Part shown: in pieces, positions 1-64,000 of the stretch | Numbering within the stretch: the first letter of the stretch is position 1 | Layout: each line of letters opens with the position of its first letter | NCBI GenBank assembly: GCA_013285735.1 | Contig: JABDGZ010000005.1 | Coordinates: 3,834-67,833, forward strand | DNA: 64,000 bases | Reading direction: 5' to 3' | DNA from: Candidatus Omnitrophota bacterium | GTDB taxonomy: Bacteria; Omnitrophota; Gorgyraeia; Zapsychrales; Fredricksoniimonadaceae | The notes under the pieces: model-generated | Database searches by the model: none | Told to the model about the DNA's origin: nothing | The model's input: the letters and a program-made list of their open reading frames with translations, nothing else | Program-made: the position numbers and the translations under genes

Positions 1-1
1 T

Positions 2-604
2 GAAGAAATACGTTGCCGATTATTGTTTAATTCTGCCTTTATCCATCCGTCCATGCTGTTTAAAAAATCAATTTTTACAGATCAAGAGTTGTTGTATCAT
101 GAAATTAAAGCTCTTGAAGATTATGACTTATGGGTAAGGCTCGTTGAGAAAATTAAAATGGCTAATATCCCACGAGTCCTCCTTAAATACCGCACCCATG
201 ATCAGTCGGAGAGTAGCCGGTGGCATTCAATCCAAAATCAGAATTTGAACAATTTAAGAAGAAAAAAGTTGGCTGATTTGGGTCTTGCTGTTTCTGATGA
301 AAATCTTGCCCTGCATGCACAAATCGCTGTTTGTCCCAAAGGGTCTTCGGAAGAATTCTTAATAAGGGCTGAAGAGTGGTTAGCTAAGATTTATGAAGTC
401 AATGCCAAATCTGAAATATATGATAAGAATGTCCTGGGTGAAGAATTGGCATCATTTTTATTTGTTTTATGTTTTCAGGCCCGTTTTACAGTAGGCTTAA
501 GAAAGGCGTTTAAAATTTCTAGAAATTCAACATTGTCTCATTTTTTTTGTAGTGTCATCTTAAAGAAAGCTTTTTATAGTTCCAGAAATCTGGCAGGTAT
601 TTGA
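2..604 (+). CDS. glycosyltransferase family 2-like, C-terminal part (5' end upstream of window)
   Basis: The frame is open from nt 2 (EEIRCRLLFNSAFIHPSML...), so the Met at 23 is internal. 'FIHPSMLFKK...EDYDLWVRL...RVLLKYRTH' resembles the C-terminal half of GT2 enzymes. Lies in a glycan locus. Confidence 0.5.
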   Translation, partial: EEIRCRLLFNSAFIHPSMLFKKSIFTDQELLYHEIKALEDYDLWVRLVEKIKMANIPRVLLKYRTHDQSESSRWHSIQNQNLNNLRRKKLADLGLAVSDENLALHAQIAVCPKGSSEEFLIRAEEWLAKIYEVNAKSEIYDKNVLGEELASFLFVLCFQARFTVGLRKAFKISRNSTLSHFFCSVILKKAFYSSRNLAGI

Positions 605-627
605 TTTTTGGTTGTTAAAAGGATCTT

Positions 628-1329
628 ATGATTAAATATTTATCTAGTTGGATTTCTTTTGTTACAGATTTTTTTTGTTTTAGATCAATGGACCAGGATC
701 GTCGCTTTCCGATGGATTTGAGAAGGGTCTGTTTTTTTGGTCGGGATAAGTCCCAACAATCTTCTTTCGATGCTCATTATATTTTTCACACCTCTTGGGC
801 AGCGCGTATTTTAAAACGAACCTTGCCAAAGGAGCACATTGATATCTCTTCATCCTTGTATTTTGTTGGTATCGTTTCTGCTTTTATCCCTGTAAGATTT
901 TATGACTATCGTCCGGTCAGTCTTCCTTTAAGCGGCCTCGTTGTTGGTTCAGCTGATTTGACATCTTTAGAATTTCCTGACAATTCTATTTTCTCTCTTT
1001 CGTGCATGCATGTGGTTGAGCATATTGGATTAGGGCGTTATGGTGATCCTATCGATCCCAGTGGAGATTTGAAAGCTATTAATGAATTGAAGCGTGTTTT
1101 ATCATTGGGAGGGGATTTACTGTTTGTCACTCCTGTAGGATCACCAAGAATCATATTTCATGCGCATCGCATTTATGCCTATTCACAGATTATGAAATAT
1201 TTTGACGGACTTAAGCTTATGGAATTTATGTTAGTATTGGATGATGGATCTATAGTCCATGATGCTCCAGAAAGCCTTGCCAATGCCCAAGAATATGGTT
1301 GCGGCTGTTTTTGGTTTCGAAAGGAATGA
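628..1329 (+). CDS. SAM-dependent methyltransferase, DUF268-like
   Basis: 'LSCMHVVEHIGLGRYGDPIDPSGDLKAINELKRVLSLGGDLLFVTPVG' matches the VxEHxGLGRYGD signature I associate with DUF268 methyltransferases. Confidence 0.55.
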   Translation: MIKYLSSWISFVTDFFCFRSMDQDRRFPMDLRRVCFFGRDKSQQSSFDAHYIFHTSWAARILKRTLPKEHIDISSSLYFVGIVSAFIPVRFYDYRPVSLPLSGLVVGSADLTSLEFPDNSIFSLSCMHVVEHIGLGRYGDPIDPSGDLKAINELKRVLSLGGDLLFVTPVGSPRIIFHAHRIYAYSQIMKYFDGLKLMEFMLVLDDGSIVHDAPESLANAQEYGCGCFWFRKE

Positions 1330-2030
1330 GAATGTTATCAGTCGGTTTGGGCAATGAACAAAATAGAATAGATTGGGTGGCAAAAAAATTGAAAGAATTG
1401 CCTGCAGGCAGCCGCCTATTGGATGCAGGGGCCGGTGAGCAGCAATATAAAATTTATTGTTCTCATTTAAAATACGTTTCCCAAGATTTTGCAAAATATG
1501 AAGGAGTTGGTGATGGGGTGGGGTTACAAACAGGCAAATGGGACAATAATAAATTAGATATTATATCTGACATTACAAATATTCCAGAACCAGATGGGTC
1601 TTTTGATGCCATCATGTGCACCGAAGTCTTTGAGCATATACCTGACCCAATTACTGTTATTAAGGAGTTTTCCCGTCTTTTAAAAAAGGGAGGGGTTTTG
1701 ATAGTTACCGCTCCTTTTTGCAGTTTGACCCATTTTTCGCCTTATCATTTTTATACAGGTTTTAACCGGTATTTTTATCAAACGCTTTTAACCAAATATG
1801 GATTTCATCTATTAGAGATCCAATCTAATGGTAATTATTTTGAGTATTTGGCTCAGGAAATCAGACGAGTTATCCCTGTGGCAAAGAAATATTCCAATAC
1901 AAACATTAGTATAATTGAAAAAATAGTATTAGGCCTGGCTTTAATTGTTCTGCAACGGCTTAGTAAAAAAGATGCTGGTTCAAATGAGCTGCTGTGTTAC
2001 GGGTATCATGTTTTTGCGACCAAAGAATAA
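1326..2030 (+). CDS. class I SAM-dependent methyltransferase
   Basis: Motif I 'LLDAGAGEQQY', 'DAIMCTEVFEHIPDP', 'LKKGGVLIVTAP'. The ATG at 1326 overlaps the upstream stop as ATGA; the track start at 1299 is also possible. Confidence 0.7.
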   Translation: MRMLSVGLGNEQNRIDWVAKKLKELPAGSRLLDAGAGEQQYKIYCSHLKYVSQDFAKYEGVGDGVGLQTGKWDNNKLDIISDITNIPEPDGSFDAIMCTEVFEHIPDPITVIKEFSRLLKKGGVLIVTAPFCSLTHFSPYHFYTGFNRYFYQTLLTKYGFHLLEIQSNGNYFEYLAQEIRRVIPVAKKYSNTNISIIEKIVLGLALIVLQRLSKKDAGSNELLCYGYHVFATKE

Positions 2031-2032
2031 GT

Positions 2033-2929
2033 ATGATTATTGTTAAATTAATTGGCGGGTTAGGGAATCAGATGTTCCAGTATGCGACGGGAAGAAGATT
2101 GGCGCATGAGTTGGGAGTTGATTTAAAATTGGATATCTCGGGATTTAATGCGTCTCAGTCCCGAAGGTATGATTTGTCTGTTTTTAATATTCAGGAGGAT
2201 TTTATTTCCGGGCAAGAACTCGTTACCTTGGTTCCTGCAAAATCCGGAAAGTTTAGAAGGCTTATGAATTGTTTTATTAGAGACTCTATTCTTGTGGAGA
2301 AGGGACGTGTTGAAGAATTGGCTTTATGCTTTAATCCCAAGGTTTTGACATTAAGCGACGGGTCTTATTTAGATGGGTATTGGCAATGTGAAAAGTATTT
2401 TATTGATATAAAAGAAATCTTGAAGGTTGAATTTCAGATGAAGACTGCCCAGGACGGGAAAAATAAAGAATTGGCTGAAATGATTGCGTCAACAGATTCC
2501 GTCAGTATTCACGTCAGGCGGGGTGATTATCTTTCAGCGGCTCATCAAACCCATGGCCTTTGTGATTTGAATTATTATAAAAGTGCCGTACAGCTTTTAT
2601 TAAAAACTATTGCACGGCCCAGTTTTTTCATTTTTAGCGATGATATAGCCTGGTGCAGGGAACATCTTAATTTACAGCACCCTACGGTATTTGTTGACCA
2701 TAATGCACCCGATAATGCTTTCGAAGACTTGCGTTTAATGAGCCAGTGCAAACATAATATTATAGCCAATAGCAGTTTTTCCTGGTGGGCGGCATGGCTG
2801 AATCAACATAAGGATAAAATCGTTATTGCTCCTTCAACATGGTTTATTTCCAAACAGTTTGATGGCCGCGATATTGTTCCTTCAGCCTGGATAAAAATAC
2901 CTGATCCGGCAGGGAAGGGTCTGGTGTGA
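2033..2929 (+). CDS. alpha-1,2-fucosyltransferase (GT11)
   Basis: 'MIIVKLIGGLGNQMFQYATGRRLA', 'HVRRGDY' and 'NSSFSWWAAWL' are the GT11 signature motifs. Start placed at the internal ATG 2033. Confidence 0.8.
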   Translation: MIIVKLIGGLGNQMFQYATGRRLAHELGVDLKLDISGFNASQSRRYDLSVFNIQEDFISGQELVTLVPAKSGKFRRLMNCFIRDSILVEKGRVEELALCFNPKVLTLSDGSYLDGYWQCEKYFIDIKEILKVEFQMKTAQDGKNKELAEMIASTDSVSIHVRRGDYLSAAHQTHGLCDLNYYKSAVQLLLKTIARPSFFIFSDDIAWCREHLNLQHPTVFVDHNAPDNAFEDLRLMSQCKHNIIANSSFSWWAAWLNQHKDKIVIAPSTWFISKQFDGRDIVPSAWIKIPDPAGKGLV

Positions 2930-2933
2930 GCTT

Positions 2934-3908
2934 ATGAGTTCTCCTTCGGGAAAAATAGATATTTTACTTTCCACTTATAATGGTGAACGTTATTTAAGGG
3001 AACTTTTGGAATCAATCATCAATCAAAGTTTTACGGATTGGCGTTTGCTTATCCGTGATGATGGCTCTCGAGATAAAACACCTGAAATTCTTGATGAGTA
3101 CCATAGAAGAAATCCCGACAAGATCATATTAATGCCTCAGGCGGATGGTAATCTGGGGGCAATGTTATCTTTTGGAAAACTCATGGAATATTCGACAGCA
3201 TCTTACGTTATGTTTTGTGACCAGGATGATGTTTGGTTAAAAGATAAAATACAGTTATCCTTCAATAAGCTTTTGGAATTAGAACAGAAATTTGGCCATG
3301 AGAGGCCTTTGCTCGTTTATACAGACTCTATGTTGGCGGATCAAGATCTTAATGTTATTTCAAATTCCATGTTGCATCATATGGGCTTTGATAGGCCTAA
3401 GGTGGCTCAGTTCAGGAATTTGATCTTATGCAATGTCGCCATTGGAAATACGGTTATTTTTAATAGAGCTTTAGTAAAATTATCCTGCCCCATACCTAAA
3501 GACGCTACCATGCATGATTGGTGGGTTGCTATTGTAGCGTCTGCATTCGGCCATGTTGATTATGTACCAAGCCCTACTGTTTTTTATAGACAGCACGATG
3601 ATAATGTTTGCGGTTTGAGAAAAAAATGGTTAATAGGAATTTTGTCAAAATTTCCCAGCGAATACAAGAAATATTATCGATATCAAGAGCATGTCATGAA
3701 ACAAATAAAAGCTTTTTATGGGCATCTTGGTTCATTGTCAGATAATAAGCACGTTTCAAAAGAGGTCTTGATGCTTTCGCCCCTTGCTGATTTGAATAAA
3801 TTAGGATATTGGAAACGTAAGTCTTTCCTTTTTTCTTTTTATAAAGAATGCACGTATCGATTTAAAGCTATTGTAGACTTGATACTTTATTTCAAGATTT
3901 ATAGATAA
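2934..3908 (+). CDS. glycosyltransferase family 2
   Basis: 'IDILLSTYNGERYLRELLESIINQSFTDWRLLIRDDGSRDKT' (GT-A N-terminus) and 'FCDQDDVW' (DxD). Confidence 0.75.
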   Translation: MSSPSGKIDILLSTYNGERYLRELLESIINQSFTDWRLLIRDDGSRDKTPEILDEYHRRNPDKIILMPQADGNLGAMLSFGKLMEYSTASYVMFCDQDDVWLKDKIQLSFNKLLELEQKFGHERPLLVYTDSMLADQDLNVISNSMLHHMGFDRPKVAQFRNLILCNVAIGNTVIFNRALVKLSCPIPKDATMHDWWVAIVASAFGHVDYVPSPTVFYRQHDDNVCGLRKKWLIGILSKFPSEYKKYYRYQEHVMKQIKAFYGHLGSLSDNKHVSKEVLMLSPLADLNKLGYWKRKSFLFSFYKECTYRFKAIVDLILYFKIYR

Positions 3909-3911
3909 ATT

Positions 3912-4640
3912 ATGCTTGCCCCTAGTGACGATATAAAAGTTTTTTCGTTTGATATTTTTGATACAACAGTGACTCGCTTTGTCGCTGATCCGAGGGATGT
4001 TTTCAGGCTTTTGCAAGAAACGCTTAGCGGTGAGGCTTTTAAAGAGTTTCCTGCTGTTATTCGATGTAATTTTGCTGCGTTACGTTTTAAAGCAGCGTTG
4101 CATGCCCGTATCGAAGGTCTATCTCAAGGCAGGCAAGACATAGGGATCGCAGATATATATATGAAACTTCAAGCTTTTTGTCCTATTGATGACAATCAAT
4201 TGCATCAACTGATGGAAATGGAGTTCGCACAGGAATTGGCTTGTATTTATCCCGTGGCATGGACAGTGAGCGAAATAAATAATTTAAGAAAGCTTAATAA
4301 ACGGATTGTTTTTACGTCAGATATGTACCTGCCTTTGGATCTGATTGAAAAGATTTTGATGAAGGCGAATGTCTATGTTCCCTCACAGGATCATATTTAT
4401 CTTTCCAATAAACTGGGGATGACTAAGTTAAGTGGAAAATTGTTTAAATATATTTTAGAAAATGAAGAATGCCTTCCCCAGGAACTCTGTCATTATGGAG
4501 ATGATCTGCACAGCGATGTTTATATACCCTTCAAGATGGGGATTAGTGATTATGTTTTGGATGATAGGCAAAGAAAAAGAGTATTAAGATTCCATCATTT
4601 AAAAAGGATAAGAGATTATTTTAACAAATTGTGCTTTTAG
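3912..4640 (+). CDS. HAD-superfamily hydrolase
   Basis: Motif I 'FDIFDTTVTR' (DxDxT), motif II 'VFTSDM', motif IV 'GDDLHSD'. Confidence 0.6.
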   Translation: MLAPSDDIKVFSFDIFDTTVTRFVADPRDVFRLLQETLSGEAFKEFPAVIRCNFAALRFKAALHARIEGLSQGRQDIGIADIYMKLQAFCPIDDNQLHQLMEMEFAQELACIYPVAWTVSEINNLRKLNKRIVFTSDMYLPLDLIEKILMKANVYVPSQDHIYLSNKLGMTKLSGKLFKYILENEECLPQELCHYGDDLHSDVYIPFKMGISDYVLDDRQRKRVLRFHHLKRIRDYFNKLCF

Positions 4641-4707
4641 TCCGTATGAGCGGAGTATTTTAGAGACGGGTGGGCTTTCTCGGGATTTTCGGTCTATTTT
4701 AGCCGGA

Positions 4708-6012
4708 GTGTCCAGGGTTTGCCGTGTGTCTGCTTCGTATCCTGATGAGCATCAACAAACCATTTGGAACACCAGTGTTAATGTTATTGGGCCTGTATTT
4801 TTATTTTTTGTATGGTGGACCTTGCAAGAGGCACAACGGCGGGGAATTAAACGGCTTTATTTTTTAGCGCGGGATGGACAGGTTTTACTGGATATTGCGA
4901 ATCTTATCAAAGAGAGTGGGCATTTTGATATTGATTGCCGGTATTTATATGGCTCCAGGCAGTCATGGTTGACATCGTCAGTTAAAACGGTTGGGAAAAG
5001 TGAATTAAAATGGATTATGTCTGATTGGTGGTATCCTTTATCCATTGATTCCGTGTGCCGTAGGATGGGATTTAAACCGGAAGAATTAGGTAATTTCTTT
5101 GAACATAATGGTTTTCCTTCAGATCACTACAAGGAACTTCTGAATAGTGATCAAAAACAGAGATTGATACAATGTTTACAATCAGTAGCTTTCGGAGAAT
5201 TGTACCTTAAGTATAAACAGGAAGATCAGAGTAATATGCTGGGGTATTTAAGGCAGGAGGGTATTTTTGATAATGAAGCCTATGGCCTTGTGGATATAGG
5301 TTGGAGAGGGAATCAGCAGTTAACATTGAATAAAATTCTAAAAACGGAAGATGCTCTCCCTAAAAATGGTATTACCGGATTTTATTTAGGATTGACGGAA
5401 TCTGTACATAAGATTGAAAGCGATACCCTGTTAGGATTTTTATTTGATTTATCATCGAGTTCGAAACGGATTTACCTTAGGAATAATCATATTTATGAAG
5501 CTTTTACAGCGGGATTGGATGGCAGGGTCATTAAGTTTCGATCTGCGGATGGAAAGTTTTATCCTGCCATGGCAGAGGTGAATCAAAAACTTATCGAATG
5601 GGGAGTGGGGATTCAGCGGGAAGGCATATTAAAGTTTGCTAAAGAGTTTATGGCGCATGCCCCAGCAGCATCTATGGCTCAAGAGAACTATTATCCCGTA
5701 CTTGAAAAGATCATGTATAAATTTATTAATACTCCCAGTCTATCTGAAGCCCAGGTTTATGGCCAGTTTCCAATGGATGGAGAAATGACGGAAAGTCGTG
5801 TCCAGGAAATAGCCCCTGTCATTACCCGTCGGCAATTTTGGCAGTCATGCATTAACTTAAAAGACTTTCGTTTATATTGGATACAATCTGTCTTTATTAG
5901 GTCCCATTTATGGGTAGAATATAATTTATGGAAGATCATTTTGCCGGTTATTGCTTACTCCTTTTATTTGATGATTAAGTGTTTAAAATTGATAGGGATT
6001 TCACCGCTATGA
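4708..6012 (+). CDS. hypothetical protein, HAD-associated family ('FLARDG', 'DIGWRG' motifs)
   Basis: 434-aa ORF with a GTG start and no convincing RBS. The frame is open for 32 codons upstream. 'LYFLARDGQ' and 'LVDIGWRGNQQ' recall long HAD-like (COG5610-type) proteins. Confidence 0.35.
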   Translation: MSRVCRVSASYPDEHQQTIWNTSVNVIGPVFLFFVWWTLQEAQRRGIKRLYFLARDGQVLLDIANLIKESGHFDIDCRYLYGSRQSWLTSSVKTVGKSELKWIMSDWWYPLSIDSVCRRMGFKPEELGNFFEHNGFPSDHYKELLNSDQKQRLIQCLQSVAFGELYLKYKQEDQSNMLGYLRQEGIFDNEAYGLVDIGWRGNQQLTLNKILKTEDALPKNGITGFYLGLTESVHKIESDTLLGFLFDLSSSSKRIYLRNNHIYEAFTAGLDGRVIKFRSADGKFYPAMAEVNQKLIEWGVGIQREGILKFAKEFMAHAPAASMAQENYYPVLEKIMYKFINTPSLSEAQVYGQFPMDGEMTESRVQEIAPVITRRQFWQSCINLKDFRLYWIQSVFIRSHLWVEYNLWKIILPVIAYSFYLMIKCLKLIGISPL

Positions 6013-7493
6013 TGGAAAAAGAAGAAATACGTACAGAAAAGGTATATTTAAAATTTCCCATGGATCATGCGGCTTTATTTGCTTGCCTGCTAGGATTTGT
6101 GCTATGGGCGTATCTTTTACATTTGAAGTATGTGCTTTTTGCATTTTGTGATTGGGACATGGCTTTATATGCTCAAGCGATGCAGAGTTTGTGCCATGGG
6201 ACAAGCTATGCCTCATTATTTGGGACCAGTTTTTTAGTGGACCATTCGCACTATATCGCTTTTTTACTCACACCCATTTATGCGCTTTTCCCTCATCCTT
6301 TGACGTTAATCAATTTAGAGCTTTTATCATTCTTTGGAGGAGGATTTGTGTTTTATAAAATTGCTTCAAAAACCGTCGGCGAGGTGACGGCGTTTATCTT
6401 AATGATTATTTATTTAATGCATCCTGCCAATATTTTTATGTTATTTTTTGAGTTTCATTTTGAGAGCCTGGCCCCGGGATTTATTTTCTTAATGTTTTAT
6501 TTTTATGGTGAGAAAAAATGGGTCCCTTTTATGATCACGGCATTGATTATATTGCTGATCAAAGAAAACATGGCATTGATCGTCGCTATGTTTGGGGTGT
6601 ATGGAATGCTCTTTAATAAGGAAAATCGATGGCGGTGGGGAGGGATTGTCTTTTGTATTGGTGTTTTATATTTTGTGGTCAATATGTTTGTCCTTATCCC
6701 GTATTTTCGCAGAGATTTAGTGCATTCATCCAGTATGTATTGGGTGATCTGTTATAACCACTTTGGCAATACGCCCCAAGAAATTCTGTTTAATTTATTC
6801 TTTCATCCCATCCAGGCACTCAAAGGGGTATGTACCGCTGTTAACTTAAATTATATTAAAAATTGTATCGGGCCTTTTTTATTCTTATCTATTTTTGGTT
6901 CTCAATCTTTAATAGGACTGCCCATATTAGCTCAAAATCTTTTGTCGAGTGTTCCTACCTTGCATACGATTTATTATCATTATGCCGCGACTCTCATTCC
7001 TTTTGCAGCGATGGGTGCTCTTGAGGCCCTTGGTTTTATTAAAACACGCGTCCGTCTGGGTGTGTTCATGGTTTTTGTTGTGCTGATTGCTTATACGGCG
7101 GGGGGCTTTGTATCTGATTATTGGTTGGCCTGGAAGTATAATATCAGGAGTTGGGACGATTCTTTGGCATCTGTCCGCCAATCCATGATTGAACAAATTC
7201 CCAAAGACTCTTCGGTTGTAGCCAGTTTTGATTTCTTAAGCCACCTGACTGACCACAAAAATCTTTATGCTTTTTATAGTGTTTGGAGGGACGCTAATGA
7301 TTTTACCGGCGAACGTCCCTTTAAGATGCCTGGTAATATTCAATATGCTTTAATTGACTTTGATGATCCATGGCTGTTGGCTGAATTGCATGCTCACCCG
7401 AGGGAAGCCTTGAGCCATATGGATAAATTCTTTATTCGATATAAATGGAAAATAAAATCAAGGCATGGGAGGATTATTTTATTCAAACGATGA
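6009..7493 (+). CDS. DUF2079 family multi-pass membrane protein (paralog 1)
   Basis: 'DWDMALYAQAMQSLCHGT...FLVDHSHYIAFLLTPIYALFPHPLTL', 'FEFHFESLAP', 'LIKENMAL'; many TM segments. ATG 6009 overlaps the upstream stop (ATGA). Confidence 0.7.
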   Translation: MMEKEEIRTEKVYLKFPMDHAALFACLLGFVLWAYLLHLKYVLFAFCDWDMALYAQAMQSLCHGTSYASLFGTSFLVDHSHYIAFLLTPIYALFPHPLTLINLELLSFFGGGFVFYKIASKTVGEVTAFILMIIYLMHPANIFMLFFEFHFESLAPGFIFLMFYFYGEKKWVPFMITALIILLIKENMALIVAMFGVYGMLFNKENRWRWGGIVFCIGVLYFVVNMFVLIPYFRRDLVHSSSMYWVICYNHFGNTPQEILFNLFFHPIQALKGVCTAVNLNYIKNCIGPFLFLSIFGSQSLIGLPILAQNLLSSVPTLHTIYYHYAATLIPFAAMGALEALGFIKTRVRLGVFMVFVVLIAYTAGGFVSDYWLAWKYNIRSWDDSLASVRQSMIEQIPKDSSVVASFDFLSHLTDHKNLYAFYSVWRDANDFTGERPFKMPGNIQYALIDFDDPWLLAELHAHPREALSHMDKFFIRYKWKIKSRHGRIILFKR

Positions 7494-8953
7494 AAATCAA
7501 GCTGAGTAAAGACCCCATGGATGTGGCGGCTTTAGCGCTGTGTTTGTTTGCGTTTTTTTGTTGGGTCATTCTTTTAAGTTATAAATATTTTCATTTTGGG
7601 TATCAGGATTGGGATTTAGCATTTTTTGCCCAGGGAATGTGGAATCTGATCCATGGATCCGGGTATGTTTCTGTATTTGACACTAATTTTTTTGCTAATC
7701 ATGCCAATTTAATTGCCTGCCTTGTTATTCCTCTGTATAAAGTTTTTCCCCATCCTTTAACCTTGGTCTTTTTAAAAGTCCTGTCCTATGTAGCGGCAGC
7801 TTTTATTTTATATACATTGGCTAAGGAGAAATTAGGTTCTAGGACAGCTCTTATTTTTTTATGCCTTTATTTGCTCTATGTCCCCAACGTCATGGGCATC
7901 TTTTATGAGTTTGATTTTGAAAGTTTGGCGCCGGCATTTTTGATGTTGATCTATTATTTTTACGTCAAGGACCGTTGGGTTGGTTTTTTAATTTGTGCTG
8001 TTATTTTAATTCTTATTAAAGAAAATTTGCCGTTAATTATCCTGGCCTTTAGTATTCATGGGTTATTTGTCAAGAAAGATAAAGTGCGATGGGCGGTTAT
8101 TCCGGGAATTTTGGCTTTGGTATCTTTTTATCTGTTGGTTTTTGTTTTTATACCGTATGTTTCAGGCAAGCCAATCGGAGAAGAGAATCCTTATTATATA
8201 GGGCAAAATTATAAGGATTTAGGAGGGTCTATAGGGGGAGTTTTTTATTCTTTCATTTTCCATCCTATTAAATTTTTGCGTTATGTCATGACTCCGATCA
8301 ATCTTAATTTTTTGTTAATTATTCTGGCGCCATTTATCTGCCTGCCCCTGGCCCGTCCGGGGATTTTATTTTTGATTTCTCCTATTTTGTTTCAACATTT
8401 ATTATCATCCTTTCGCACCGAGCAAAGCGTTTTTTATGCCTATGTTCTGACCATAGCTCCGTTCTTTTTTTTAGCTACTATTGAATCTTTAAGTTCTTTA
8501 TATAAAAGAGCAAGAAGGACATTTCATATTATTTTGGCCTTACTTTTATTATTTAATTTTATCTATTTCTTTCTAAATCTTCAGGAAATGGGAAAAAGAT
8601 TTATGCCAGAAGGGGTGCAGTCAGAGGAAATGACCCGCGATCGATGGGAATTGTTTCATATGATCCCTCCGGATGCGTCCGTGATTGCCTCTTTTTCTTT
8701 TTTAACACCGTTATCTCAAAGAAAAGATTTGTATGCATTTTATAAAATATACGATTTCAGATATCAAAATGGCCCAGGGGCTTTCGTATTACCTGTCACT
8801 GTCCAATACGCTTTAATTGATTTTGATGATCCATGGTTAGTCCATCGCATGAACGGTCAGCCAGGCGTCAGGAGCCGGCTTAACAAATTTTTTATTCAAT
8901 ATAAATGGAAAGTGATAAAAAGATATGGGAAGATTATGTTATATAATCGATAG
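7490..8953 (+). CDS. DUF2079 family multi-pass membrane protein (paralog 2)
   Basis: Collinear with paralog 1: 'DWDLAFFAQGMWNLIHGS...FFANHANLIACLVIPLYKVFPHPLTL', 'YEFDFESLAP', C-terminal 'YALIDFDDPWL...KFFIQYKWK'. ATGA overlap at 7490. Confidence 0.7.
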   Translation: MKIKLSKDPMDVAALALCLFAFFCWVILLSYKYFHFGYQDWDLAFFAQGMWNLIHGSGYVSVFDTNFFANHANLIACLVIPLYKVFPHPLTLVFLKVLSYVAAAFILYTLAKEKLGSRTALIFLCLYLLYVPNVMGIFYEFDFESLAPAFLMLIYYFYVKDRWVGFLICAVILILIKENLPLIILAFSIHGLFVKKDKVRWAVIPGILALVSFYLLVFVFIPYVSGKPIGEENPYYIGQNYKDLGGSIGGVFYSFIFHPIKFLRYVMTPINLNFLLIILAPFICLPLARPGILFLISPILFQHLLSSFRTEQSVFYAYVLTIAPFFFLATIESLSSLYKRARRTFHIILALLLLFNFIYFFLNLQEMGKRFMPEGVQSEEMTRDRWELFHMIPPDASVIASFSFLTPLSQRKDLYAFYKIYDFRYQNGPGAFVLPVTVQYALIDFDDPWLVHRMNGQPGVRSRLNKFFIQYKWKVIKRYGKIMLYNR

Positions 8954-8990
8954 AGACAGGTGTTTACGTTTTAATTAATCATTTTGGTTG

Positions 8991-9872
8991 ATGACTATGA
9001 AGAATATTTTAAATTTGTTACGGGTCAAGCAATGGGTCAAGAATGGTTTTATTTTATCCCCCTTAATCTTTTCAGGAAGACTGTTTTATCTTGCTGATGT
9101 GCAAAGCGTGTCGATTGCATTTGCGGGTTTTTGTTTTTTAGCCAGCGGTTTATACGTTTTTAATGATTTTTTGGATCTTAAAGCTGATGCTTTGCATCCT
9201 GGAAAATCAGCAAGGCCCTTAGCCAGCCTGCATCTTAGTCCCTTGGTGACAGGAGCGATCATTGTAGGGCTCATGGCGGTGGGGTTATTGCTGTGTTCAT
9301 GGGTGAGCCCTGCGGTGTTCTTTGTCGGTGTCATTTATATTTTGTTGCATATCGTTTACAATTTTTATACAAAGAAAATAGTCATCCTGGATGTTATTTT
9401 TATAGCTTTTGGATTTCAGGCAAGGATTTGGGCAGGGTCTTTGGCAGCTGGCGTTTTTCCTTCAGTGTGGTTACAAATGTGCGTGTTTGTGCTGGCTTTA
9501 TTTTTAGGGTTTATCAAACGCCGTCATGAATTGATTATTTTAAAGGACAGGGCTGGCGAACACCGGGCCGTGCTGGGGCATTATACATCTTATTTGTTAG
9601 ACCAGATCATCATGATCTGTGCCACTTTAACGGTGGTATTCTATGGGCTATATGCCATATCTCCCGAGATAGCCACACGATTTAAAGGCCATGGCATGGT
9701 GTATTCAATAATATTTGTGCTTTATGGTTTATTTCGCTACATTTATTTGGTTCATGTCAAGAGAAAGGGAGGCGATCCTGGAGAAGTGATGATGTCTGAT
9801 CTACCATTAATTATTTCCATTTCTTTATGGGTTATTTATATATTATTGTTGTCCGTACATGCCTTCCTTTAA
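8991..9872 (+). CDS. UbiA-family prenyl-phosphate phosphoribosyltransferase (decaprenyl-phosphate phosphoribosyltransferase-like)
   Basis: 'LLRVKQWVKNGFILSPLIF' and 'NDFLDLKADALHPGKSARPLAS' (NDxxDxxxD...HPxK..RPxAS) match the Rv3806c-type branch of UbiA. About 8 TM segments. Confidence 0.7.
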   Translation: MTMKNILNLLRVKQWVKNGFILSPLIFSGRLFYLADVQSVSIAFAGFCFLASGLYVFNDFLDLKADALHPGKSARPLASLHLSPLVTGAIIVGLMAVGLLLCSWVSPAVFFVGVIYILLHIVYNFYTKKIVILDVIFIAFGFQARIWAGSLAAGVFPSVWLQMCVFVLALFLGFIKRRHELIILKDRAGEHRAVLGHYTSYLLDQIIMICATLTVVFYGLYAISPEIATRFKGHGMVYSIIFVLYGLFRYIYLVHVKRKGGDPGEVMMSDLPLIISISLWVIYILLLSVHAFL

Positions 9873-9892
9873 ATCATTCCTGGAGGTTTTCT

Positions 9893-10429
9893 ATGAATAA
9901 AATCAGCGTCATTGTTATACCTGCGGTATTGATTTTATTTGGGTCATCAGTTTTTGCCCAGGATACCAATCCCTATAGTAATTCTGCCCAAGTCCAAAGA
10001 ATGATGATGGCCCGTTACGGTGGGGCAGGCGGTCAGGCAGGCATGCCAGGTATGATGACTAAAGAGAAGATAGAAAAGTTTGTGCAGTCTTTGTTAGAGA
10101 TGGGGTTGCTATACAAGATGATGGAGCAGCCGACAATGGTACCTGTTGATAATGGTATTGTTGTCGCTTACGGAAATACACTTAGGAAATATGATAAGGA
10201 TTTAAATGTTATTAAAGAGGTTGATTTGGATGTGAATGTGGATGGCATGCAAGAGTTAGCCGCAAGGTTTGCCAAGAAGTATTCAAACGATCTCATGGAT
10301 TTGATGGGGGGAATGACAGGTGCTCCTGGTGCTACTTCAGCTGCTGCAACAAGCGGGCCAGATGCCAGCAAGCCGTATGATCCCCAACGAGAAGCAGAAA
10401 TCCAGAAAGAAATTGAACAAATGAAGTGA
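9893..10429 (+). CDS. secreted Met/Gly-rich hypothetical protein
   Basis: GGAGG RBS 7 nt upstream of ATG 9893. Signal peptide 'MNKISVIVIPAVLILFGSSVFAQ'. No recognisable domain. Confidence 0.5.
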   Translation: MNKISVIVIPAVLILFGSSVFAQDTNPYSNSAQVQRMMMARYGGAGGQAGMPGMMTKEKIEKFVQSLLEMGLLYKMMEQPTMVPVDNGIVVAYGNTLRKYDKDLNVIKEVDLDVNVDGMQELAARFAKKYSNDLMDLMGGMTGAPGATSAAATSGPDASKPYDPQREAEIQKEIEQMK

Positions 10430-10438
10430 TTTTAGTTT

Positions 10439-11413
10439 ATGGGATATGCCGTTAGAATATTCTTGATTTTTTTGTTGGTTTTTTGTGACCCCTTTTTTTT
10501 ATTTGCAAGTGACCATTCTTTCATTCCTGCTGACGGATCAACCCTTTTGCTCATTGGCCAAGACAATAATACAATCGATAAATATATAGAAGCGACCAAG
10601 GTGGTCCCTGCGGGTTTTATGGCGTATACCTCCATACGGTATGGCGAAGGTATTATCAGCGATCCGATTGACTGGGGGGCAGGCATAAATCATCCGGATT
10701 ATCTTTTACAAAAATACCCGCATACGGTATTGCAAATTGGTTTATACATGGTGGGGTCCTTGGATGAAACCTTGCATGGGGATTTTGATGATAATCTTAA
10801 GAAATTAAGCCTTTGGTTTAAGAAGATCAAAAGTCCAGTCTATCTTCGTATTGGCTACGAATTTGATTTTCCCGATAATCAATATGACCCGCAAAAGTAC
10901 ATAGCTGCATTTAGATATGTCGTTGATTTTTTAAGAAAAGAAAGTGTTACTAATGTTGCTTTTGTTTGGCATTCTTATGGCGTGATAAATCCGGATAAAC
11001 CTATTTCCGACTGGTATCCGGGTGATGATTATGTGGATTGGGTTGGGGTTTCATTTTTTGAACCGAAAATAGATGACCTGAAAACGATAGCTCAATACGC
11101 CCATGAAAAAGGTAAGCCCCTGATGATTGCTGAGGCAACACCTTTTCGGGTAGGTACATTACAGGGAGAAAAATCCTGGGAATCCTGGTTCCCAAAGTTG
11201 TTTACTTTTATTGAAGAAGAGCATGTCAGGGTGCTTTGCTATATTAACTGTAACTGGGAAAAAACATTAATGTTTCAAGGAAAAGGATGGGGAGATGCGC
11301 GCATCGAGGCCAATGATGATGTGAAAGAACATTGGCTTAAAGAAACAGGTAGCGCCCGCTACCTGCATGCATCAGACGATTTATTTAATAAAATTAGTTA
11401 TAATAGTAATTAA
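10439..11413 (+). CDS. GH26-like glycoside hydrolase (mannanase-type fold)
   Basis: N-terminal signal-like segment. 'WYPGDDYVDWVGVSFF' resembles the GH26 'YPGDxYVDxxG' motif. 'PLMIAEATP' is a candidate nucleophile Glu. Confidence 0.5.
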   Translation: MGYAVRIFLIFLLVFCDPFFLFASDHSFIPADGSTLLLIGQDNNTIDKYIEATKVVPAGFMAYTSIRYGEGIISDPIDWGAGINHPDYLLQKYPHTVLQIGLYMVGSLDETLHGDFDDNLKKLSLWFKKIKSPVYLRIGYEFDFPDNQYDPQKYIAAFRYVVDFLRKESVTNVAFVWHSYGVINPDKPISDWYPGDDYVDWVGVSFFEPKIDDLKTIAQYAHEKGKPLMIAEATPFRVGTLQGEKSWESWFPKLFTFIEEEHVRVLCYINCNWEKTLMFQGKGWGDARIEANDDVKEHWLKETGSARYLHASDDLFNKISYNSN

Positions 11414-11495
11414 TTCTTCTTTTATCCACTCGGCATTTCTGTATAATACTTCAATCTAAATAAAAATCTCCAGCCAAAGAAAGGTACGGGGAATC

Positions 11496-13148
11496 TTGCG
11501 TCTATTTTACCTTAAACGAATTTCTATTCTTTTTTTAATCTGTGGCACCTTATTTTTATTTGGCAATAATATTTTTAGCCTCTCTGATCCGGATGAAGTG
11601 TTTTATTCCCTGACGGCTAAAGAAATGGCTGCCAAAAATGAATGGATGACACCCTTAATTTTTGGCCAGCCCCAATTCGAAAAACCACCTTTAACCTATT
11701 GGCTCATAGAAAAGGCTTTTAAAACCTGGGGAGAATCTCCGTTTACGGCACGGCTTTTTCCAGCTGTATTCGCATGCCTTGGTGTTATGGCAGTTTATTG
11801 TTTAGGTTTAATGGGTTTTAAAGATGAGCGGAAGGCTTTTCTTTCTGCGGTAGTGCTGGCGACCTCTGCTTTTTTTGCAGGTATGGGGAAAACTGTTTTT
11901 ACGGACATGATATTTTCGGTTTTTATTTTATGCGCTTTTACCATGTTTGTGTTGGCGTATACCGATCGCAAACGGCGGATGATTGGCTTCATCGGATTTT
12001 ATATTTTTTGCGCCTTGGCCACGCTGACTAAAACTCCTTTGGGGTTTGTGATTCCCCAAATAGCAGTTATCCTTTTTCTTCTCTACCAGCGTCAAATTAA
12101 TTTTTTAAGAAATGGATGGGTGCCGACGGGTATTTTGTTATATTTTATCATCGCCTTACCGTGGTATGTTTATATGTATGATCTGTATGGCCAAACCTTT
12201 ATTCATGAGTTTTTTTATAACGACCACTGGCGGCGATTCTTGGAGGCAGAACACCATGGCAATGATCATTGGTTTTTCTATCCGATGACCATGATTGCCG
12301 GACTTTTCCCCTGGAGTTTATTTTTACTGGCTGCCTGGGTAGATTTATTTAAGCGGCTTAAATCTTCGGTCACTGTTATAGATTATTTGAGCCTCAGCTG
12401 GATTGTGGCGGTTTTGCTGGTATTTCAAATGGCCCATTCCAAATTAGCCAGTTATATCTTACCTCTATTTCCAGCCTTGGCTTTGATGACGGGTAATTTT
12501 CTGGGTAATAGTTTATCACAAATCCAGCAGCGTAAGAAAATACAAAATTTATTGATTGCCAGCTTCAGCATACTGGCTGTGTTTGGTATTGTAGTGATGG
12601 CAGGGCATAAAGCGTACCATCATTATATTTCTTCCCAATTGCCGATGTATTTTCTTTCAGGTTCTTTGATTGCCTTGGCAGGAGTGGGTATTACTTTGGC
12701 GTTTAAAGAGCGTTTCCAGGTAGCTTTATACGTATTAGCGCTGAGCTTGTGCCCAATATTTTTAACGGCATTTATGATCCGTACCGATGTAGAAGGGTAT
12801 GTGTCTTCTTATGAAGCCTCTGCCTATATACCCCCGCGTTCATTGGGCGTTATGACGGTATTGACGTCTAAAGCCAATGCCCGTGGCATTCGTTATTATA
12901 CTGGGCAGGAGGTGGCTGTTGTTGATTATTCAGGCAAGCCATTTTTTAGCCCGCATCCAGTCCCTATTTTAGATACTACCAACAAGATATTGAGTATTCT
13001 AGAAAGTCAGCGTTTGACTTTCGGTGTGATCCGTAAAATAGCTTATCAGGATATCCTTAAAAATTGTTCCAATCATTATCGTGTGGCATTATTAGGCATT
13101 GTCGGTTATGACTATATCGTCAGGATTGAAGCATTAAAACATCCGTAG
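11496..13148 (+). CDS. ArnT/PMT-type GT-C glycosyltransferase
   Basis: TTG start. 'DPDEVFYSLTAKEMAAKNEWMTPLIFGQPQFEKPPLTYWL' is the first-loop motif of the ArnT/PMT_2 family. About 13 TM segments plus a soluble C-terminus. Confidence 0.7.
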   Translation: MRLFYLKRISILFLICGTLFLFGNNIFSLSDPDEVFYSLTAKEMAAKNEWMTPLIFGQPQFEKPPLTYWLIEKAFKTWGESPFTARLFPAVFACLGVMAVYCLGLMGFKDERKAFLSAVVLATSAFFAGMGKTVFTDMIFSVFILCAFTMFVLAYTDRKRRMIGFIGFYIFCALATLTKTPLGFVIPQIAVILFLLYQRQINFLRNGWVPTGILLYFIIALPWYVYMYDLYGQTFIHEFFYNDHWRRFLEAEHHGNDHWFFYPMTMIAGLFPWSLFLLAAWVDLFKRLKSSVTVIDYLSLSWIVAVLLVFQMAHSKLASYILPLFPALALMTGNFLGNSLSQIQQRKKIQNLLIASFSILAVFGIVVMAGHKAYHHYISSQLPMYFLSGSLIALAGVGITLAFKERFQVALYVLALSLCPIFLTAFMIRTDVEGYVSSYEASAYIPPRSLGVMTVLTSKANARGIRYYTGQEVAVVDYSGKPFFSPHPVPILDTTNKILSILESQRLTFGVIRKIAYQDILKNCSNHYRVALLGIVGYDYIVRIEALKHP

Positions 13149-13159
13149 GAAAATAAAAT

Positions 13160-13687
13160 ATGATATTACGTTTATTGCTAATCAGTTTTTTATTAAGTGT
13201 TTCTTGTTGGGCGGCTGACAACAGCGATGACCTGTTTAACTATTCCAAACATCAGGATGAAGCCTTGGTCGTCAAGGTGGTCGCGTCTGATTTGATTGTC
13301 TTGGAGGATGGGCGTCGGGTTAGATTGATCGGCGTTGAGTCTGCTGGGCCGCCGCCACCTAGAATTGTCAAATATGATGAGAAGGGTCATGTGATTGACG
13401 AGCCGGAAGAGCCTACGATCCCTTTAGAGGAACAGGCATTGACCTATGCCCAGGAATTGTTGGAAAATAAGAAAGTAAAATTAGAATATGACGTTGATGC
13501 GACGGACGCCAGCGGTTATCTTTACGCGTACGTTTATTTGCCTGATGGCCGAATGGCGAATGTAGAATTGTTACGTATGGGTTTTGTGAAATTACGGATC
13601 ATTCCGCCTAATGTTAAATATGAAGATAAATTTGATCTAGCCTACAAGCAAGCTAAAAAAGAAAAACGTGGTTTAGAAGGCGAATAA
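13160..13687 (+). CDS. secreted thermonuclease (SNase-like)
   Basis: Signal peptide. 'VRLIGVESAG', 'KVKLEYD...DASGYLYAYVYLPDGRMANVELLRMGF' follows the staphylococcal nuclease domain pattern. Confidence 0.65.
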   Translation: MILRLLLISFLLSVSCWAADNSDDLFNYSKHQDEALVVKVVASDLIVLEDGRRVRLIGVESAGPPPPRIVKYDEKGHVIDEPEEPTIPLEEQALTYAQELLENKKVKLEYDVDATDASGYLYAYVYLPDGRMANVELLRMGFVKLRIIPPNVKYEDKFDLAYKQAKKEKRGLEGE

Positions 13688-13695
13688 GCTACCCC

Positions 13696-14673
13696 ATGAA
13701 TTTCGAACAACGGATTTCTCAGTTTATAGGAAAGCATCAATTGATAGCCCCCAGAGGACGGGTTCTCGTGGGGGTGTCAGGTGGTGCTGATTCGATGGCG
13801 CTTTTGCTCGGCCTTAATAGCTTACGGCATGATTTAGGTATACAGTTGCATGCGGTGCACTTTAATCATCAATTTCGCCGTGAAGCTTTGCGCGATGAGC
13901 GTTTTGTCGCTCACTGGTGCAAACAGTTAAATATTTCTTTGACGGTGGGGCGTCGGGAAGGCGAAAAGATTAAGTCTCTTTCCGAGGATGATGCCCGGGA
14001 GATGAGATTTGAATTTTTTGTCAAGGTAGCTCATCGCCTTAATGCCCAGTCAGTGGCCCTGGCGCATACCCGTAATGATTTGGCTGAAACTGTTTTGATG
14101 CGCGTGATGCGCGGTAGTGGTTTATATGGCTTAAGGGCGATTTTACCGCGGCGTATTATTGATGGCATTACCTTTGTGCGGCCTCTGTTAGATGTTGATC
14201 GTCTAGATGTCGAGAATTATCTAAAAACTAAAAAAGTGCCTTTTTGTACGGATGAGACTAATCACCAAACAGTGTACGAGCGTAATCGGGTACGGCTTGA
14301 ACTTTTACCTTTATTGGCCAAGAAATATAATCCGCAAATCGTCAATGCCTTATCAGATTTAGCCGTGACAGCAGGGGAAGACTATGAGTTTATTGCCTCG
14401 CATGCGCGCAAGCAATTTGAAAAAATAGGCATTATTTCTAATAAAAGAATCAAAATGGATTTAAATGGTCTTAAGCGTCAGCATCCGGCAATACTGCGTT
14501 TGCTGTTTCGACTGATGGTGGAAAGTTTAACCAAGGATACAGCAACGCTTAGTTTCGAGCATGTGTATGTGTTGGAGAATTTAGTAATCCACGGTGGACA
14601 TGGGAGCGTTGATTTGCCGCATCATTTAAAGGCTAAAAAGACCCTAAAATTTTTAGAATTATATTATGCGTAA
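13696..14673 (+). CDS. tilS: tRNA(Ile)-lysidine synthetase
   Basis: PP-loop 'VGVSGGADSMALL'. Length and position upstream of ftsH are typical. Confidence 0.85.
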   Translation: MNFEQRISQFIGKHQLIAPRGRVLVGVSGGADSMALLLGLNSLRHDLGIQLHAVHFNHQFRREALRDERFVAHWCKQLNISLTVGRREGEKIKSLSEDDAREMRFEFFVKVAHRLNAQSVALAHTRNDLAETVLMRVMRGSGLYGLRAILPRRIIDGITFVRPLLDVDRLDVENYLKTKKVPFCTDETNHQTVYERNRVRLELLPLLAKKYNPQIVNALSDLAVTAGEDYEFIASHARKQFEKIGIISNKRIKMDLNGLKRQHPAILRLLFRLMVESLTKDTATLSFEHVYVLENLVIHGGHGSVDLPHHLKAKKTLKFLELYYA

Positions 14674-15844
14674 ATATTTTATTTTCATATTTTTATTTTT
14701 ATCTTTGACCCGGGTGGTATTAGCGCAGGATGCTAATTTAAACGGTGATATCAAAGAATACGATGAAAACAACAAGATTAAGTCTGAAAAGAATTATCGT
14801 GACGGGGTGCTTAGCGGACCTTTCCGTGAATATTATCCCAATGGCAATTTGATGAGTGTGGGTTCATATAAGAATGGGCAGTTACAAGGGGCGTACAAAT
14901 CTTATTACGAAGACGGTTCTGAGTATTATGAAAAGAATTATATCAACGGCCAACTCTATGGCACTTCCCGTGAATTTTATGAAAATGAGGTCCCCAAAAG
15001 TGTGGAGAATTATTACTACGATACGCTCAATGGATTTAATCAATATTTTTTTCCTAATGGAAATTTAAAAATGGCCATGAATTTTAAAAAAGGAAAATTA
15101 AACGGGATCAGCCGTGAATATAATGAAGACGGTTCTTTAAAAAATGAGATCAACTACGATGATGATCATGTGGACGGTGTATCTAAAGAGTATGCCCCGG
15201 ACGGCAGCCTTTACGCGATTTGGAATTATAAAATAGACCTGAAAGACGGGCCTTCAAAAACTTTTTATAATAACGGACAGGTCCAGTGGGAGATGTTTTT
15301 TAAGGATGGTAACTTAGAGGGCTTAAGTAAGAAATATGGCCCTGAAGGAAGGCTTTCGATTGAGGCCAATTATAAAAACAATCAATTTAATGGTCTGGTG
15401 CGGGAGTTTCAGTCTGATGGTAATTTAAAAAGTGAGTGTAACTATGCTGCTGGAAAGAAAGAAGGGTTATGCCGTCAGTACCGTGATAATGGCAGGTTGT
15501 GGCTGGAGTGGAATTATAAAAATGATTTAAAGGATGGCCTGGCCCGTGAATACGCGCCTCAGGGGTATCTTTGGATGGAAGTCAATTTTAAAGATAATAT
15601 CAAAAATGGTGATATGAAAGAACTTTATGATAATGGGGCGCTTAAGCAGCAATGGTCTATTGAAGAGGGGCAAGAAAACGGCCTTAGCAAATCGTATTAT
15701 AGATCTGGAGAACTCATGACCGAGGAGGTTTATCATAACGGTCAGCTTAACGGGGTGGTTCATTTGTATAACAAAAATGGTAATCTCGCCTATATTGATA
15801 CCTACCAACATGGTGTAAGGCTTTCCCGTCAGACAAAACCTTGA
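14666..15844 (+). CDS. secreted MORN-variant repeat protein
   Basis: Signal peptide, followed by ~14 repeats of 'Y.NG.L...G.YKNG...G..KEYY.DG'. Confidence 0.7.
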   Translation: MRKYFIFIFLFLSLTRVVLAQDANLNGDIKEYDENNKIKSEKNYRDGVLSGPFREYYPNGNLMSVGSYKNGQLQGAYKSYYEDGSEYYEKNYINGQLYGTSREFYENEVPKSVENYYYDTLNGFNQYFFPNGNLKMAMNFKKGKLNGISREYNEDGSLKNEINYDDDHVDGVSKEYAPDGSLYAIWNYKIDLKDGPSKTFYNNGQVQWEMFFKDGNLEGLSKKYGPEGRLSIEANYKNNQFNGLVREFQSDGNLKSECNYAAGKKEGLCRQYRDNGRLWLEWNYKNDLKDGLAREYAPQGYLWMEVNFKDNIKNGDMKELYDNGALKQQWSIEEGQENGLSKSYYRSGELMTEEVYHNGQLNGVVHLYNKNGNLAYIDTYQHGVRLSRQTKP

Positions 15845-15869
15845 TAAGGTCAGGGCTGGGCGTATTCAC

Positions 15870-15897
15870 TTGATTTAATTTTTTCCTATTATATAAT
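15870..15897 (+). promoter_or_regulatory. sigma70-like promoter upstream of ftsH
   Basis: TTGATT (15870-15875), 16-nt spacer, TATAAT (15892-15897). GGAGG RBS before ATG 15934. Confidence 0.4.
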
Positions 15898-15933
15898 AAC
15901 TTTTCACTTAAATTATTCTCCTGGAGGCATTTA

Positions 15934-17841
15934 ATGGCACAACCTAATACAAATATACCAACTAAAAAAGCGCCTCGACCTGCGCGTAACCCTAATGGCA
16001 ATGTTTGGTTTTGGGTAATCATGGGGCTTGTTTTTCTTTTGCTCATGGCGGTTCAAGACAAGTCAAGCGTAAAAACAGAGAAAGAATTGACCTACTCTGA
16101 TTTTTATAAAATTTTAAAAGATAATCCTCAAACACATCAGATCAAGCATCTCGAATTGACCGAAGGGCCGGACACTACTTTAAAAGGTACGTATTCCGAT
16201 GGTTTGGAGTTTAAGCTTGATATTCCATCCCACGATGATGATTTACTTAAAATGATCAAGGAGAATGTCAGCGACTTTAGCGTCGTTCCCCCCGAATTAT
16301 TTTGGAGCCAGTTATTTTTTCAATTGATACCATTCTTAGGAATTTTTGCATTAATCTGGTTTGTGTCTTACCGCGGCTCACAAATGGGCAATAAGATTTT
16401 TGCTTTTGGTAAGTCACGCGCCCAGGTTGCAGGTGTTGGTAAGGTGACATTTGCAGATGTGGCTGGTGTCGATGAAGCTAAGGAAGAATTACAGGAAGTC
16501 ATTGAATTTTTGAAAGACCCCAAGAAGTTTGAGCGCCTTGGCGGGAAAATTCCTAAAGGCGTTTTGCTGGTAGGACCTCCGGGAACTGGTAAAACATTAT
16601 TGGCCAAGGCCGTCGCTGGTGAGGCAGGGGTGCCGTTCTTTTCTTTAAGCGGATCAGATTTCGTTGAGATGTTTGTGGGGGTGGGAGCTTCCCGCGTACG
16701 TGATTTGTTTGAGCAAGGCCGTAAAGCTGCTAAAGCTTCGGGTAAGGGCGGTATTATTTTTATTGATGAAATTGACGCGGTGGGCCGCCAGCGTTTTGCC
16801 GGTATCGGCGGCGGTAATGATGAGCGTGAACAGACCCTTAATGCCCTGCTTGTTGAGATGGATGGTTTTAATACGGTCAGTGGTTTGATTTTGATCGCTG
16901 CTACCAATCGTCCAGATACCCTGGACCCGGCACTTTTGCGTCCTGGTCGTTTTGACCGTCAGATCGTGGTAGGTCTTCCCGATATTAACGGCCGTGAAGG
17001 TATTTTGAAAGTACACGTCAAGAATATTAAATTAGGTACGGAAGTCAATTTAAGGCGTATTGCCCAGATGACCGTGTATTTTTCCGGAGCAGACCTGGCT
17101 AATGTTTGTAATGAAGCAGCCTTGCTTGCAGCCCGGCGTAATAAGGAAACAGTTGGGATGGAAGAAATGCTCGCCGCCGTTGAACGTGTGACCATGGGAC
17201 CGGAAAAGAAAAGTCATGTGACTTCTAAAAAAGAAAAAGAAATGACAGCCTATCACGAGGCAGGGCATGCGATGCTGTCCTTGCTTATCGATGAGGTTGA
17301 TACCTTTACAAAGGTTTCTATTATTCCCCGTGGTATGGCAGGCGGTTATACTTTAACGCCCCCTAAGGAAGACAAGCACTATATGTCTAAGAAAGAATTA
17401 AAAGGCATGATGGTGGTTCTTCTTGGCGGCATGGTGGGTGAAGAAATTTATATGGATGATACCACCACCGGCGTATCCAATGATTTGCAGCGTGTCACCC
17501 AGATTGCCCGCAGCATGGTTTGCCAATACGGTATGAGTGATAAGCTTGATAAATTGGCATTTGGTAAGCAAGGCCAGCAAATGTTTTTAGGCCGTGATTT
17601 ATTTGATGAAAAAGATTACAGTGAAGAAACAGCCCGTCGGATTGATGAAGAAATACACAGCCTTGTTCATGATTCTTATGAGAAAGCCAAAAAGCTCTTG
17701 CTTGATCATCGTGAGAAAATGGATATCTTGGCCCGGCGCCTGATCGAAAAAGAGACTATAGACATTGAAGAAGCCAGACTATTGCTTATGATCCCGGAAC
17801 ATAAGCTTAATCTTCATTCTGACACGCCTCAAAATCCATGA
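15934..17841 (+). CDS. ftsH: ATP-dependent zinc metalloprotease FtsH
   Basis: Walker A 'GPPGTGKT', SRH region, zinc site 'HEAGHA', N-terminal TM pair. Confidence 0.95.
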
Positions 17842-18689
17842 GCAGAATTTACTATGATCTCTATGCCCGTGATGTTGTTTTAACCCTGGGGCATAGGACA
17901 CAGATCATGGGTATAATCAATGGCAGCCCTGATTCTTTTAGCAGCGATGGTAAAATAAATACTTCCGCCAGCCTTAAAGTCGCCCGCCGGTTTATCCGTG
18001 AAGGCGCAGACATCCTTGATATCGGCGGCGAATCCACTCGTCCTGGGGCTTCGCGCGTGACTCTTCAAGAAGAAATTAGGCGTGTCATACCTGTTATTGA
18101 AGTATTAGCCCGAACAATCAAAATACCTATTTCAGTAGATACCTCTAAATTAGAAGTGGCCCGCCGTGCTTTGGACGCGGGCGCTTCTATTGTTAATAAT
18201 GTCAGAGGGACTCAAGCGAGTACAAGTTTTCTTAAAATGGTGCGTGATTATAGGGCTTCTATTGTTATGATGCATATGCGGGGGACACCAGCAACAATGC
18301 AGTCAAAAGCGCATTATAAAAATGTGGTTAATGAAGTGATTGAGGAATTACAAATAACAATTGAAAAATGTTTGGCAATTGGTATAAAGAAAGACAGGAT
18401 CATTGTTGATCCTGGCATTGGTTTTGCCAAAACAGTTGATCAAAATTTAATGTTGATCAATCATTTAAACCGGTTTAATATCCTCAAGTGCCCTATTTTG
18501 CTGGGAAGCTCTCGCAAATCATTTATAGGGCAAGTATTGCAGAAAGAGGCGGGTAGCCGCTTGATGGGTACAGCAGCGACGGTGACCGCAGGGGTTATGC
18601 GGGGAGCGCATATTGTCCGTGTCCATGATGTGAAAGCGATCAAAGAAACATTGAAGGTGACCGATGCCATACTTAACGCACAGGCCTGA
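17838..18689 (+). CDS. folP: dihydropteroate synthase
   Basis: 'IMGIINGSPDSFSSDG', 'DIGGESTRPG', 'DPGIGFAKT'. Confidence 0.9.
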   Translation: MSRIYYDLYARDVVLTLGHRTQIMGIINGSPDSFSSDGKINTSASLKVARRFIREGADILDIGGESTRPGASRVTLQEEIRRVIPVIEVLARTIKIPISVDTSKLEVARRALDAGASIVNNVRGTQASTSFLKMVRDYRASIVMMHMRGTPATMQSKAHYKNVVNEVIEELQITIEKCLAIGIKKDRIIVDPGIGFAKTVDQNLMLINHLNRFNILKCPILLGSSRKSFIGQVLQKEAGSRLMGTAATVTAGVMRGAHIVRVHDVKAIKETLKVTDAILNAQA

Positions 18690-19464
18690 GATAGTCATTT
18701 ATATTGCGAGAGCCGTGATTGAAATGGCTATTTTGTGGGTGGCTTTCTATAAAATTTTATTATTCTTTCAGGGTACGCGTGCCTTTCAAGTGTTACGAGG
18801 TATTACGTACTTGATCATAGCGCTTTTATTTTCCCATCTTTTGGGATTTGAAGTTTTAAACTGGCTTTTGCAGAATTTCTTTTCCATATGGATCATTGTT
18901 ATTGTCGTTATCTTTCAGCATGAATTGCGCTCAGGCCTGGCCCGTTTAGGTCAGCAGCATTTATTTACGATTTCATTAGGAGAGCCGGAGATTAAAGCCC
19001 TGGTCGATGAGATTTATGATACCGTCAGCCGTTTGTCATTACGTAAACATGGCTGTTTAATTGCTATTGAACGTGAGATGAAATTAGATCTCTATGTTGA
19101 AAGCGGCATTGTTATTGACGGTAAGGTTTCCTCGGCCCTTTTACAAAGTATTTTTATGCCAGGCACGCCTTTACATGATGGCGGGGTGGTGATCAGGGGC
19201 GAACGCGTGGCAGCAAGTTCATGTTTATTTCCTTTGTCAGATAATCCCAGTGTAGGAAAAACAGTGGGTACTCGCCACCGGGCGGCCTTGGGTTTAAGCG
19301 AGCATACGGATGCCCTGATTGTTTTGGTTTCAGAAGAAACAGGAGAAATCAGCGTTGCCTTTGATGGGCATTTTATATCGGTGCATAATGAAGAGCATTT
19401 TATGAAAATCCTTAACCAGATACTGGTACCTGTAAAAAGAAAAGCTCATGACAAATTGGTTTAA
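18664..19464 (+). CDS. cdaA: diadenylate cyclase CdaA
   Basis: Three N-terminal TM segments. DAC domain 'HDGGVVIRGERVAASSCLFPLS', 'GTRHRAALGLSEHTDALIVLVSEETGEISVA'. Confidence 0.85.
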   Translation: MPYLTHRPEIVIYIARAVIEMAILWVAFYKILLFFQGTRAFQVLRGITYLIIALLFSHLLGFEVLNWLLQNFFSIWIIVIVVIFQHELRSGLARLGQQHLFTISLGEPEIKALVDEIYDTVSRLSLRKHGCLIAIEREMKLDLYVESGIVIDGKVSSALLQSIFMPGTPLHDGGVVIRGERVAASSCLFPLSDNPSVGKTVGTRHRAALGLSEHTDALIVLVSEETGEISVAFDGHFISVHNEEHFMKILNQILVPVKRKAHDKLV

Positions 19465-19543
19465 ATCGAATTTAATATTGAAATTAGGGGCTTTGGCGTT
19501 AGCTGTGGCCACATGGTTTTACGTCAAAGGGATGCATGGTTAA
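19448..19543 (+). pseudogene. 31-codon remnant resembling the N-terminal membrane anchor of CdaR/YbbR
   Basis: ATG 19448 overlaps the cdaA 3' end. It encodes 'MTNWFKSNLILKLGALALAVATWFYVKGMHG*' and stops where pdxJ begins. No YbbR repeats follow. Confidence 0.3.
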
Positions 19544-20261
19544 GCTAGGCGTTAATATTGATCATATAGCCACCCTGCGTCAAGCCCGTGGAGAATTTGA
19601 CCCTGATCCCATCATGGCAGCCCGTTTATGCGAACAGGCCGGCTGTGACAGCATTGTTGCTCATCTGCGCGAAGATCGTCGGCATATCCAGGATCGGGAT
19701 ATTGTGCTTTTACGTAAAACAGTCAAAACCCGTTTTAATTTGGAAATGTCTTTAGAGGCTGGCATCGTAAAAGTAGCGTTGGCTGTTAAGCCAGACCAGG
19801 CAACCCTTGTACCGGAACGCCGTCAGGAACTTACCACTGAAGGTGGATTAGATGTGAAGCGTCATTTAAAAAGAGTTAAGAAGGTAAGCCAGGTGCTGAT
19901 GGATGCGGGGATTGATGTTAGTCTTTTTATTGCCCCGGTTAAAAAGCAAATAGATGCAACAGCGTCCATTGGGGTTAAGGCCATTGAATTGCATACGGGA
20001 TCATATGCCCATGCTTTTGCCGATCGTTTGGCCATTGATGAATTTACCCAGATCAAGGCAATGACCCTTTATGCCCGCAAATTAGGAATCACAGTCAATG
20101 CTGGCCACGGCTTGAATTATGATAATACTTTTGCTATTGCCCGCGTCAAAGGGATGGCAGAGTTAAATATCGGGCACGCCATCATGAGCCGTGCTGTTTT
20201 TGTCGGGCTAAAACAAGCTGTCTGTGAAATGATTGCCATTATTAGACGGGAGAAAGCATGA
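19536..20261 (+). CDS. pdxJ: pyridoxine 5'-phosphate synthase
   Basis: 'LGVNIDHIATLRQARG', 'IVAHLREDRRHI', 'IELHTG'. Confidence 0.9.
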   Translation: MVKLGVNIDHIATLRQARGEFDPDPIMAARLCEQAGCDSIVAHLREDRRHIQDRDIVLLRKTVKTRFNLEMSLEAGIVKVALAVKPDQATLVPERRQELTTEGGLDVKRHLKRVKKVSQVLMDAGIDVSLFIAPVKKQIDATASIGVKAIELHTGSYAHAFADRLAIDEFTQIKAMTLYARKLGITVNAGHGLNYDNTFAIARVKGMAELNIGHAIMSRAVFVGLKQAVCEMIAIIRREKA

Positions 20262-20605
20262 TTCTGGGAACAGGAATAGATATTATCGAAATAGATAGGA
20301 TTCAGAAAGCAGTGGAGCGATGGGGGGATACGTTTTTGAATTATGTGCTTACCCCCGGTGAAATTGAATATGCCAGTAAATATAAATTTCCTTTTCGGCA
20401 TTACGCTGGTCGTTTTGCAGCCAAGGAAGCTATTTTTAAAGCGATGGGCATACCTCATTTATCTTGGCATAACTTGACCATCATCAATGATGCGCACGGT
20501 AAGCCTGTTTGCCATTTCAATAATATAGACTTTAAACATCGTTTGATTATTTCCATCTCTCACAGTCGTGACTATGCCGTTGCCAGCGCCATTGTCGAGG
20601 GCTAA
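20258..20605 (+). CDS. acpS: holo-[acyl-carrier-protein] synthase
   Basis: 'GTGIDIIEIDRI', 'FAAKEAIFKA'; 115 aa. Confidence 0.85.
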   Translation: MILGTGIDIIEIDRIQKAVERWGDTFLNYVLTPGEIEYASKYKFPFRHYAGRFAAKEAIFKAMGIPHLSWHNLTIINDAHGKPVCHFNNIDFKHRLIISISHSRDYAVASAIVEG

Positions 20606-21422
20606 TCCTCGATTATCCAAAAGAGCTTTTGGCCATCTGCTTATTATTGCCGGTTCTCCGTCGATGTTAGGGGCTGCAGCTTTGAGTTCCCTAGCTGCGA
20701 TGCGTTCAGGTGCTGGTTTGGTGACAGCAGCTGTTCCCTGTGGTTTAAATTTAACACTTCAGCAGAAAATTTCCAATGTAGTGATGACCTTACCCCTGGC
20801 ACAGGGTAAGGATGGGACTTTTTCTTTAAAAGCGTATGATCAACTTAAAAAAATATGGGACCAGTTTGATGCTGTAGCCATTGGTCCAGGTCTTGGGCGT
20901 GAGAGGGGGACGCAGCAATTGGTGCGTCAGATAATCATTCATTGTCCCAAACTCTTGGTTATTGATGCAGATGCTTTATTTGCTTTAGCCGGACATGCTG
21001 AAATTTTGCTTAAAACAAAAGGCCCTCGTGTTTTAACGCCGCATTCAGGAGAAATGTCCAGATTAAACGGCCAATCAGTGAAGGAAATTGATTCCAGCCG
21101 ATTGGAAGTCGCCCGTGAATTTGCCCGTCGATACAATTGCGTCTTATTGCTTAAGGGGCATCAAACAATTGTTGCATCTGCTCAGGGCAAGTCTTATCTT
21201 AACCGTACAGGTAATGTGGGGATGGCTACCGCTGGAAGCGGGGATGTGTTAACAGGCATGATCACAGCTTTTTTAGGGCAGGGCATGAGTCCATTTGATG
21301 CGGCAAAATACGGGGCTTATTACCATGGCTGGGCCGGGGATTTAGCTGCACGTTCACGTGGGAAGTTAGGGATGATTGCTCAGGATATTATTGATCACCT
21401 AAAAGAAGCTTATGCGAAATGA
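20568..21422 (+). CDS. nnrD: ADP-dependent NAD(P)H-hydrate dehydratase (YjeF C-terminal type)
   Basis: 'GHLLIIAGSPSMLGAAALSSLAAMRSGAGLVT', 'TPHSGEMSRL', 'GSGDVLTGMI'. Confidence 0.8.
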   Translation: MTMPLPAPLSRANPRLSKRAFGHLLIIAGSPSMLGAAALSSLAAMRSGAGLVTAAVPCGLNLTLQQKISNVVMTLPLAQGKDGTFSLKAYDQLKKIWDQFDAVAIGPGLGRERGTQQLVRQIIIHCPKLLVIDADALFALAGHAEILLKTKGPRVLTPHSGEMSRLNGQSVKEIDSSRLEVAREFARRYNCVLLLKGHQTIVASAQGKSYLNRTGNVGMATAGSGDVLTGMITAFLGQGMSPFDAAKYGAYYHGWAGDLAARSRGKLGMIAQDIIDHLKEAYAK

Positions 21423-22929
21423 GAAGATAGCACAGTTTTTGCTTTTCTTTGTGATTACCCTGGGCGTGTATTTAGTTTTTGTAGATTTTGCCCATTTGAA
21501 ATTTATTACCGCGGATGCCGGTACGTATTTAAATATTGCCGAGAATATTGCTTCGCATAAGGGTTTTGTCACCAGTTTTAATATTTATCAGTTTTTTATC
21601 ACCCATGATCATCCTCTTTGGCCGTATATTCCGCCTTTATACCCTCTTTTGTGTTCCCTTGTTTTTATGCTTCACGGGGGGATTGAGCAGGTCATCAAGC
21701 TTAATATTCTTATCCTGGGAATAAATACCGCTTTAATCTTTTATATTATTCAGACGTTGGTCCCAAGCCGTTTTAACCTACTTTTCTTAATTTTTTTGTT
21801 ATTTTCTTTCAATTTCTATCATTCAGCACTTTTTCCTTGGACGGAACAATTTCATCTTTTGCTTTTTTTAATAAGTTTTATTCTTTTTTTAAGATTTTCA
21901 AAGCAGCCTCGATGGCTTGGGTGGTTGGGCATTATTAACGGAGTGCTTTTTTTAATCCGTGTTTCTCAAACCTACAGTATTTTAGCTTATTTGCTGGTCA
22001 TTCTTGTGACCGATGACAAGATTCAAGTCAGGCTCAAGAATGCGTTTATATTTACGGCAGGTTTTATGATGGTATTTGTACCTTATCAATTATTTAATTG
22101 TTTGGCCTATCATTCGTTTTTTCCTCAGTATATCAAGCCAGCTGCAGAGTATTCTCTGGCGGGTATTTCAAATTTATCTACGTATAGACCTGGGGTTTTG
22201 GGAATTTATAATCCGTTAGGCATTAGATTCTCTATGGCCAATATTAGGTATTTTTACGAACATTTGATAAGATTTGGTTCGACATTTTTTTTATTCTTGA
22301 TTCCTGTACTGGCATCTTTAAGTCCGTCTCGCTTTAAGAAAGAAGAACGGTATTTTATTTTGAATTGCCTATGTCAAAGCGCATTCATTGTTATAGGCTA
22401 TTCTTTAGGATTTTCCTGGCAGCCCAAGATAGAAGCCTTAAGATATTCCCTTATTCCTTTTATTTTGATTGGATTAGCTGGATGGCTTTGTTTTTATAAA
22501 TTATTTTTGACATCTGCGGCTTCATGGAAGAAGTTTCTTGCTGTTGTTATTTTAGTAAACCTGGCCTTCTTTTCAGTGTATCATTATGGGGAGTTTCGCC
22601 AGCGGTGCATGACACATTTGAGGGGAGAGAAGCCGTATTTTGGGGATTTATATGGAAGTTACAGGTGGATTGATCATCATTTACCTGAGGATATTTTAAT
22701 ATCTTCGGATGAAGATCAGGAAGCTTACTTTATGCATCGTCCTTTTATTTCGATGCCTCCTGGAGAATCGTTTAATTGTATCAATTTAAGTTTGTATGAC
22801 CGTATGTATTCTCCGGATTTTTATTTGCTCTCGTCGTCTATTCCGGATAATTGTTTTACTCAAATGACACGTGTCATGATTTTTTCCAATGAGACTTTCA
22901 GGATTTTGGAGATTAAAAGGAATAAGTAA
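21412..22929 (+). CDS. multi-pass membrane protein, PMT/ArnT-like GT-C candidate
   Basis: About 12 hydrophobic segments plus a soluble C-terminus. The N-terminal loop 'ADAGTYLNIAENIASHKGF' resembles PMT_2-type proteins. Confidence 0.45.
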   Translation: MRNEKIAQFLLFFVITLGVYLVFVDFAHLKFITADAGTYLNIAENIASHKGFVTSFNIYQFFITHDHPLWPYIPPLYPLLCSLVFMLHGGIEQVIKLNILILGINTALIFYIIQTLVPSRFNLLFLIFLLFSFNFYHSALFPWTEQFHLLLFLISFILFLRFSKQPRWLGWLGIINGVLFLIRVSQTYSILAYLLVILVTDDKIQVRLKNAFIFTAGFMMVFVPYQLFNCLAYHSFFPQYIKPAAEYSLAGISNLSTYRPGVLGIYNPLGIRFSMANIRYFYEHLIRFGSTFFLFLIPVLASLSPSRFKKEERYFILNCLCQSAFIVIGYSLGFSWQPKIEALRYSLIPFILIGLAGWLCFYKLFLTSAASWKKFLAVVILVNLAFFSVYHYGEFRQRCMTHLRGEKPYFGDLYGSYRWIDHHLPEDILISSDEDQEAYFMHRPFISMPPGESFNCINLSLYDRMYSPDFYLLSSSIPDNCFTQMTRVMIFSNETFRILEIKRNK

Positions 22930-22934
22930 TAGTT

Positions 22935-24842
22935 ATGGGCAGCCGGTTGATTTCTATGTTTAATAAAATTTATCAATCATTTACAGAGAGTGTTTCTTTT
23001 AAGACTCTTTCTATCAGTGCATTGGTTTATTTTTTGGTATTTTTTGCATGCTGTTGTTTGAAATATCATTCCTTTGCTTATAATGATTTTGATTTAGCTA
23101 TTCATGATCAAATTATTTGGAACATGCTCCATGGCAGGATTTTTAATTCAATTTTGGGGATTGATTTTCTAGGGAATCATGTCCATTTCATTTCTTTCTT
23201 GGTAGCACCTTTCTATTCGATTTTCCCTCACCCATTATTTTTGCTTTTCTTACAGACATTGTTTTTGGCGGCCGGAGTATTTCCTTTGTATGCTTTAGCC
23301 AGGGTATATCTTGGCTATCGCATATCTTTGATCATAGGCCTTGTTTATCTTTTATATCCGGGGCTTGGCTATACCAATTTATATGAATTTCATCCGACCT
23401 GCTTTGCCACTTTCTTTATTTTGTGTGCGGCTTTTTATTTTTATACAGAAAGATTTTTCTTATTCAGTGTTTTTATGCTCCTGTCGTTAATATGCCAGGA
23501 AAATATTGCTTTAATTTTTATCCTGTGGGGATTCTATGCTTTTTTAATAAGGCGAAAATGGAATTGGGTTTTGTGGCCGATGGGATTGGGATTGGCTTAC
23601 TTTCTTTTATGTGTTTACGTTATTTTGCCTGATTTTAACAAGAATACTTTGAATTTCTTTAGTATTTATGGCCCAATGGGAGGTTCTTTAGCTAAGGTCT
23701 TACATACCTGTTTCGTTCATCCATTAAAGACCATAGGCTATATGTTTATGCCGAATAAAATATCCTACCTGTTTCAGGTTTTTGCAGGTGTAGGGTTGGT
23801 TCCTTTCTTAAGTCCTTTGGTCTTGCTTCCAGATTCTTTGTTATTTATACAGCATTTATTGTCCTCCAGGCCCAGCGAATTGAGCTTACATTTTCATTAC
23901 ACCGCAGAATTAATCCCGTTTATTTTTATAGCTTTTATATTTGGTGTCAAGAAACTCATCAGTTGGGGGGTTGGGCCTAAATATTTAGGGGGCATTCTTT
24001 TAGTGAATGCCTTGATTGTTAATTTTATTATAGGTCCCCGTTTTTATTTGCCGGAACAATGGGAGCCTTTGGTTTCTGATCAAACCCTTGCCCAAAGAGA
24101 GACTTTAATCAAAGAAATCCCTCCAGATGCCCCGGTGATTGTTACTTTTAGTTTTCTTTCCCATATGTCCCATCGGCAGTACCTTTATTCTTTTCATCAT
24201 GTTTATACCGGATTTTTTACTTTATCTAACAAGCCGTTTCATTTGCCTGACAATGTTAAGTTAGCCCTCATTGATTTTAATGATTACCGGACGTTTTATG
24301 TTTTTTATAATCCAGCTTATTACCGTAATATTTATAATTTTCTAAAACAGGGACTATGGGGCAGTGTCGAGGTACATGACAAGATAGTTTTGTTTAAGAA
24401 AGGCGTTAAAGATAAGTATCCTTTATTTAATATAATAGACACTAAATTAGTGCCGCCGCATCCAGTCGACGAAATTATCAATAATCATATCAATCTATAC
24501 GGCTATGATGCCCGGATGCAAGAGGATTACCTTCATCTTGTTTTATATTTTAAGCTTTTACAGCATGAAGATAAGGATATTAATCTGTATATTGATTTTA
24601 TAGATAAAAAAGGTTTTAGAATTGTTAGGCAGTACCTGCCTTTATGTTATAGAATATGGCCGACAGAAGCTTGGCAGAAGAATCAGTTGATCGAAGCGCA
24701 TCAGTATATTTCTATTTCACCGAAGATGAAGGCCCATTTAAAGAACCTGATGATTGGTTTTTATGATTTCAAAACAGGAAAATTTGTTACCACTGATTCT
24801 AAAGATGATATGGGCAGGGTGGAAGTAGATATAACTAATTAA
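22935..24842 (+). CDS. DUF2079 family membrane protein (paralog 3, with ~150-aa C-terminal extension)
   Basis: 'NDFDLAIHDQIIWNMLHGRIFNSILGIDFLGNHVHFISFLVAPFYSIFPHPLFL', 'YEFHPTCFA', 'ICQENIAL', 'LALIDFND'. Confidence 0.65.
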   Translation: MGSRLISMFNKIYQSFTESVSFKTLSISALVYFLVFFACCCLKYHSFAYNDFDLAIHDQIIWNMLHGRIFNSILGIDFLGNHVHFISFLVAPFYSIFPHPLFLLFLQTLFLAAGVFPLYALARVYLGYRISLIIGLVYLLYPGLGYTNLYEFHPTCFATFFILCAAFYFYTERFFLFSVFMLLSLICQENIALIFILWGFYAFLIRRKWNWVLWPMGLGLAYFLLCVYVILPDFNKNTLNFFSIYGPMGGSLAKVLHTCFVHPLKTIGYMFMPNKISYLFQVFAGVGLVPFLSPLVLLPDSLLFIQHLLSSRPSELSLHFHYTAELIPFIFIAFIFGVKKLISWGVGPKYLGGILLVNALIVNFIIGPRFYLPEQWEPLVSDQTLAQRETLIKEIPPDAPVIVTFSFLSHMSHRQYLYSFHHVYTGFFTLSNKPFHLPDNVKLALIDFNDYRTFYVFYNPAYYRNIYNFLKQGLWGSVEVHDKIVLFKKGVKDKYPLFNIIDTKLVPPHPVDEIINNHINLYGYDARMQEDYLHLVLYFKLLQHEDKDINLYIDFIDKKGFRIVRQYLPLCYRIWPTEAWQKNQLIEAHQYISISPKMKAHLKNLMIGFYDFKTGKFVTTDSKDDMGRVEVDITN

Positions 24843-24854
24843 GCACGGAGAATA

Positions 24855-26540
24855 ATGGCTACTAAAGTTTTGTGTAATTTATGCGGGTCAGATCACTATA
24901 CGATAGTTTATGACACTCTTGTTAAGGAACAAGAGGATAATTTCAGCGATTCTTATAAAATCACGGATCATTCTGTTAATTTGGCCGTGAGGATAGTTAA
25001 ATGCTGTAAATGTGGTTTGATTTACATGAATCCTCGATCAGACCATGGCCGGATTCAAATGAATTATGAGTCTATGGCGGATGATTTTTATACGCATGAA
25101 GAGGCAGGGAGACGCCAATCAGCTGATTCTATTTTAAAATATCTTGAAAAAATTAATAAAAAAGGCCGGATCCTCGATGTAGGCTGTGCCACAGGTTTTC
25201 TTTTGGACCAGGCACGTAAACAGGGCTGGGAGGTTTATGGGGTTGAACTTTCAGCATGGGCTGTTGATTACGCAAAGAATAAATTGCAATTAACTAATAT
25301 CACCCAGGGCGCGCTGAAAGATGCCAAGTATCCGGATAATTTTTTTGATGTGGTTGTTCTTAAAGATGTTATTGAGCACCTGACGGACCCTAAAGAAACG
25401 CTTGAACAAATACGTCTAGTTCTAAAACCTTCCGGAATCCTGTGTTGCAACACACCTGATATTGATAGCCTGGCTAGTAAAATATTGGGAGCGAAATGGT
25501 GGGGGATTAAACAGTCCCACTTATTTTATTTTAATAAGCACAGCTTAAGCGCCTTGTTTGAAGCAACAGGATTTGTTCCTCTTAAAATCCGTTCTCACGC
25601 CAGGACATTTACGATCAATTATTGGATTTATAATTTGATTGGATTTAAGCCGGAATTTGCTTTTATCCGTTCCTGGCTCGATAAGAAACCTTCCTGGGCT
25701 AATAATTTATTATGCATTGATATTGGTGATCAGGTTGAAATATTCGCGCGAAAAAGCCGTCAGTTAAAGTATCTTCATGAATTAGAACCGCCCCTAGAAG
25801 TCCAAATACCAAAAGAATCGATGAAGGTATGTGTGGTCCTTCCGGCATATAATGCGGCATCAACGTTAAAGCGTACCTTGGCCGATATACCGTCTTCCAT
25901 TAATGAAATTATTTTAGTGGATGACGCGAGTCGGGATAATACAGCTGAGTTAGCCCGGAGTTTGGGTTTAAAAGTTTTCGTCCATGAAAAGAATACGGGT
26001 TATGGGGGAAACCAGAAAACCTGTTATAATAATGCTTTAGCCGCAGGGGCAGATATCGTTGTTATGCTGCATCCTGATTATCAATATGATCCGACAGCGA
26101 TTACCCAATTAATTGAGCCGATTCGTTCTGGACGGGCAGATGCGGTGTTTGGCTCTCGCATGATGAAGGGTGGAGCTTTGGAAGGCGGTATGCCTCCATG
26201 GAAACATAATGCGAATATATTGTTAACAGCGCTCGAAAATGTTGTCTTGGGTATTTATTTAACAGAATATCATTCTGGTTTCAGGGCCTATAGTGCGAAA
26301 TATCTTAACACTGTTAATTATGCAGCCAATTCAGATGGATTTGTTTTTGATACTGAAATTATCGTGCAGGGTGTTGTGAAATACATGAAATTTGAAGAGG
26401 TTCCTATACGCACACGGTATTTTGATGAAGCGTCCTCAATCAAATTATGGCCATCGATTGTTTATGGGTTGAACATTTTAAAAACATTGTTTAAGTTTTT
26501 ATTATTTAAATACGGTTTGCGTTTTAAACAGTTTGAATAA
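24855..26540 (+). CDS. bifunctional methyltransferase / GT2 glycosyltransferase fusion
   Basis: N-terminus: Zn-ribbon-like 'CNLCGSDHY...CCKCGLIYMNP', then 'ILDVGCATGFLL' and 'VVVLKDVIEHLTDP'. C-terminus: 'VCVVLPAYNAASTLKRTL...EIILVDDASRDNT', 'HPDYQYDP' (polyprenol-phosphate GT2 type). Confidence 0.75.
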   Translation: MATKVLCNLCGSDHYTIVYDTLVKEQEDNFSDSYKITDHSVNLAVRIVKCCKCGLIYMNPRSDHGRIQMNYESMADDFYTHEEAGRRQSADSILKYLEKINKKGRILDVGCATGFLLDQARKQGWEVYGVELSAWAVDYAKNKLQLTNITQGALKDAKYPDNFFDVVVLKDVIEHLTDPKETLEQIRLVLKPSGILCCNTPDIDSLASKILGAKWWGIKQSHLFYFNKHSLSALFEATGFVPLKIRSHARTFTINYWIYNLIGFKPEFAFIRSWLDKKPSWANNLLCIDIGDQVEIFARKSRQLKYLHELEPPLEVQIPKESMKVCVVLPAYNAASTLKRTLADIPSSINEIILVDDASRDNTAELARSLGLKVFVHEKNTGYGGNQKTCYNNALAAGADIVVMLHPDYQYDPTAITQLIEPIRSGRADAVFGSRMMKGGALEGGMPPWKHNANILLTALENVVLGIYLTEYHSGFRAYSAKYLNTVNYAANSDGFVFDTEIIVQGVVKYMKFEEVPIRTRYFDEASSIKLWPSIVYGLNILKTLFKFLLFKYGLRFKQFE

Positions 26541-26555
26541 GATCAGGAGTTGTTT

Positions 26556-27425
26556 ATGAAAGGCATTATCCTTGCCGGCGGCAAAGCAACAAGGCTTTAT
26601 CCAATCACTAAAAGTGTTTGCAAGCAGCTCTTGCCTGTTTATGACAAACCATTGATTTATTATCCTTTATCGGTTTTAATGCTGGCCGGCATACGAGATA
26701 TCCTGATTATTTCAACACCCACGGATATCGGGCATTTTCAGAATATTTTTAACGATGGCAGTCATTTAGGTTTGAACATTGAGTACGCTGCCCAACCGCA
26801 GGCACAGGGCATAGCCCAGGCTTTTATTATCGGAGAAAAATTTATTGGCCGTGATCGGGTTGCCTTAATTCTGGGAGATAATATTTTCTTTGGAGATAAG
26901 CTTGGGAGTGTTTTAAGTGAAGCCCTGTCTAATAAAAAAGGGGCCACTATTTTTGCCTATAAGGTCAGTGATCCTCAACGGTATGGGGTTATCAGTTTTG
27001 ATAAAAATGGCAAGCCTAATTCTATTATAGAAAAACCCAGCAAGCCCATCTCTGATTGGGCTGTTACTGGTTTATATTTTTATGATCATCATGTGGTTGA
27101 TATCGCCAAACGCTTAAAACCATCAGCAAGGGGTGAATTAGAAATTACTGATCTCAACCGGGTTTATCTTAAAAAGCAGCAGCTGCATGTCCAGTTATTA
27201 AGCCGTGGTTTTGCCTGGCTTGATACAGGAACACCGGACTCGCTTTTGGATGCTTCGGTATTTATAAGGATTATCGAAGAGCGTCAGGGTTTGAAGATTG
27301 GCTGTATAGAAGAAGTTGCTTTTCGCATGAAATTCATTACCACGAAACAATTGCTTTCATTGGCAGCAGCCATTAATACACCGTATGGTCAATATCTACA
27401 AAGGATTGCGGCAAGTGAAAAATAA
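26556..27425 (+). CDS. rfbA: glucose-1-phosphate thymidylyltransferase
   Basis: 'MKGIILAGGKATRLYPIT', 'LGDNIFFG', 'WLDTGTPDSLLDAS'. AGGAG RBS 6 nt upstream. Confidence 0.9.
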   Translation: MKGIILAGGKATRLYPITKSVCKQLLPVYDKPLIYYPLSVLMLAGIRDILIISTPTDIGHFQNIFNDGSHLGLNIEYAAQPQAQGIAQAFIIGEKFIGRDRVALILGDNIFFGDKLGSVLSEALSNKKGATIFAYKVSDPQRYGVISFDKNGKPNSIIEKPSKPISDWAVTGLYFYDHHVVDIAKRLKPSARGELEITDLNRVYLKKQQLHVQLLSRGFAWLDTGTPDSLLDASVFIRIIEERQGLKIGCIEEVAFRMKFITTKQLLSLAAAINTPYGQYLQRIAASEK

Positions 27426-28236
27426 AATTCTCATTTTAGGCAATGGGTATATTGCCAATAAATTACAACAAGCATGGAATTGTCCTATTTATGACAAAAG
27501 AATTTCTTCTTATAAAGACGCTCTTGCTGCGTTTCAGAAGCATAAGCCGAATGTTTTAATCAATTGTATCGGGCATACGGGTGCGCGTAATGTTGATGAT
27601 TGTGAACTTGATATAGATAAATGCCTCTTGGCCAATACCATGATCCCTGTGTGGCTTGGTGAAGTGGCTTTTAGGAATCCTGTTAAGTTGGTCCACATTA
27701 GCAGCGGGTGCACCTATCATTATGATTACAGCAAGAAAAAGCCAATTACAGAAAAAGATATTCCTGATTATTATAAATTATTTTATAGCCGTACAAAAAT
27801 TTATGCGGAAGGCGTATTAGATCCCTTGTCGCAGAGGAGCAATGTTTTGATTGTCAGGATCCGTATTCCTCTGGACAATGTCCCGCATCCTCGCAATATC
27901 CTTAATAAACTCATCAAATATAAAACAGTCATTGATATCCCTAATTCCGTAACCTATATCCCGGATTTTATTAAGGCCTTAGAGCATTTACTTAAAATTA
28001 ATGCTAAAGGGATTTTTAATGTAACGAATAAGGGGGGATTGCGTTATCCTGAGTTATTAAATGTTTATAAGAAATTTGTCCCGGATTTTGATTATACAAT
28101 AATGCCGCTTAAGAATCTTAAACTTGACCGGACAAATTTAGTAATGTCTGTCCGTAAATTAGAGAATACCGGATTTAAGGTCCGCCCAATCGAGGATGTC
28201 CTGGAAGAATGCGTCGAACAATACGTAGGTTACTAG
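27415..28236 (+). CDS. NRS/ER-type 4-keto-6-deoxyglucose 3,5-epimerase/4-reductase-like protein (RmlD superfamily)
   Basis: GTG 27415, then 'KILILGNGYIANKL'. 'FYSRTKIYAEGVL' (YxxxK). 'VRIRIPLDNVPHPRNILNKLIKYKTVIDIPNSVTYIPDF...GIFNVTNKG' aligns with my recollection of plant NRS/ER ('LRVRMPISSDL.NPRNFITKI.RY.KVV.IPNSMT...GI.NFTNPG'). Confidence 0.6.
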   Translation: MKNKILILGNGYIANKLQQAWNCPIYDKRISSYKDALAAFQKHKPNVLINCIGHTGARNVDDCELDIDKCLLANTMIPVWLGEVAFRNPVKLVHISSGCTYHYDYSKKKPITEKDIPDYYKLFYSRTKIYAEGVLDPLSQRSNVLIVRIRIPLDNVPHPRNILNKLIKYKTVIDIPNSVTYIPDFIKALEHLLKINAKGIFNVTNKGGLRYPELLNVYKKFVPDFDYTIMPLKNLKLDRTNLVMSVRKLENTGFKVRPIEDVLEECVEQYVGY

Positions 28237-29153
28237 TCACCGGTGGTGCCGGTTTTATTGGCAGTGAATTTGTCCGCCAGGGCGTCAGGCGCGGGTACCA
28301 GCTTGTTGTTGTTGACTGCCTTAGCTATGCAGGGGATTTGAAGCGGCTAAGGCAAGTGTCTCGTGATATCAGTTTTAAGAAAATTGATATTTGCGACCGC
28401 AAAAAATTAGAGGCATTGTTTCAAGCTGAGAAATTTGATGCCCTTGTTCATTTCGCCGCAGAAACGCATGTTGACCGCAGTCTGAAGGATAATCTTCCTT
28501 TTATACGCACCAATGTTTTAGGGACACAAAACTTAATAGATTTATCTTTAAAATATGGAATCAAATCATTCGTTCATATTTCGACGGATGAGGTTTACGG
28601 CCAAAGTTTAAAAGGTTTTTTTAAAGAATCAGATCCTTTAAAGCCCCGTAATCCCTATTCGGTGACTAAAACAGCTGCAGATTTATTGGTGCAAGCAGCG
28701 ATTCATTCATTCGAGCTGCCGGCTATGATTATACGTCCTGCTAATAATTATGGCCCCTGGCAATTCCCAGAAAAACTTATTCCTGTGGTGATTTCAAAAG
28801 CTTTGAAAGGCCAAAAAGTCCCTGTGTACGGCAAGGGCCATCAAATCAGGGAATGGCTTCATGTGTCAGATTGTGCCGAAGGGATATTTTTAGTTTTAGA
28901 AAAAGGCAAGATAGGTGATATTTATAATATTGGTTCTTGTTTTGAGCGGCGGAATATTGATACCGTTAAAACAATTTTAAAGTGTCTGGGCAAAAAGAAT
29001 GATTTGATCCAATTTGTGCCAGACAGGCCAGGACATGATTTCAGGTATTCAGTTGATTGTGCCAAAATCTGCAAATTAGGCTGGCGTCCTCGTGTTGCCT
29101 TCGAAGATGGTATCAAAAGCACCATCGCCTGGTATCAAACTAATTACCAATGA
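28209..29153 (+). CDS. rfbB: dTDP-glucose 4,6-dehydratase
   Basis: 'LLVTGGAGFIGSEFVR', 'HISTDEVYG', 'YSVTKTAADLL'. Confidence 0.9.
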   Translation: MRRTIRRLLVTGGAGFIGSEFVRQGVRRGYQLVVVDCLSYAGDLKRLRQVSRDISFKKIDICDRKKLEALFQAEKFDALVHFAAETHVDRSLKDNLPFIRTNVLGTQNLIDLSLKYGIKSFVHISTDEVYGQSLKGFFKESDPLKPRNPYSVTKTAADLLVQAAIHSFELPAMIIRPANNYGPWQFPEKLIPVVISKALKGQKVPVYGKGHQIREWLHVSDCAEGIFLVLEKGKIGDIYNIGSCFERRNIDTVKTILKCLGKKNDLIQFVPDRPGHDFRYSVDCAKICKLGWRPRVAFEDGIKSTIAWYQTNYQ

Positions 29154-30349
29154 CGTTCCAAAGCTTGGTTTAATTTTTCAGTTTTGGCGTGTATTTTTTC
29201 AGGAGTACGGCCAAAGCAGGTTCCCAAGGCTTCGTAAATCGCTGCTTGATGAGTATCCACCAAACGCTGTTTGATGGCTTCCTTTGTATCTATGTAGCGG
29301 ATTACGCCATTACTTATACCCGAAACAGTCACGCCTGAGATGCCTTGATTCAGGAGGATAAAGGCAGCAGCGCCGACTTCTTTACCAAAATTAACGTCGT
29401 AAGCGCTGGAATGCCCACAGCGTACTAAATGCCCTGGAGTGACGGCGCGGACTTCAGGGATTTCATTGATACCTTTGACATACATGCCTGTTTTTTTCAT
29501 TAGATCGGTGATCGATTGATCTGCTTTTAAGCGTTTGATCAATTGTTGGCAAATATATTCACCGGCACCAGCCAAACGTTTGTGTCCAAAAGCATCGGCA
29601 GGGGAATTTTCATCCACAATATCAGCACCAGAAGCGTTCTTAATGCCTTCAGCCACGACGATCATATAAGTACCTGAGCGCGTATCAGAGTTCATGATCC
29701 GTGAGAAATAACGTTCCTTCATGTGTTTGTAAAGGACGTCGAAATCACAGGGAATTTCAGGGATGATGATGGCATCTGCGTCAGCTGCAACACCACCGCG
29801 AAATGCGGTATGCCCGACATAACGGCCGAAGACTTCCATGACCAGGATGCGTCGGTGGGTGGTGGCTGTTGTTTTTAATTCTTCGATAAAGGTGGTGATA
29901 CGGTTGATGCTAGAGTCAGCACCAACAGAGTAGGTTTGTAAATCCATGTCCATGGTCTTGGGGGCATGGACGCATTTGATGCCATGTTCGGTCAAATCAA
30001 CAAGCACGCTGCCTGAATCATCACCGCCGGAGATGACGAGGCCGTCGAGTTTGAATTTCTCCATGCCTTTTTTGATGCGTTGGTATTTGTCCGGATCATC
30101 AATTTTCTTGATCTTGACACGGGAGTGACCTGCCTCAGAACCTGCCAGGTTAGAATTGATCCGGTCTAAACGCTCTGGTGTTAATTCTGTAAGCGTGTCG
30201 AAATCCACTAGATTATATAATCCCGCATAGCCGCTCGGGATAACAAAACATGTGGCTCCATAAGCATGCGCCAAACCTGCAGCGCCTTTAATAACACCAT
30301 TAAGTCCGCCGCAATCACCACCTGAAGTAATAATACCAATGCGTTTCAT
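29144..30349 (-). CDS. pfp: 6-phosphofructokinase, probably PPi-dependent
   Basis: 'MKRIGIITSGGDCGGLNG'. 'ISGGDDSG' has Asp at the position that is Gly in ATP-PFKs. 'APKTMDMDL' has Lys where ATP-PFKs have Gly. Confidence 0.75.
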   Translation of the reverse strand: MKRIGIITSGGDCGGLNGVIKGAAGLAHAYGATCFVIPSGYAGLYNLVDFDTLTELTPERLDRINSNLAGSEAGHSRVKIKKIDDPDKYQRIKKGMEKFKLDGLVISGGDDSGSVLVDLTEHGIKCVHAPKTMDMDLQTYSVGADSSINRITTFIEELKTTATTHRRILVMEVFGRYVGHTAFRGGVAADADAIIIPEIPCDFDVLYKHMKERYFSRIMNSDTRSGTYMIVVAEGIKNASGADIVDENSPADAFGHKRLAGAGEYICQQLIKRLKADQSITDLMKKTGMYVKGINEIPEVRAVTPGHLVRCGHSSAYDVNFGKEVGAAAFILLNQGISGVTVSGISNGVIRYIDTKEAIKQRLVDTHQAAIYEALGTCFGRTPEKIHAKTEKLNQALERHW

Positions 30350-30428
30350 TGCACACTCCTAAAGTTATTTTTACTCTCAACAGAAGCCAATAAATTACCA
30401 TAAAAGCCTATGGAAATCAATACGCAGT

Positions 30429-32090
30429 CTATTTTGCTTGTGCCAGCATATCTTGGGCGTGGGAGAGGGCGATTTTGGTGGTGTTGGCACCACTCATCAT
30501 CTGGGCGATTTCTTCGACGCGGTTTTTTCCTTCCAGTAAAATGACATCCGTGGTCGCGCGGCCTGCTTTGACGGATTTAGTCACTTTAAAATGCCGGTCA
30601 GCGAATGAGGCGATTTGGGGCAGGTGGGTGATAAGGATAACCTGACGGCAGCTGGCAAGTTCTTTTAATTTCTTGCCGGTGATGGTGCCTAAGCGTCCGC
30701 CGATTTGGGCATCGATTTCATCAAAGATAAGCACTGGGATCGGGTCGACCTTGATTAAAGCTTTCTTAAGGGCTAGCATCAGGCGTGCAGCTTCACCGGA
30801 AGAAACGATTTGGGCCAAAGGTTTCAGGTCTTCTCCAGCGTTGGGGCTGATATAAAAAACAATGTGGTCATGGCCATTCGCGTTAAAAGGAACTTTTTCA
30901 AAACGCACTTCAAATTTGACATAAAGAATGCCGAGTTCTTTTAATTCTTTCTCGATAGTGGTTTTTAAATCTTCCGCTGCTTTTTGGCGGCTTTTTGTTA
31001 TTTTTTGGGATACTGAAGATAATTCTTTTTCTTGGGACTTGAGGGTTTCGCGCAAGGTTTGGTCATTGTGTTCAAAATTCTTAATGAGATCAAGTTTTTC
31101 TTTTGATTCAATATAAAATTTTTGGGCATCTTCCAAAGTCGGCCCATATTTACGTCGGATATCTGCATAAAGATCGCATTGGTCATGAATGCTCTGCGCT
31201 GTTTGCTCGTCAAAACTAAGACTTGAAGCGTAATTATTTAATTGACCGACCAAATCATTGGTTTGATCTTGAATAACCGACAACTGATCCAGAAGAACAG
31301 ATGATTTTTCATCGATTTGGGTCAAAGCTTTCAAAGGAGTGAAGGATTTGCGAAGTAAAGCGTTAGCCCCAGCTTCTTCATCATCAAGTAATCCTAAAAG
31401 GTTTTGGATATGCTCATGCAGTTTTTCCGCATTATTCAGTTTTGTCTCCTCTTGGAGCAATTCATTGTACTTTTCTTCAGAAAGGGGGACAGCTTCTAAT
31501 TCTTTTACTTGATGGGTCAATAAGTCTAAATCACGTTGACGGGTTTGGGACAAGGCGTTTAAATCATTGAGAGCCCGGCGAGTTTCTTCGTAGGCTTTAA
31601 AGATTTTAATATATTCTTCTTTGGTGCCTTTAAAATTGACCAATTGATCGAGCATCACCAGATGCTGTTCTTCAGAAAGAAGCATCTGATGGTCATGGGG
31701 GCCGTGGAAATCAATGAGGTGATTGCCTAAATTCTTTAATTGGCCGACGGTAACTGAAAGGCCGTTAATTTTAATCTTGCCTGAAGCAGTGGCGCTGTGG
31801 ATGCGTTGAATGATGATGCTGTGATCGTCCCCGTTCAAGAATTCCTTGACGATTTCCAGTTCACGTAATTTTTTGTCAGTAATATCAAAGACCGCTTCGA
31901 TGATACAGGGATTTTTGGGGTCACGGATAGAAGAGGTATCAAGCCGCTCGCCCAAGACTGAACGCAGAGCATCAATGAGAATGGATTTACCAGCACCAGT
32001 TTCGCCAGTGAGGATATTAAAACCATCGGTAAATTCGATGGAAATTTCGTCAATGAGGCCGAAGTTGCGGATAGTTAGTTGAGTTAACAT
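30429..32090 (-). CDS. recN: DNA repair protein RecN
   Basis: 'MLTQLTIRNFGLIDEISIEFTDGFNILTGETGAGKSILIDAL' (Walker A), coiled-coil middle, C-terminal 'LIFDEIDAQIGG'. Start moved to ATG 32090; the 16-codon extension runs into an intergenic hairpin. Confidence 0.9.
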   Translation of the reverse strand: MLTQLTIRNFGLIDEISIEFTDGFNILTGETGAGKSILIDALRSVLGERLDTSSIRDPKNPCIIEAVFDITDKKLRELEIVKEFLNGDDHSIIIQRIHSATASGKIKINGLSVTVGQLKNLGNHLIDFHGPHDHQMLLSEEQHLVMLDQLVNFKGTKEEYIKIFKAYEETRRALNDLNALSQTRQRDLDLLTHQVKELEAVPLSEEKYNELLQEETKLNNAEKLHEHIQNLLGLLDDEEAGANALLRKSFTPLKALTQIDEKSSVLLDQLSVIQDQTNDLVGQLNNYASSLSFDEQTAQSIHDQCDLYADIRRKYGPTLEDAQKFYIESKEKLDLIKNFEHNDQTLRETLKSQEKELSSVSQKITKSRQKAAEDLKTTIEKELKELGILYVKFEVRFEKVPFNANGHDHIVFYISPNAGEDLKPLAQIVSSGEAARLMLALKKALIKVDPIPVLIFDEIDAQIGGRLGTITGKKLKELASCRQVILITHLPQIASFADRHFKVTKSVKAGRATTDVILLEGKNRVEEIAQMMSGANTTKIALSHAQDMLAQAK

Positions 32091-32105
32091 GACGCCTTTC
32101 CTTTT

Positions 32106-32159
32106 TGTCATTCCCGCGAACGTCGTATTGACCGACACTCACAGATGTTCGGCGGGAAT
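32106..32159. repeat. hairpin-type extragenic repeat (TGTCATTCCCGCGAA family)
   Basis: Arms ATTCCCGCGAAC (32110-32121) and GTTCGGCGGGAAT (32147-32159) are complementary with one bulge, separated by a 25-nt loop. Lies in the recN/tex divergent spacer. Confidence 0.6.
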
Positions 32160-32225
32160 CCAATATTAACAAATAAAATGATATTTGAGAAGATAATTCA
32201 GGTTTCCTGTGCTAATATTCAAACC

Positions 32226-34487
32226 GTGAACCCTCTCCATATCAGTAAAATTACGAAGGAATTAAATCTTCAACAGGCCCAAGTCATCGCGACTGCGAAT
32301 TTGCTTGCCGAAGGTTCAACGGTTCCTTTTATTGCCCGTTACAGAAAAGAAGCTACAGGAACATTAGATGAAGTAGCTATTGGAAGTATCCGCGACCGAT
32401 TGCTGCAATTACAGCAATTAGATGAACGCCGTGCCGCTGTGCTTGAGTCGATTGAAAAACAAGGTAAGCTGACTGATGAATTAAAAGGAAAAATCAATAT
32501 AGCTGAAACCATGGCTGTGTTGGAAGATTTGTATCTGCCGTATAAACCCAAACGCCGTACCCGTGCCACCATGGCCCGTGAAAAAGGCCTGGAGCCTTTG
32601 GCTTTACTTATCCTTGAGCAAAAATCTGGCGTTGATCCCAAACTTGAAGCGGCTAAATTTATAAATGCTGAATTAAAAGTAACGTCTATAGACGAAGCCT
32701 TGGCCGGTGCCCGTGATATTATTGCAGAAATAATCAATGAAGATGCTAAAGCGCGTGCAGCGATCCGTCAGTTATTTTTAGAAAAGGGTGTTTTTGATTC
32801 CAAGGTCATTAAAGGTAAAGAGACGGAGGGGATCAAATTTAAAGATTATTACGATTGGCAAGAGCCTGTTAAAGGTGCGCCATCCCATCGGGTTTTGGCG
32901 ATGCGTCGGGGAGAAAATGAAGAATTCCTGATGTTACGCATTGTGGTCCCTGATGAAGAGGCGTTATCGATTTTGATGGAAATGTTTATCAAAAGCGAAA
33001 AATCAAATTTGTGTGCCTCCCAAGTTGAAATGGCGATTGAAGACTGTTTTAAGCGTTTGCTGTCTTTGTCCATGGAAACGGAAGTTCGCCTGTTAACAAA
33101 GGGGGGCGCAGACGAGGAAGCTATTAATGTTTTCGCCGAGAATTTACGCCAATTGTTAATGGCCTCACCCTTGGGACAGAAGAATATTTTAGCGATCGAT
33201 CCCGGGTTTAGGACCGGCTGCAAAGTTGTTTGCCTGGATGCGCAGGGAAAATTATTACATAATACGGCAATTTATATTAGTCAGTCTGAAGATCAAATGG
33301 AACAGGCCGTCAAGACCATCAAAGATTTATGCCGACTTCATAAAATTGAATGCATTGCCGTTGGTAATGGTACTGCCGGACGCGAAACCGAAAGCTTTAT
33401 TCGGTCATTGAAGTTAGAGAGCATTCAAATAGTCATGGTCAATGAAAGCGGGGCTTCGATTTATTCCGCTTCTGAGGTTGCCCGCGAAGAATTTGCTGAT
33501 TATGACGTGACGGTGCGCGGCTCGGTGTCCATTGGCCGTCGTCTGCAAGATCCGTTAGCTGAACTTGTAAAGATTGATCCTAAAAGTATTGGGGTCGGGC
33601 AATATCAACACGACGTGGACCAGCCCAAACTTAAAAAATCTTTGGATGATGTGGTCATCAGTTGCGTTAATCAGGTGGGGGTGGAAGTTAATTCTGCCAG
33701 CAAGCAATTGCTGATGTATGTTTCTGGTTTGGGGCCGGCTTTAGCCGCGGCCGTCGTGGAATATCGCAATACTCATGGGGCATTTGATTCCCGTGAAAAG
33801 TTAAAGAAGGTGCCTAAGCTTGGAAGTAAAGCTTTTGAACAAGCTGCTGGCTTCTTGCGCATCCGTGACGCTAAAAATCCTTTAGATGCGTCTGGCGTTC
33901 ATCCGGAGAGCTATGAAGTGGTCGAACGGATGGCCCATGATTTAGGGGTGGCAGTGCCGGATTTAATTAAAGATGAAGCCTTACGTAAGAAAATTGATGT
34001 GCATAAATATGTAACTGCGACCGTTGGTTTGCCGACGCTATTGGATATCAAGGATGAGTTAGCTAAACCCGGACGTGACCCGCGTGCCAAGTTTGAATCT
34101 GTCCAGTTTAAAGAAGGTGTTGTGAAGATGGAAGATTTACTGCCTGGCATGGAATTAAATGGGATTGTGACGAATATTACTAATTTTGGTGCTTTTGTGG
34201 ATGTGGGGGTTCATCAGGATGGTTTGGTGCACATCAGCGCCATGTCAGATACCTACATTAAAAATCCGGCAGATTTCCTTAAAGTAGGACAGAAGGTTAA
34301 AGTGTGGGTCGTAGAAATTGATATTGCCCGCAAACGGATAAGTTTAACCATGAAAAAACATGATGCCAGTGATTCTAAATCCAAAAGTGAATCTCGCCCC
34401 AAAACAAATGTCCCCAAGCAAACTTCTTCCTATAAACCAGTCCAAGAACCTAAAACTCCTTCCCGTAAAGAATTATACCGTTGGTAA
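32226..34487 (+). CDS. tex: transcription accessory protein Tex (S1 domain)
   Basis: 'TVPFIARYRKEATG', YqgF/HhH core, C-terminal S1 'GIVTNITNFGAFVDVGVHQDGLVHIS'. Start is uncertain: GTG 32226 gives the usual ~31 aa before TVPF; ATG 32178 is the alternative. Confidence 0.85.
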   Translation: MNPLHISKITKELNLQQAQVIATANLLAEGSTVPFIARYRKEATGTLDEVAIGSIRDRLLQLQQLDERRAAVLESIEKQGKLTDELKGKINIAETMAVLEDLYLPYKPKRRTRATMAREKGLEPLALLILEQKSGVDPKLEAAKFINAELKVTSIDEALAGARDIIAEIINEDAKARAAIRQLFLEKGVFDSKVIKGKETEGIKFKDYYDWQEPVKGAPSHRVLAMRRGENEEFLMLRIVVPDEEALSILMEMFIKSEKSNLCASQVEMAIEDCFKRLLSLSMETEVRLLTKGGADEEAINVFAENLRQLLMASPLGQKNILAIDPGFRTGCKVVCLDAQGKLLHNTAIYISQSEDQMEQAVKTIKDLCRLHKIECIAVGNGTAGRETESFIRSLKLESIQIVMVNESGASIYSASEVAREEFADYDVTVRGSVSIGRRLQDPLAELVKIDPKSIGVGQYQHDVDQPKLKKSLDDVVISCVNQVGVEVNSASKQLLMYVSGLGPALAAAVVEYRNTHGAFDSREKLKKVPKLGSKAFEQAAGFLRIRDAKNPLDASGVHPESYEVVERMAHDLGVAVPDLIKDEALRKKIDVHKYVTATVGLPTLLDIKDELAKPGRDPRAKFESVQFKEGVVKMEDLLPGMELNGIVTNITNFGAFVDVGVHQDGLVHISAMSDTYIKNPADFLKVGQKVKVWVVEIDIARKRISLTMKKHDASDSKSKSESRPKTNVPKQTSSYKPVQEPKTPSRKELYRW

Positions 34488-34524
34488 CCATTGACGATAG
34501 TTTAATTTTCGGCTATCGTATTAC

Positions 34525-35427
34525 ATGCGCATTGCGATAACCGGTGCAACCGGAATGATTGGACTTAGGTTAACAGATTTTTTGTTGGCCCAAGGCCATC
34601 AAATGACAGTAGTTACTCGACGAAGTTCTTATCATCAGCCTCAGACATCGGTGATCGTTTGGGACCCATCATTAAATTATATAGAAAACGGGCGGTTAGA
34701 AGGTTTTGATGTTATTATTCATCTGGCGGGTAGCAATGTCGGTGAATATTGGAGTCCGGAATATAAGGAAGAAATTTTAGAAAGCAGGGTGCAGTCAACC
34801 AGGCTTTTATGTAAGGCTTTGTCTGAGGTGGCTTCTAAGCCTAAGCTTTTAATTGGCGCGTCAGCCATCGGGTTTTATGGCAATCATCCATCAGATAAAA
34901 TTCTAGATGAGAACAGTCCGTCGGGTGAAGGTTTTCTAGCAGATGTCTGCCGTCAATGGGAAGAAGCAACTGGTCCTGCTGCTCAAGCTGGTATTCGGGT
35001 TGTGCGCATGAGATTAGGGGTTGTTTTGAGTCAAGCAGGTGGGGCCTTAGCCAAAATGTGGCAGCCTTTTCAATTAGGCATTGGCGGTGTTTTAGGCAAT
35101 GGCCAACAGATGATGAGTTGGGTTGCTTTAGATGAAATTCCCTATGTCATTGACTATTTAATTAATAACGATAAGATTACAGGTGCAGTAAACGTAGTTT
35201 CCCCACAGGCTGTCTCAAATGCAGAGTTTACGAAAGTTTTAGGCCAGGTTATTCACCGGCCGACGTTTTTACCTGTACCTGCTTTTGTGATCCGTTTACT
35301 GTTTGGGGAAATGGGTCAGAGTTTGTTGTTGGAAGGTGCTCATGTAATCCCTCGCCGTTTGCAGGAAAGTGGCTATCAATTTCGTTTTGTTGATTTAAAG
35401 GATGCTTTAAAAATATGTCTTACTTAG
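34525..35427 (+). CDS. TIGR01777/YfcH-type epimerase family protein (DUF1731 C-terminus)
   Basis: 'MRIAITGATGMIG' Rossmann N-terminus. C-terminal 'VIPRRLQESGYQFRFVDLKDAL'. Confidence 0.7.
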   Translation: MRIAITGATGMIGLRLTDFLLAQGHQMTVVTRRSSYHQPQTSVIVWDPSLNYIENGRLEGFDVIIHLAGSNVGEYWSPEYKEEILESRVQSTRLLCKALSEVASKPKLLIGASAIGFYGNHPSDKILDENSPSGEGFLADVCRQWEEATGPAAQAGIRVVRMRLGVVLSQAGGALAKMWQPFQLGIGGVLGNGQQMMSWVALDEIPYVIDYLINNDKITGAVNVVSPQAVSNAEFTKVLGQVIHRPTFLPVPAFVIRLLFGEMGQSLLLEGAHVIPRRLQESGYQFRFVDLKDALKICLT

Positions 35428-37001
35428 TTCTAGCTCGCAAATATCGTCCTCAAAGTTTTGATGAATTAGTCGGACAAACCCACATCACCGAGCTTTTGAG
35501 AAAGTCGATTGAATCCGGCCGCATTGCCCATGCTTTTTTATTCTGCGGGCCCCGCGGGATTGGAAAAACTTCGACCGCCAGGATTTTGGCTAAATCACTT
35601 AATTGCCAGAACGGCCCGACGTTAAAACCCTGTGGTGAATGTTCTGCCTGCCTTGAAATCGCTAATGGCAACAGTTTTGACGTGATTGAGATCGATGGCG
35701 CTTCTAATCGCGGTATTGATGAAATCCGTACCCTTCGTGAGAATGTCAAATTTGCGCCCAGCTATGGTCGATATAAAATTTATATTGTTGATGAAGTCCA
35801 TATGCTCACATCGGATGCTTTTAACGCCTTGTTAAAGACTTTAGAAGAGCCTCCTGAGCATGTGAAATTTATTTTTGCCACTACCGAAGTCCATAAGGTA
35901 CCTGCAACTATTCTTTCCCGCTGCCAGCGTTTTGATTTCAAACGCATTCAGGTTGAGATCATCATGGATAATCTCAAGAATATCTGTGCTAAGGAAAATC
36001 TGAAGGCTAATGAAGAGGCTCTTTTTGCTATTGCCAAGGCGTCTCAAGGAAGCATGCGTGATGCTTTGAGTGTTTTGGATCAATTAAGTGCCCTAAGCGA
36101 TAAGGGTATCGATGCGGCAGATGTATTTTCGATGCTGGGGATGGTGGAGATTGAATTTTTATTTGACCTGACAGATGCTCTGATTGCGCGTAATTGTGTT
36201 AAGGCTTTGGATATTTTTAATCAAATCATTGAGCGAGGCAAGGATATTAAGCAATTAGGTAAAGATTTAACCGAGCATTTTAGGCATCTGATGATCGTGA
36301 AGGTAGGGGGTGTTAGTTTAAATGGTTTGATTGATTATCCATCAGGTGTCAAACAGCGTCTAGCTGTTCAAGCGGAAAAAATTACGATTGCTGGAATTCT
36401 CAAGGCCATCGAACTTTTTATTGAGGCCCAGGAGACGGCCAAGGTTATGGAGACTCTGCGTATGCCTTTGGAATTAGCTTTTGCCAAATTAACTTATGGC
36501 GGATCAACAGGAATAATATCATCAATACCGTCAGTGACGACAACTACCACAGCCAGTACTAAGCCTGGTGTTCCTGTGGCGATACCTGCGTCTGCTGCCA
36601 AGGCTCCTGTTGCGGTACAAGCGCCTAAAGTTACTATCAAGGCTGAATCATTGGAAGAGATCAAGGCGCATTGGAATGCCTTGACGCATGAAATTTCCCG
36701 TCGCAAAATGGCTTTAGCTACCTACTTACAAGAGGGAGAGCCTTGTGAGTTTAAAACAAATCGATTGGTGATTGGATTCGCCAAAGGCAACGCTTTTGCT
36801 AAAGATAGTTTAGATACAAAAGAGAATTTGAAATTCATTGAAGAGATATTTTCAGAAAAATTAAATGCTCCTATTGTTGTAGGTTTTAGAATTATAGAAA
36901 AGACGAGCACTAATATTAAACAAGAAGAACCAGTAGTCAGGACCGCTTTGGAAATGTTCGGCGGTAAAGTAGTCAAAGAATGGCCTAACGCACAGAAGTA
37001 A
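35415..37001 (+). CDS. dnaX: DNA polymerase III subunit gamma/tau
   Basis: 'LARKYRPQSFDELVGQ', 'GPRGIGKTSTARILAKSLNC', zinc module 'CGECSACLEI', 'SRCQRFDF'. Confidence 0.9.
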   Translation: MSYLVLARKYRPQSFDELVGQTHITELLRKSIESGRIAHAFLFCGPRGIGKTSTARILAKSLNCQNGPTLKPCGECSACLEIANGNSFDVIEIDGASNRGIDEIRTLRENVKFAPSYGRYKIYIVDEVHMLTSDAFNALLKTLEEPPEHVKFIFATTEVHKVPATILSRCQRFDFKRIQVEIIMDNLKNICAKENLKANEEALFAIAKASQGSMRDALSVLDQLSALSDKGIDAADVFSMLGMVEIEFLFDLTDALIARNCVKALDIFNQIIERGKDIKQLGKDLTEHFRHLMIVKVGGVSLNGLIDYPSGVKQRLAVQAEKITIAGILKAIELFIEAQETAKVMETLRMPLELAFAKLTYGGSTGIISSIPSVTTTTTASTKPGVPVAIPASAAKAPVAVQAPKVTIKAESLEEIKAHWNALTHEISRRKMALATYLQEGEPCEFKTNRLVIGFAKGNAFAKDSLDTKENLKFIEEIFSEKLNAPIVVGFRIIEKTSTNIKQEEPVVRTALEMFGGKVVKEWPNAQK

Positions 37002-37013
37002 GAATTCTATCTA

Positions 37014-37037
37014 TGTCATTCCAGCGAAAGCCGGAAT
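37014..37037. repeat. small GAAA-loop hairpin repeat (TGTCATTCCAGCGAA family)
   Basis: ATTCCAGC-GAAA-GCCGGAAT (37018-37037, one mismatch) between the dnaX stop and the recR start. Shares TGTCATTCCNGCGAA with the element at 32106. Confidence 0.55.
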
Positions 37038-37045
37038 CTTTAATT

Positions 37046-37645
37046 ATGTACCCCAAACTAATAGAAACATTAATTGAACGCTTAACAAAACTCCCTGGCA
37101 TCGGCCGCCGCAGTGCTGAACGCATCGTGTATTGGATGCTGGCCCATGATGCTCAGGATGTCAAGGCCTTGGCAGATAGTATTCAGCAGCTAAAAGAGGG
37201 TTTACGTTTTTGCAAGCAGTGCAATCATTTAAGCGAGCAGGAGTTATGCTTGGTCTGCGCAGATACTAATCGTGACCGGAAAACTATCTGTATCGTTGAG
37301 AGTCCCAAAGATCTTTTGGCCATCGAACGCACCGGCTCTTACCGGGGTATTTATTATGTCTTATTAGGCAATATTTCTCCGTCGGAAGGTCGTGGTCCTG
37401 ATGATTTGAATTTGCCTAAGTTGATTAGTCGTATCAAGGATGAAGGGATTGGGGAGATTGTGATTGCCACTGATCCGGATGCAGAAGGTGAGATGACATC
37501 ATTATACTTGTCTAAAGAGTTAAAAAATCTGGGCGCACGCATCAGCCGTATTGGGCTTGGCATACCCGTCGGTTCTGCCGTTGAATATGTGGATATCTCC
37601 ACATTAACAATGTCCATGAACTCTCGCAGATTGGTTGACTTCTAA
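37046..37645 (+). CDS. recR: recombination protein RecR
   Basis: 'LTKLPGIGRRSAERI' (HhH), C4 'CKQCNHLSEQELCLVC', Toprim 'ICIVESPKD'. Start at ATG 37046; the upstream extension covers the hairpin repeat. Confidence 0.9.
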   Translation: MYPKLIETLIERLTKLPGIGRRSAERIVYWMLAHDAQDVKALADSIQQLKEGLRFCKQCNHLSEQELCLVCADTNRDRKTICIVESPKDLLAIERTGSYRGIYYVLLGNISPSEGRGPDDLNLPKLISRIKDEGIGEIVIATDPDAEGEMTSLYLSKELKNLGARISRIGLGIPVGSAVEYVDISTLTMSMNSRRLVDF

Positions 37646-37662
37646 AACTTTTTAAGTATAAT
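37635..37662 (+). promoter_or_regulatory. sigma70-like promoter for the tRNA-Asn gene
   Basis: TTGACT (37635-37640), 16-nt spacer, TATAAT (37657-37662). Lies about 38 nt upstream of the tRNA 5' end, inside the recR 3' end. Confidence 0.45.
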
Positions 37663-37699
37663 AGCCGTACTTTTTATTTCGTTCTTAAAAAAGCTTTAT

Positions 37700-37980
37700 T
37701 CCCCTGTAGCTCAGTCGGTAGAGCAACTGGCTGTTACGTAAAGTTAGCAGCCTTTAGCGGAAACGCTAGAGTGATAAGTGGGCTAAGTCAGGGAAACCCA
37801 TTAGTTTAATGGGCAATCCTGAGCTAGCATCTATCAGTTAAATGGTAGAGGGCAAGTGCAGAGACTTTACACCCACCGCCCACAGTCTTTTTAGACCGGG
37901 CGAAGAGAAAGTCCGACTCCTGTCGTAAGATAGGTCAGATTGTAACCAGTATGTCCGAGGTTCGAGCCCTCGCGGGGGAG
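37700..37980 (+). tRNA. tRNA-Asn(GUU) interrupted in the anticodon loop by a 208-nt intron
   Basis: Exon 1 (37700-37734): acceptor TCCCCTG, D-arm GCTC-AGTCGGTA-GAGC, anticodon stem ACTGG, then CTGT. Exon 2 (37943-37980): TAA, CCAGT, variable ATGTC, T-arm CGAGG-TTCGAGC-CCTCG, acceptor CGGGGGA, discriminator G. The spliced loop CTGTTAA gives anticodon GTT. CCA is not encoded. Confidence 0.85.
37735..37942 (+). ncRNA. group I intron (IC3-like, no ORF)
   Basis: P1: exon GGCTGT pairs with intron GCAGCC (37747-37752), with a U.G pair at the splice site. P10: GTTA (37743-37746) pairs with exon-2 TAAC. The terminal nucleotide is G (37942). Conserved core strings: TCAGGGAAACC (37788), GGCAATCCTGAGC (37812), GTGCAGAGACT (37856), GAGAAAGTCC (37905). 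Confidence 0.8.
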
Positions 37981-37988
37981 CTTCTTCT

Positions 37989-38039
37989 AGAAAGTCTGCA
38001 ACATATTGAAATTTAATAAGTTGCAGACTTTCTATTTTT
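37989..38039 (+). terminator. rho-independent terminator after the tRNA
   Basis: 14-bp perfect stem AGAAAGTCTGCAAC (37989-38002) / GTTGCAGACTTTCT (38020-38033), followed by ATTTTT. Confidence 0.65.
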
Positions 38040-38050
38040 ATTACGTCGAG

Positions 38051-38065
38051 AAAATCCGAACTTTT
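38051..38065. repeat. inverted partial copy (L1) of the cassette-end core
   Basis: AAAATCCGAACTTTT is the reverse complement of the AAAAGTTCGGATTTT core found in the four R elements. Lies 11 nt after the tRNA terminator. Confidence 0.6.
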
Positions 38066-38116
38066 GAATTCGAAATTACGATTGCGGTGTCATTTTTGTT
38101 GTGTTATAGTTCTTTT

Positions 38117-38368
38117 ATGCCGACGATACTTGAAATTTTAGGGTAGAGACTGTTTTTTTATGCGAATGAAAATAACGAGCCAATACATATTCATGCCCGT
38201 AAAGCAGGGATGGAATGTAAATATTGGATTGACGTTAAAGGGTTTGATATCACCGAAGCATATTCCTTTGGCTTGAAGGAAAAAGAAAAAAGGGAAATCC
38301 GTAGAATTATTTTTGATCATTTTGATTACATTGTAGATAAATGGAATGAATTTGAGAGGAGAAAATAA
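38117..38368 (+). pseudogene. DUF4160 family protein gene with in-frame TAG at codon 10
   Basis: Translation 'MPTILEILG*RLFFYANENNEPIHIHARKAGMECKYWIDVKGFDITEAYSFGLKEKEKREIRRIIFDHFDYIVDKWNEFERRK'. The TAG is at 38144-38146. The ORF abuts the DUF2442 start, the usual pair arrangement. A TTGCGG-17-TATAGT promoter-like site lies upstream. Confidence 0.6.
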
Positions 38369-38626
38369 ATGAAACCAATACATAGAATTCAAAGAATAGC
38401 TTTTTCAGGCTCTCAATTGAAGATAAAAGTGGATGGTAAAGAAGTTGTTATTAATTTAACCAAAGTTTCTCCAAGATTACTTAAGGCTTCGAAAAAAGAA
38501 CGTGAAGCTTATGAGATTTCTCCTTCTGGGTATGGTATACATTGGCCGCTGATTGATGAAGATCTTTCCGTTGATTCACTTTTAGGGATTAAACATTTGC
38601 CTTCCAAAGAATTTGTTAGTAAATAA
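38369..38626 (+). CDS. DUF2442 family protein
   Basis: 85 aa. 'YGIHWPLIDEDLSVDSLLG' is the DUF2442 hallmark. AGGAG RBS upstream. Confidence 0.7.
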   Translation: MKPIHRIQRIAFSGSQLKIKVDGKEVVINLTKVSPRLLKASKKEREAYEISPSGYGIHWPLIDEDLSVDSLLGIKHLPSKEFVSK

Positions 38627-39011
38627 CAATATTTTTTAGCCTGATAAACACGCCATAAACCTGGCAAACGCGCCATTTGCTAAGAAGCAAAAGCATCTGT
38701 TAATCGCGCAAAAATTGCTCGATTAGTGCGCGATTGATAGTTGAGACATTTATGGGACATTTGGGACATAGGGAACTTAATGGACTCATAAAGGACTCAA
38801 AGGGCTCAATATATCGGACACATCAGACAATGGAGACATAAAGAGGACAAAGGGGACATTTGAGCAAATGGTTCATAATTGGATCAAATAGCTCTATTAT
38901 TCTGGCGATTGCTTGGCGATTAGCTTCTTAAAGTGCACGAATTGCACGATTTTTGCACGTTTTTGTATTGCGCATTATGCGCATTTAATGCGCAAAAGAT
39001 TTATCTGAATT
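38627..39011. repeat. non-coding phased-word module, copy 1
   Basis: Runs of G/C-rich words, each followed by an A/T tract and each reiterated 2-3 times at 9-13-nt spacing (examples: GGGACATTT, GGCGATT, GCACG+T-run, TGCGCATT). A homologous copy lies at 39895-40361. Confidence 0.8.
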
Positions 39012-39104
39012 AAAAATAATCCATCTATCTCCATCTTTAGCTTTGGTCAGCAGGCCTAGTGTTACCTCATAAGAAAAGTTCGGATTTCTGGGGGACTCGC
39101 GGAG
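39012..39104. repeat. cassette-end element R-A
   Basis: AAAAATAATCCATCTATC...AAAAGTTCGGATTTCTGGGGGACTCGCGGAG. One of 4 copies. The minus strand reads LRESPRNPNFSYEVTLGLLTKAKDGDRWIIFNSDKSFAH*. Confidence 0.85.
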
Positions 39105-39115
39105 TTTTCACAAAT

Positions 39116-39147
39116 AGCTGTAAGTAAATAACTTACAGCTGTTTTTT
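39116..39147 (+). terminator. hairpin/terminator after R-A
   Basis: AGCTGTAAGT (39116-39125) / ACTTACAGCT (39131-39140), followed by GTTTTTT. Confidence 0.55.
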
Positions 39148-39216
39148 ATTTATTCCGACGAGAGAATTCACCTAAAAGTGAGTTTTTGAAAATAATACTT
39201 CCCAAAATGGGAAATT

Positions 39217-39228
39217 ATGGTATATTTA
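39217..39228 (+). promoter_or_regulatory. shared cassette promoter-like 12-mer ATGGTATATTTA (higBA copy)
   Basis: An identical 12-mer lies at 40544-40555 upstream of brnT. It contains the -10-like TATATT 7 nt before the higB GTG. The adjacent inverted repeat TTCCC-N5-GGGAA (39199-39213) is a possible operator. Confidence 0.35.
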
Positions 39229-39232
39229 AATC

Positions 39233-39532
39233 GTGAGAGTAATATCGGTTAAGAAGTTAAAAGATTTTTGGAGTAAGCCGGCTTACCGTGATTCCGAGCA
39301 GGCCCTCCGAGCTTGGTATGCGGAAGCTAAAAAGGGTAATTATTTTCACTCTCACCAGATTAAACAGATTTACCGGAAAGCTAGTATTGTCGGTAATGGA
39401 CGAATCGTATTTAATATTTGTGGGAATAAATATCGTTTAGTGGTGGCAGTTAAATATGAGTTTAAAATTTTTTATATTCGTTTCATTGGAACACACAGTC
39501 AGTATGACAATATTGATGTAAAGGAGATATGA
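39233..39532 (+). CDS. higB: type II toxin HigB (RelE/HigB mRNA interferase)
   Basis: 'FNICGNKYRLVVAVKYEFKIFYIRFIGTHSQYDNI' is the HigB signature. GTG start. Confidence 0.8.
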   Translation: MRVISVKKLKDFWSKPAYRDSEQALRAWYAEAKKGNYFHSHQIKQIYRKASIVGNGRIVFNICGNKYRLVVAVKYEFKIFYIRFIGTHSQYDNIDVKEI

Positions 39533-39894
39533 TTATGGAAATAAAAATTCATCCAATTAATTCGAAGAAGGATTACGAAAAAGCCTTAAGCACAATTGAC
39601 CGCTTATGGGATGCCAAATCGGGTACCGAGGAGGGCGATACTTTAGACGTGCTCACTACATTAGTTGAAGCTTACGAAAACAAGAATTACCCCATGCTGC
39701 CTCCCAATCCCGTTGAAGCTATTAAATTTCGTATGGAGCAGATGGGAATTGGGAAGGCTGACGTTGCCAATATTCTTGGTGGGGCCAATAGGGTTTCTGA
39801 AATTTTGCATAAAAAACGGAAATTAAGTTTGAGGATGATTCGTAATTTGCATGATAAATTAAAAATTCCCTATGAATCTTTAATACCTGCTTAG
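39529..39894 (+). CDS. higA: type II antitoxin HigA (HTH-XRE)
   Basis: ATGA overlap with the higB stop. 'DYEKALSTIDRLWDAKSGTEEGDTLDVLTTLVEAYE' plus a C-terminal HTH 'KADVANILGGANRVSEIL'. Confidence 0.8.
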   Translation: MIMEIKIHPINSKKDYEKALSTIDRLWDAKSGTEEGDTLDVLTTLVEAYENKNYPMLPPNPVEAIKFRMEQMGIGKADVANILGGANRVSEILHKKRKLSLRMIRNLHDKLKIPYESLIPA

Positions 39895-40361
39895 TTTCAA
39901 CCCGCCAACTTGACAAACACGCCATAAATACGCCAAACGCGCCTACCAAGGGGCATTAAAGGAGCAAAAGGGGCAGTGTTAATCGAGCAAAAATTGCCCG
40001 ATTAGTGCGTGATTAATATTTGAGACATTTATGGGACATTTGGGACATAGGAAGCTTAAAGGACTCAAAGGGCTCAATATATCGGACGTTTATCGGACAT
40101 ATTAGACAATGGAGACATAAAGGGGCCATTTGCGCAAATGGTTCATAATTAGCTTAAATGGCCCAGTAGAAACTTGACATAAACCCGACAAACACGACAT
40201 TTTGAAATGGGCCAGAATGGGGCCAAAATGGCCCTATTATGTTGGCGATTCTGGCGATTATTTGGCGATTAGATTCTAAAGTGCACGAATTGCAGGATTA
40301 TTGCACGTTTTTATATTGCGCATTATGCGCATTTAGTGCGCAAAGGTGCTCATGTTATTTC
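39895..40361. repeat. non-coding phased-word module, copy 2
   Basis: Collinear with 38627-39011, sharing the same word order: ACACGCCATAAA..., GAGACATTTATGGGACATTTGGGACATAGG, GGCGATT x3, GTGCACGAATTGCA..., TTGCGCATTATGCGCATTTA. Carries ~90 extra nt (GGGCCA/GGCCC words) around 40150-40240. Confidence 0.8.
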
Positions 40362-40450
40362 AAAATAATCCACCGGTCGCCAGTTTTTGAATTGGTAAGA
40401 CCTAGAATTATTTCATAAGAAAAGTTCGGATTTCTAGGGGACGTGGGGAG
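40362..40450. repeat. cassette-end element R-B
   Basis: AAAATAATCCACCGG...AAAAGTTCGGATTTCTAGGGGACGTGGGGAG. The minus strand reads LPTSPRNPNFSYEIILGLTNSKTGDRWIILK*. Confidence 0.85.
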
Positions 40451-40470
40451 TTTGATAGTCGAAGAAGGGT

Positions 40471-40483
40471 AAAATCCGAACTT
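40471..40483. repeat. inverted partial copy (L3) of the cassette-end core
   Basis: AAAATCCGAACTT lies 20 nt after R-B, forming an inverted repeat with AAGTTCGGATTT of R-B. Confidence 0.6.
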
Positions 40484-40490
40484 CTTGGTA

Positions 40491-40524
40491 AAAAAGCCGT
40501 CCTTAATACAAGGATGGCTTTTTT
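40491..40524 (+). terminator. rho-independent terminator
   Basis: AAAAAGCCGTCC-loop-GGATGGCTTTTTT. Confidence 0.55.
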
Positions 40525-40565
40525 ATTGAATAATGCTAAGAATATGGTATATTTACATTGTACAT

Positions 40566-40859
40566 ATGGATGATCTTAAATTCGATTGGGACAAAAATAA
40601 GGCAGTGCTTAATAAAAAGAAACATGGTGTTTCTTTTGAAGAAGCTGTCACGGTATTTTATGACGATGATGCTTTAGAATTTCATGATCCTGATCATTCT
40701 GAGAGTGAAGACAGATTTTTTATGGTAGGTTTGAGTTTTCGCACAAGGGTTTTGCTGGTTTCTCATTGTATAAGAGAAGCTGGATCATTAATTAGAATCA
40801 TTTCGGCCAGAAAAGCAACCAAGCAAGAAGCTGGGAAATATTGGGAGGAAAAGACATGA
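40566..40859 (+). CDS. brnT: type II toxin BrnT (DUF497)
   Basis: 'FDWDKNKAVLNKKKHGVSFEEAVTVFYDDDALEFHDPDHSESEDRFFMVG...IRIISARKATKQE'. Start at ATG 40566. Confidence 0.8.
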   Translation: MDDLKFDWDKNKAVLNKKKHGVSFEEAVTVFYDDDALEFHDPDHSESEDRFFMVGLSFRTRVLLVSHCIREAGSLIRIISARKATKQEAGKYWEEKT

Positions 40860-41077
40860 GAGCAGAATATGATCTATCAAAAATGAAGTTTCGTCGTAAT
40901 CCTTATGCTGCCCGGTTGAAAAGGCCAGTTACAATCCGTTTGGGCGCAGATATTATTAGCTATTTTAAGTCAATGGCTAAAGAAATGGGTGTGCCCTATC
41001 AGAATTTAATTAACTTATATTTAAGGGATTGTGTACAGGCCCATCGTAAGATAGGGTGGATATCTAATTTAAAATAA
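40856..41077 (+). CDS. brnA: type II antitoxin BrnA
   Basis: ATGA overlap with the brnT stop. GGGAGG RBS. 'VTIRLGADIISYFKSMAKEMGVPYQNLINLYLRDC' fits the BrnA/CopG-like pattern. Confidence 0.75.
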   Translation: MRAEYDLSKMKFRRNPYAARLKRPVTIRLGADIISYFKSMAKEMGVPYQNLINLYLRDCVQAHRKIGWISNLK

Positions 41078-41159
41078 TCCATCTATCTCTGTTTTTAGCA
41101 TTGGTTAGGCCAAGGATCACTTCATATGAAAAGTTCGGATTTCTGGGGGACTCGCGGAG
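41071..41159. repeat. cassette-end element R-C
   Basis: Starts within the brnA stop region. The minus strand reads LRESPRNPNFSYEVILGLTNAKNRDRWIILN*. Confidence 0.85.
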
Positions 41160-41163
41160 CCAT

Positions 41164-41207
41164 ATAATAAGAAAGCCCATCAGATTTATGATGGGCTTTC
41201 TTATTAT
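41164..41207. terminator. perfect 19-bp hairpin (bidirectional terminator-like)
   Basis: ATAATAAGAAAGCCCATCA (41164-41182), 6-nt loop, TGATGGGCTTTCTTATTAT (41189-41207). Confidence 0.5.
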
Positions 41208-41402
41208 ATTATTGGCGGGGGAGCGAAAGCTCGAAGTGTGTGCTCTTTTTAAGGGTTTGAAAAGATAGTTATTGATTGAGAAGAATTAATTTCGAAAATA
41301 TTTTTAATTTTCGTCGCTGTATATAGTTTGAAAAACGGCGGGATATATGTTATGGTTTACGGTTACCGAGAATTTTGAGATATTTTAATATTGGAAGGTT
41401 AC

Positions 41403-42698
41403 ATGAACTGTGGTTCAATTAAAGTATTTATTTTTGTCTTTTTTATGTTTTTGACGCTCTTAACCGGCTGCCCTAAGTCTTTTGCGCAACCTGTCTCGCC
41501 CACAGGAGGGGATGATTCTTCCATAAGTAAGGGAACTTCAGATGACCAAGCCAGTGAAGCTAGTGCCGATGAGTCATTGAAGCAGATTCATGATTTGGAA
41601 TTGAAAATGGAGGAGAATAGCAAGCGCTTGGACGCTCTGGAAAAGGCTATCAATCAAGCAAATACAGAAAATGCCCCTGCTGTTGAAACTGCACCCGATA
41701 CCAATACGATGATTCAACAAGCCTCCGCACAGGCAGCCCCGGACCAAACAGCTCCTGCTTCCCAGACAGCTCCCCGTGAGCAAGTTTCTTCAATCAAAGA
41801 TTCCTCTCGATTTGATCCGATATCAATGCGCATTATTTCAGACCCTCTATATTTACCGCTTAAGGGACAATTTTATGGTTCGACCGAATATGATTTTTCC
41901 AGGAATAGTTACAGTCAGGATAATTATTTAGGTAAAGAATATGCATATGATAAAAGCGATACCAATGAAGTTTCTCAGGATTTAGAGTATGGTTTGACCG
42001 ATGATTTGACCCTAAGATTTTATGATGAATTTCAAGATGATAGAAGGTATGTTGCAGGTGAAGGCGAATATTTATTTATTGGTTTTATTAATCCGGAATT
42101 TGGTGCCACTTATAGGATGATTGATCAGAAGCAATATCCAGTAGATGTTGATTTAATAGCTAATTATTACCCAGATGTTTTTAGTGAGAAAGCGGCAACT
42201 CCTGACAAAACAGGAACAGTGGCATCGGGCGGTCAGAAGATTACTTTGAGGGAAGCAGTAGGTCGAGAAATGAGAAATTTAACGATCCAGGGTTTTGTTG
42301 AAGTAGAATATCAGGGTAAGGAAAAAACTGAAATTTTGGCAGACGATAGGGATGCTGAAGACAAAGCGAGCTGGGCATATGTCTTTGGGTTAAATACCCA
42401 AATCCGTATAACGGATCGTTTTTCAGTCAATTTTGGGGGGGCATATACAGTTGCAAATAACATGGATTATACAAGTAGCACGGGGCTTTCAGGTATTCAT
42501 GTTCCAGCCGATTATAGTGATTTCGACACATCTTTAAACTATCAATTTATTCCTGATAGGCTGGTTGGTAGTTTAACTTATACCCGTAATGTTGACGATG
42601 ACAGAAAATATTTGTACGCGAACGTAGTTCACGATGAAATAGATAGGAAATATAGCCAGGATATTTTTGGGATAAAGTTTTCATATCTTTTTAATTAA
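41403..42698 (+). CDS. lipoprotein with coiled-coil N-region and beta-rich C-region (possible outer-membrane protein)
   Basis: Signal peptide plus lipobox 'LLTGC'. Low-complexity Q/A/P linker. Alternating aromatic pattern, ending 'FGIKFSYLFN'. No family recognised. Confidence 0.4.
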   Translation: MNCGSIKVFIFVFFMFLTLLTGCPKSFAQPVSPTGGDDSSISKGTSDDQASEASADESLKQIHDLELKMEENSKRLDALEKAINQANTENAPAVETAPDTNTMIQQASAQAAPDQTAPASQTAPREQVSSIKDSSRFDPISMRIISDPLYLPLKGQFYGSTEYDFSRNSYSQDNYLGKEYAYDKSDTNEVSQDLEYGLTDDLTLRFYDEFQDDRRYVAGEGEYLFIGFINPEFGATYRMIDQKQYPVDVDLIANYYPDVFSEKAATPDKTGTVASGGQKITLREAVGREMRNLTIQGFVEVEYQGKEKTEILADDRDAEDKASWAYVFGLNTQIRITDRFSVNFGGAYTVANNMDYTSSTGLSGIHVPADYSDFDTSLNYQFIPDRLVGSLTYTRNVDDDRKYLYANVVHDEIDRKYSQDIFGIKFSYLFN

Positions 42699-42786
42699 AA
42701 ATAATCCATCTATTTTTGCTTTTACCATTCGTAAGTCCCAAAATGACCTCATAGAAAAAGTTCGGATTTCTGGGGGACTCGGGGAG
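42697..42786. repeat. cassette-end element R-D
   Basis: Overlaps the lipoprotein stop codon. The minus strand reads LPESPRNPNFFYEVILGLTNGKSKNRWIIFN*. Confidence 0.85.
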
Positions 42787-42879
42787 CCAATTTGATTAAG
42801 CCCGTTGTGAGTGTTATACCTGCAGCGAGTTTACTTATTATATGGAAGCAAGTGTGAGTATTTTATTTGCTATGTCGTT

Positions 42880-43074
42880 ATGAGTCGTTGGAAGCGTCTA
42901 GAAAATCTTGAGAGAAATTTGTCACGAATGTCAGTTAAAGAAATTAAAATAGAACTGGCATATTGGCGGCAACATGCAAATTTATTAGCTCCTTCGATTA
43001 AGAAATTAGCGATGAAGCGCGTTTTTAAGATTGAAAGAATATTAAAGCAAAAAGAAAATGAAGATATTATTTAA
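42880..43074 (+). CDS. hypothetical 64-aa basic protein
   Basis: 'MSRWKRLENLERNLSRMSVKEIKIELAYWRQH...'. No recognisable domain. The start is chosen at an internal ATG. Confidence 0.3.
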   Translation: MSRWKRLENLERNLSRMSVKEIKIELAYWRQHANLLAPSIKKLAMKRVFKIERILKQKENEDII

Positions 43075-43158
43075 AGGTTTAGTTGTAAAGCTAGTTTCAG
43101 AATTACTTTTTTATTTTATTATCCAATTGTAAAACATGTCCACGTAGTGGAGTCATTT

Positions 43159-43190
43159 AGCCCGTCAGAATTATTCTGACGGGCTTTTTG
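43159..43190 (+). terminator. rho-independent terminator
   Basis: AGCCCGTCAGAA-loop-TTCTGACGGGCT followed by TTTTTG. Confidence 0.6.
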
Positions 43191-43259
43191 TTTACCTTGA
43201 CAGTTAACTTAATGAGACTAGTATATTTTAGAAGTTAACAATTTATTACGGGGCAAATA

Positions 43260-43742
43260 ATGCAATCTTTACAGGAACTTAACCCGAAAAGGGTCGATGT
43301 AGTTATTTTGATAATCCTTTCTATTGTTTTGCTTATTATTGGATTAACTCTTCCAATTTTGACTGTTCGTCAATTATGGAATAGTAATACCTATTCGATC
43401 CTGACGGGTATACAAAATCTTTGGCAAACAAAGTATTACGCTTTGGCCGTCATCATATTCGTTTTTTCCATTATTTTTCCTATTGCAAAGTTACTTTCCC
43501 TGTCTGCTGTTTGGTTTATAAGGTTAAAAGATGAACAAAGGAAGGGTCTTGTTTTATTGATGGAGATTTTCGGTAAATGGTCTATGTTGGATGTTTTTGT
43601 AACGGCAATCATGATTGTATGGCTTAAGTTAGGAGCGATAGCATCAGCCAAAGCAGAGAATGGGATCTATTTTTTTGCAGCATCTGTATTGTTGACAATG
43701 ATTGTTTCTTCTTTACAGAGCAGTTTAGTAAAACGTTCTTAA
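43260..43742 (+). CDS. PqiA-like (paraquat-inducible protein A family) membrane protein, single domain
   Basis: Four TM segments. 'FPIAKLLSLSAVWF' and 'GKWSMLDVFVTAIMIV' resemble PqiA-family motifs. Confidence 0.55.
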   Translation: MQSLQELNPKRVDVVILIILSIVLLIIGLTLPILTVRQLWNSNTYSILTGIQNLWQTKYYALAVIIFVFSIIFPIAKLLSLSAVWFIRLKDEQRKGLVLLMEIFGKWSMLDVFVTAIMIVWLKLGAIASAKAENGIYFFAASVLLTMIVSSLQSSLVKRS

Positions 43743-43881
43743 GGTGGTATAATTTTATTGATTTTTTAGATGCATTTGTTATTATACGGTTGTTTGAAGT
43801 CCCCGATGTCCCCCATGTCGGTTTCTGTAGTAAAAAATTTCCCCCTTGTTTATTTAACCTATCAAAACGAAAGGAAAATCT

Positions 43882-44310
43882 ATGAATTTGAACAATGTCA
43901 ATGTCATGGGCAATTTGACAAGGGACCCGGAAATGAGATGCCTTCCATCGGGGAAAGCGGTATGTAGTCTTTCTATAGCTAATAATCGTGTATTTATGAA
44001 AAACGGCGAGAAAGTCAGTGAGGTTTCCTATTTTGATGTGGATGTGTGGGGTATTACTGCAGAGAATTGTTCCAAATATTTAACCAAGGGCAATGGCATC
44101 ATTGTAGAAGGACGTCTGCGTCAGGACCGCTGGGAGAAAGATGGTAAAACTCAGAGCCGTATTAAGATTACAGCCAATGCCGTTCATTTTTTGCCCAAGA
44201 AACAAAATCATTTAATCGGGTCATCTTCAGAAGAGTCATCTAATGACAAGTCAATAGAAGTTCAATCAGTAACGGACACTTCCCCTGAGGACATTTCTTG
44301 GGAAGAATAG
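43882..44310 (+). CDS. ssb: single-stranded DNA-binding protein
   Basis: OB fold 'MNLNNVNVMGNLTRDPEMR...YFDVDVWG..AENCSKYLTKGNGIIVEGRLRQDRWE'. Acidic tail 'PEDISWEE'. Confidence 0.85.
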   Translation: MNLNNVNVMGNLTRDPEMRCLPSGKAVCSLSIANNRVFMKNGEKVSEVSYFDVDVWGITAENCSKYLTKGNGIIVEGRLRQDRWEKDGKTQSRIKITANAVHFLPKKQNHLIGSSSEESSNDKSIEVQSVTDTSPEDISWEE

Positions 44311-44459
44311 TAAGTAAGATATTGGGCGAGGTCTAAATCAAGAGACCCATCTTTTTTAGATGGGTTTTCTTGTTTATATTTAAGCATCCGATAAAAATTG
44401 CATTTTTTTGGATTTTTGATTAAAATGCAGCGCAAATTAATTTCAATGGGAGGGACTGC

Positions 44460-44828
44460 GTGGATATACGAGCAACTTGTCTTAATTGCATGGATGGGCG
44501 TGTGCAATTGCCTGTTTTACAATGGATCAAAGAGAATTACCCTGTGGATTTTGTGGACGTGATCACGGAAGCTGGTATGGATAATGTTTTATCCAATCAG
44601 GAAGATATCAGGGAAGTGCTGCGTAGTATTACTATTTCTGTTGATGTCAATAAGTCTACAAGGCTTTTTGTGGTCGGGCATTATGACTGCCGCGGTAACC
44701 CTGTTGAAGAAAGCGTGCATCGTCAGGAAATCAGTAGTGCTGTCAAGCGCCTTAAAGAGCATTGGCCTAATCATGAAATTGTTGGTCTTTGGGTCAATAA
44801 GAATTGGACTGTAGAGATTGTTTTATAG
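44460..44828 (+). CDS. small protein with beta-carbonic-anhydrase-like CxDxR...HxxC motif
   Basis: GTG start. 'CLNCMDGRVQ' and 'VVGHYDCRGNP'. Only 122 aa. Confidence 0.35.
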   Translation: MDIRATCLNCMDGRVQLPVLQWIKENYPVDFVDVITEAGMDNVLSNQEDIREVLRSITISVDVNKSTRLFVVGHYDCRGNPVEESVHRQEISSAVKRLKEHWPNHEIVGLWVNKNWTVEIVL

Positions 44829-44908
44829 CATTTTTGGATGAAATAAGTTCAACATCTGCTATAATAAAAATTATAATAATTTATCACTTTTAAAGTAAGG
44901 AGATTAAG

Positions 44909-45355
44909 ATGAAAAAATATTTCTATTCATTGACCATGATTGCTTTTATAGCTGTTTTTTCTGGTTGTAACCCAGAGAACAATGCCGGAGAAGGTGCAGC
45001 AGCCGGCGGCGCTCTTGGTATGCTCGCTGGCGGTATCATTGGTCATCAAAGTCATAGTACAGGGGCCGGGATGTTAATTGGAGGTGCTCTTGGTGCTGTT
45101 ACTGGGGCCGCCGTTGGATCAACTATTCAAAAACCTGTTGAGGAGCAGCCGACACCGGTTGTTATGGCTCAGCCAGCCCCTGTTCCATCAGCAACGTATT
45201 CCGGAGACACTGTTACTGTTAATGTCCCTAATAGCAACGGAGGGTATACAGCCGTTGTCCTTAAAAGATCAGGTAATGGATGGGTAGGGCCTCAAGGGGA
45301 GTTTTATCCTGATGTTCCTACAACCGCGCAATTACAAGCGATGTATGGTAAATAA
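44909..45355 (+). CDS. glycine-zipper lipoprotein with conserved 47-aa C-terminal module
   Basis: Lipobox 'VFSGC'. 'GAAAGGALGMLAGGIIG...GAGMLIGGALGAVTGAAVG'. C-terminal 'VNVPNSNGGYTAVVLKRSGNGWVGPQGEFYPDVPTTAQLQAMYGK'. Confidence 0.6.
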   Translation: MKKYFYSLTMIAFIAVFSGCNPENNAGEGAAAGGALGMLAGGIIGHQSHSTGAGMLIGGALGAVTGAAVGSTIQKPVEEQPTPVVMAQPAPVPSATYSGDTVTVNVPNSNGGYTAVVLKRSGNGWVGPQGEFYPDVPTTAQLQAMYGK

Positions 45356-45367
45356 GACGGTGTTTTT

Positions 45368-46054
45368 TTACCGTAGATTTTCACTGTATTGGGAATATTC
45401 TTGTTGAATTTTATTAGAAGCAATGGCGTAACTTTTATTTTCTTCATTTAATCGTTTAGCCATAATTAGTCCTAACAAATGACCTTCATTATCCAAAAGT
45501 GGGCCGCCGCTATCTCCGTGATTAAGATTAAGGTTTAATTCGAAAAGTTCTACATTATTTGAATCGATGCCAGTTATTAGACTGGTGATTTCACCGCCCA
45601 GGATATTTTGATGATTATCGTCGGTATTACCAAGGGCAATAATAGGAGTTCCGACTTGAGCGGCTGCAGAGTCAGCCCAGGTGATGGCTTGAAGAGGTGA
45701 GGGCGGATCAATTTTTATAAAACTAAAATCAGCATTGCTGGAATAAACAAGTTTGGCTTCCAGGATGGTGCCGTCAGATAAACCGACAAAAATATGCGGG
45801 GCATTAGCAATAATGTGGGTATTGGTAACAATGATGCCCTGAGAATCAATGATGACACCATATCCTTGGGTGTGATAGGTGCCGACTACAGTATGACCGT
45901 CTTCATCAAAAGTTTTAGTATCAACGGTGCGTATTTCCACCAATGATGGCTGTACGTTTTGTAAAAGCTGTGCTGCGGTTTCGTCTTGGGCGTGGAGGTT
46001 AAGGGAAAATATTAAGGAGAACAAGCAGCTGATGAGTAAACGAAAAATTAGCAT
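45368..46054 (-). CDS. secreted trypsin-like serine protease (S1 family, no PDZ)
   Basis: Signal peptide. 'GYGVIIDSQGIIVTNTHII' (His), 'GDSGGPLLDNEGHLLG' (Ser). Confidence 0.75.
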   Translation of the reverse strand: MLIFRLLISCLFSLIFSLNLHAQDETAAQLLQNVQPSLVEIRTVDTKTFDEDGHTVVGTYHTQGYGVIIDSQGIIVTNTHIIANAPHIFVGLSDGTILEAKLVYSSNADFSFIKIDPPSPLQAITWADSAAAQVGTPIIALGNTDDNHQNILGGEITSLITGIDSNNVELFELNLNLNHGDSGGPLLDNEGHLLGLIMAKRLNEENKSYAIASNKIQQEYSQYSENLR

Positions 46055-46103
46055 AAAAGTATTTTATATCCCAAAATTTATAAATCAACAAAGGAGTTAA
46101 CCA

Positions 46104-46817
46104 ATGAAAAACTTAAAATATCTTCTTTTATTGTTACTCATTTGCGCCTCGCAGGTAGCGTATGCGCAAGTGTCTTCAGGGTCAGATGCCTTGCCTGCAG
46201 AAATGACGCTTTGGCAGACATTAAAGGCTGGCGGGGGGGTCATGGTTGTTATTGGATTCCTTTCTGTCCTGGCTGTTGCTATTATCATTTATGATTTTAT
46301 GATGCTTACGGTGGATAAATTAGCGCCCCGTGATTTTTTTGTTGATGTGATGCGTAAAATTGAAAGCAGGGATTTTGCTGCTGTTCAAACGATGTGCCGT
46401 AATGATAATATTACGATCATTTCCAAAATTGTGCTGGCCGGCCTTGAGCGTAGAAATCAGTATGATGATACGGCCCGCGAAGCGATGGAAAATACCGCCC
46501 GTGTTGAATTGACCAATCTTTGGCAAAACATCAGTTATCTATCAGACATCGTCGCTGTAGCGCCTCTCTTAGGTTTGCTGGGAACAGTCCTTGGGATGAT
46601 CCAGGCCTTTCATGCGGTACCCTTGCAATCAGCCAGTGTTAAGACGACTCTTTTAGCGGCAGGTATCTCCAAGGCCATGGTAACTACAGCTTCAGGACTG
46701 GTCGTGGCTATTCCATGTCTGATCGCCTATTCCTATTTCCGAGGTCAGGTGCAACAGGTTACTAACAAGATCGAGATGTATAGCACGGACATTATCAAAG
46801 CGATCCAAAACCGGTAA
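46104..46817 (+). CDS. exbB: MotA/TolQ/ExbB proton-channel protein
   Basis: 'VAPLLGLLGTVLGMIQAF', 'GISKAMVTTASGLVVAIP'. Confidence 0.85.
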   Translation: MKNLKYLLLLLLICASQVAYAQVSSGSDALPAEMTLWQTLKAGGGVMVVIGFLSVLAVAIIIYDFMMLTVDKLAPRDFFVDVMRKIESRDFAAVQTMCRNDNITIISKIVLAGLERRNQYDDTAREAMENTARVELTNLWQNISYLSDIVAVAPLLGLLGTVLGMIQAFHAVPLQSASVKTTLLAAGISKAMVTTASGLVVAIPCLIAYSYFRGQVQQVTNKIEMYSTDIIKAIQNR

Positions 46818-46834
46818 ATTTAGAGGGACTCAAC

Positions 46835-47260
46835 ATGCCTAAATTCGATTTTTCTGAATATCATAAGCAACGGCCAATGATTCAATTAGCCCCTTTGGTT
46901 GACATAGCGTTTTGGGCATTGATGTTTTTTATGATCATTGCTGTTTTTAATCAAATGGAAGTCCAGGTTAATATGACACTTCCTAAGTCCAAGACAGCCG
47001 TCCAATCCGCTCAAAGTGCAGGCAAGATTGTGATCAATATTACCAGGGACGGGCAATTTATTGTTAATCAAAAGCGATATACCAGCACTGGCCTGGCAAT
47101 TATGCTTAGAGAAGTTTCTAAATTATTTCCCAATCAGCAGGTCATTATCCGGGCTGATGAATTAACCTATCATAAGTATGTGATCCAAGCCCTAGATGCC
47201 TGTGGCCTTTCCAATCTTTCGGACGTATCCTTTTCAACACTTAGGGACGAGAGCAAATAA
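46835..47260 (+). CDS. exbD: ExbD/TolR biopolymer transport protein
   Basis: 'LAPLVDIAFWALMFFMI'; 141 aa with a single TM segment. Confidence 0.8.
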   Translation: MPKFDFSEYHKQRPMIQLAPLVDIAFWALMFFMIIAVFNQMEVQVNMTLPKSKTAVQSAQSAGKIVINITRDGQFIVNQKRYTSTGLAIMLREVSKLFPNQQVIIRADELTYHKYVIQALDACGLSNLSDVSFSTLRDESK

Positions 47261-49588
47261 ATGAGATCCATCGTCATCGCCATTTTATTTTTAATGGCCC
47301 CCACATGTATTTACGCTCAAACACCTGTTAAGGAATCCGAACAGTTGGATTTTGCTCAAGGCTTGCTTTCACGGGGCATGTACGATATGGCTATCTTGCA
47401 ATACCAGAAGTTTATCTCCGATTATCCCCAAAGTTCATCTTTGTCAGAAGCTTATTTGTATTTGGCAGAAGGTTATTTTTTATCCCAGGATTTTAATAAG
47501 GCTGTTGATGCTTTCAATAAATTCAATCAACTTTATCCTAATTCAGGGCAATTGCCGATGAGTATATTACGTTTGGGCCAAATTGATATTCAACAGCAAA
47601 AATATGATGAGGCCTTAAAAGAGTTGACATCCATCGATGTTCAAAAGCAGGTAAAAGGGGAGATGCTCCAATCATTTGATTTTTATATGGCCCAAGCGTA
47701 TATCGGAAAAACAGATACTGTTGATGCCTTAGATTTTTTCCAGAAAGCAACCCAAGTCGAGGGAGCAAAAGCCTACACTGCTGAAGCTTTTAAAGAAATA
47801 GGCATGATTCAGGTCCAGAATGGTCATTACAGTGACGCCATGGATGCGTACGTAAAATCAATGCAATTAGCAGAGGATAGCACTCTTAAAGGAGAGTTAA
47901 TTTACAAGATCTCCGAGCTTGAATTTTTATCAGGTAAATATGATGATGCCATTAAAGGATTCGGGAAGATTTTAGAGAATTACTCCGGTTCGGGTTTGAC
48001 CCAGGATGCCCTGGCTAATTTGCTTTTATCTTATTTTAATTTAGGGCAGTATGACCAATTGTTAAAGGAATATCAGAAGAATGCCCCGCAGATCAGGGAT
48101 GATGATAATTATTTTGCAACCCACCTTGCAGCAGTGATGGCCTATATTGAGTTAGAAAAGTATGACCAGGCCAATGCACTGTTAGACCGTATGCTTGGCT
48201 TTCCAGTATTAAAACCTGAAGAGAGGGCAAAGGTTTATATCAAGAAAGCGGATATTTTGATCAGGAAAAAAAAGTTTAAGGATGCCTTGGCATTATTGGA
48301 GACTGATGTTGTCGAAGATCCCCAGGACGCTGATGAAGTTTTATTTTTGAAAGCCCAGGGGTATTACGGTCTTGAAGATTTTGACCATGCGTTTAATTTC
48401 TTTGAGAATGTCTATTTGAATTTTCCTAATTCCCGCTTTTTGAAGGCCTCACTTTTAGGCCAGGCGCATACCCGTAAGGCAACGGGCAGGTTTAAGGAGT
48501 CTGAAGCTTTATTTTTAAAATACGTGGATATACAGGACCAGCCTGATTTAAAAAGTGAAGCTTTGTACGATGCAGTGATGATGGCTGTTAAAGCGGGGGA
48601 TCTAAGCGGGGTCATTAGCTCTGCACAAGAATATTTAAAAATGTTTCCTGATGGTAATCAATATAGTGAAGTTTTAATGATCCTGGCTGATAATGAGGGC
48701 CAAAATAATCATGCTCAGGATGCAGTTGAATTATTACAGGGGTATTTAGCTAAACCAGCACAGCTTCAAAGGCCGAATGCCGCTTATTTTTTATTAGGAT
48801 ACAATCAACAGCTTTTAGGTAACAGCGATAAAGCCTTGGCGGCTTACGCGCAGGTTGACCAACGTAAAGAAGAAGGGAAATTTTATGTGGCTGCCCTTAA
48901 AAATATGGCGGTGATTTATCTTTCTCAAAAGAATTATAATCAGGCCATGAACTATTTTGATCGATTGATCAGCCAGCCGGACGCAAATGATTTACAAGTG
49001 AAGACCTATATTTGGGTTTGTAATGAATATTTAAAATTACAAAAATTCGACGATGTTTTGCGTATCGCGAGCCAGGCGGAAAGGCGTTTTCCTGTTCAGG
49101 ATCTTTTAGAGATCAAATATTTTAAAGCTGAAGCTTTGCGCGGGATGGGGCGCTGCGATGATGCAAACAAGCTTTATGATCAGGTGACTTCATCGATAGA
49201 CAAAAATGCCTATACCGGAAGCGCTCATATTGGTGAGGGTTTATGTTTGGTTAAGATTCAGAAATTTGATTTGGCAGTGGGGGAGTTCCAAAAAGCTTTA
49301 GATGAAAATGCCGATGATGCCACTGTTACGGTGCATGCAAGGTTTGAGATGGCCAATCTCGACGTTTCTCGAGGAAATCTTGATGACGCGCTTAAATTAT
49401 ATCTTTTGGTGGCGACCATTTATGATAGTGATTACTATTGTTCTGAAAGTTTATTGCGGGCCGCGAAGATTTTTGAGCAACAAAAACATCAAGAAGATGC
49501 TCAAAAAATGTATTCAGAAATTCTGGATAAATATAAAAACAGCGTTGCGGCTCAATATGCCAGGCAAAGAGTGGGTCTTTTAAAATGA
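47261..49588 (+). CDS. secreted TPR-repeat protein (775 aa)
   Basis: Signal peptide, followed by more than 12 TPR-like units ('A.YLLG..Y...N...A...F'). Confidence 0.7.
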   Translation: MRSIVIAILFLMAPTCIYAQTPVKESEQLDFAQGLLSRGMYDMAILQYQKFISDYPQSSSLSEAYLYLAEGYFLSQDFNKAVDAFNKFNQLYPNSGQLPMSILRLGQIDIQQQKYDEALKELTSIDVQKQVKGEMLQSFDFYMAQAYIGKTDTVDALDFFQKATQVEGAKAYTAEAFKEIGMIQVQNGHYSDAMDAYVKSMQLAEDSTLKGELIYKISELEFLSGKYDDAIKGFGKILENYSGSGLTQDALANLLLSYFNLGQYDQLLKEYQKNAPQIRDDDNYFATHLAAVMAYIELEKYDQANALLDRMLGFPVLKPEERAKVYIKKADILIRKKKFKDALALLETDVVEDPQDADEVLFLKAQGYYGLEDFDHAFNFFENVYLNFPNSRFLKASLLGQAHTRKATGRFKESEALFLKYVDIQDQPDLKSEALYDAVMMAVKAGDLSGVISSAQEYLKMFPDGNQYSEVLMILADNEGQNNHAQDAVELLQGYLAKPAQLQRPNAAYFLLGYNQQLLGNSDKALAAYAQVDQRKEEGKFYVAALKNMAVIYLSQKNYNQAMNYFDRLISQPDANDLQVKTYIWVCNEYLKLQKFDDVLRIASQAERRFPVQDLLEIKYFKAEALRGMGRCDDANKLYDQVTSSIDKNAYTGSAHIGEGLCLVKIQKFDLAVGEFQKALDENADDATVTVHARFEMANLDVSRGNLDDALKLYLLVATIYDSDYYCSESLLRAAKIFEQQKHQEDAQKMYSEILDKYKNSVAAQYARQRVGLLK

Positions 49589-51330
49589 ACGACAAGGTCA
49601 GAAAAAGAATACTGATTGCTTTTTTAGTTTCCATATTAATCCATATCGGATTCTTGGTGTGGAGTTACTTTGTCAAAATTTTACCGGCTGTTCCTTTTCC
49701 TGAAAAACTTGAAACTATTTTTCATGTTAAGATTGATAAAGAAGAACATTTGGGTGAGGAAAAGTTAAAATTTGATACAGATTTTTCCCGTAAATCTCCC
49801 AAACCTGATAATCCTTTTACTGAAAATATGCTAAGCAAGCCTTCGGTTGAATCTGAAGAGTTAATCAAAAACAATATTGAGTCATCCATTCAAAAGAATC
49901 ATCAAGCGCTTATCCCTTCATCAGTCCAAGAAAATCAAGTGCTTAAAAAATCAGAATTTAATGATATCGTCATGACCAGAAAGGTCCGTCGTGCGGTGCG
50001 GGAGAATTTGGTGGAATTAGGAGAAGTGCCAAACGAGAATTTCTCTTCTGGTTCCCCTGTGCTGATTTCCGGCGAGGATATTTCCAGGCATTTTCTGGAT
50101 AAAAGCGCCATGCCTGCCAGGGCCACCTTGGCAGCACCCATGCAAGCGGCTAATTCACAAACTGAATTTCAGATGATGAAACGCAATTTAACAGGAGTGG
50201 AGCATGAATCTAAATCCATGGATTTGGGTACAGCCTTGACCTATCAGCTTTTTAAATATCAAGACCCTGTTTCAGGGCAGAAATATTTTAAACTTGTGGT
50301 GAAGGTGAGGGACGCGACTATCGATTTTCCAGTTATCCCTAAAGAGATTATTTTTTTAGTGGATGCGTCAGGTAGTATAGGGATGGAGCGCTTAAGTCAG
50401 TTTGAAGAAGGATTGATTTATAGTTTAAAACATCTTAACCCTGACGATCGTTTTAATATCCTGGTTTTTAAAGATAAAAATGTCCCTTTGAGTCCGACAT
50501 CTTTAAAGGTCAGTCCTGAAAATATAAAATCTGCCATTGAATTTCTTCAAGGCCAGAAATCATGGTCTACGACGGACATCTACAATGCGCTAAGGACAAG
50601 TATTAATTTGCAGGATCCTTTTGTCCCGTCTTATAGGGTATTTATGAGTGACGGGTTTCCAACGACCGGTATCATTAATGCCAGGCGCGTGATTAATGAG
50701 ATTTCAAAGATCAATGATAACAGGGTGAGTATTTTTACATTTGGCGGAGGATCGAGTGTTGATCCGTATATGCTGGATTTCATAGCTTTTAAGAACCGCG
50801 GCTGGTCAAGGGTGGCTGACCGGGAATATTTTATGGGCAGAGAATTTGCCCAAATGTACGATGAGATTAAAGATCCGCTTCTTTTAAATGTGCGTTATTA
50901 TGTCAGCGGTCTTAATGATAAAGAGATTTTTCCTCAAACCATGCCTGATTTTTTTAAAGGTTCTCAATTTGTTGTTTATGGCAGGTATACAAATGAAGAT
51001 AAATTTGTAGTTCAAATCCGGGGGGAGATGGTGCAAGACAAGAAAGAATTCATGGTGAGCGCCTCACTGAAAGATGCTCTTCCAGGCAGTAAGCAGATTG
51101 CTCACGATTGGGCTTTTCATAAGGTTTATTATTTGATCAGCGAACTAAAATACAATGAAAATAATCAGGTCTTGCTTGATGCTATTGGTAATTTGTGTAC
51201 CAAATTTCATATTATCACCCCGTATTCAATCTCATTCCAACCTTCTCAACACCCGGTGTTGCGGAGATTGACGAGTAAAGAAAATAAGAAAGCGCTGAAT
51301 TCTCCTAATTTTGGTATAATAAAAAAATGA
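49585..51330 (+). CDS. membrane-anchored VIT/VWA-domain protein with TonB-type SxxxH anchor
   Basis: N-terminal 'ILIAFLVSILIHIGFLVW' has Ser16-x3-His20, as in the TonB anchor. VWA MIDAS 'IIFLVDASGSIG' and 'DRFNILVFKD'. No TonB C-terminal domain. Confidence 0.6.
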   Translation: MNDKVRKRILIAFLVSILIHIGFLVWSYFVKILPAVPFPEKLETIFHVKIDKEEHLGEEKLKFDTDFSRKSPKPDNPFTENMLSKPSVESEELIKNNIESSIQKNHQALIPSSVQENQVLKKSEFNDIVMTRKVRRAVRENLVELGEVPNENFSSGSPVLISGEDISRHFLDKSAMPARATLAAPMQAANSQTEFQMMKRNLTGVEHESKSMDLGTALTYQLFKYQDPVSGQKYFKLVVKVRDATIDFPVIPKEIIFLVDASGSIGMERLSQFEEGLIYSLKHLNPDDRFNILVFKDKNVPLSPTSLKVSPENIKSAIEFLQGQKSWSTTDIYNALRTSINLQDPFVPSYRVFMSDGFPTTGIINARRVINEISKINDNRVSIFTFGGGSSVDPYMLDFIAFKNRGWSRVADREYFMGREFAQMYDEIKDPLLLNVRYYVSGLNDKEIFPQTMPDFFKGSQFVVYGRYTNEDKFVVQIRGEMVQDKKEFMVSASLKDALPGSKQIAHDWAFHKVYYLISELKYNENNQVLLDAIGNLCTKFHIITPYSISFQPSQHPVLRRLTSKENKKALNSPNFGIIKK

Positions 51331-51929
51331 ACATCAAAATATTTTTAGTCGCAGGAGTACTTACAGGATTGCTTCTTGGTTTTAATGTTTGCGCGGATGA
51401 AGAATCTGATGTCATTAAGGCAGATCGTCAGGCCTTGCTAGACGCCAATGCTTCAGGTGTGTCTTCAAAGATATTAGCTGCCAAGGAGCAGTTGAGCGAT
51501 GATCTTGGGATGGAGGCAGATCAAAGGCGTAAGGACCTGGAGGGGATTACCATACCTTTAGTGCCTGATGGCCAGGGTCATTTTCTTGCAGATGTGTTAA
51601 TCAATAATAAGGTCCATGCCTCCTTGGTGGTGGATACAGGATCTCCTGTAATTATGTTGACTTCTTCATTTGTTCAGAAATTAGGCCTTGATCTGAGCCA
51701 GTCTACGGTGGGTTATGTAGAAGTGTTAAATGGTAAATATAAAGCAGCTGCGGTTTCATTAGATAGTGTAAAGGTGGGGAGTGTCCAGGCCTATGATGTC
51801 AGTGCGACACTTTTACTTCAAGATAATAGGGAAATTAGCGATGGCTTGTTAGGCTTGTCATTTTTAGGTAAATTCCACTATACCTTGGATCCAGTACGGC
51901 AAATACTGGTTTTGAAAAAACTGCAATAA
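51327..51929 (+). CDS. retropepsin-like aspartic protease (secreted)
   Basis: Signal peptide. 'ASLVVDTGSPVIMLT' (DTG), 'DGLLGLSFL'. Confidence 0.7.
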   Translation: MNIKIFLVAGVLTGLLLGFNVCADEESDVIKADRQALLDANASGVSSKILAAKEQLSDDLGMEADQRRKDLEGITIPLVPDGQGHFLADVLINNKVHASLVVDTGSPVIMLTSSFVQKLGLDLSQSTVGYVEVLNGKYKAAAVSLDSVKVGSVQAYDVSATLLLQDNREISDGLLGLSFLGKFHYTLDPVRQILVLKKLQ

Positions 51930-52050
51930 ATGGGAACTTTTTAGTGAGTATTATTGTCTAATATGGTGGAGGCAGACAAAGGGATTGACCTCTTGTTTGA
52001 AGAGGATTAGAATTAAGAAAGAATGGATAAGTTATACTGAGGAGGTTGTT

Positions 52051-52605
52051 ATGAGGATTACGCTAAAAATATTCTTCGTTTTTTTATTTTTGAGTTTATT
52101 AATAGTCCGGCCAACACCTTCCTATGCATGGCATGGGCGCACCTATGTGGGTGTTAATTTTGGCGTGTGGCCTGGGTCTTATTATTATGGCCCCTACTAT
52201 AATCCGTACTACTATCCCTATTATGCTACTCCTTATTACCCTAGTTATACGGTTGTAGCTTCTTCAAGTTATCAGCCGGTCGTAGTCAATGGTGTCACCT
52301 ATTATGTTAATAACGGTGTTTATTATATTTATACGCAGTACGGTTACCAAGCAGTGGCAAGTCCTGTGATGGCAGCGCCTCAGCCTCAGGTGGTATCTGC
52401 GCCATCTGTACAACCTGCTACAGTAACAGTCTCATCCGCAAGTACTAGTACTGATGATTCGTTTACTATTAATGTTCCTAATGACAAGGGGGGATATACT
52501 GCAGTCCTTCTTAAAAAATCAGGGACTGGATTTGTAGGGCCTCAAGGTGAATTTTATGCTGATTTCCCTAAAGTGTCTCAGCTTAGGTTGATGTATGGAA
52601 AATAG
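52051..52605 (+). CDS. secreted Tyr/Pro-rich protein with the same 47-aa C-terminal module as 44909..45355
   Basis: GAGGAGG RBS. Signal peptide. 'YYYGPYYNPYYYPYYATPYYPSY'. C-terminal 'INVPNDKGGYTAVLLKKSGTGFVGPQGEFYADFPKVSQLRLMYGK'. Confidence 0.55.
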   Translation: MRITLKIFFVFLFLSLLIVRPTPSYAWHGRTYVGVNFGVWPGSYYYGPYYNPYYYPYYATPYYPSYTVVASSSYQPVVVNGVTYYVNNGVYYIYTQYGYQAVASPVMAAPQPQVVSAPSVQPATVTVSSASTSTDDSFTINVPNDKGGYTAVLLKKSGTGFVGPQGEFYADFPKVSQLRLMYGK

Positions 52606-52615
52606 GATAATTTTT

Positions 52616-52987
52616 ATGCGTAAGAGAATATTGTTATTAGGTTTACTTATCTTAGGCCTTGCTGGGTGTGCTACCAGCAGTAATTATATTAATTATACCG
52701 ACCAAAGATTTCCGCCTAAAGATGATTATTATGTTGTTAATGTTTATTCCCAGGCACAGCCGCAACCTGCCAGTAATCCTTATTATGTGATTGGGAAGGT
52801 TTCTGTCGAAGGGTTTGCCAGCAATGGGGTAAGCCCGGAAACTTTGACCAGTCAAGCAAGGAAAATTGCCAGAAAAAGAGGGGCTGATGCCATCATTAAT
52901 GCCAGCACATTAGTATTCCGTTATTATGGCGGTGATGCTTTGTTGAGGTTTAAGGGTGAGCTTATTGTCTACGCTCCTGTGAAGTAA
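52616..52987 (+). CDS. small lipoprotein, unknown function
   Basis: 'MRKRILLLGLLILGLAGC' lipobox; 123 aa. Confidence 0.5.
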   Translation: MRKRILLLGLLILGLAGCATSSNYINYTDQRFPPKDDYYVVNVYSQAQPQPASNPYYVIGKVSVEGFASNGVSPETLTSQARKIARKRGADAIINASTLVFRYYGGDALLRFKGELIVYAPVK

Positions 52988-53029
52988 CGCTTCCTGTAAG
53001 TCCTTGCCGATAAATATCCTACACAACCC

Positions 53030-53058
53030 TTGTATGTAAAGCTTGATTGCTTTATAAT
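53030..53058 (+). promoter_or_regulatory. sigma70-like promoter
   Basis: TTGTAT (53030-53035), 17-nt spacer, TATAAT (53053-53058). The inverted repeat TTGATTGC / GCAATCAA brackets the -10. Confidence 0.4.
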
Positions 53059-53099
53059 TTAATCAAATTTCGAGCAATCAATATTTAAGGAGGAGTAAC

Positions 53100-53468
53100 G
53101 TGGAGAATAAGAAAATTAATTTGTCATTTTGTATCGTTGTCATTACCTTTCTGGTGATTTTTTATATTTTGCTCAAAGGTTTTAATAATATCAGGGTTAA
53201 TGATTTTAAAGAATATACGGTTAATATTGCTAAGGTTGTAAGTATAGAAAATAACAGGATCAGGATTCTTGCGTATCGATTAGCCGTGCAACAAAAAGAA
53301 AATGAAGATTTGAAGAATACCTTGGCAGAGACCAGGAATTCTCTTGAAGCTTTAAGTAAAAAATTAATTCTGCCTGCTCCCGTTGCCGCTCCAGCAAGCG
53401 TACCAGCACCTGTGACGGTGCCAGCGCCTGCAACAGTGCCAGCAGCGTCTGTGACCACGACAAAATAA
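53100..53468 (+). CDS. membrane-anchored coiled-coil protein with PAPV-rich tail
   Basis: AAGGAGG RBS, GTG start, one TM segment. C-terminal 'LPAPVAAPASVPAPVTVPAPATVPAAS'. Confidence 0.4.
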   Translation: MENKKINLSFCIVVITFLVIFYILLKGFNNIRVNDFKEYTVNIAKVVSIENNRIRILAYRLAVQQKENEDLKNTLAETRNSLEALSKKLILPAPVAAPASVPAPVTVPAPATVPAASVTTTK

Positions 53469-53480
53469 TTGGGAGTTCTC

Positions 53481-55955
53481 ATGCCTTCTGATTCTAAAAA
53501 ACCAGCAGATTGGTTTGTTTCTACCAAAGAAATGACCAAGGAAGCGTTAAAATTGTCGTTTCAGATGAATCGGCAATACACTCTTTCCAAAGACCAATAC
53601 ACCTCGACCATGCATGATAATTTTATGGCCCTGTCCATGGCTGTCCGTGACCGTATCGTTGAGCGGTGGATCAAGACCCAGCAGGGTTACCATAAAAAGA
53701 ATGTCCGTCGGGTTTATTATTTGTCCATGGAATTTCTGATCGGTCGCCTGATGGGCAATAATATCTATAATTTAGGCATAGAAAAACAGGCAACCGATGC
53801 GTTGGATGATTTAGGATTAGATATGGAAACTGTCCGGGAGCAGGAGGTTGATGCTGGTTTGGGCAATGGCGGTTTAGGGCGCCTGGCTGCCTGTTTTTTG
53901 GATTCTATGGCAAGTCTTGGGGTGCCAGCGCATGGTTATGGGATCCGTTATGATTACGGTATATTTAATCAAAAAATTAAGGATGGTTTTCAGGTAGAAC
54001 TTCCGGATGAATGGCTGCGGACCGGAAATCCATGGGAATTTGAGCGTCCTGAAAATACCGTTACGATCCGTTTTTATGGAAGTACGCAGGCAGATAAAGA
54101 TTCTGGTGCCAAGGTTCGTCATAAATGGATTAACACACAGGATGTGCTTGCTGTTCCGTATGATTTTCCTGTTGCCGGGTATAAAAATGATGTTGTTAAT
54201 ACTTTGCGTTTGTGGTCTGCGCGTGGGACAGAAGAATTTGATTTTGATTATTTTAAGTCCGGCGATTATGAACAGGCTGTTTATAAAAAAATCCTTTCTG
54301 AAAATATTTCCAAGGTCTTGTACCCGTCAGATGATAAAAGCCAGGGTAAGGAGTTACGTTTAAAGCAGGAGTATTTTTTTACCGCAGCTTCCATGGCTGA
54401 TATTTTAAGGCGTTATAAGTCAGAGAATCCTGATCTCAATGATCTTCCTAAAAGAGTAGTTATTCAATTAAACGATACGCATCCCACTTTAGGGATTGTC
54501 GAGCTTATGAGGCTTTTGCTTGATGAGTATGGTTTTGAGTGGGAGACTGCCTGGGATATTACGACCAAGGTATTTGCGTATACGAATCATACCCTGATGC
54601 CTGAGGCCTTGGAATGCTGGGGCATTGATTTATTTGAGAAACTTTTACCTCGTCATATGCAGATCATCTATGACATTAATGCTAATTTTCTAAGAAGCGT
54701 TGCTCTCCGGTATCCTGGTGATAATGACCGTTTAAGGCGCATGTCGATCATTGAGGAAGGATATCCTAAAAAAGTCCGCATGGCTTATCTGGCCATCGTA
54801 GGCAGTTCTTTTGTCAACGGGGTTTCGAAATTACATTCTGATTTACTTCAAGAAAAACTATTCAAAGATTTTTATGAGATTTATCCCGAGAAATTTAATA
54901 ATAAAACAAATGGGATTACTCAGCGTCGATGGCTCTTGAAAGCCAATCCACGATTGTCTACCTTGTTGATGGAAAAACTGGGAGATGGCTGGGTTATGGA
55001 TTTAAATAAATTAGAACAGCTCAATACGCTTCAAAGTAATAAAGCCTTTCGTGAGCGATGGATTGATATCAAGAAACAAAATAAAGAATCTCTCGTGAAA
55101 TATATTAAATCCAGCATGAATATCAACCTTGACCCTGAATCTATTTTTGATGTGCAGATCAAACGTATCCATGAGTACAAGCGCCAAATGCTTTTTGCTT
55201 TTTATATAATTGCACAGTATTTGCGTCTCAAGCAAAGCCCTAAAGAATTTATTTATCCGCGCACCTTCATGATTGGCGGGAAGGCGGCCCCGTCGTACAC
55301 CATGGCCAAATTAACGATTAAATTTATTAATAGCATTGCTGATGTGATTAATCATGATAAAAGTGTGAATGACAAGATACGACTGGTGTTTCTTGAAAAT
55401 TACCGCGTGTCTTTGGCGGAAAAGGTGTTTCCAGCCAGTGATTTGTCCGAGCAGATTTCGACTGCCGGGACAGAAGCTTCAGGGACGGGTAATATGAAAT
55501 TCATGATGAATGGGGCCTTGACCATCGGTACTTTGGATGGTGCAAATATTGAAATAGCCCAGGCCGTAGGGGATGAGAATATATTTATTTTTGGACTTAA
55601 AGCGCCTGAGGTCGAAGCCTTAAAGCAGAAGGGCTATGATCCGAAACAATACATTGATAAGAATCCCATGCTCAAAGAAATTTTTAAATTGATCCACAGC
55701 GGCTTTTTTAGCCCGCATGACCTTAAGCTTTTTGCTCCTATTGTCCAGTCGCTGGAACAGTATGATCCTTATTTAGTTTGTGCTGATTTTGAGAGCTATT
55801 GCCAAACTCAGGATGCGGTTTCAAAAATGTATTTGAATAAAGAGGAGTGGACTAAAAAATCCATCATCAACGTGGCCCAAAGCGGTTACTTCTCCTCGGA
55901 CCGCACCATTAGGGAATATGCCAAAGATATTTGGAACATTCCTGTTAAACAATGA
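53481..55955 (+). CDS. glgP: glycogen/maltodextrin phosphorylase
   Basis: 'LGNGGLGRLAACFLDS', 'EASGTGNMKFMMNGALTIGTLDGANIEI' (PLP lysine). Confidence 0.9.
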   Translation: MPSDSKKPADWFVSTKEMTKEALKLSFQMNRQYTLSKDQYTSTMHDNFMALSMAVRDRIVERWIKTQQGYHKKNVRRVYYLSMEFLIGRLMGNNIYNLGIEKQATDALDDLGLDMETVREQEVDAGLGNGGLGRLAACFLDSMASLGVPAHGYGIRYDYGIFNQKIKDGFQVELPDEWLRTGNPWEFERPENTVTIRFYGSTQADKDSGAKVRHKWINTQDVLAVPYDFPVAGYKNDVVNTLRLWSARGTEEFDFDYFKSGDYEQAVYKKILSENISKVLYPSDDKSQGKELRLKQEYFFTAASMADILRRYKSENPDLNDLPKRVVIQLNDTHPTLGIVELMRLLLDEYGFEWETAWDITTKVFAYTNHTLMPEALECWGIDLFEKLLPRHMQIIYDINANFLRSVALRYPGDNDRLRRMSIIEEGYPKKVRMAYLAIVGSSFVNGVSKLHSDLLQEKLFKDFYEIYPEKFNNKTNGITQRRWLLKANPRLSTLLMEKLGDGWVMDLNKLEQLNTLQSNKAFRERWIDIKKQNKESLVKYIKSSMNINLDPESIFDVQIKRIHEYKRQMLFAFYIIAQYLRLKQSPKEFIYPRTFMIGGKAAPSYTMAKLTIKFINSIADVINHDKSVNDKIRLVFLENYRVSLAEKVFPASDLSEQISTAGTEASGTGNMKFMMNGALTIGTLDGANIEIAQAVGDENIFIFGLKAPEVEALKQKGYDPKQYIDKNPMLKEIFKLIHSGFFSPHDLKLFAPIVQSLEQYDPYLVCADFESYCQTQDAVSKMYLNKEEWTKKSIINVAQSGYFSSDRTIREYAKDIWNIPVKQ

Positions 55956-56362
55956 ACATAGAACATATTAAAAAATTAAAGCAGGACCATTTTAAAATCA
56001 CCCCTAAGCGCCGGGCGATACTGGATCTTTTTGACAAAAAAGATAAATGCTTGACGCCGGAGACGGTTTGGGAACATTTAAAAAAGACTTTTAAGCAGTC
56101 AGGTTTGCCGAGCATCTATCGCAATTTAGATCTTTTTGTAAAACAGGGTATTTTGATTAGGATTGACCGTGATGAGCGCAAGCGTTACTATGCTTTATGC
56201 CACGATCATAGCGGCCATCATCATCACCATATTGTTTGTGTAGTCTGCGGCAAGGTGGATGATTTTCCCGTTTGCAATTTTCCTGATATTAAAGATGTTA
56301 AGGGTTACAAAATTCTAAGTCACTCAATGCAAATTAACGGCATTTGTAAAGCCTGTCAATAA
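55952..56362 (+). CDS. Fur-family metalloregulator (Zur-like by context)
   Basis: 'ITPKRRAILDLF' winged helix. 'HDHSGHHHHHIVCVVCGKV' and 'CKAC' metal sites. Confidence 0.8.
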   Translation: MNIEHIKKLKQDHFKITPKRRAILDLFDKKDKCLTPETVWEHLKKTFKQSGLPSIYRNLDLFVKQGILIRIDRDERKRYYALCHDHSGHHHHHIVCVVCGKVDDFPVCNFPDIKDVKGYKILSHSMQINGICKACQ

Positions 56363-56363
56363 T

Positions 56364-57062
56364 ATGGTCACCTATATCCAAAACATCCTTTTAAGAGGAT
56401 CATTAATTGAAGTTCTTGTAGCCGTGGCTTTCGCCGGGGCAGTGGCTTCTTTGAGCTCGTGCACCATTGCTCGCCTGCCGGTATTATTGGGCCTTGTTTC
56501 TTCAACCACACAAACAAAAAATCGGGGATTTTTTCTTTCGATTGCATTTTCTTGCGGTCTTATCATTTCTTATACATTTATTGGCATGCTTTTTGGGGCG
56601 ATTGCGCATATTGCTTCAAAACTCGTGGCTATCAGTCAGTATCTTTATTTTGTATTGGGTTTTTTAATGATTTTAGGCGGTCTGTTTTTTGCTGGATTGA
56701 TTTCTTTTGGTGGGGGTATCAAGACCCATTGTGAAAATGCGGTTAAAGGTGTTAAGACCTTGCCTTCGGCATTTATATTCGGGATGCTTTTCGCGTTTTT
56801 AGAGATGCCGGCCTGTCCTTGTTGTGGGGCTGTTTTGCTGCTGATTGCCAGTTTAATCGCTATAAAAGGTTCGTTGCTTTATTCTGGTATTGTGTTTTTT
56901 AGTTTTGCATTAGGCCAAAGTCTGCCCATTTTAGTGATAGGGTTTTCAACAAGCATCTTAAAGCAGATACTTCCGAAAACTCAGAATTTGGAAGGGATTA
57001 TCAGTTTCGGTGTCGGAAATATTTTAATCGTCTCGGGGATTTTCTTAGTAACACTTTCTTAA
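56364..57062 (+). CDS. DsbD/CcdA-like (DsbD_2) multi-pass membrane protein
   Basis: Six TM segments. Cys motifs 'SSCTIARLP' and 'PACPCCG'. Confidence 0.45.
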   Translation: MVTYIQNILLRGSLIEVLVAVAFAGAVASLSSCTIARLPVLLGLVSSTTQTKNRGFFLSIAFSCGLIISYTFIGMLFGAIAHIASKLVAISQYLYFVLGFLMILGGLFFAGLISFGGGIKTHCENAVKGVKTLPSAFIFGMLFAFLEMPACPCCGAVLLLIASLIAIKGSLLYSGIVFFSFALGQSLPILVIGFSTSILKQILPKTQNLEGIISFGVGNILIVSGIFLVTLS

Positions 57063-57710
57063 ATGCCACACACTCATTCACATTCCAAAGGCTGCTGTGA
57101 TCATGATCACGAGCATGCTCATGAACATCATTCCATGAGTCTTGATCGTCGATGGCTTTTGTCAATTTTGATTGTCGTGGTTTTGTTGATCCTTTTACGG
57201 CCATTTATCGTGGGCCAAATGCTTGTCCGTGTAACATCGTACTCCACCAGTTCTTCTTACAATGATGCCGTACGGATATGTAAAAAAATTATTGCCATTG
57301 ACCATGATAATAGGCAGGCATGGACGTCGTTAGGATATGCCTATATGGATTTGAATCAGGTGGATAGGGCGATTCAGGCATTTGAGCAGGTTTTATTTTT
57401 GAATCCTGAAGACAAGGGGGCGGCTTCTTTTGAATTGGGCCAAGCCTATTATTCAAAAGGTGATTATGCTCGCGCCATTGAATATTTTGAACGTGTCAGG
57501 AGTGCGGGGCCTCGTGCCGCAGCATTGCTTGACGCTGATATTTTAAAATACCGTCATGGCACATTAGGGTTTCGCAGTTTGAACAGCATGCAAACCCTGC
57601 TTTCTCTTTTGCTTGAAAGCTATAAGCATACAGGCAACACCGCTCAAGTTGCGATCATCCAAAAAGAATACGATTTTTATAAAAATAAGCATAGCGGGGT
57701 ATTGTTTTAG
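57063..57710 (+). CDS. His-rich N-terminus / TM / TPR protein
   Basis: 'MPHTHSHSKGCCDHDHEHAHEHH', then one TM segment, then TPR units. Confidence 0.5.
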   Translation: MPHTHSHSKGCCDHDHEHAHEHHSMSLDRRWLLSILIVVVLLILLRPFIVGQMLVRVTSYSTSSSYNDAVRICKKIIAIDHDNRQAWTSLGYAYMDLNQVDRAIQAFEQVLFLNPEDKGAASFELGQAYYSKGDYARAIEYFERVRSAGPRAAALLDADILKYRHGTLGFRSLNSMQTLLSLLLESYKHTGNTAQVAIIQKEYDFYKNKHSGVLF

Positions 57711-57795
57711 TTTTTCTTGACGCAACGTCTTTTTTCTTTTAAACTGTAAATAGAAAATATTTCTATTTGTGTGAATAAAAAAAGGAGATGAAGAA

Positions 57796-58689
57796 ATGAG
57801 TAATTTTAGGCGCGCTGGAATCTTGGCTTTGTCGATTATCATTTTGGGAATAACCCCTGCTCACGCCGATAAAATTAAAGCAATAGCGACCATCAGTATT
57901 ATTGGTGATGTGGTCAAAAATGTAGCGGGGGATGCTGTTAATTTAGTTGTTTTAGTTGGCCCCAACGGAGATGCTCATGAATATGAGCCGATTCCGGCAG
58001 ACTCTGTTAATATTGCTCAAGCAGATATTATTTTTGAGAATGGTTTACATCTGGAGCATTGGCTTGATAAATTATATCTTGCCAGTGGTTCAAAAGCCAA
58101 ACGGATCGTTGTGTCACAAGGAGTTACCCCAAGGATTTTTGAAGACAATCCCCAGGAAACCGATCCTCACGCCTGGCAGGATGTCACCAATGTTATTCTC
58201 TATACCCAAAATGTCCGCGATGCGCTTATTGCGATTGACCCTGCCAATAAAGATAAATACACCGCTAATGCCAGTGATTATATCCAGAAGCTCCAGTCCT
58301 TGGATGCTTGGGTAAAAGCTCAGGTGGCTTTAATTCCTGTAGATAAACGTAAATTAGTTACCAATCATGATGCGTTAGGGTATTTCGCCAGACGGTATGG
58401 TTTTAAAATTATCGGGGCTGTGATTCCATCTGCCACGACAGAGGCAGCAGATCCTTCGGCCAAGGAAACTGCAGATTTATTAAATATTATAAAATCAAAC
58501 GGTGTTCATGCTATTTTTTCAGAGAATATGGCCAACCCTAAATTAGCCCAGACGCTTTCCCAAGAAGCAGGTGTTCAAGTCGGTCCAGAACTATATACAG
58601 ATGCCTTAGGCCCTGTTGGCAGTGAAGGTGAGACCTATTTAAAAATGATAAAGTACAATGTAGGCGTTTTTCAGAAATATTTAAAATAG
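57796..58689 (+). CDS. metal (Zn/Mn) ABC transporter substrate-binding protein, ZnuA/TroA family
   Basis: Signal peptide. 'GDAHEYEP', 'DPHAWQD', 'LVTNHDALGYFARRYG'. Confidence 0.8.
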   Translation: MSNFRRAGILALSIIILGITPAHADKIKAIATISIIGDVVKNVAGDAVNLVVLVGPNGDAHEYEPIPADSVNIAQADIIFENGLHLEHWLDKLYLASGSKAKRIVVSQGVTPRIFEDNPQETDPHAWQDVTNVILYTQNVRDALIAIDPANKDKYTANASDYIQKLQSLDAWVKAQVALIPVDKRKLVTNHDALGYFARRYGFKIIGAVIPSATTEAADPSAKETADLLNIIKSNGVHAIFSENMANPKLAQTLSQEAGVQVGPELYTDALGPVGSEGETYLKMIKYNVGVFQKYLK

Positions 58690-58885
58690 TAGTGTTATTG
58701 CGAGGAGCCGAAGGCGACGTGGCAATCTTTTAGTCAAATTCCCCTTCAGAATGACGTCGATCTTGAAGCGAAAGATCATAGTTGCTAAGCACTTAAAAGA
58801 AATTTCATTATTTGCTTTCCAAGGTATTAGATGATTGTTATAATTTTTTAACAAATCACACGAAGTCTATATTTTCTAATACCTT

Positions 58886-61800
58886 ATGTCCTCATTTTTA
58901 TATATATTCCGTTTTTCGTCCCTCTTTATATTCTTTATATTCTCATTTTTGAGTGTATCCTACGCTGCGTACAACCCTCCAGGCGGTAATAATAACGATA
59001 TTCAATACAAAAATGGCCTTAGCTATGGCGGTTCAGACAGTTTTGTGACTAATGGTACAAATGTCGGCATCGGCACATTCAATCCCTTTGGGGGTAATTT
59101 GATTGTCAATGGTGGGGGCAATGTGGGCATTGGTTCCTTGGTGCCTGGCCAAGCCCTTGATGTTAAAGGTACCATCCGTACGACAAGTTTTATCATGAGC
59201 GGTCAAAGTCCAACGAGCGGGTATGTGTTGACAGCGGCTGACAGCAGTGGTGACACGACCTGGTCATCAGCGGGTGGCGTCAGCGGATGGACAGTGTCAG
59301 GCAATAATGTTTACGAAACAGCCAGCGGCAATGTCGGTATTGGAACGACCTTTCTGACAACATCTGCTTTATCAGTGATGAATGGTAATGTAGGTATCGG
59401 CACGTGGCTTCCCACCAGTTCATTAAATATTATGGGCGGAAATTTAGGCATAGGAACTACTGTTGTATCTTCTGCTTTAAGTGTAGTGGGGGGAGTAACT
59501 ATAAGTAATGGTGCTGCAGGTACACCTCCCGTTTTAACAGGACAATTAAATGCGTTATCAGATAGTGTGCATTTTATAGCGGGCTTTGGTGATTGGATAA
59601 GAAGTACCAATGGATCAAGAGTCGCCGGGATGGATGATGCGATAACTTCCAATGGTCAAAATTTAGATCTTTATACAAATTCGACTCCCAAATTCGAAAT
59701 CAATGCTAATGGTAATGTCGGCATAGGATCGCTTACACCTATCGCCCAGCTGGATGTCGAAGGTTCAATAAGTCCTACTGTTTTCAATGCTGCTTCTGGT
59801 TCAATTGCATTAAACGTAGGTATAGGTTCTTTTGCTCCAGGTCAAAAACTCGACGTCACCGGCACCATCCGTACCACTAACTTTACCATGAGCGGCCAAA
59901 GCCCATCGAGCGGATATGTGTTGACAGCTGTTGATAGCAGTGGAGATACGACCTGGTCGTCGGCGGGTGGTGTCAGCGGCTGGACAACATCAGGCAATAA
60001 TGTTTATGAAACCAGCGGCGGTAACGTTGGTATAGGCACAACCTTTTTGACAACGTCAGCATTGACGGTGATGAATGGTAATGTGGGTATCGGCACCTGG
60101 GTGCCGTCTGCGGAATTTCAAGTAAACAATGCTTCTACTCCCTTTATTGTTACTTCTACGGGTAATGTAGGTATTGGTACTTCAACAGTGGTGACCCCTC
60201 TACAAATTTATAATGGTAATGCAGGTATATATCTAGGTTATTCGGGTTCAAGTGGATTCGGATATATTCATTTGGGAAATGCTGCTCCAACTGGTACTAA
60301 TTATGCTTTAGCAGCCGATGATGGCAACACACTTATAAATTCAACTAGTTCAGGGTCTATTGTTTTTAAGTATAACAATAATCAAAATGTAGTTTTTACG
60401 TCCGCTGGCAATGTTGGCATTGGTACATTGACTCCTTTTAACCAATTGGATGTTAATGGCTCGGTAGGCATTGGGACGTCAGAATCGTCTTATGTTGCGA
60501 CCACGGCTCCAGCGGGTGGGATGATTGTGCAGGGTAACGTGGGCATCGGTTCTTTGTCTCCGGGCCAAGCGCTCGATGTGCAAGGCACCATACGTACAAC
60601 AAACTTTGCTATGAGCGGCCAAAGTCCGACAAGCGGCTATGTCCTGACCGCTGCTGATAGCAGTGGTGATGCAACATGGTCATCAGCAAGCAGTGTCAGT
60701 GGATGGACAGTGACAGGCAACAATGTTTACGAAACCAACGCTGGCAACGTTGGCATCGGCACCACCTTCCTAACCACTTCTGCTTTATCTGTCATGAATG
60801 GCAATGTGGGTATTGGTACCTGGGTGCCGGCGAATATATTTGAAATCGGCACACAGAAATTAGATTTTACAGCCGGCGGTAATCTGGGTATTGGCACGTC
60901 GGTGCCAAGTGCCACTTTACAAGTAAATGGTTCTCTGAGGGTGGGTAATGGTACTAATGCTTTCAATCCTTCAAATGGATATGGCATTATTACATCTTCT
61001 TCAGGTAATGCTGGTTTGACTATTAGTCAGAATGGTACAAGTAATTTTACTTCACTTGATCTTGTTACAAATAATTCTACAAATTACGGATGGTCCGTAC
61101 AGATTCAAGCCAATGACTCGGGGCTTCAGTTTGCAGATAGACAGTCAGGTCCAACTAGAATGTATATTCAACAGGGTACAGGTAATATTGGTATTGGCAC
61201 GATTAATCCAGCTGGTGGGTTGGTGGTCACGAGTGGTAATGTTGGCATTGGAACAATGAATCCAATATCTCCACTTGGCCTTCTGCAAGTGGTAACTGCC
61301 ACGGATTCAACAAGTGGCCAACCTAATGGTTTTTCAAGCGCTGAAACTGTTATTGCTGGAGCTGGTGGTAACAATGGAGGTGTCTTTGCGTCCTATAATC
61401 AAACAACCAATACTGGATTTATAGGTTCACTAAGTCCGGGAGTATCGTGGAGGAATTTGATATTGCAGCCAGTCACTGCTGGCCATGTAGGTATTGGTAC
61501 GTTTACGCCAACTTCATTCCTTGATATTGCAGGCGGCACGACTATCGGCAGCGGATTTGTGGCTAATACCTCGCCAAGTAATGGTTTGTTGGTGCAGAAC
61601 AATGTCGGTATCGGTACAGTTACAACGGCTAATACACAAGGATTATCCGTGCTTGGTGGAGCAAGTTTTGGTTCTTATGCAACTTCTGCGGCACCGGCTG
61701 GGGGTTTAATTATAAGCGGCAACGTGGGCATCAGCTCTTTAACTCCCGGCCAAGCGCTTGATGTCACTGGTACGGTACGCACAACGAACTTTATCATGAG

Positions 61801-64000
61801 CGGCCAAAGTCCGACGAGCGGGTATGTGCTGACCGCCGCTGACAGCAGTGGTGACACGACCTGGTCATCAGCAGGTGGTGTCAGCGGTTGGACAGTTTCT
61901 GGGAATAATGTTTACGAAACAGCCAGCGGTAACGTCGGCATCGGCACAACCTTCTTGACGACATCTGCGTTGTCGGTGATGAATGGCAATGTAGGTATCG
62001 GTACTTGGATTCCTGCGAAACTTTTTAGCGTGACAGGGGACACTTATCATAATGGTAATATCGGAATTGGCACGACCTTTGTTGGTGGGGCTGGTGAAGC
62101 AGCTTTGACGGTGATGAATGGTAATGTGGGTATTGGCACATGGGTGCCAGGTGCGGCATTGGTTGTGATGAATGGCAATGTAGGTATTGGTACAACAAAT
62201 CCAGCAGCTTCGTTGGAATTAAAAACGGGTAGTATTCTCCTTAACAATGGCGGTGGATATGCAGAACGCAGAACGACAGGTGGAGCATTGATTTCTTTGC
62301 TCGGTATTTCCTCGGGGACAGACAATGTGTTTATGAATGGTGGGGGATCTGATAATTCTCGGCAATTAGGAATTTTTAATAGTGGTGGAACTCTTTTAAT
62401 GGTCGTTGGCATGGGAGGTAATGTTGGTATTGGTACTTCTGGCTTCAATAATAAGCTATCCATTGCCGGACCTGGGGGTGTGGGGATTGGGACAGTTGCC
62501 GGAGATGGCTATATAAATACGTCAGCACCCAGTGGTGGAATGATTGTTGAAGGCAATGTCGGCATCGGCTCCTTGACCCCTGGCCAGGCGTTGGATGTCA
62601 CCGGCACGGTGCGTACGACGAGCTTTATCATGAGCGGCCAAAGTCCGACGAGCGGGTATGTGCTGACCGCCGCTGACAGTAGTGGGGATACAACATGGTC
62701 ATCAGCAGGCGGTGTCAGTGGATGGACAGTGTCAGGCAATAACGTTTATGAAACAGCCAGCGGCAACGTCGGCATTGGCACAACCTTCCTGACGACATCT
62801 GCGTTGTCGGTGATGAACGGCAATGTGGGTATTGGGACGTGGGTGCCTGGTTCAGCTTTGCAGGTAAATGGTAATATCGGTATTGGAACTTCTGGCAATA
62901 ACGCAGCTCCTTCTTTATATTTCGTAAATAGACCCAATTCTGGATTGTATTTTTCTTCTGGTGCAAACGGTATTGTCACTACGATAAATAGTACAGCTAC
63001 AGCTTTAGTCAGTGCAGCTGGTCTTGCAATCCCTGTAGGGGATAGATTAGGATGGTCGTCAGCTAGCACTGCAGATGGTGCCGGGACCGATACCGCATTT
63101 TCCAGGGTTGCTGCTAATGTGGTGGCTGTTGGTAATGGTACAGCTTCTAATTTTACAGGAACTTTTTCAGCAGGCAATATCGGTATCAGCACAATAACTC
63201 CTGTTAATCAATTGGTAGTCAATGGTGGCGTGGGTATTGGAACGGCAAATTCTTCTTTTATCACAACTACTGCTCCGACAGGTGGAATAATAATTCAGGG
63301 TAATGTGGGTATTGGTTCCCTTAACCCAGGCCAAGCGCTTGACGTCACCGGCACTGTCCGCACGACAAGCTTTATCATGAGTGGTCAAAGTCCAACCAGC
63401 GGTTATGTGTTGACAGCTGCTGACAGCAGCGGTGACACAACATGGTCGTCGGCAGGTGGAGTCAGCGGGTGGACAGTGTCAGGCAATAATGTTTATGAAA
63501 CAGCCAGCGGCAATGTTGGCATCGGTACAACCTTTTTGACTACTTCCGCCTTGTCAATAATGAACGGTAATGTGGGTATAGGCACATGGTTGCCGTCTTC
63601 TGCCTTGTCGATCAATGGGGGTATTCAAGGTGCAAATGGAACAGTTACAAATCCAACGTACTCGTTTCTTGCAGAGCCCAATTACGGCGTATATATGAAC
63701 TCGTCAACAAAAATGTCATTCGTGGTAGCTGGCCAAGACCAATTCGTACTAGCTGGAGGAGGCTTTATGAGTCTTGTCCAAGGGGCTGTTTTAGGTTTTT
63801 ATTCTTCCGGAATCACAGCCTCAGATACAGGTATTTCCAGGACTGCAGCTGCAACCTTAGCCATTGGTAATGGTGCGTCAGCAAATTCAAGTGGAACTTT
63901 ACTATTGGGCAATATTGGCATTGGCACAACATTGACAACTAGCTCTGCGCTCTCAGTCATGAATGGCAATGTAGGTATCGGCACTTGGGTACCATCGAAA
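58886..64000 (+). CDS. giant secreted repeat protein, phage-tail-fibre-like GNVGIGT repeats (3' end beyond window)
   Basis: ATG 58886 with signal-like 'MSSFLYIFRFSSLFIFFIFSFLSVSYA'. The frame (phase 2) was translated by hand and spot-checked open to nt 64000 (1,705 codons). It is absent from the ORF track, presumably because no stop is reached. There are dozens of 'GNVGIGT' units, plus 'PSxxF...G.Y......F...G...' segments typical of tail-fibre domain proteins. Confidence 0.8.
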   Translation, partial: MSSFLYIFRFSSLFIFFIFSFLSVSYAAYNPPGGNNNDIQYKNGLSYGGSDSFVTNGTNVGIGTFNPFGGNLIVNGGGNVGIGSLVPGQALDVKGTIRTTSFIMSGQSPTSGYVLTAADSSGDTTWSSAGGVSGWTVSGNNVYETASGNVGIGTTFLTTSALSVMNGNVGIGTWLPTSSLNIMGGNLGIGTTVVSSALSVVGGVTISNGAAGTPPVLTGQLNALSDSVHFIAGFGDWIRSTNGSRVAGMDDAITSNGQNLDLYTNSTPKFEINANGNVGIGSLTPIAQLDVEGSISPTVFNAASGSIALNVGIGSFAPGQKLDVTGTIRTTNFTMSGQSPSSGYVLTAVDSSGDTTWSSAGGVSGWTTSGNNVYETSGGNVGIGTTFLTTSALTVMNGNVGIGTWVPSAEFQVNNASTPFIVTSTGNVGIGTSTVVTPLQIYNGNAGIYLGYSGSSGFGYIHLGNAAPTGTNYALAADDGNTLINSTSSGSIVFKYNNNQNVVFTSAGNVGIGTLTPFNQLDVNGSVGIGTSESSYVATTAPAGGMIVQGNVGIGSLSPGQALDVQGTIRTTNFAMSGQSPTSGYVLTAADSSGDATWSSASSVSGWTVTGNNVYETNAGNVGIGTTFLTTSALSVMNGNVGIGTWVPANIFEIGTQKLDFTAGGNLGIGTSVPSATLQVNGSLRVGNGTNAFNPSNGYGIITSSSGNAGLTISQNGTSNFTSLDLVTNNSTNYGWSVQIQANDSGLQFADRQSGPTRMYIQQGTGNIGIGTINPAGGLVVTSGNVGIGTMNPISPLGLLQVVTATDSTSGQPNGFSSAETVIAGAGGNNGGVFASYNQTTNTGFIGSLSPGVSWRNLILQPVTAGHVGIGTFTPTSFLDIAGGTTIGSGFVANTSPSNGLLVQNNVGIGTVTTANTQGLSVLGGASFGSYATSAAPAGGLIISGNVGISSLTPGQALDVTGTVRTTNFIMSGQSPTSGYVLTAADSSGDTTWSSAGGVSGWTVSGNNVYETASGNVGIGTTFLTTSALSVMNGNVGIGTWIPAKLFSVTGDTYHNGNIGIGTTFVGGAGEAALTVMNGNVGIGTWVPGAALVVMNGNVGIGTTNPAASLELKTGSILLNNGGGYAERRTTGGALISLLGISSGTDNVFMNGGGSDNSRQLGIFNSGGTLLMVVGMGGNVGIGTSGFNNKLSIAGPGGVGIGTVAGDGYINTSAPSGGMIVEGNVGIGSLTPGQALDVTGTVRTTSFIMSGQSPTSGYVLTAADSSGDTTWSSAGGVSGWTVSGNNVYETASGNVGIGTTFLTTSALSVMNGNVGIGTWVPGSALQVNGNIGIGTSGNNAAPSLYFVNRPNSGLYFSSGANGIVTTINSTATALVSAAGLAIPVGDRLGWSSASTADGAGTDTAFSRVAANVVAVGNGTASNFTGTFSAGNIGISTITPVNQLVVNGGVGIGTANSSFITTTAPTGGIIIQGNVGIGSLNPGQALDVTGTVRTTSFIMSGQSPTSGYVLTAADSSGDTTWSSAGGVSGWTVSGNNVYETASGNVGIGTTFLTTSALSIMNGNVGIGTWLPSSALSINGGIQGANGTVTNPTYSFLAEPNYGVYMNSSTKMSFVVAGQDQFVLAGGGFMSLVQGAVLGFYSSGITASDTGISRTAAATLAIGNGASANSSGTLLLGNIGIGTTLTTSSALSVMNGNVGIGTWVPSK
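59144..63589 (+). repeat. six in-frame 264-nt (88-aa) near-identical modules inside the giant gene
   Basis: Modules at 59144-59407, 59837-60100, 60560-60823, 61745-62008, 62579-62842 and 63326-63589. Each encodes 'PGQALDVxGTxRTTxFxMSGQSPTSGYVLTAADSSGDTTWSSAGGVSGWTVSGNNVYETASGNVGIGTTFLTTSALSVMNGNVGIGTW'. Confidence 0.85.

What the first reader, a model, noticed from the sequence alone, without database searches (positions are those of the whole stretch)
37700..37980. Self-splicing-type group I intron inside tRNA-Asn(GUU)
A complete cloverleaf appears only after removing 37735-37942, and the rejoined anticodon loop is CTGTTAA (GUU, Asn). The insert obeys group I rules. The 5' exon ends in U, which pairs with G in an internal guide (exon GGCTGT : intron GCAGCC at 37747-37752). 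The 4 nt immediately 5' of the guide (GTTA) complement the first 4 nt of exon 2 (TAAC), giving P10. The last intron nucleotide is G. The core carries strings I recognise from the cyanobacterial tRNA-Leu and Azoarcus tRNA-Ile IC3 introns: TCAGGGAAACC, GGCAATCCTGAGC, GTGCAGAGACT, GAGAAAGTCC. No ORF is present. The bacterial tRNA group I introns I know of sit in tRNA-Leu(UAA), tRNA-fMet, tRNA-Ile(CAU) and tRNA-Arg(CCU). I am not aware of a tRNA-Asn(GUU) host with the split between anticodon positions 35 and 36. This gene also marks the edge of the accessory array.
Basis: partly seen in the sequence, partly recalled or inferred. Interest (0 to 1): 0.75.

Follow-up and report, generated by a model that had tools for sequence, protein, structure and literature searches.

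The report
Group I intron splitting tRNA-Asn gene
A 208-base self-splicing-type RNA intron interrupts the anticodon of an asparagine tRNA gene in an Omnitrophota bacterium; the call is correct, but this kind of intron was already described in 2020 and 2026 and is common in uncultured bacteria.

Summary
Window 37735-37942 is a group I intron (Rfam RF00028, 76.2 bits, E 1.4e-17). It splits a tRNA-Asn(GUU) gene between anticodon positions 35 and 36. It has a U.G pair at the 5' splice site, a 4-bp P10 and a terminal G. I drew P1-P10, and 28 homologues support the drawing (91% of cells paired, 40 of 68 pairs with compensatory changes).

The host is an Omnitrophota bacterium. RecR, DnaX and gene order match Omnitrophota MAGs.

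The implied novelty does not hold. tRNA-Asn 35/36 group I introns were catalogued by Williams (2020). Nakagawa et al. (2026) showed that they self-splice in vitro.

Two points are mildly new:
- The core is compact and IC3-like, with no P7.1/P7.2. The published 35/36 introns are almost all IA.
- Near relatives (RecR at least 85% identical) carry, at the same recR-adjacent locus, an intron-less allele, an ORF-less intron, or a 559-610 nt intron. The long introns carry an HNH-like homing-endonuclease ORF or a disrupted copy of it.

The window holds the ORF-less form. Verdict: a new member of a known kind, of low to moderate interest.

The parts
37635..37662 (+). sigma-70-type promoter, TTGACT-16 nt-TATAAT, overlapping the end of recR, about 38 nt upstream of the tRNA
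   Evidence: 11 of 12 consensus matches. This is a consensus match only; one site was found against 2.0 expected in shuffles of the region, so function is inferred from position.
37700..37734 (+). tRNA-Asn exon 1 (positions 1-35, ends ...CUGU35). The last six bases, 37729-37734 GGCTGT, form the 5' strand of P1.
   Evidence: Identical exon 1 occurs in intron-less alleles of relatives.
37735..37942 (+). group I intron, 208 nt, no ORF
   Evidence: Rfam RF00028, 76.2 bits. Precisely absent from intron-less alleles. No ORF.
37743..37746 (+). P10 guide GTTA, pairs with exon-2 TAAC (37943-37946)
   Evidence: Paired in 88% of cells across 28 homologues (helix 2).
37747..37752 (+). internal guide sequence GCAGCC, the 3' strand of P1. 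G37747 makes the U.G wobble with U37734.
   Evidence: U.G in 28 of 28 homologues and P1 100% paired.
37753..37770 (+). P2 hairpin, 7 bp, with GAAA tetraloop (37760-37763)
   Evidence: All 7 pairs covary (helix 3).
37778..37782 (+). P3 5' strand GTGGG, pairs with 37872-37876 CCCAC
   Evidence: helix 4: 100% paired and 4 of 5 pairs covary. The window itself carries a U-A where most homologues have C-G.
37788..37822 (+). P4 (37788-37793 with 37817-37822), J4/5 AAA, P5 hairpin (37797-37813), J5/4 CAA
   Evidence: P4 is 100% paired and nearly invariant; 5 of 6 P5 pairs covary. The free-energy fold recovers both.
37823..37857 (+). P6 (GCT/AGT) and P6a hairpin
   Evidence: Helix 7: 8 of 10 pairs covary.
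37861..37866 (+). P7 5' strand GAGACT (bulged A37862), pairs with 37910-37914 AGTCC. This is the guanosine-binding helix and forms a pseudoknot with P3.
   Evidence: helix 9: invariant and 100% paired in 28 homologues. The string is identical to that in IC3-labelled tRNA-Leu introns of Nakagawa Table S5.
37877..37902 (+). P8 hairpin (5 bp base, internal loop, 4 bp tip)
   Evidence: Base helix: 4 of 5 pairs covary and 94% are paired (helix 10).
37903..37909 (+). J8/7, AAGAGAA
   Evidence: conserved block in alignment A1
37915..37936 (+). P9 hairpin with GUAA tetraloop (37925-37928)
   Evidence: helix 13: 98% paired and 7 of 8 pairs covary
37942..37942 (+). omega-G, last intron nucleotide
   Evidence: G in all 100 resolved homologous loci.
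37943..37980 (+). tRNA-Asn exon 2 (positions 36-73, discriminator G). No CCA is encoded; the following bases are CTT.
37988..38034 (+). terminator-like hairpin followed by TATTTTTATT
   Evidence: -25.9 kcal/mol, z = -9.4. The consensus scan missed it because the loop is too long for its rule.

Best explanation
Window 37700-37980 is the recR-adjacent tRNA-Asn(GUU) gene of an Omnitrophota bacterium. A compact 208-nt group I ribozyme with no ORF (37735-37942) interrupts it between anticodon nucleotides 35 and 36.

Proposed course of events (steps 1-3 are inferred from the anatomy, not shown here):
1. The gene is transcribed from its own promoter (37635-37662) to a strong hairpin (37988-38034).
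2. The intron folds into P1-P9. Exogenous guanosine bound in P7 attacks after U35, which sits in the U.G pair of P1.
3. P10 (GUUA:UAAC) aligns exon 2. The terminal G (37942) replaces the cofactor in P7, and the exons are ligated. This creates the anticodon loop CUGUUAA.
4. Only then can the tRNA be matured. CCA must be added, because none is encoded.

The core architecture is IC3-like: P2 with a GAAA loop, P9 with a GNRA loop, no P5abc and no P7.1/P7.2.

The window copy is the endonuclease-less form of a mobile element. In close relatives the same site is empty, or holds an ORF-less intron, or holds an intron of 559-610 nt whose ribozyme part is 93-95% identical in five of the eight (81-88% in the other three). 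The long introns have an HNH-like homing-endonuclease ORF, or a disrupted copy of it, inserted in the P1 loop.
For: Identity:
- Rfam RF00028, 76.2 bits.
- Spliced exons give tRNA-Asn(gtt).
- Intron-less alleles with identical exons are called tRNA-Asn by ARAGORN and tRNA (RF00005) by Rfam.
- Those alleles lack exactly 37735-37942.

Structure:
- All 68 drawn pairs are canonical in the window.
- Over 28 homologues, 91.3% of cells pair, against 78.2% in shuffles and 31-47% in slid controls. 40 pairs show changes on both sides.
- P2, P3, P5, P6a, P8 and P9 covary. P1, P4 and P7 are invariant.
- The free-energy fold of the intron alone recovers P2, P4, P5, P6a, P8 and P9, z = -5.6.

Host:
- L072 (Omnitrophota MAG REEB252) has RecR 86%, DnaX 77% and epimerase 65% identical, in the same gene order, followed by tRNA-Asn with a 208-nt intron.
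- L066 and L094 (Omnitrophota) are also syntenic.

Class:
- Nakagawa et al. 2026 (PMC13011429) showed precise in vitro self-splicing of tRNA-Asn 35/36 introns.
- A scan returned 119 loci; 100 resolve as Asn split at 35/36, all ending in G.

IC3-like core:
- The span from the P7 5' strand to the P7 3' strand is 43 nt. IC3-labelled introns give 38-58 (one tRNA-Arg intron 84). IA-labelled Asn introns give 62-85.
- nhmmer scores are 41.2 and 38.2 bits against an IC3-labelled profile, and 30.6 and 21.1 against an IA-Asn profile.

Mobility:
- Among relatives with RecR at least 85% identical there are 8 short introns, 7 long introns, 1 intron cut by a contig end, 7 intron-less alleles with the same anticodon stem, and 13 intron-less alleles with another stem.
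- The long introns carry an ORF of 106-126 aa in six of eight loci; in L127 and L138 it is shortened to 70-80 aa.
- The ORF matches Pfam HNH over the whole profile, E 0.003.
- It is 50% identical (E 8e-43) to the ORF of a Patescibacteria tRNA-Asn intron.
Against: - No experiment or transcript data show splicing of this copy.
- Only 64 kb of the genome is visible, so I cannot say whether this is the only tRNA-Asn gene.
- The subgroup call rests on architecture and on a rough profile comparison, not on the curated subgroup covariance models.
- The HNH match is below Pfam's cut-off (18 bits against 21.4), and NCBIfam gives nothing.
- Host assignment rests on MAG labels.
- The promoter is a consensus match only.
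Confidence: 0.92

Rival explanations
1. The ribozyme belongs to the IA-type tRNA-Asn intron lineage (the type reported for almost all 35/36 introns) and secondarily lost P7.1/P7.2. It is not an IC3 intron that colonised the Asn site.
For: - It shares exon context, guide sequence, P2 style and insertion site with the IA-labelled Asn introns.
- The HNH-like ORF of its near relatives is 50% identical to the ORF of a Patescibacteria Asn intron that Nakagawa et al. labelled IA1.
- Some compact family members score about equally on both profiles: L077, L097, L048, L014.
Against: - The window and most compact members score higher on the IC3-labelled profile, including when P1/P2 are removed (38.2 against 21.1 bits).
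- The P7-P3'-P8-P7' span is 43 nt, the same as in IC3 tRNA-Leu introns.
- Several family members have the IC3-style P6 block GAGCCAAGCC...GGAAGGTGCAGAGACTAGAC and a CCTAAG...TATGG motif in P8.
Confidence: 0.3
2. The intron is a decayed, splicing-dead remnant, and this tRNA-Asn copy is a pseudogene backed up by an intact copy elsewhere in the genome.
For: Only 64 kb of the genome is seen, and no splicing data exist. The window copy has lost the endonuclease ORF that relatives carry.
Against: - Every core helix is intact. The window's only departures from nearly invariant positions are the two sides of one P3 pair (U-A for C-G), a compensatory change.
- U.G, P10 and omega-G are intact.
- The gene keeps a near-consensus promoter and a strong terminator hairpin.
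Confidence: 0.05
3. The boundaries or the tRNA identity are different, for example the tRNA-Leu(taa) with a 193-nt intron that ARAGORN reports when introns are allowed, or a shifted splice site.
For: ARAGORN with -i calls tRNA-Leu(taa) i(34,193) on the raw sequence. Nakagawa et al. document such miscalls for this class.
Against: - Intron-less alleles in relatives have exactly exon 1 plus exon 2 and are tRNA-Asn(gtt).
- The junction can slide by 1 or 2 nt (TA repeat) without changing the product, but only the 35/36 junction gives both U at -1 and G at omega.
Confidence: 0.01

Closest known systems
tRNA-Asn(GUU) group I introns at position 35/36: 'Asn.4Ug' of Williams 2020 (bioRxiv 10.1101/2020.01.27.920355), as cited by Nakagawa et al. 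2026, mSystems (PMC13011429)
   Same: Same host tRNA, same insertion site, U at -1 and G at omega, and the same standard tRNA finders miss or miscall the gene. Relatives of the window intron carry an HNH-like ORF 50% identical to that of a Patescibacteria member. Self-splicing was shown in vitro for the class.
   Different: The published examples I could read (Bipolaricaulota, Nitrospirota, Cyanobacteriota, Patescibacteria) are 248-569 nt and labelled IA1 or IA2. The five with a complete sequence in the table have an extra hairpin region between P7 and P3'. The window intron is 208 nt and lacks it. The host phylum Omnitrophota appears in the part of their table I could read only with a tRNA-fMet intron; 248 rows of that table were cut off.
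IC3 bacterial tRNA introns: cyanobacterial tRNA-Leu(UAA) 34/35, Azoarcus tRNA-Ile(CAU), tRNA-fMet 33/34, tRNA-Arg(CCU) 36/37
   Same: Compact size (the Azoarcus intron is about 205 nt, from my own knowledge). Same helix set P1-P10 without P5abc or P7.1/P7.2. Identical P7 strings GCAGAGACT/AGTCC. GNRA loops on P2 and P9. Higher profile score than against IA-type Asn introns.
   Different: A different tRNA and a different anticodon-loop position. The guide sequence is matched to GGCUGU. P6 is GCU/AGU instead of GCC/GGU. The P8 receptor motif is altered in the window copy.
Homing-endonuclease-driven intron gain and loss cycle (Goddard and Burt model; my own knowledge)
   Same: Empty, ORF-bearing and ORF-less states coexist at one locus among close relatives. 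Two ORF copies are shortened: L127 (80 aa) and L138 (70 aa).
   Different: Cleavage activity and target site of the HNH-like protein are untested. The states come from metagenome contigs, not from a defined population.

Membership tests
Group I intron (Rfam RF00028) | Covariance-model score at or above the curated gathering score | tested here: met
   76.2 bits against 50, E 1.4e-17, full model 1-253
Group I intron (Rfam RF00028) | P1 formed by the 5' exon end and an internal guide, with a U.G wobble at the 5' splice site | tested here: met
   GGCUGU:GCAGCC with U37734.G37747. U.G in 28 of 28 homologues.
Group I intron (Rfam RF00028) | Terminal guanosine (omega-G), and P10 between the guide and the 3' exon | tested here: met
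   G37942; GUUA:UAAC. Omega-G in all 100 resolved loci.
Group I intron (Rfam RF00028) | Conserved core P3-P9 with a P3/P7 pseudoknot, supported by covariation | tested here: met
   All helices drawn. 91.3% of cells paired, 40 of 68 pairs with changes on both sides, slid controls 31-47%.
Group I intron (Rfam RF00028) | Guanosine-dependent self-splicing | not testable with these tools
   Shown in vitro for other tRNA-Asn 35/36 introns by Nakagawa et al., not for this copy
tRNA-Asn(GUU) 35/36 intron class (Asn.4Ug) | Spliced product is tRNA-Asn with anticodon GUU | tested here: met
   ARAGORN on the joined exons. Identical intron-less alleles in relatives are called tRNA-Asn.
tRNA-Asn(GUU) 35/36 intron class (Asn.4Ug) | Insertion between anticodon nucleotides 35 and 36 | tested here: met
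   Exon 1 ends CUGU35. Intron-less alleles lack 37735-37942. Only this junction has U at -1 and G at omega.
IC3 subgroup | No P5abc extension; simple P5 hairpin | tested here: met
   P5 is a 6-bp hairpin of 17 nt
IC3 subgroup | No P7.1/P7.2 between P7 and P3' | tested here: met
   Five nt (UUACA) separate the drawn P7 and P3' strands. The P7-to-P7' span is 43 nt, as in IC3-labelled tRNA-Leu introns.
IC3 subgroup | Best match to the curated IC3 subgroup covariance model | not tested
   Those models are not available here. Proxy: nhmmer profile of 9 IC3-labelled introns 41.2 bits against 30.6 for 5 IA-labelled Asn introns; core only 38.2 against 21.1.
IA subgroup | Extra pairings P7.1/P7.2 between P7 and P3' (criterion from my own knowledge of the Michel-Westhof classification) | tested here: not met
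   Absent in the window. Present as a roughly 35-nt insert in the IA-labelled Asn introns and in about 80 of the 100 resolved loci.
Mobile intron with homing endonuclease | Endonuclease ORF inside the intron | tested here: not met
   No ORF in the 208-nt window copy. Eight relatives have an HNH-like ORF in the P1 loop, full length (106-126 aa) in six.

The most novel reading that the evidence does not exclude
The window intron represents an IC3-architecture ribozyme lineage that occupies the tRNA-Asn 35/36 site, which published surveys found almost exclusively filled by IA introns. It uses the same HNH homing-endonuclease family as the Patescibacteria IA1 introns. In Omnitrophota populations it is caught in an ongoing cycle of invasion, ORF loss and intron loss. 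[quoted passage not shown]
Probability: 0.35. Interest if true: 0.45.

Novelty: new member of a known kind. Interest (0 to 1): 0.25.

Why it matters
- Practical: standard tRNA finders miss this gene (ARAGORN reports no tRNA in the window). Genome-completeness scores for Omnitrophota MAGs can therefore wrongly report tRNA-Asn as missing. Nakagawa et al. made the same point for Patescibacteria.
- Biological: the locus and its relatives offer a natural series at one syntenic site: empty site, intron with endonuclease ORF, and ORF-less intron. That series could be used to study homing of a tRNA intron in uncultured bacteria.
- Evolutionary: it could also show whether IC3-type and IA-type cores exchange endonuclease genes.
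- For the window itself, this is an ordinary member of an already described class.

Tried and rejected
I rejected this because the intron-less alleles are tRNA-Asn.
- My first exon-2 search used the wrong anticodon-stem offset and resolved nothing. It was fixed.
- My first pair count used one bracket type for P3 and P7, so the pseudoknot was mis-paired. It was redone with separate brackets.
- My first P7-span regular expressions failed, or caught an AGTC inside P8. The corrected window value of 43 nt comes and from the drawn structure.
- The consensus terminator scan found nothing.
- NCBIfam gives no hit for the intron ORF.
- The held text of Williams 2020 does not contain 'Asn', because the table is an image. 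The 'Asn.4Ug' attribution therefore rests on Nakagawa's citation.
- A search for a repeat of the tRNA 3' end, as an island border, found only the gene itself.
- The viral-contig scan gave 3 hits on large contigs, which I did not pursue.
- L026, L058 and L105 (Bradyrhizobium) are chance pattern matches without a tRNA-like exon.
- A literature search for Omnitrophota plus 'group I intron' found nothing relevant.

Full report
**1. The observation**

- ARAGORN finds no tRNA anywhere in the 64 kb.
- The only Rfam family that reaches its gathering score in the window is Intron_gpI (RF00028). It matches 37725-37935 on the + strand at 76.2 bits against 50, E 1.4e-17, over the whole model.
- Removing 37735-37942 and joining the flanks gives a 74-nt tRNA-Asn(gtt) with anticodon loop CTGTTAA.
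- No ORF of 50 aa or more overlaps the insert.
- With its intron option, ARAGORN instead calls a tRNA-Leu(taa) with a 193-nt intron. Nakagawa et al. describe this type of miscall for the class.

**2. Boundaries**

The junction can slide by one or two bases, because the intron starts TA and exon 2 starts TA. Only 37734|37735 and 37942|37943 put U at -1 and G at omega.

Independent evidence comes from close relatives. Intron-less alleles at the same recR-adjacent locus align to the window up to 37736 and resume at 37943. ARAGORN calls them tRNA-Asn(gtt), and Rfam calls them tRNA.

**3. Structure**

I drew P1-P10 on the window sequence. All 68 pairs are canonical.

| Element | Window coordinates | Note |
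|---|---|---|
| P1 | 37729-37734 with 37747-37752 | U.G at the splice site |
| P10 | 37743-37746 with 37943-37946 | |
| P2 | 37753-37770 | GAAA loop |
| P3 | 37778-37782 with 37872-37876 | |
| P4 | 37788-37793 with 37817-37822 | |
| P5 | 37797-37813 | |
| P6/P6a | 37823-37857 | |
| P7 | 37861-37866 with 37910-37914 | bulged A; pseudoknot with P3 |
| P8 | 37877-37902 | |
| P9 | 37915-37936 | GUAA loop |
| omega-G | 37942 | |

I tested the drawing on an alignment of 28 distinct compact homologues (A1).
- 91.3% of cells pair, against 78.2% after shuffling and 31-47% when partners are slid by 1-3 columns.
- 40 of 68 pairs change on both sides. No shuffle out of 500 reached any of the five measures.
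- P2 (7 of 7 pairs), P3 (4 of 5), P5 (5 of 6), the P8 base (4 of 5) and P9 (7 of 8) covary.
- P1, P4 and P7 are invariant or nearly so, and are fully paired.

Caveat: the structure was derived from one of the aligned sequences, which by itself favours it over the slid versions. The double changes do not depend on that.

The window's only departures from nearly invariant positions are the two sides of one P3 pair (U-A for C-G). That is a compensatory change. The free-energy fold of the intron alone recovers P2, P4, P5, P6a, P8 and P9, z = -5.6.

**4. Transcription unit**

- A TTGACT-16-TATAAT site (11 of 12 matches) lies at 37635-37662.
- A hairpin of -25.9 kcal/mol (z = -9.4) followed by a T-rich run lies at 37988-38034.
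- The gene encodes no CCA.
- Function of these signals is inferred from position.

**5. Host**

- The exact RecR protein is on record in a 6.7-kb Logan contig of run SRR8422745.
- L072, an Omnitrophota MAG (REEB252), encodes RecR 86%, DnaX 77% and epimerase 65% identical, in the same order. They are followed by a tRNA-Asn with a 208-nt intron that is 81% identical over gene plus intron.
- L066 and L094, also Omnitrophota, share Tex, DnaX and RecR; L066 also shares the epimerase.
- I conclude that the window comes from an Omnitrophota bacterium (phylum in the PVC group).

**6. What is known**

Nakagawa et al. 2026 (PMC13011429) report the following.
- They showed precise GTP-dependent self-splicing in vitro for one of each, with omega-G to C controls.
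- They counted 28 introns at 35/36 in 4,934 complete genomes: 19 Patescibacteria, 3 Cyanobacteriota, 3 Nitrospirota, and one each in Bacillota_A, Bipolaricaulota and Pseudomonadota.
- 25 of the 28 were classified IA.
- They attribute the first listing of the type ('Asn.4Ug') to Williams 2020, whose tFind survey raised the number of interrupted tRNA types from 4 to 21.

**7. Distribution**

I scanned one genome per species with a pattern joining the exon-1 end, the guide sequence and P4.
- Three loci are chance hits.
- 100 resolve as tRNA-Asn split at 35/36. All end in G, and the introns are 188-334 nt.
- By MAG label, the hosts include Omnitrophota (at least 15 MAGs), Nitrospirota, Binatia, Methylomirabilota, Planctomycetota, Acidobacteriota, Aminicenantes, Bacteroidota, Stahlbacteria, Melainabacteria and Bipolaricaulota.

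**8. Subgroup**

- The IA-labelled Asn introns of Nakagawa Table S5 carry about 35 extra nucleotides between the P7 5' strand and P3'. Their span from the P7 5' strand to the P7 3' strand is 62-85 nt.
- IC3-labelled tRNA-Leu and tRNA-fMet introns have 38-58 nt.
- The window has 43 nt.
- About one fifth of the 100 resolved loci, mostly Omnitrophota, share the compact form.
- A sequence profile of nine IC3-labelled introns scores the window at 41.2 bits (38.2 from P3 onward). A profile of five IA-labelled Asn introns gives 30.6 (21.1). Long Asn introns show the reverse, by a wide margin.

It is a proxy, because the curated subgroup models could not be run.

**9. Polymorphism and mobility**

A metagenome scan with RecR gave 55 loci. 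Among those with RecR at least 85% identical, the adjacent tRNA-Asn gene has these states:

| State | Loci |
|---|---|
| No intron, exons or anticodon stem as in the window | 7 |
| No intron, a different anticodon stem | 13 |
| Intron of 206-225 nt | 8 |
| Intron of 559-610 nt | 7 |
| Intron cut by a contig end | 1 |

- The ribozyme part of five of the eight long introns (seven in this table plus L167) is 93-95% identical to window 37740-37981; the other three are 81-88%.
- The extra DNA sits in the P1 loop. It encodes a 106-126 aa protein with CxxC...HH...CxxCH motifs in six loci. In L127 and L138 the ORF is shortened to 70-80 aa.
- The protein matches Pfam HNH over the whole profile, at E 0.003. 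That is below the curated cut-off.
- It is 50% identical (E 8e-43) to the ORF in the Patescibacteria GCA_000503835.1 tRNA-Asn intron. Nakagawa et al. report HNH-family endonucleases in four such Patescibacteria introns.
- The window copy has only TACGTAAA where relatives have the ORF. I read it as the endonuclease-less stage of a homing element. This is an inference: no cleavage data exist.

**10. Verdict**

The finding is real and correctly interpreted. It belongs to a class that is already published and that is common in uncultured bacteria.

Two modest additions come from this work:
- the compact IC3-like architecture at the Asn 35/36 site in Omnitrophota;
- the three allele states among close relatives, including endonuclease-bearing copies outside Patescibacteria.

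I rate it a new member of a known kind, interest 0.25.

Noticed in passing
L103:7328-7965 (VGKP01000003.1, MAG labelled Candidatus Pacearchaeota archaeon): A tRNA-Asn(GTT) is split at 35/36 by a 206-nt compact group I intron (RF00028, 81.5 bits) on a contig that looks archaeal. The spliced tRNA has G1-C72 instead of the U1-A72 of the bacterial loci I read. The neighbouring ORF has eukaryote/archaea-type KH domains (PNO1/KRR1-like). Two large surface proteins rich in NxS/T sequons lie nearby. Williams 2020 dismissed a similar Pacearchaeota hit as mis-binning. A group I intron in an archaeal tRNA gene would be unusual.
   Followed up: partly
L002-L120, e.g. L014, L025, L029, L038, L043, L064, L080, L091, L113, L119: recR (often with dnaX) lies directly upstream of the intron-bearing tRNA-Asn gene in at least 30 loci from many phyla, including Omnitrophota, Planctomycetota, Nitrospirota, Methylomirabilota and Binatia. 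I did not check whether intron-less tRNA-Asn genes share this synteny in those phyla.
   Followed up: no
L129, L131, L140, L141, L145-L149, L151, L154, L157, L161, L170: Fourteen recR-adjacent tRNA-Asn alleles (13 with RecR at least 85% identical) have a different anticodon stem (..CACGCTGT|TAACGTG.. or ..GCGCGCTGT|TAACGCGC..), and none of them carries an intron. Every intron-bearing allele has ..GGCTGT. These could be alleles that resist homing or weaken P1. Untested.
   Followed up: no
window 38210-44310: A run of small toxin-antitoxin-like gene pairs follows the tRNA: DUF4160/DUF2442 at 38210-38626, then pairs at 39233-39894 and 40533-41077. Each pair is shared with only one to three of the related contigs, and in L171 and L121 the shared pair again sits just after the tRNA gene. 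This looks like a variable cassette region. No repeat of the tRNA 3' end was found, and the downstream ORFs were not annotated.
   Followed up: partly
L100 (JAXGYF010000001.1, Candidatus Vecturithrix MAG): Two intron-bearing tRNA-Asn copies (introns of 250 and 251 nt) lie within one 8-kb stretch.
   Followed up: no
L043 (CAMBFS010000088.1): A contig of a MAG labelled Klebsiella pneumoniae carries dnaX-recR-tRNA-Asn with a 265-nt intron, resembling loci from environmental phyla. Probably a mis-binned contig.
   Followed up: no
L176, L177, L178 (IMG/VR contigs of 470, 161 and 55 kb): Three contigs of the viral collection match the tRNA-Asn-intron pattern. They were not examined. They may be large phages, or cellular contigs filed as viral.
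   Followed up: no

Follow-up and report, generated by a model that had tools for sequence, protein, structure and literature searches.

Four co-oriented units of 0.7-1.6 kb, each closed by a copy of the same repeat (R), stand in tandem directly 3' of a tRNA-Asn gene in the 64-kb window (the whole stretch of Candidatus Omnitrophota DNA analysed; Table 1), and they are probably small integrative units, lacking a recombinase of their own, that accumulated in tandem at the attB site used by a large serine recombinase (LSR) family targeting the 3' end of tRNA-Asn. Comparison with related loci shows R to match the 3' end of an LSR gene, comprising 31 codons, a stop codon and the P arm of attP. An earlier sequence-only reading had described four units beside the tRNA closed by one element, which the four direct copies of R confirm, and had proposed an undescribed cassette-capture system; discrete units that vary between relatives were indeed found, but R is the end of an LSR gene and points to a known recombinase family. 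Its cargo annotation (DUF4160/DUF2442, HigB with a partner ORF, BrnT with BrnA/CopG) was recovered with Pfam, and three of the four units carry toxin-antitoxin-type pairs. The 435-aa ORF of the fourth unit, named a lipoprotein in that reading, does have a signal/lipobox-like N-terminus, but it matches no Pfam family and has no homologue among the related loci compared.

Table 1. Features of the tRNA-Asn locus and of the units downstream of it, in window coordinates
Feature	Position	Strand	Description
tRNA-Asn(GUU) gene, split by group I intron	37700-37980	+	Rfam RF00028, ARAGORN
Unit 1 left (P'-type) end	37981-38065	+	CTT, hairpin 37988-38034, box CGTCGAGAAAATCCGAACTTTT (38044-38065) with inverted core A'
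Unit 1 cargo, DUF4160 and DUF2442	38117-38626	+	Pfam
Phased module 1	38630-39005		chain of short arrays, 9-11-bp periods
R-A	39008-39104	minus (tail frame)	tail coding segment LRESPRNPNFSYEVTLGLLTKAKDGDRWIIFN and P arm 39078-39104
Unit 2 left end	39105-39169	+	TTT, hairpin 39116-39140, box remnant 39155-39169, A' core deleted
Unit 2 cargo, higB (39233-39532) and partner ORF (39529-39894)	39233-39894	+	Pfam HigB_toxin 4.6e-30
Phased module 2	39895-40354		similarity to module 1
R-B	~40355-40450	minus (tail frame)	tail ORF LPTSPRNPNFSYEIILGLTNSKTGDRWIILK with stop, and P arm
Unit 3 left end	40451-40524	+	TTT, GATAGTCGAAGAAGGGT, A' core 40471-40483, hairpin 40495-40519
Unit 3 cargo, brnT and brnA (BrnA/CopG)	40533-41077	+	Pfam
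R-C	~41064-41159	minus (tail frame)	tail ORF LRESPRNPNFSYEVILGLTNAKNRDRWIILN with stop, and P arm
Unit 4 left end	41160-41215	+	CCA (complement of Trp codon), hairpin 41162-41209
Unit 4 cargo, 435-aa ORF	41391-42698	+	signal/lipobox-like N-terminus
R-D	~42691-42786	minus (tail frame)	tail ORF LPESPRNPNFFYEVILGLTNGKSKNRWIIFN with stop, and P arm
Right flank	42787-43250	+	64-aa ORF 42880-43074, terminator ~43159-43185

The repeat is about 95 bp long and its four copies, aligned at 39008-39104, 40357-40450, 41066-41159 and 42693-42786, all lie on the plus strand. Identity among them is 72-86% in the left-hand 43 nt and 79-84% in the right-hand 56 nt, and a 16-mer, AAAAGTTCGGATTTCT, is invariant. 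A 22-mer of its core, allowed up to three mismatches, matches the four R sites only in the 64 kb, compared with 0.00 expected from shuffles, and every copy lies at a unit end. Homology stops sharply after GGAG at the right edge, and a hairpin follows R-A, R-B and R-C but not R-D, as the sequence-only reading had stated; its remark that the element overlaps the cargo stop codon in the third and fourth units is likewise borne out by the brnA stop (41075-41077) inside R-C and the stop of the 435-aa ORF (42696-42698) inside R-D. Inverted partial copies of the R core (A', AAAATCCGAAC) occur at 38050-38065 and 40471-40483.

On the minus strand, R encodes a conserved 31-residue peptide followed by a stop codon. 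All four window copies have open frames ending in a stop (displaced to 38982 in R-A), and the 31-codon frame and stop are intact in about 62 of the 75 unique copies collected. Across 62 unique copies, the entropies at the three codon positions of this tail frame are 0.53, 0.28 and 1.11, and 55.6% of differing codons are synonymous, compared with 5-17% in shifted frames of the same strand, a codon pattern that shows the tail frame to be under clear purifying selection. At locus L060, a Resolvase/Recombinase/Zn-ribbon protein has the tail in frame as its C-terminus (...PRK joined to LPSHPQNPNF...RWVIFN and a stop), and the same holds for the LSR P0006 at L129; these body-R fusions come from two metagenome loci. 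Most LSR homologues end instead in WLP plus R, G or L and a stop codon, or read through into REDSNLGPSG, which is antisense tRNA. The homologues P0007-P0027 carry the Resolvase, Recombinase and Zn-ribbon domains (PF00239, PF07508, PF13408), and the enzyme occurs in bacterial MAGs (Omnitrophica, Planctomycetota). One homologue bears the source annotation "cassette chromosome recombinase B". Since the predicted structure of the 31-residue tail has a pLDDT below 50, a specific role for the tail is without support.

The target gene is split by a group I intron (Rfam RF00028 match at 37725-37935, 76 bits), with ARAGORN in intron mode placing the tRNA at 37700-37981; L072 has an intron-less tRNA-Asn(gtt) to which the exons correspond. 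The last 22 nt of the gene (37959-37980, GGTTCGAGCCCTCGCGGGGGAG) would form the B arm of attB, and the P arm of R, AAGTTCGGATTTCTGGGGGACTCGCGGAG, resembles the T-loop and acceptor 3' strand of a tRNA. In L128, a related Omnitrophica MAG with the same Tex-DnaX-RecR-tRNA-Asn locus as the window (RecR 84% identical), the LSR body abuts the B-arm tRNA sequence, and the junction between tRNA-Asn and LSR body, the body running antisense into the tRNA, was read directly in L128, L125 and L130. The break always falls at ...GGAG, whether between body and R (L060, L129), between tRNA and body (those three loci) or between R and a flank other than LSR (many loci). Three junction types, body-R, tRNA-body and R-hairpin, are thus shown by locus comparison, and they agree with what an LSR would produce, namely attL and attR as reciprocal attP/attB hybrids at a single crossover point. 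Because body-R occurs in two loci and tRNA-body in three, the putative attP is inside the LSR gene and the putative attB is the 3' end of tRNA-Asn. The att sites of LSRs are quasi-palindromic and about 40-50 bp long, and their outer motif stands some 5 bp farther from the centre in attP than in attB. Here the distance between GTTCG and the boundary is 27 nt in R versus 21 nt in the tRNA; an inverted A' occurs in some P' arms only, at 8-22 nt or about 70 nt. Symmetry between the P and P' arms is only weak in the LSR-body class, which counts against the tandem-accretion reading.

The left ends of the units tell a similar story from the other side of the boundary. In 56 of the 75 unique junctions, GGAG is followed by CCA, TTT or CTT (complements of Trp or Lys codons) and then by a hairpin, which aligns with a hairpin in the 3' coding part of the LSR gene. 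This hairpin is shown by the alignment to be conserved, with compensatory changes in 12 of 15 pairs. Read on the minus strand, the left end of unit 3 is LSR-3'-end-like, with KKFGFYPSSTIK joined to LP, and that of unit 4 has RKPIINLMGFLIIW joined to L where the LSR has RKPFSFIAEGLSHTSW joined to L. The order of boundary, hairpin, T-run and box recurs after R or tRNA-Asn in L072, L103, L108, L113, L039 and L075. Because the same architecture follows R-A, and R or tRNA-Asn elsewhere, the hairpin at 37988-38034 is part of the left end of unit 1, which starts at 37981, directly 3' of the tRNA, and not at 38041 after a "tRNA terminator" as previously drawn. The right flank opens with CCAAT like other P' ends, without a hairpin, and has no homologue among the related loci compared; this stretch may be what was originally the B' flank, or else a fifth unit that lacks R.

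Related genomes differ in the content and order of the units at the same locus, in keeping with the cassette-level variation that had been anticipated, and neither fixed content nor scattered copies, the two patterns named in advance as arguing against cassettes, is therefore what was found. Six other genomes with this locus have other units or the same units reordered. An LSR element occupies it in L128; L014 (RecR 96% identical) has tRNA, higBA, R and further on DUF4160/2442; L113 has other units first and higBA after; DUF4160/2442 comes first in L072, where the homologous pair adjoining tRNA-Asn is intact; and L109 holds a 4.6-kb unit. The cargo of unit 2 has homologues 87-96% identical in L014, L113 and L036, and L014 and L113 have a homologue of the unit 2 left end together with higBA. 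The two phased modules share 77-79% identity, and pieces of module 1 recur in L113 and L039. A near-identical left end of unit 3 precedes other cargo in L005, and the brnA-R segment (mean column identity of the alignment 87%) is joined to the LSR body in L129, to hairpins elsewhere and to a different neighbour in L106. Unit 3 and L106 have the same cargo with different left ends, a point against the accretion model, since it needs either extra recombination or a unit boundary less simple than drawn. Look-ups for an excised circle, an empty attB or strain-level polymorphism gave only short same-strain contigs, and none was seen.

In the mechanism suggested by these junctions, attP would lie inside the LSR gene 31 codons before the stop, the P arm and the 31 codons together being R, and the P' arm would be the preceding part of the gene, with a Trp or Lys codon and then, in the codons for ...RKPFSFIAEGL..., the conserved hairpin. 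Recombining with the tRNA end would place the LSR body beside the tRNA, antisense into it and ending in ...WLPR and a stop or similar, and would leave the tail at the far end of the integrated element. A window unit would then consist of a hairpin at its left end, accompanied in some units by the A' box, then a promoter, cargo and R, with no LSR between the ends. Each unit accordingly has a cis-mobilizable layout, a P'-type left end and an R right end without a recombinase, at an attB used by LSRs. By analogy with the CIME concept, known from the Streptococcus ICESt elements, such an LSR may insert, excise and co-mobilise the units in trans, for which the changed position or order of shared units across L014, L113, L072 and the window gives indirect support; each R may be kept intact because it can become an LSR tail after recombination, the hairpin may also terminate transcription of the tRNA or of the preceding unit, and the toxin-antitoxin cargo may aid the persistence of a unit. 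LSRs normally recombine attP with attB only, and the entry of a second unit at an occupied site (attL or attR) counts against the accretion model.

An unlikely but not negligible alternative is decay, in which four full-size LSR elements integrated serially at tRNA-Asn and later lost the recombinase and most other genes, so that the units are immobile and the addictive toxin-antitoxin genes and a right-end scar are what deletion left. No serine recombinase gene is present in the 64-kb window, and no recombinase domain was found among the 20 window ORFs scanned, most of them 230-434 aa long and two without any Pfam match; the statement that no recombinase was in view thus holds for the window, and an LSR was found outside it, at the same locus in L128. 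The DUF4160 gene has an in-frame TAG (38144-38146), unit 2 has lost its A' box, and L001, L018, L039 and L113 contain truncated or degenerate R copies. With one cargo bearing a nonsense codon and one unit lacking the A' box, the units may be inert remnants. Random deletion breakpoints, however, would not give left ends as precise as those observed, with a W/K codon complement and a covarying hairpin, and higBA is found with the left end of its own unit at three different array positions in three relatives; the large majority of R copies with an intact tail frame also argue against simple decay.

It is very improbable that the locus is an integron-like array without an integrase (CALIN), with R as an attC for a tyrosine integrase encoded elsewhere. 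Small co-oriented units of one or more ORFs plus a 3' site, frequent toxin-antitoxin cargo, and content and order that vary between relatives are common to both, but the recombinase family and chemistry differ, R being part of the coding sequence of a serine recombinase, and no IntI with attI and Pc was found beside the array among the ORFs scanned. When folded as single strands, the four R copies do not surpass shuffled sequence on either strand (z +0.4 to +1.2), the sole stem in this test being formed by R-B with the downstream A'; R has no R''/L''-L'/R' palindrome, and GTTCGGA lies 20 nt inside the boundary and not at it, without a fit to the RRRY of a GTTRRRY boundary, the homology ending after GGAG. 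A dispersed REP/MITE repeat or a 3'-UTR/terminator RNA element that falls after genes by chance is equally improbable: R does lie in the 3' untranslated region of each plus-strand unit, with a terminator-like hairpin behind it, yet its four copies in 64 kb are all at unit ends, its variable positions follow a codon periodicity when read on the opposite strand, and R alone has no Rfam family match and no stable fold. Xer/dif-type modules like the pdif modules of Acinetobacter, which are likewise small and toxin-antitoxin-rich, have short conserved sites at their borders and lack a dedicated recombinase close by, can practically be dismissed, since R is about 95 bp with no 28-bp 11-6-11 site, its copies are all direct and not alternating in orientation, and the LSR gene link explains it fully. 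The earlier judgement that the element fits neither attC nor dif is therefore upheld.

Tandem accretion of four units at tRNA-Asn resembles several known systems. SCCmec elements use LSRs (ccr) to insert at the 3' end of the conserved gene rlmH (orfX), where recombinase-less "pseudo-SCC" cassettes also stand in tandem with direct repeats between them; in contrast to the present locus, the target is a protein gene, the repeats are short copies of the gene end and integration leaves the ccr genes whole. Integrative genetic elements in tandem arrays at tRNA genes have been described (PMC7192596). Such arrays and CIMEs likewise have adjoining units at one tRNA 3'-end attB, att-derived repeats and some members without integrase, whereas the window repeat is mostly a recombinase coding piece instead of a tRNA-end copy and the units are very small. 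Archaeal viruses and plasmids with SSV-type "suicidal" integrases carry the att site within the integrase gene, which is partitioned to both element ends on integration at a tRNA gene (PMC8371274). Those enzymes are tyrosine recombinases destroyed by integration, whereas here a serine recombinase in bacterial MAGs would lose only its 31-residue C-terminal tail, the recognised domains staying intact. In the mycobacteriophages BPs and Brujita, attP also lies in a coding sequence, and free and integrated forms have different C-termini (PMC3694055), but the split gene is a repressor, the enzyme a tyrosine integrase and the removed tail a degradation tag.

Tandem accretion of integrative elements and their recombinase-less derivatives at a tRNA gene is thus already described, and what is unusual here is the serine enzyme class for a tRNA target and the attachment site inside the recombinase gene. 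More tentatively, the LSR might be the equivalent, in bacteria and among serine recombinases, of the self-splitting integrases of archaea and also serve as a cassette platform, its tail being removed at tRNA-Asn and restorable by any R. If so, the tail could be a built-in sensor of the recombination state, for example biasing integration versus excision, the spare tail in each mini-unit would be what makes these units co-mobilisable, and the locus would represent integron-like cassette accretion built on an LSR instead of IntI and attC.

A repeat of about 95 bp, termed R, closes each of the four small co-oriented units behind the tRNA-Asn gene, and its four direct copies were recovered by direct reading, repeat finding and alignment alike, which confirms the sequence-only reading on this point. 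An invariant 16-mer (AAAAGTTCGGATTTCT) is common to all four, their homology breaks off abruptly after ...GGAG (the boundary), and R contains the stop codons of both brnA and the 435-aa ORF. With up to three mismatches allowed, the 22-nt core of R matches the 64-kb window at just these four sites, where none is expected by chance. An attC-like or hairpin function was rejected, as the folds of all copies on both strands are no better than those of shuffled sequences (z +0.4 to +1.2), in agreement with the former judgement that the element is not attC. R resembled no known site because most of it encodes protein on the opposite strand.

Six-frame translation reveals that the minus strand of all four copies is open and stop-terminated, with the peptide L[RP][ET]SPRNPNF[SF]YE[VI]ILGLTNxKxxDRWII[FL][NK] before the stop, and the sole indel among them measures 3 nt. 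A single scan each of genomes and metagenomes for the R core yielded some 75 distinct copies, found in Omnitrophota, Planctomycetota and unbinned contigs. In the 62 ungapped unique copies, variation is piled up at third codon positions, and synonymous changes account for 55.6% of the differing codons in this frame versus 5-17% in the shifted frames of the same strand; codon-position entropy is 0.53/0.28/1.11 (codons 12-31, main R subfamily). The entropy and the synonymous excess together indicate that R is minus-strand protein-coding sequence on which purifying selection acts or acted until recently. An origin of R entirely as a tRNA-derived pseudo-3' end was also considered and rejected: the core is T-arm-like, yet conservation over the other 65 nt is of codon type. 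The idea of a small protein gene in its own right can be dismissed, since there is no conserved start codon and a variable hairpin region, not coding sequence, lies upstream. A profile of the 31-aa peptide retrieved only two small mis-called ORFs from a set of 5.8 billion proteins.

The protein to which this frame belongs emerged when the reading frame was extended upstream in all fetched loci. At one of them, L060, it runs on for more than 250 codons and encodes the C-terminal half of a large serine recombinase (LSR), with recombinase-domain motifs, a CxxC...YYHC zinc ribbon and a coiled coil, ending in ...RKPFSFIAEGLLCPRK/LPSHPQNPNF...RWVIFN, where the slash separates the body from the last 31 codons (the tail). 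Homologues are about 488 aa long and contain the domains Resolvase, Recombinase and Zn_ribbon_recom. Among these, P0006 (locus L129) is also tailed, and its tail directly abuts a convergent brnA; most others end at the slash with ...WLPR, ...WLPG or ...WLPL, and some read on as REDSNLGPSG or REGSNLGQTGYDLT, the translated antisense T-arm of a tRNA. An AlphaFold prediction for P0006 models the body (mean pLDDT 78) and is uninformative for residues 356-393, the tail region (<50). Another LSR, located 8.5 kb from an R copy at locus L004, was discarded as a complete example, being 24% identical to the R-linked LSRs and having its 3' end beyond the fetched stretch. Within the window, tblastn with eight diverse LSRs detected no serine recombinase, and Pfam annotation of 20 further ORFs (most of 230-434 aa; two without a Pfam match) gave only housekeeping functions, so the earlier remark that no recombinase is in view stands. 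No copy of the R core occurs in viral contigs, which hence offer no evidence of the autonomous elements being catalogued viruses.

The body also joins directly to a tRNA gene. Plain ARAGORN overlooks the intron-split tRNA-Asn of the window, and its intron mode gives 37700-37981 but labels it Leu(taa); the exons match intron-less tRNA-Asn(GUU) genes of related loci. In L128, from Omnitrophica MAG GCA_015233335.1, the LSR body passes into a reverse-complemented tRNA-Asn 3' end of the same sequence as in the window (...GTCCGAGGTTCGAGCCCTCGCGGGGGAG/CTTTCG...), and since the gene order Tex-DnaX-RecR-tRNA-Asn (with group I intron) is that of the window, an LSR occupies this very locus in a relative. 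The tRNA/body junction recurs for the homologues P0011 (L125) and P0012, the latter from a Ca. Wunengus MAG in which ARAGORN puts a tRNA-Asn across the LSR stop. Body/R, tRNA/body and R/other are therefore three junction types with one common breakpoint, a pattern that, read from sequence, marks attP, attL and attR; attP would accordingly lie within the LSR gene, 31 codons before its end, and attB would be the tRNA-Asn 3' end. The final ~27 nt of R (GTTCGGATTTCTGGGGGACTCGCGGAG) resemble GTTCGAGCCCTCGCGGGGGAG of the tRNA, and the distance from GTTCG to the boundary is 6 nt greater in R than in the tRNA. In attP half-sites of LSRs, the outer motif lies about 5 bp farther out than in attB half-sites, a spacing to which this offset may correspond.

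Several further features were observed around these junctions. The group I intron is common to L014, L113, L109 and L128 and is missing in the orthologous tRNA of L072; the L128 intron contains a 116-aa ORF. In L113, some junctions hold a 19-nt copy of the tRNA 3' end (TCGAGCCCTCGCGGGGGAG) in place of R, and one R copy is 9 nt shorter between core and GGAG, giving tRNA-type spacing. The P0011 contigs L125, L126 and L127 (three fetched of 17 read) all stop 14 nt past the LSR stop codon, within the antisense tRNA, suggesting that alternative junctions or a repeat broke the assembly at the att core; L125 further carries DnaB, a DnaG-type primase, a Bro-N gene and a group II intron.

The opposite ends of the units can likewise be traced to the LSR gene. 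Across 75 unique junctions, the first bases after GGAG are mostly CCA (26), TTT (23) or CTT (7), which are complementary to the Trp or Lys codon ahead of LP in the LSR. Next comes a hairpin at the same position as in the LSR 3' coding ends (L060, L128, L125, L130 and L131), where ...RKPFSFIAEGL... encodes it, and alignment with these ends shows 12 of 15 pairs kept by changes on both sides. The minus strand of unit 4 still reads RKPIINLMGFLIIW/L. Many left ends also contain A' (AAAATCCGAAC), an inverted partial copy of the R core, either 8-22 nt or about 70 nt after the boundary, in the latter case beyond the hairpin; it is present in units 1 and 3, lost in unit 2 and never shown by unit 4. Given the hairpin and codon match, each window unit is composed of a P'-type end, promoter and cargo, and a tail with the P arm, that is, both ends of an integrated element and no recombinase. 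The proposal of gene cassettes is supported in part, R being identified as the tail of an LSR together with one arm of attP.

A conserved box, CCGTCGA(C/G)AAAATCCGAAC, is shared by many units, in the window and in L103, L108, L113, L039 and L075, and sits on the far side of the hairpin, about 70 nt past the boundary; its 14-nt core is cleanly deleted in unit 2 of the window. The box may serve as an operator or as a second binding motif for the recombinase. A distant LSR from a high-GC genome (21% identical; L087, also L083 and L084) abuts tRNA-Asn too, and AAAATCCGAAC lies 10 nt past CCA, with the T-loop-like motif retained despite a very different base composition.

Features of the window and of related loci (window coordinates unless a locus is named; RecR identity relative to the window)
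Feature or locus	Coordinates	Strand	RecR identity	Content or basis
tRNA-Asn(GUU)	37700-37980			Split by group I intron in anticodon loop; Rfam 76 bits
R-A	39008-39104	+		Repeat finding and alignment
R-B	40357-40450	+		Repeat finding and alignment
R-C	41066-41159	+		Repeat finding and alignment
R-D	42693-42786	+		Repeat finding and alignment
Conserved box	38044-38065; 39155-39169			
DUF4160 gene, unit 1	38117-38368			In-frame TAG at 38144-38146
Phased modules	38630-39005; 39895-40354			77-79% alike
Segment past last R	42787-43250			64-aa ORF without family
L113 junction sites (RecR-forward)	2794-2812; 6784-6802; 4490-4504			19-nt tRNA-end copies or shortened R
L128 tRNA-Asn with group I intron	840-1430			
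L072 tRNA-Asn	1365-1439			Intron-less
L087 distant LSR	932-2664			
L014			96%	After tRNA-Asn: higBA unit, R, 6.7-kb stretch with DUF4160/DUF2442, R
L113			92%	After tRNA-Asn: 209-bp unit closed by 19-nt tRNA-end copy; unit with R; BrnT-like unit with shortened R; higBA with truncated R, SSB-gene fusion
L128			84%	After tRNA-Asn: LSR
L109			70%	After tRNA-Asn: 4.6-kb unit, R
L072			64%	After tRNA-Asn: DUF4160/DUF2442, R, then different unit

Pfam annotation of the cargo matches the earlier calls: DUF4160 with DUF2442, HigB with a partner ORF, BrnT with BrnA, and a 435-aa ORF without family. Elsewhere, R copies adjoin toxin-antitoxin genes (BrnT/BrnA, RelE, MqsA-like and HTH antitoxins, DUF6290), defence genes (McrBC, a Cap15-type receptor) and assorted accessory genes. 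The same-locus comparison covered six other fetched genomes, a seventh locus (L133) being the window's own strain. The higBA unit retains its own left hairpin next to the tRNA (L014), R-A (window) or a short R (L113). The brnA-R segment, with a mean column identity of 87% in a three-way alignment, neighbours the LSR body in L129 and differing hairpins in the window and L106, and the same cargo is found with different left ends. Unit content and order shift exactly at the R/left-end boundaries, which argues against both fixed relics and a dispersed repeat; relatives differ at the level of single cassettes, the kind of variation for which a comparison had been suggested. At the strain level, exact searches with RecR and PqiA recovered nothing beyond two short contigs, both of a single run and both identical to the window.

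Other parts of the array were also noted. The DUF4160 gene of unit 1, interrupted by an in-frame TAG, is probably a pseudogene; the L072 orthologue is intact. Each phased module is a chain of short arrays with two to three copies of differing 9-11-bp units (e.g., TAAAGGACTCA, TGGCGATTAGCT, TTGCACGATTT and AAATGGGGCCA), whose sequence looks like stacked protein-binding sites at helical phasing, and pieces recur next to R copies in L113 and L039. The segment past the last R starts with CCAAT... like the left ends of units, has neither hairpin nor closing R, and could be the original tRNA flank or an incomplete fifth unit.

Building on the demonstrated identity of R, junction logic, tail-frame selection, conserved hairpin and locus-level variability, the structural explanation (an LSR tail, att junctions and LSR-less units at tRNA-Asn) is considered likely. 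An LSR acting in trans would insert, excise or co-excise units, and R may be kept intact since any copy could become the LSR C-terminus after recombination. The hairpin, having displaced the native flank, might terminate transcription of the tRNA or of the upstream unit, and toxin-antitoxin cargo may stabilise the units. LSRs normally take only attP × attB, so the entry of a unit into an occupied site is not accounted for by the model.

Recombinase-less derivatives of integrative elements are known. Tandem arrays of such elements at tRNA genes are well described, and tRNA-gene targeting was not known for S-Ints according to a 2020 survey (PMC7192596), while an attachment site inside the integrase gene was called exclusive to Archaea in a 2021 review (PMC8371274). 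Compared with the archaeal systems, integration here takes off merely a tail of the LSR. The nearest LSR analogue for stacked recombinase-less cassettes is the SCCmec-type island, whose recombinase gene, unlike the R-linked LSR gene, is unsplit; the closest precedent for an integration-dependent C-terminus is mycobacteriophage integration-dependent immunity (PMC3694055). The layout of the window cassettes is similar to that of an integron, but their origin is different. A full-text literature search did not find this arrangement described, which is weak evidence for its absence. If the model is true, attachment sites within integrase genes would extend from archaeal tyrosine to bacterial serine integrases, and a widespread tRNA-gene-targeting LSR clade would be added, with natural attP/attB pairs readable from sequence, the type of information used for LSR genome-engineering tools. 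In uncultivated Omnitrophota, sub-kilobase recombinase-less cassettes would then pile up and reshuffle at one chromosomal site.

Follow-up and report, generated by a model that had tools for sequence, protein, structure and literature searches.

Two cassettes in the window, the whole 64-kb (64,000-nt) stretch of DNA from an uncultured Candidatus Omnitrophota bacterium analysed here, carry a module of about 40 G/C-rich words, each with an A/T run, between the stop codon of their last gene and a downstream repeat, R. The pattern is real and unusual, and the analyses below establish the modules as a real, non-coding, modular repeat outside known families that belongs to the 3' region of mobile toxin-antitoxin (TA) and defence cassettes in Omnitrophota-type genomes. 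What is new here is the anatomy of the repeat, which consists of three-site blocks with a fixed 11+9 or 9+11 spacing and has mirror polarity around a central palindrome. As a tentative explanation, we suggest that the module may be an extragenic mosaic repeat in which oriented sites dock a small DNA-binding protein and which grows by slippage. The coordinates of the modules, their blocks and the surrounding cassettes are collected in Table 1.

Table 1 Modules, blocks, R elements and cassettes of the island, in window coordinates.
Feature	Coordinates	Strand	Remarks
tRNA-Asn(GUU) split by group I intron	37700..37980	+	left border of cassette island
Cassette 1: DUF4160 (in-frame TAG at codon 10) + DUF2442	38117..38626	+	
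Module copy 1	38627..39011	+	385 nt, ~37 word+A/T units; DUF2442 stop codon to R1
Copy 1, first block CACGCCA-CTGGCA-GCGCCA	38649..38675	+	forward polarity, spacing 11+9; middle word degenerate
Copy 1, hairpin TGTTAATCGCGCA...TGCGCGATTGATAG	38698..38741	+	44 nt, near left end; conserved in copy 2 at 39977-40020
Copy 1, forward blocks GAGACA/GGGACA, GGACTCA, CGGACA/CAGACA, GGAGACA/GAGGACA/GGGGACA	38742..38860	+	spacing 11+9; (11,9) returned by the block detector for the first two blocks, GGAGACA spacing from sequence reading
Copy 1, central palindrome CATTTGAGCAAATG	38857..38870	+	polarity switch: 11+9 left, 9+11 right
Copy 1, reverse blocks TGGCGx2, GCACGx3, TGCGCAx3	38903..38995	+	both three-word blocks 9+11
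R1	39008..39105	+	then terminator 39112-39144
Cassette 2: higB + higA	39233..39894	+	
Module copy 2	39895..40361	+	467 nt, ~43 units; HigA stop codon to R2
Copy 2, first block (CGCCA)x3	39918..39944	+	spacing 11+9
Copy 2, GGGCATTAAAGGAGCAAAAGGGGCA block	39947..39971	+	11+9; 25/25 identical to block of viral contig L030
Copy 2, central palindrome CCATTTGCGCAAATGG	40126-40141	+	between left and right block groups
Copy 2, reverse blocks TGGCGx3, GCACG-type x3, TGCGCAx3	40243..40343	+	spacing 9+11
R2	40357..40453	+	then inverse arm AAATCCGAACTT (40472-40486), terminator 40489-40525
Cassette 3: brnT/brnA	40533-41077	+	
R3	41066..41160	+	directly after brnA, no module; then terminator 41162-41209
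Cassette 4: 435-aa ORF	41391-42698	+	no Pfam hits
R4	42693..42787	+	directly after 435-aa ORF, no module

The two copies were compared by multiple (MAFFT) and global alignment, which gave 81% mean column identity with gaps counted and 90% identity in aligned columns (326/363) plus 126 gap columns, respectively. Both alignments bore out the homology proposed in the first-pass annotation, where identity had been put at 75-80% by eye. Copy 2 was also correctly described there as the longer one, although its excess is 82 nt (467 versus 385) rather than about 90. Most differences between the copies are insertions or deletions of whole units (+10, -11, +11/-9, +79). The ends of the upstream genes (DUF2442 at 38626, HigA at 39894) and the R cores downstream (39075 and 40421) confirmed that each module lies between the last gene of a cassette and its R element. 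Only cassettes 1 and 2 contain a module, in both cases running from stop codon to R, and a repeat scan combined with a simple stutter detector found this word-stutter texture in just these two places within the 64-kb window. Indels of 9, 10, 11 and 79 nt shift every reading frame and the modules are therefore non-coding, as had been suspected; no coding ORF is kept in frame between the copies, in which only ORFs of chance size (42-75 aa) were seen.

A spectrum of A/T versus G/C positions showed a peak at 10-11 nt that stood well above dinucleotide-shuffled sequence (z = 4-7), and normalised spectral power topped 409/409 (copy 1) and 407/408 (copy 2) of the same-length windows of the 64 kb. Automatic splitting at A/T runs divided copy 1 into 37 units with a mean of 9.8 nt and copy 2 into 43 units with a mean of 10.5 nt, in agreement with the earlier estimate of about one helical turn per unit. 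Unit lengths were far more regular than in shuffles (standard deviations of 2.6 and 3.6 for copies 1 and 2, versus 7.2 and 7.8), with none of 500 shuffles equally regular, and adjacent words resembled each other beyond what was obtained when word order was permuted (0/2000 permutations). The segmentation and the neighbour-word test together substantiate the picture of a chain of reiterated G/C words and A/T runs. The autocorrelation of the module peaked at lags 9, 11 and 20, not at 10, because word triples are spaced by 11 and then by 9 nt. Along the module the locally best period wandered between 9.0 and 11.8 nt, which indicates that phase is held inside blocks and not across ~35 turns. The array thus averages one helical turn per unit without a single phase over 35 turns, and the proposal that its A/T tracts are phased over that whole distance did not hold.

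The building block of both modules is a 30-bp unit in which a G/C-rich word of 5-7 bp ending in CA occurs three times in an A/T scaffold, with a fixed spacing of 11+9 bp. All clear three-word blocks are asymmetric: in both copies, those to the left have (11,9) spacing and those to the right (9,11). The 11+9 blocks returned by the detector in the left part were those built on CGCCA, GGGGCA, GAGACA/GGGACA and GGACTCA; the GGAGACA/GAGGACA/GGGGACA block is likewise spaced 11+9, as read by eye. The 9+11 blocks of the right part carry TGGCG, GCACG and TGCGCA. A (9,11) block is an (11,9) block seen on the opposite strand, and the right blocks, when reverse-complemented, fit the scaffold of the left blocks (a word ending in CA, ~5 A/T, a word, ~3 A/T, a word). 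Left and right blocks therefore show mirror polarity around the central palindrome. The 79-nt insertion of copy 2, to the right of the palindrome, also holds a forward-type triple, and copy 1 is one word short on each arm. More than eight distinct words are present in the modules, each two or three times.

The cassettes form an island downstream of dnaX (35415-37001) and recR (37013-37645). Its left border is a tRNA-Asn(GUU) gene whose group I intron was recognised by Rfam (RF00028 at 37725-37935, 76 bits); ARAGORN did not find the split tRNA at this position. Four short cassettes, all on the + strand and annotated with Pfam, follow the tRNA, and pqiA and ssb-type genes lie on the far side of the island. 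A single further copy of the tRNA 3' end, GCGGGGGAGC, lies at 41215-41224 (10 nt; 0.05 matches expected by chance), so that cassettes 1-3 look like an island integrated at tRNA-Asn. Each of the four cassettes is closed by R, a repeat of ~95 nt with an invariant core, AAAAGTTCGGATTTCTGGGGGAC, at 39075, 40421, 41130 and 42757, and a terminator-like hairpin whose tail is T-rich comes after each of R1-R3. Cassettes 1 and 3 open with the first half of the R core in reverse complement (38052 and 40472). Since cassettes 3 and 4 have R without a module, it is R and not the module that marks cassette ends. We rejected an origin of R as a tRNA-Asn-derived pseudo-tRNA, for which local alignment was no better than with shuffles. 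The predicted promoter of cassette 2 (39199-39226) overlaps an inverted repeat, TTCCCA-N3-TGGGAA. No recombinase, Xis-like, par or rep gene was found in or beside the island, and no recombinase, par or rep gene was called in syntenic loci; genes for an integron integrase were likewise not seen in either place.

A search for further copies recovered partial modules, cores and single blocks in other metagenome and viral contigs. Related higBA cassettes were compared through close homologues of HigA (76-91% identity). In peat contigs L005-L009, higBA is accompanied by the first ~245 nt of the module, interrupted by an IS21-family insertion. L013 and L014 have just the first CGCCA block and the word GCGCATTAAT ahead of an R-like sequence, and L013 has the left arm without the right arm. 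L024 is a syntenic MAG whose tRNA-Asn has no intron; here ~95 nt that include a different hairpin precede R, and the island is closed by a 21-nt copy of the tRNA 3' end. L025 has ~20 nt ahead of R, and L010, L012, L015, L016 and L026 have no module after higA; in L026, which is syntenic, the start of a module follows the DUF2442 gene and is cut by IS21-like sequence. Across related cassettes the spacer from HigA to R thus measures 467, at least 245, ~95, ~75, ~20 or 0 nt, and the existence of related higBA cassettes with no module, or with 20-95 nt only, implies that any function is dispensable. Two Omnitrophota MAGs and a 'Planctomycetales' MAG also contain the R core, in each case directly after the stop codon of an unrelated gene and before a terminator, with no module.

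The first block of copy 1 is also conserved in L006, L013 and L017-L020. The last four loci came from a metagenome scan with the first block, in which a fifth match, L021, proved to be the same contig as L007. In L017 and L020, (CGCCA)x3 with (11,9) spacing directly abuts (TGGCG)x3 with (9,11) spacing, forming a minimal core of ~62 nt; the TGGCG arm is partly degenerate in L018 and L019 (TGGTG variants), and GGGGCA-type words follow the core in L017-L019. All four arrays lie directly after, or overlap, the 3' ends of small genes, one of them the HEPN gene of an MNT-HEPN pair and the others homologous HATPase_c_4/winged-helix regulator genes. In L018 and L020 the upstream ORF reads into the first block, and in L017 the final codons of the gene upstream (GCGGAAATT) occur in triplicate. 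A 143-aa gene beside the L017 and L018 arrays had no Pfam hit, and no homologue of it was found in the window or the other loci. Two viral contigs contain single blocks. That of L023 comprises three copies of TTGGCGATT, differs by 1 nt from the L017 block and lies ~50 nt downstream of a 65-aa gene; a DNA-binding neighbour of this block, histone-fold or other, was not found among Pfam hits. The L030 block equals the window at 39947-39971; 2 nt separate it from the preceding stop codon, and a terminator hairpin is fused to it. With respect to the upstream gene, orientation does not change across six contexts (DUF2442, HigA, HEPN, the HATPase_c_4 regulator, and the upstream genes of L023 and L030). 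A tandem-repeat signal in L003 was false, having been produced by a run of Ns.

Rfam returned no match to the module at the gathering threshold across the whole window, nor at E <= 5 between 37600 and 43300. In cultured phages and plasmids there was no match to the whole module, and the minimal core gave matches at chance level (E >= 1). These searches agree with the earlier view that the module is not a known element, and in the literature on Omnitrophota and on toxin-antitoxin repeats we found nothing relevant.

Conservation was uneven along the module. Over its first 140 nt the module is 87.6% identical in the window and L006, compared with 64% and 71% at the third codon positions of higA and higB, which suggests constraint. 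The hairpin near the left end is kept in L006 too, with no compensatory changes, and no covariation was detected in it among the three sequences compared. The centre of the module is poorly conserved in L006. Within the window, the two copies (90%) are more similar than the R elements adjacent to them (72-84%), although their genes are unrelated. Selection on A/T versus G/C class was not seen, as 23 of 30 inter-copy substitutions switch class, and IS21-family elements have inserted into the module twice at no apparent cost. The comparisons establish that the module evolves as complete units of 9-11 bp and complete blocks are gained and lost.

Proteins of the Xis, Cox/Apl, ParR and OmpR/PhoB types bind DNA as head-to-tail subunits, and known head-to-tail arrays present a word in one groove and an A/T run half a turn later, with a site every 9-11 bp. 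The 11+9 three-site blocks with mirror polarity look like oriented binding sites of this head-to-tail kind, which is the reading that appears to fit best and corresponds to the helically phased protein-binding array offered as an alternative in the first-pass annotation. We hypothesize that the module, which would travel in the 3' region of small mobile TA cassettes, would dock on each block three subunits, arranged head to tail and one per helical turn, of a small DNA-binding protein that oligomerises, and that the array would thereby act as an architectural nucleoprotein assembly beside the R site of the cassette, itself possibly a recombination or attachment-like site. Slipped-strand mispairing at A/T runs would account for words that are repeated two or three times and then drift. 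Every step beyond the anatomy of the module is one that we infer. Consistent with the docking array are the regularity of the units and the similarity of neighbouring words, both far beyond chance, and the portability of the blocks, of which one recurs with a single difference between L017 and L023 and another without any in L030. The tRNA-Asn-linked context in which every cassette ends in R, the conservation of the first 140 nt, the closer similarity of the copies than of their R elements, and RNA folding that rises only weakly above shuffles also point in this direction. Against it, the island offers no candidate binding protein and no recombinase, Xis-like, par or rep gene. With more than eight different words, docking would need either several proteins or one protein that reads only the scaffold. 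The A/T-G/C class is unprotected, phase is lost over the whole array, and the module is absent or short in relatives. Because orientation is constant after six genes and the module is located inside the transcription unit, a role at the RNA level would fit equally well.

It is also conceivable, if improbable, that the three-word block is in its own right an undescribed portable non-coding unit with a fixed scaffold (word, 5 A/T, word, 3 A/T, word) and a variable word. As a single copy it would closely follow stop codons in genes of phages and mobile elements; as mirror-polarity arrays of 0.06-0.47 kb it would occur in Omnitrophota TA and defence cassettes. Such a block could be a tiny mobile element or a programmable docking code for small DNA- (or RNA-) binding proteins.

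A 3'-UTR RNA role and functionless slippage are serious rivals to the docking array, and an attC-like site and strong curvature are less likely. If the module were transcribed from the TA promoter by read-through and worked as a 3'-UTR RNA element, which we regard as somewhat unlikely, it might shield the antitoxin-distal end of the mRNA or titrate an RNA-binding protein or RNase via GGNCA-type motifs, and its CGCCA and UGGCG blocks would pair as a closing stem. The position between stop codon and intrinsic terminator agrees with this, as do the constant sense orientation after six different upstream genes, the purine-rich, C-poor sense strand (GC skew +0.12 to +0.14) and the conservation of the hairpin near the left end and its equivalents. 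In the minimum-free-energy fold of copy 2 the CGCCA/UGGCG arms do close a domain, copy 1 has lost one word from each arm, and the TGGTG variants of L018 and L019 would retain G-U pairs on the sense strand only. However, folding of the modules exceeded that of shuffles only slightly (z = -2.0 and -2.6 for the sense strand, -1.4 for the antisense), the minimal core of L018 and L019 folded no better than shuffles, and the conserved hairpin lacks compensatory changes. No Rfam family matched even at E = 5, most left-arm words (GGGACA, GGACTCA) have no complementary partner, and the dominant feature is direct rather than inverted repetition. We give about the same limited credence to the idea that the module is functionless, slippage-prone filler, minisatellite-like, which would have arisen at a cassette junction, been kept because it is harmless, and expanded and contracted via microhomology-mediated slippage between A/T runs. 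Spacers of 0-467 nt between HigA and R next to HigA proteins of 76-91% identity would be expected of such filler, and the copies differ by whole-unit indels. In addition, TRF finds only two- to three-copy arrays of period 9 or 11 in the modules, and the last codons of the gene upstream of the L017 array (GCGGAAATT) are triplicated too. The poorly conserved centre, the unprotected A/T-G/C class and the two tolerated IS21-family insertions likewise fit. Filler is harder to reconcile with a first 140 nt conserved well beyond the level of synonymous sites, with identical 25-29-nt blocks that recur in unrelated gene contexts and viral contigs, and with the constant 11+9 scaffold and mirror polarity that both copies show, neither of which is expected from random slippage.

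The module begins at or within the 3' ends of ORFs, the L018 and L020 ORFs running into the first block, and keeps its orientation to the ORF, and its dyad polarity, conserved ends, variable middle and minimal core of ~62 nt would suit an attC-like folded recombination site in a cassette array that is TA-rich, as in chromosomal integrons. In such a site the (CGCCA)x3 and (TGGCG)x3 arms would pair in single-stranded DNA, with the middle as a variable loop, and the paired arms would be recognised by a recombinase that moves the cassettes. We nevertheless consider this quite improbable. There is no RYYYAAC/GTTRRRY core pair on reading the sequence, the nearest strings (GCCAAAC and GTTGGCG) breaking the consensus, and no integron integrase gene was seen at the island or the syntenic loci. 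The minimal-core hairpin was not convincing as single-stranded DNA, with a stability near shuffle level (z = -2.1, -1.8, -0.7 and -0.2), cassettes 3 and 4 have R without a module, and L013 has a left arm alone. Intrinsically strong curvature from phased A/T tracts, the first option of the first-pass annotation, appears less probable still. In a wedge-model calculation, whose values serve as a relative ranking only, mean local curvature ranked within the top 0.5% of same-length windows for copy 1 and the top 4% for copy 2, and a 10-11-nt A/T periodicity is present. Ratios of end-to-end distance to contour length were nevertheless ordinary, 0.79 and 0.74, within the shuffle distribution, when ordinary 400-nt windows reach 0.40-0.65. 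A-runs alternate with T-runs, the period drifts over 9-11.8 nt, and the phase is not coherent over the whole array.

If the blocks are real docking sites, they would represent a compact modular grammar (three sites, 11+9 spacing, a variable word, mirror-oriented arms) that links TA and defence cassettes, phage genes and a tRNA-linked hypervariable island in a phylum without genetics, and would help to work out how these cassettes are moved or insulated. If they are slippage filler, they would provide a clean natural case of the propagation of helical-turn-sized units and a caution against inferring function from 10-bp periodicity.

The known elements nearest to the module in kind are extragenic mosaic repeats (BIME/REP, BOX), and the geometry of its sites is closest to that of Xis/Cox/arm-type or parC-type arrays. 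Enterobacterial BIME/REP and pneumococcal BOX elements are, like the module, non-coding sequences after stop codons in transcription units and near terminators, and the module shares with them an extragenic 3' location, a mosaic of short motifs in alternating orientation and a unit number that varies between close relatives. In contrast, there is no sequence similarity between them; BIME/REP and BOX units are palindromes of 35-45 nt, whereas in the module 5-7-nt words stand as direct triplets on an 11+9 scaffold. BIME/REP and BOX are dispersed genome-wide and the module has two copies in 64 kb, with no RAYT-type transposase seen here. Lambda Xis X1-X1.5-X2, P2 Cox boxes and 186 Apl, lambda Int P'1-P'3 and the OmpR/PhoB boxes resemble the module in having one site per 9-11 bp, a G/C word with an A/T spacer, and oriented groups of about three. 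The phage arrays adjoin an attachment site, as the module adjoins R, a putative att core, in a tRNA-linked island. They differ in pairing one word with one protein, where the module has more than eight word families over 35-45 sites and no integrase or excisionase gene nearby.

Type II plasmid centromere repeats (R1 parC, pSK41 parC) and iterons form a protein-coated scaffold on contiguous 10-11-bp direct repeats, a layout shared by the module. The parC/iteron-like identity proposed at first was not upheld, since the module has more than eight different words, not one. There is no single iteron of four or more copies, each word occurring two or three times, and no parM/parR or rep gene, the neighbours being DUF4160/DUF2442, HigBA, BrnTA and the 435-aa ORF. 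The module is moreover chromosomal, located in a 3' UTR and hypervariable in length. Like attC sites, it lies just 3' of or overlaps cassette ORFs in fixed orientation, with an imperfect dyad and in TA-rich arrays; unlike them, it has no R''/R' consensus, three boxes per arm at 11+9, a length of up to 467 nt and no intI seen at the island or the syntenic loci, and a separate repeat, R, marks every cassette end. CRISPR, coding and ToxI-like readings of the module were rejected on anatomy. The type III TA RNA ToxI is, like the module, encoded by tandem-repeat non-coding sequence in a TA locus, but its near-identical units of 34-36 nt lie upstream of the toxin gene, whereas the module consists of drifting 9-11-nt units downstream of a protein antitoxin gene.

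Each cassette ends in R, an approximately 95-nt repeat with an invariant core of 23 nt that is also carried by several Omnitrophota-type MAGs. R starts at or just past the stop codons of unrelated genes, and a terminator usually follows.

Positions of R elements in the window and in the other contigs
Sequence	Position	Strand
Window	39008-39105	
Window	40357-40453	
Window	41066-41160	
Window	42693-42787	
L002 (MAG contig)	about 5040-5150	-
L003 (MAG contig)	about 1455-1560	-
L004 (MAG contig)	about 1070-1180	+
L024 (relative)	about 5440-5545	
L026 (relative)	about 3515-3615	

We compared R with Rfam and found no match. RNAalifold proposed that its 5' TCCATC..CC pairs with its 3' GGGGGAC..GGA, with little covariation. 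R may be an RNA element, the end of a MITE or a site of recombination. Cassettes 1 (DUF4160/DUF2442) and 3 (brnT/brnA) start, at 38052-38065 and 40472-40486, with the first half of the R core in reverse complement, AAATCCGAACTT. Inverted repeats of 14-15 nt thus enclose both cassettes, which recalls a MITE or a palindromic site split in two.

The 3' end of tRNA-Asn recurs as a direct repeat downstream of the cassettes, over 10 nt in the window (41215-41224) and over 21 nt in the relative L024 (5720-5740). These direct repeats look like an attL/attR pair of an island that lacks an integrase. The tRNA-Asn(GUU) gene of the window (37700-37980), for which ARAGORN reported no tRNA, has a group I intron inserted in its anticodon loop (37725-37935; 76 bits with Rfam). 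Among the relatives, the intron holds a 127-aa ORF (911-1294) in L012, is present and ORF-free in L026, and is missing from tRNA-Asn at the same locus of L024. Just upstream of the L024 tRNA-Asn, at 4340-4440, a 23-nt direct repeat (TTTTTAGGCATGTCG...) occurs four times; the window has no copy of it.

The module is the non-coding array of words and A/T runs that follows DUF2442 and HigA. In two lineages it is broken by two different IS21-family sequences (L006 from about 1124 onward, L026 from about 5336 onward), whose IstB genes, or pieces of them, lie on the other strand. This suggests that the module is a preferred, or else a tolerated, insertion target. The predicted higBA promoter shares 39199-39213 with the inverted repeat TTCCCA-N3-TGGGAA, a likely HigA operator. 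Its half-site is resembled by the module words TGGGAC and AGGGAA (38753-38775), and one idea is that the module might act as a decoy operator for HigA.

Minimal arrays in metagenome loci meet the 3' ends of genes. In L017 (2650-2700, minus strand), GCGGAAATT forms the final codons of a winged-helix regulator gene, encoding ..AEI*. After it the word comes twice more in direct and once in inverted orientation, and the stutter at this locus begins from the 3' end of the gene itself. In L018 (664-1140, minus strand) and L020 (1383-1745, minus strand), the ORF upstream of the array runs through the first (CGCCA)x3 block (..QTRHKRAKHAIDEQVG*), so that the array supplies its C-terminus and stop codon.

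The viral contig L022 holds an approximately 800-nt non-coding region (200-1000, minus strand) dense in several short direct-repeat families, namely GTAACCCC (four copies), ACGCC (three) and GTAAACC (four to five). Within it, CACGCCATAAAACGGCCAAAAACGCCC resembles the three-word block at the module's left end, a likeness that may reflect convergence or chance.

In cassette 1, DUF2442 is intact and the DUF4160 gene, the first of the pair, is probably inactivated, judging from an in-frame TAG at codon 10 (38144-38146), where the L012 orthologue has Trp. In syntenic L012, a 162-aa ORF with a Clp_N domain (2043-2531) stands after DUF2442 in the place of the first module copy, with a terminator and a short R-like tail beyond it, the tail coming first.
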